From IMG/VR virus record IMGVR_UViG_2693429549_000020, positions 1-9,017 of that record: a DNA stretch of 9,017 nucleotides. One strand, written 5' to 3'. The notes under the pieces were generated by a model. The model had not been told where the DNA came from. It saw nothing but the letters and a program-made list of their open reading frames with translations, and ran no database searches. Positions 1-9,017 of the stretch are shown one piece after another (within the stretch, counting starts at the first letter, position 1; every line of letters begins with the position of its first letter). The position numbers and the translations under genes were made by a program. The stretch is from a virus (taxonomy: Duplodnaviria > Heunggongvirae > Uroviricota > Caudoviricetes).

Positions 1-6077: not shown

Positions 6078-6335
6078 ATGCACACATCAGGAAAATTTAA
6101 CAATCAGAAGAAATCACATAACCGCGCCATTGACCTTACAGAGCACTGGCTGAGGGTGGCGATAAAAATCATCGACCGCAACGCGGGAGAAGGATACGCG
6201 AAAGCACATCCTGAACTGATAAGCGCATTCATGACCACGGCGGCAGCAAACTTTGCCACGCTGACAGAACGGGAGATTGCCGAAGCGGAACAGGTGACAA
6301 CCATCAATGTTAAAACCGGAGAGCAGACAGCATGA
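6078..6335 (+). CDS. Hypothetical protein (85 aa), first gene of the ssb operon
   Basis: ATG at 6078 with SD GAGGGGG upstream. Its stop overlaps the ssb start (ATGA at 6332-6335). No recognisable motif. Confidence 0.55.
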   Translation: MHTSGKFNNQKKSHNRAIDLTEHWLRVAIKIIDRNAGEGYAKAHPELISAFMTTAAANFATLTEREIAEAEQVTTINVKTGEQTA

Positions 6336-6754
6336 CAGCACAGATAGCGGCTTACGGGCGGCTGGTGGCTGACCCGCAGTTAAAGACCACCAGCAAAGGG
6401 ACACAAATGGCGATGGCGAGTATGGCGGTTCCCCTGCCGTGCAGCCAGGCAGATGACGGAACGGCGACGATGTGGTTATCTGTCCTGGCGTTTGGCAGAC
6501 AGGCCGACGCACTGGCAAAGCACCACAAAGGCGAACTGGTGAGCGTGGCGGGTAACATGCAGGTAAGCCAGTGGACAGGCCAGAACGGCGAAACGCGGCA
6601 GGGCTGGCAGGTTATCGCAGACAGCGTAATCAGTGCGAGAACGGCGCGACCGGGCGGCAAAAAAGGCCAACAGGGGCAGGCTACTGATGCACTGAGCAGA
6701 GCAAAACAACAGGCGGGAAATGATGATCCGTACGGGGATAACATACCGTTTTAA
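6332..6754 (+). CDS. ssb: Single-stranded DNA-binding protein (SSB-like OB fold with acidic C-terminal tip)
   Basis: 140-aa product. The N-terminal region follows the E. coli SSB pattern (YGRLVADPQLK ... WLSVLAFGRQADALAKHHKGELVSVAGNMQVSQWTGQNGETRQGWQV). There is a Gly/Gln-rich linker and a C-terminus DDPYGDNIPF resembling the SSB DDDIPF tail. Confidence 0.8.
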   Translation: MTAQIAAYGRLVADPQLKTTSKGTQMAMASMAVPLPCSQADDGTATMWLSVLAFGRQADALAKHHKGELVSVAGNMQVSQWTGQNGETRQGWQVIADSVISARTARPGGKKGQQGQATDALSRAKQQAGNDDPYGDNIPF

Positions 6755-6769
6755 GCAACGAGTAACAGA

Positions 6770-6796
6770 AGCCGGAGCAATCCGGCTTTGTTGTGT
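6770..6796 (+). terminator. Intrinsic terminator after ssb
   Basis: 7-bp stem AGCCGGA (6770-6776) / TCCGGCT (6781-6787), loop GCAA, followed by the T-rich TTGTTGTGTCTG. Confidence 0.7.
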
Positions 6797-6894
6797 CTGA
6801 ATCTGATTAATCTGTTTTTATGATAGAAATATATTTATCTACCACTTTTATCGATCAATAATGTGCACAGTTTAGTCAGTAAGAGGAAGTTACT

Positions 6895-7104
6895 GTGAGT
6901 TGTATTAATGACCTGAACACGGGCGATATCAGGGGTGGTTCCGTTCATCTGGATGCGCAGACCGTTATGCGCCTTAAGCAGTACAGGATCGACCATATAA
7001 ATCATCATCCTGACCAACCATTACCAGGTGTGGCGCAGATTGTCAGACACGCAGTTAACGCGTGGCTTGATAAGAATAGTTTTGCATCTGGGGGTGAGCA
7101 ATGA
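6895..7104 (+). CDS. Small RHH-like protein (69 aa), coupled to the protease-capsid gene
   Basis: GTG start at 6895 with SD AAGAGGA 7 nt upstream. The product has a beta/helix/helix-like layout (GGSVHLDAQTVMRLKQYRIDH ... GVAQIVRHAVNAWLDK). Its stop overlaps the next start (ATGA at 7101-7104). A candidate -10 TATGAT at 6819-6824 lies upstream. Confidence 0.5.
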   Translation: MSCINDLNTGDIRGGSVHLDAQTVMRLKQYRIDHINHHPDQPLPGVAQIVRHAVNAWLDKNSFASGGEQ

Positions 7105-9017
7105 ATCGCTGGTACACCATTAAAGCGGCGGATGTTCGCGGAACGGCGGAGATATCCATCTATGAGGAAATTGGTGGCTTTGGTATTACCGCGAAGCAGT
7201 TCACGGAAGACCTGAAAGCCCTTGGCGATGTTTCACATATCAATCTGAGGATCCATTCACCAGGTGGCGACGTGTTTGAAGGTATCGCCATCTATAACCT
7301 GCTACGGAATCATCCGGCAGACATTACGGTTTATATCGATGGCGTGGCGGCTTCAATGGCTTCGGTCGTCGCAATGGCTGGCGATCGCGTTGTTATGCCG
7401 GAGAACGCCATGATGATGATCCATAAGCCGTGGGGTATCTCTGGCGGAAATGCTGGCGATATGCGTGATTATGCTGATTTGCTGGATAAGGTGGAAACCG
7501 TGTTAATCCCTGCTTATGCCAGAAAAACGGGCAAATCAGCACAGGAAATTGCCACCATGCTGGAAGATGAAACCTGGATGGATGGGAAAGAATGCCTTAA
7601 GCACGGTTTTGCTGATGAATTGTTGCCATCTGTCAGAGCAATGGCGCGAATTGAATCGAAACGTACAGGAGATTTTTTACATATGCCGGAAACCATTAAG
7701 GGAATGATTACCCCGCCGAAATCACAGGCAAAAAACACCATTACAGGCGACCAGGAGCGCATTAACGGCATTAAAGAAATTTTTAGCGTGTTCGGCAACC
7801 AGTACGACGGGATCAAAATGTCGTGCCTTGAAGATGCGTCCTGTACGCTGGAAATGGCCCGTGAACGCCTGCTTAACGAAATGGGTAAGAACCACACACC
7901 AACCAATAAAAATATTCCGTCTCATATCTATGCCGGAAACGGGAACATAACAGGCGATGCGATTCGCCAAGGGCTTTATTCCCGTCTTGGGTATGAGCGT
8001 CCTGAGCGGGGAAATCCTTACGCGATGATGAGCCTTTTTGAAATGGCCCAGGCATCACTAACTGATCGTGGTATCACTGTGAACGGTTTTATTAATCGCT
8101 CGCAGGTTGTTAATGCGGCTTTTACACACAGCAGCAGCGATTTTTCTCATATTCTGGCTGGTGGGGCTGAAAAATCTGTACTGAAAGGCTGGCAGGACAG
8201 CGGCGAAACGTTCCAGAAATGGACGCGTACCGGATCGCTTTCAAACTTTCATGAAGCAAAGCGCGTTGGTCTGAATGGTTTTTCAAAGCTGGATAAAGTA
8301 CCGGAAGGCGCGGAATATAAATACATCACCACCAGCGATAAAGGTGTGCCTATTGCGCTGGCCACGTACGGGAATATTTTTTCCGTTACCCGTCAGGCCA
8401 TTATCAACGATGACCTGACCCAGTTAACTACAATCCCCATGGCGATGGGGCGTGCAGCCGCCAGAACAGTAGGTAATCTGGTGTATCTCCTGTTAACCGG
8501 CAATGGCAAATTCACGGATGGTAAGGCGCTATTCCATGCCGATCATAAAAATCTTATTGCGAAGGATATGGACATGGAGGGGCTTAACGAAGCCCGTAAG
8601 CTGATGCGCCTCCAGGAGGACGCTAACGGTGATTCGCTGAATATTACCCCCGCATTTGTCCTGGTCCCCGCCGCGCTGGAGTCTGCCGCACATCGCGCCA
8701 TTCTGTCATCGTCATCACTCTTTCCGGTTGATGGTGAGGGCACTATCAATCAGAACCCCGGCATCATTAACGTGGTGAAAGATATGGCAGAAGTAATTGT
8801 TGAGCCACGTCTTGATAAGGCCAATAGCAAGGAATGGTATGTAGCCGCAGCTAAGGGGATGGACACGATAGAGGTCGCTTATCTTGACGGTATTGATACG
8901 CCATATCTTGAGGAGCAGGAGGGTTTTACTGTTGATGGTGTCGCATGGAAGGTGCGCATTGATGCAGGTGTCGCGGCCCTCGACTATCGCGGATTACTGA
9001 AATCGAGTGGAGCATGA
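7101..9017 (+). CDS. ClpP-like prohead (head-maturation) serine protease fused to a probable major capsid protein
   Basis: 638-aa ORF ending with TGA at the window edge. The N-terminal ~190 aa match ClpP-family signatures (IHSPGGDVFEGIAIYNLL, GVAASMASVVAMAGD with the catalytic Ser, MMMIHKPWG with the catalytic His). The C-terminal ~400 aa are assigned as capsid by size and context (inference). An internal in-frame ATG at 7683 with SD CAGGAG sits at the domain boundary. Confidence 0.8.
   Translation: MNRWYTIKAADVRGTAEISIYEEIGGFGITAKQFTEDLKALGDVSHINLRIHSPGGDVFEGIAIYNLLRNHPADITVYIDGVAASMASVVAMAGDRVVMPENAMMMIHKPWGISGGNAGDMRDYADLLDKVETVLIPAYARKTGKSAQEIATMLEDETWMDGKECLKHGFADELLPSVRAMARIESKRTGDFLHMPETIKGMITPPKSQAKNTITGDQERINGIKEIFSVFGNQYDGIKMSCLEDASCTLEMARERLLNEMGKNHTPTNKNIPSHIYAGNGNITGDAIRQGLYSRLGYERPERGNPYAMMSLFEMAQASLTDRGITVNGFINRSQVVNAAFTHSSSDFSHILAGGAEKSVLKGWQDSGETFQKWTRTGSLSNFHEAKRVGLNGFSKLDKVPEGAEYKYITTSDKGVPIALATYGNIFSVTRQAIINDDLTQLTTIPMAMGRAAARTVGNLVYLLLTGNGKFTDGKALFHADHKNLIAKDMDMEGLNEARKLMRLQEDANGDSLNITPAFVLVPAALESAAHRAILSSSSLFPVDGEGTINQNPGIINVVKDMAEVIVEPRLDKANSKEWYVAAAKGMDTIEVAYLDGIDTPYLEEQEGFTVDGVAWKVRIDAGVAALDYRGLLKSSGA

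Follow-up and report, generated by a model that had tools for sequence, protein, structure and literature searches.

[quoted passage not shown] For the island EcCICFT073, induction, replication and packaging were shown to depend on a helper phage, and its cloned rep gene together with a putative ori site drives plasmid replication in E. coli; neither ssb nor a small ORF is mentioned for this cloned segment (PMC6092414). [quoted passage not shown] The literature that we searched contained no experiments on a PICI SSB or on the 85-aa protein described below.

We analyzed a stretch of 9,017 nt (the window), in which genes for an 85-aa protein with no assigned function and for a compact SSB follow a replication origin. 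EcCICFT073 (CFT073, NC_004431.1 1384284-1384948) contains the same pair, C_RS06990/C_RS06995, with the same 4-nt overlap and in the same place, after pri and a 288-nt spacer with TGTCTACC-type iterons; primase and iteron type agree with those of the window. The EcCICFT073 85-aa ORF is identical to the window protein at 76/85 positions, and the Shine-Dalgarno-like sequence in front of it is identical in both islands. Its SSB belongs to the same clade and ends in DDIPF, but is 136 aa long and differs in the linker segment. Downstream, EcCICFT073 carries PerC and lambda-type capsid and decoration genes, whereas the window carries a protease-capsid fusion. Neither C_RS06990 nor C_RS06995 is named or tested in the EcCICFT073 literature searched. 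The pair was also found in a capsid-forming PICI of O157:H7 with a DUF927 primase and in an island with a RepA-type helicase. It lies inside the best-studied Gram-negative PICIs.

Organization of the island and its replication region

The window is a single long series of plus-strand genes, in the order int, AlpA gene, P4-type immunity RNAs, DUF4222 gene, D5/P4-type primase-helicase gene, iteron origin, 85-aa ORF, ssb, terminator and capsid genes (Table 1). The primase-helicase matched phrog_864 (DNA primase) with E=2e-167, and scored 106.7 bits against TIGR01613 (P4-family primase C-terminus), below the cut-off of 108.7.

Table 1. Positions of genes and signals in the window
Feature	Position	Strand	Match or remark
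Tyrosine integrase (int)	1-1239	+	
AlpA-family regulator	1562-1858	+	
Icd-like ORFs	between AlpA and DUF4222 genes		
DUF4222 protein	3756-4043	+	
Primase-helicase (Pri-Rep), 582 aa	4040-5788	+	Pfam D5_N, DUF5906, Pox_D5
Iteron-type replication origin	5790-6040		repeat search
Shine-Dalgarno-like GAGGGGG, purine-rich	6060-6066	+	11 nt before ATG of 85-aa ORF
85-aa protein, no assigned function	6078-6335	+	phrog_1231
Shine-Dalgarno GGAGAG of ssb	6318-6323	+	in 3' end of 85-aa ORF, 8 nt before ATG
Compact SSB, 140 aa	6332-6754	+	PF00436, TIGR00621
ATGA overlap, ssb start codon/85-aa ORF stop codon	6332-6335	+	
Intrinsic terminator, GC-rich hairpin then TTTGTTGT	6768-6797	+	terminator scan
Small ORF	6895-7104	+	
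ClpP-like prohead protease/major capsid fusion	7101-9017	+	

Based on the integrase, AlpA, DUF4222, the D5/P4-type primase, the ClpP-protease/capsid fusion, the iterons and the cspD/yljB-clpS layout, we conclude that the window is a Gram-negative PICI. The gene set (int, alpA and pri-rep followed by an iteron origin, all in one direction) agrees with the definition of these islands, as does the size: in annotated E. coli genomes (locus L002) the island measures ~10 kb, within the usual range of about 10-20 kb, and sits between cspD/yljB and clpS. Annotated copies list int, an HTH regulator, Icd-like, DUF4222, primase, a hypothetical protein, SSB, the protease-capsid fusion and DUF1441. The assignment to phage satellites made in the sequence-only reading is thereby borne out, by the PICI gene set, the iterons and the gene-for-gene parallel with EcCICFT073. 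The gene set of capsid-forming PICIs (capsid, protease, portal, head-tail connectors and terminases) is incomplete in loci L001 and L002, where the late region consists only of the protease-capsid fusion, DUF1441 and one or two small hypothetical ORFs; the complete set is present in other islands with the same 85-aa ORF/ssb pair.

The 289-nt spacer after the primase gene contains the 8-mers CTGTCTAC and GGTAGACA six times each, and the origin is made up of direct and inverted (C)TGTCTAC(C)/GGTAGACA copies around an AT-rich stretch. The Pri-Rep product is what fires this origin, which precedes the 85-aa ORF and ssb. A promoter scan of the plus strand between origin and 85-aa ORF did not yield a sigma-70-like promoter, so that read-through from the primase operon is the simplest assumption for transcription of the two genes. 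Across related loci, CCGGAGAG is the commonest Shine-Dalgarno sequence of ssb, and CCTGAGAG accounts for a large minority. The overlap of the two ORFs and the geometry of this Shine-Dalgarno sequence suggest that their translation is coupled. The terminator hairpin begins 14 nt past the ssb stop codon and is followed by a T-rich run (fold -18 kcal/mol, z=-3.0). From the overlap, the Shine-Dalgarno sequence and this terminator, we conclude that the 85-aa ORF and ssb are the last two cistrons of a unit that begins upstream and closes at the terminator. The region is best explained as the last part of an early (replication) operon in a Gram-negative PICI, and the two genes would then be expressed early.

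Properties of the SSB and of the 85-aa protein

The 140-aa protein was identified as an SSB by PF00436 (E=4e-16, 59.3 bits, cut-off 26) and TIGR00621 (60.9 bits, cut-off 53.95), and solved SSB structures (PDB chains) matched it down to E=2e-10. An OB fold (residues 5-99) is followed by a short variable linker of ~30 residues and the acidic tip DDPYGDNIPF, as expected from the earlier description of a compact SSB with an IPF-type end. It shares with E. coli SSB the OB fold, in which W48, F54 and W81 correspond to W54, F60 and W88, and the acidic C-terminal tip with its IPF end. The two proteins are, however, only 26% identical, and E. coli SSB is longer (178 aa), has a linker of ~60 residues and is encoded on the chromosome rather than on a satellite. 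Three of the four ssDNA-stacking aromatics are kept, while the W40 position is a Gln and His55 is replaced by Leu. Tetramer formation and the binding mode of this putative ssDNA-binding protein are not certain, given the low identity, the lack of a W40 equivalent and the Leu in place of His55.

Like conjugative plasmids and phages (phrog_44), the satellite has its own bacterial-type SSB with a host-compatible tip (E=6e-40 against phrog_44). SSBs from plasmids can complement ssb mutants of E. coli. Among 50,697 phage records, the best match to the 140-aa SSB had less than 32% identity. The clade to which it belongs is specific to satellites of Enterobacterales and always adjoins the pri-ori region. 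Among 52 distinct sequences from related loci, SSB lengths were 136, 140, 141, 144 and 149 aa; all of these length variants end in D[DNEG]IPF except the 144-aa form, which reads DDETPF. The gene is under purifying selection (dN/dS ~0.16, pairwise, 57 alleles), and a few of the related loci carry truncated ssb pseudogenes. Within the PICI replication module, this SSB is nothing unusual: it has been annotated before and is present in model islands.

The 85-aa ORF is a real gene and not a chance ORF: its product matched phrog_1231 (E=9e-48, 79/83 profile positions covered), it has 168 close homologues, it is under purifying selection (dN/dS ~0.17, pairwise, 46 distinct alleles), and the other two frames are interrupted by stop codons. 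The previous proposal of a genuine small gene overlapping ssb is hence confirmed. A basic, variable N-terminus of ~20 aa precedes a conserved helical-hairpin core with the tip loop GxGYAxxHPEL. AlphaFold2, run on the family alignment, predicted a two-helix hairpin (helices 5-36 and 45-75; mean pLDDT 79.6, above 90 through the core), and the invariant motif of the family is located at the tip of the hairpin in this model.

Profile search of 1.84 billion representative proteins extended the family to 750 representatives at E<=1e-3. Members are 60-130 aa long and have the common core A-I-x-x-ID-x-x-FG-x-GYA-x-x-HPELIAAFM-x-TAA, in which A41, H44, P45 and L47 are invariant (73 sequences). The 85-aa protein is a full-length member, and the predicted hairpin is common to the family. 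What sets the Escherichia subfamily apart is a conserved C-terminal extension, TLTEREIAEAEQVTTINVK, and the adjacency to SSB; most other members have neither. Named sources are Nitrosomonas, Comamonas and one Methylovulum metagenome-assembled genome (MAG), the remainder being mostly metagenomic, and a narrower alignment searched against a genome collection retrieved only Shigella and one Methylovulum MAG. The 85-aa protein had no match in Pfam, NCBIfam or PADLOC; a Pfam scan of 29 family members gave scattered chance matches only, a profile search of PDB sequences nothing credible, and structure searches with the model only uncharacterised phage proteins or generic hairpins. A locus giving the context of one protein, P0129, was sought and none was found.

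The genomic contexts of distant members are mixed. In L125 the order is DUF5906 primase, family member, antiterminator Q; in L167, L172 and L176, a Zn-ribbon/Toprim/DUF927 primase is followed by a small ORF, the family member and, further on, capsid genes; and in L083 (Nitrosomonas), AlpA is followed by the family member and, further on, by a DUF927 protein. These are satellite-like or integrative elements. In the prophages L084 and L103, the member lies downstream of a CI-type repressor, and the other distant contexts have no recognisable replication gene nearby. None of the ~20 distant members examined has an adjoining SSB. We conclude that the family is a wide group of unannotated mobile-element proteins that recurs just after primase-helicase genes. 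The CI-repressor and non-replication contexts fit a general accessory gene equally well as a role in replication.

Distribution of the pair and the position before ssb

The window region was matched in 1762 of 5426 complete E. coli genomes, and 2347 of the 2350 places are chromosomal. Of these genomes, 1638 contain the core of the 85-aa ORF and 1783 the SSB OB domain; ~30% to a third of complete E. coli genomes carry the pair, often in several copies. In 80 of 82 loci, fetched by the small ORF or by DNA similarity, an SSB homologue begins at the small-ORF stop codon, and 84/86 loci of the enlarged set have an intact ATGA overlap. A point mutation in L187 makes the small ORF end 11 nt before ssb; in L188 and in the Shigella locus L095, a 101-aa ORF is inserted between the two genes; and in L028 and L029, ssb is deleted while the 85-aa ORF is retained, with the same terminator hairpin directly after it. 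These deletions, together with the ssb pseudogenes, indicate that the SSB is dispensable at least for persistence of the island.

The surroundings of the pair vary considerably. At least four primase C-terminus/iteron types were found around it (GGTAGACA/CCTCTACC, GCGGGTTA, GGTGAACA and AAGTGGGG), and the primases of loci that keep the pair are 26% to 98% identical to that of the window. The block of small-ORF core and ssb is thus common to islands with different replication types and also with different late regions, in which the capsid fusion of the window may be present or absent. The first ~20 residues of the 85-aa protein covary with the primase/iteron type, while the core is constant.

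This covariation bears on the proposal that the 85-aa protein works with the primase-helicase or the iterons (as a helicase loader or in the control of copy number, for instance) and that its adjacency to ssb is incidental. The basic character of the N-terminus would suit such a role, as would the family members found immediately behind primase-helicase genes, or close to them, in unrelated satellites (L125, L167/L172/L176, L083). Linkage alone could nevertheless explain the covariation, which would arise equally from recombination with a breakpoint in the 5' end of the gene. At least four primase families that recognise different iterons occur together with the one conserved core, and many family members have no primase nearby. 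Moreover, the EcCICFT073 rep gene with its putative ori site supports plasmid replication, with the small ORF unmentioned (PMC6092414). We therefore regard a function as replicon cofactor as improbable.

The comparison was extended to a sister branch of satellites. In L186, an SSB of this branch (70% identical) directly follows a TOPRIM-DUF927 primase and a spacer with GAGACAAC iterons. A scan with the L186 SSB gave 80 loci, 72 of which were interpretable, that is, had a large upstream ORF and the SSB at the expected place. Representatives from six loci, identified by exact look-up, place the clade in Klebsiella, Raoultella, Enterobacter, Leclercia, Citrobacter, Pluralibacter, Pectobacterium and Serratia. 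When these loci were searched with a profile of the 85-aa family, only 2/80 had a member at a distance of up to 3 kb. The arrangement of primase, iteron spacer of at most 400 nt and ssb, with no ORF in between, was found in 57/72 loci, and a further 13/72 have other small ORFs here (69, 100, 105, 126 and 132 aa), unrelated to one another, whose ends reach or overlap the start of ssb. Their annotation is hypothetical protein, and of four that were looked up, three occur on more than 500 contigs. The SSB, which comes after pri-ori in PICIs and capsid-forming PICIs across this order, is therefore the constant feature of the Enterobacterales PICI replication module, whereas the position before ssb is variable. 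In L253, a distant member of the 85-aa family (~35% identical) lies between origin and ssb, which shows that the family entered this slot at least twice.

Because of the near absence of the family from the sister loci and of SSB next to its distant members, we conclude that the two proteins are not an obligate pair and that the genes are independent of each other. The conservation of the 85-aa ORF with ssb, which the sequence-only reading named as its own touchstone, holds for Escherichia and Shigella but does not extend to other Enterobacterales. The proposed functional pair is thus supported in part only, and it can be regarded as a unit within Escherichia and close relatives only, ssb standing alone after the origin in most sister loci. 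It also appears unlikely that the 85-aa protein serves the satellite SSB as a dedicated chaperone, loader or regulator, with the stoichiometry of the two set by coupled translation. Such a partnership would account for the retained overlap, the similar genome counts, the similar purifying selection on both genes, their staying together despite changing primase alleles and downstream cargo, and the family member just upstream of the SSB in L253. It is at odds with the bare ssb genes of the sister clade, L186 among them, with the unrelated small ORFs in the same coupled position, with the 101-aa ORF that can be inserted between the two genes, with the persistence of the 85-aa ORF after loss of ssb in L028 and L029, and with the ~20 distant members that have no SSB nearby.

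Proposed roles and significance

We consider it somewhat probable that the SSB is a replication accessory supplied by the satellite and that the 85-aa protein is an optional occupant of the variable slot. For the latter, an optional accessory function in the replication or early module is most likely, rather than an obligate partnership with the SSB.

The C-terminus of E. coli SSB binds and recruits partner proteins of the host, among them the chi subunit of DNA polymerase III. By analogy, we propose that after induction of the island by the helper phage, its self-loading helicase-primase would open the origin and the island SSB would coat the exposed single strands, with the acidic ...IPF tip recruiting host SSB-binding proteins, for example DNA polymerase III chi. 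In this way the island would be provided with SSB of its own in the phase of burst replication, in which helper and satellite may compete for host SSB. The SSB would be accessory and not essential in this scheme, as the cloned rep gene and putative ori site of EcCICFT073 replicate a plasmid, with ssb and the small ORF unmentioned (PMC6092414). Should this rep-ori segment really be sufficient for replication, the scheme would not explain what selective benefit the SSB brings.

An alternative is a function in the conflict between phage, host and satellite, with the SSB, the slot protein or both acting as decoy, as trigger or shield for SSB-sensing defence, or in interference with the helper, and with the slot as a small hotspot. 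Phage SSBs are reported to be triggers or cofactors of Retron-Eco8, AbpAB, Hna and DRT10. The slot holds at least five unrelated small ORFs across lineages, a pattern typical of accessory hotspots, and variable sites of this sort tend to collect counter-defence genes; the relatives in L084 and L103 occupy a position that is often that of accessory genes expressed in lysogeny; and close relatives of either protein were absent from 50,697 deposited phage genomes (no DNA match, and no match to the 85-aa protein). On the other hand, PADLOC gave no match for either protein, no defence gene adjoins the pair, the SSB retains the features expected of a working replication SSB, its gene lies in the replication operon beside the origin, and the PICI literature searched holds no experimental hint of a conflict role. 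We consider such a function doubtful, and the decoy or sensor role suggested for the pair in the sequence-only reading is speculation. It seems very unlikely that the slot proteins, comprising the 85-aa family and unrelated proteins with 69, 100, 101-105 and 126-132 aa, almost all of them putatively coupled to ssb in translation, tune or shield the satellite SSB.

Returning to the SSB as replication accessory and the 85-aa protein as optional slot occupant, two modest observations are new. First, the small ORF is part of a large family with no entry in Pfam or in any other of the annotation libraries searched. Second, the slot between origin and ssb is variable, and its occupants nearly always overlap ssb. 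We find this slot, and the 85-aa family with its strikingly conserved hairpin-tip motif, more interesting than the original claim of a pair. If the slot proteins did act on the SSB, they could conceal it from SSB-sensing immunity, for example Retron-Eco8, Hna or AbpAB, or change its choice of host partners, and the 85-aa hairpin would be the founding example of a widespread group of proteins that modulate SSB or the replisome. Should the SSB enhance replication of the satellite, it would contribute to the ability of these islands to out-replicate their helpers and to disseminate virulence and defence genes.

Candidate regulators and small RNAs

A putative regulator of 63 aa is encoded in the window by the only well-supported gene on the minus strand. 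The score of this HicB/Arc-like protein falls narrowly below the Pfam HicB cut-off of 21 bits (Table), and its RefSeq counterpart carries the name YlcI/YnfO family. We propose that it may act as a repressor-side regulator of the island.

Three small RNAs, isrK and two C4 antisense RNAs, were identified on the plus strand. They look like the immunity RNA elements of P4-type, which were described in some Gram-negative PICIs (PMC10111431). All three are enclosed by two long predicted ORFs, and these ORF calls may be spurious.

Location of the features in the window and in related loci fetched for comparison (L numbers, local coordinates; L001 is an annotated RefSeq E. coli copy of the island)
Feature	Location	Strand	Match or source
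63-aa HicB/Arc-like protein	window 2201-2392	-	Pfam HicB, 20.4 bits; phrog_228
Long ORFs	window 2474-3073 and 3024-3530
isrK	window 2642-2718	+	Rfam, above gathering score
C4 antisense RNA, first	window 2743-2830	+	Rfam, above gathering score
C4 antisense RNA, second	window 3220-3308	+	Rfam, above gathering score
57-aa ORF	L001 14047-14220; window 6835-7017	-	RefSeq copies
69-aa ORF	window 6895-7104	+	phrog_4934, E=4e-31
ClpP-protease/major capsid fusion	window 7101-9017	+
PGWW...W...PV family, 100-105 aa	L188 3686-3991; L095 7276-7581; L193 and L264, upstream of ssb
126-132-aa hypothetical protein	L202, L203, L226, L231, L232, L236, L251 (2606-3004)		Klebsiella satellites
Two 85-aa family copies on one viral contig	L097 2563-3149 and 6001-6255
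85-aa family member near CI repressor	L084 4816-6213; L103 and L106, upstream of the match
Decayed island, strain VL40	L001 9167-13000

Late region of the island

The 69-aa ORF and the protease-capsid fusion gene meet at a second ATGA-type junction in the window, where the stop codon of the former overlaps the start codon (ATG) of the latter. At the same site the RefSeq copies carry a 57-aa ORF on the other strand, an annotation that is probably placed on the wrong strand. In the two annotated E. coli copies (L001 and L002) the whole late region consists of the fusion gene, a DUF1441 gene and one or two short ORFs for hypothetical proteins, a much smaller late gene set than that of capsid-forming PICI. 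Some other islands with the 85-aa/SSB pair (the overlapping 85-aa ORF and ssb) possess a complete head and terminase set, and some possess lambda-type capsid and decoration genes.

Small genes in front of ssb and the distribution of the 85-aa family

Two further small proteins are encoded in front of ssb. Genes of the PGWW...W...PV family either separate ssb from the 85-aa ORF or stand by themselves before ssb, and the E. coli form has records on at least 1000 contigs. In Klebsiella satellites, the stop codon of a gene for a 126-132-aa protein overlaps the start of ssb; this protein has records on more than 500 contigs and showed no relation to the 85-aa family.

The decayed island of strain VL40 carries IS421 and ISSso6 insertions, its primase is reduced to fragments and its integrase side is lost. 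Both the 85-aa ORF and ssb are still intact there, and the pair is identical to that of the window at the protein level. One viral contig (L097) contains a normal 85-aa/SSB pair, but with an SSB truncated to 120 aa, and, 3 kb downstream of it, a divergent family member (about 56% identical) without SSB that follows two paralogous 220-aa ORFs. This double copy may have arisen by internal duplication, or it may reflect two satellites in tandem.

On several prophage-like contigs, a family member lies shortly downstream of an S24/LexA-type CI repressor gene on the same strand, in one case (L084) with a HIRAN-domain protein encoded in between. This position downstream of the repressor resembles that of lysogeny-expressed accessory genes.
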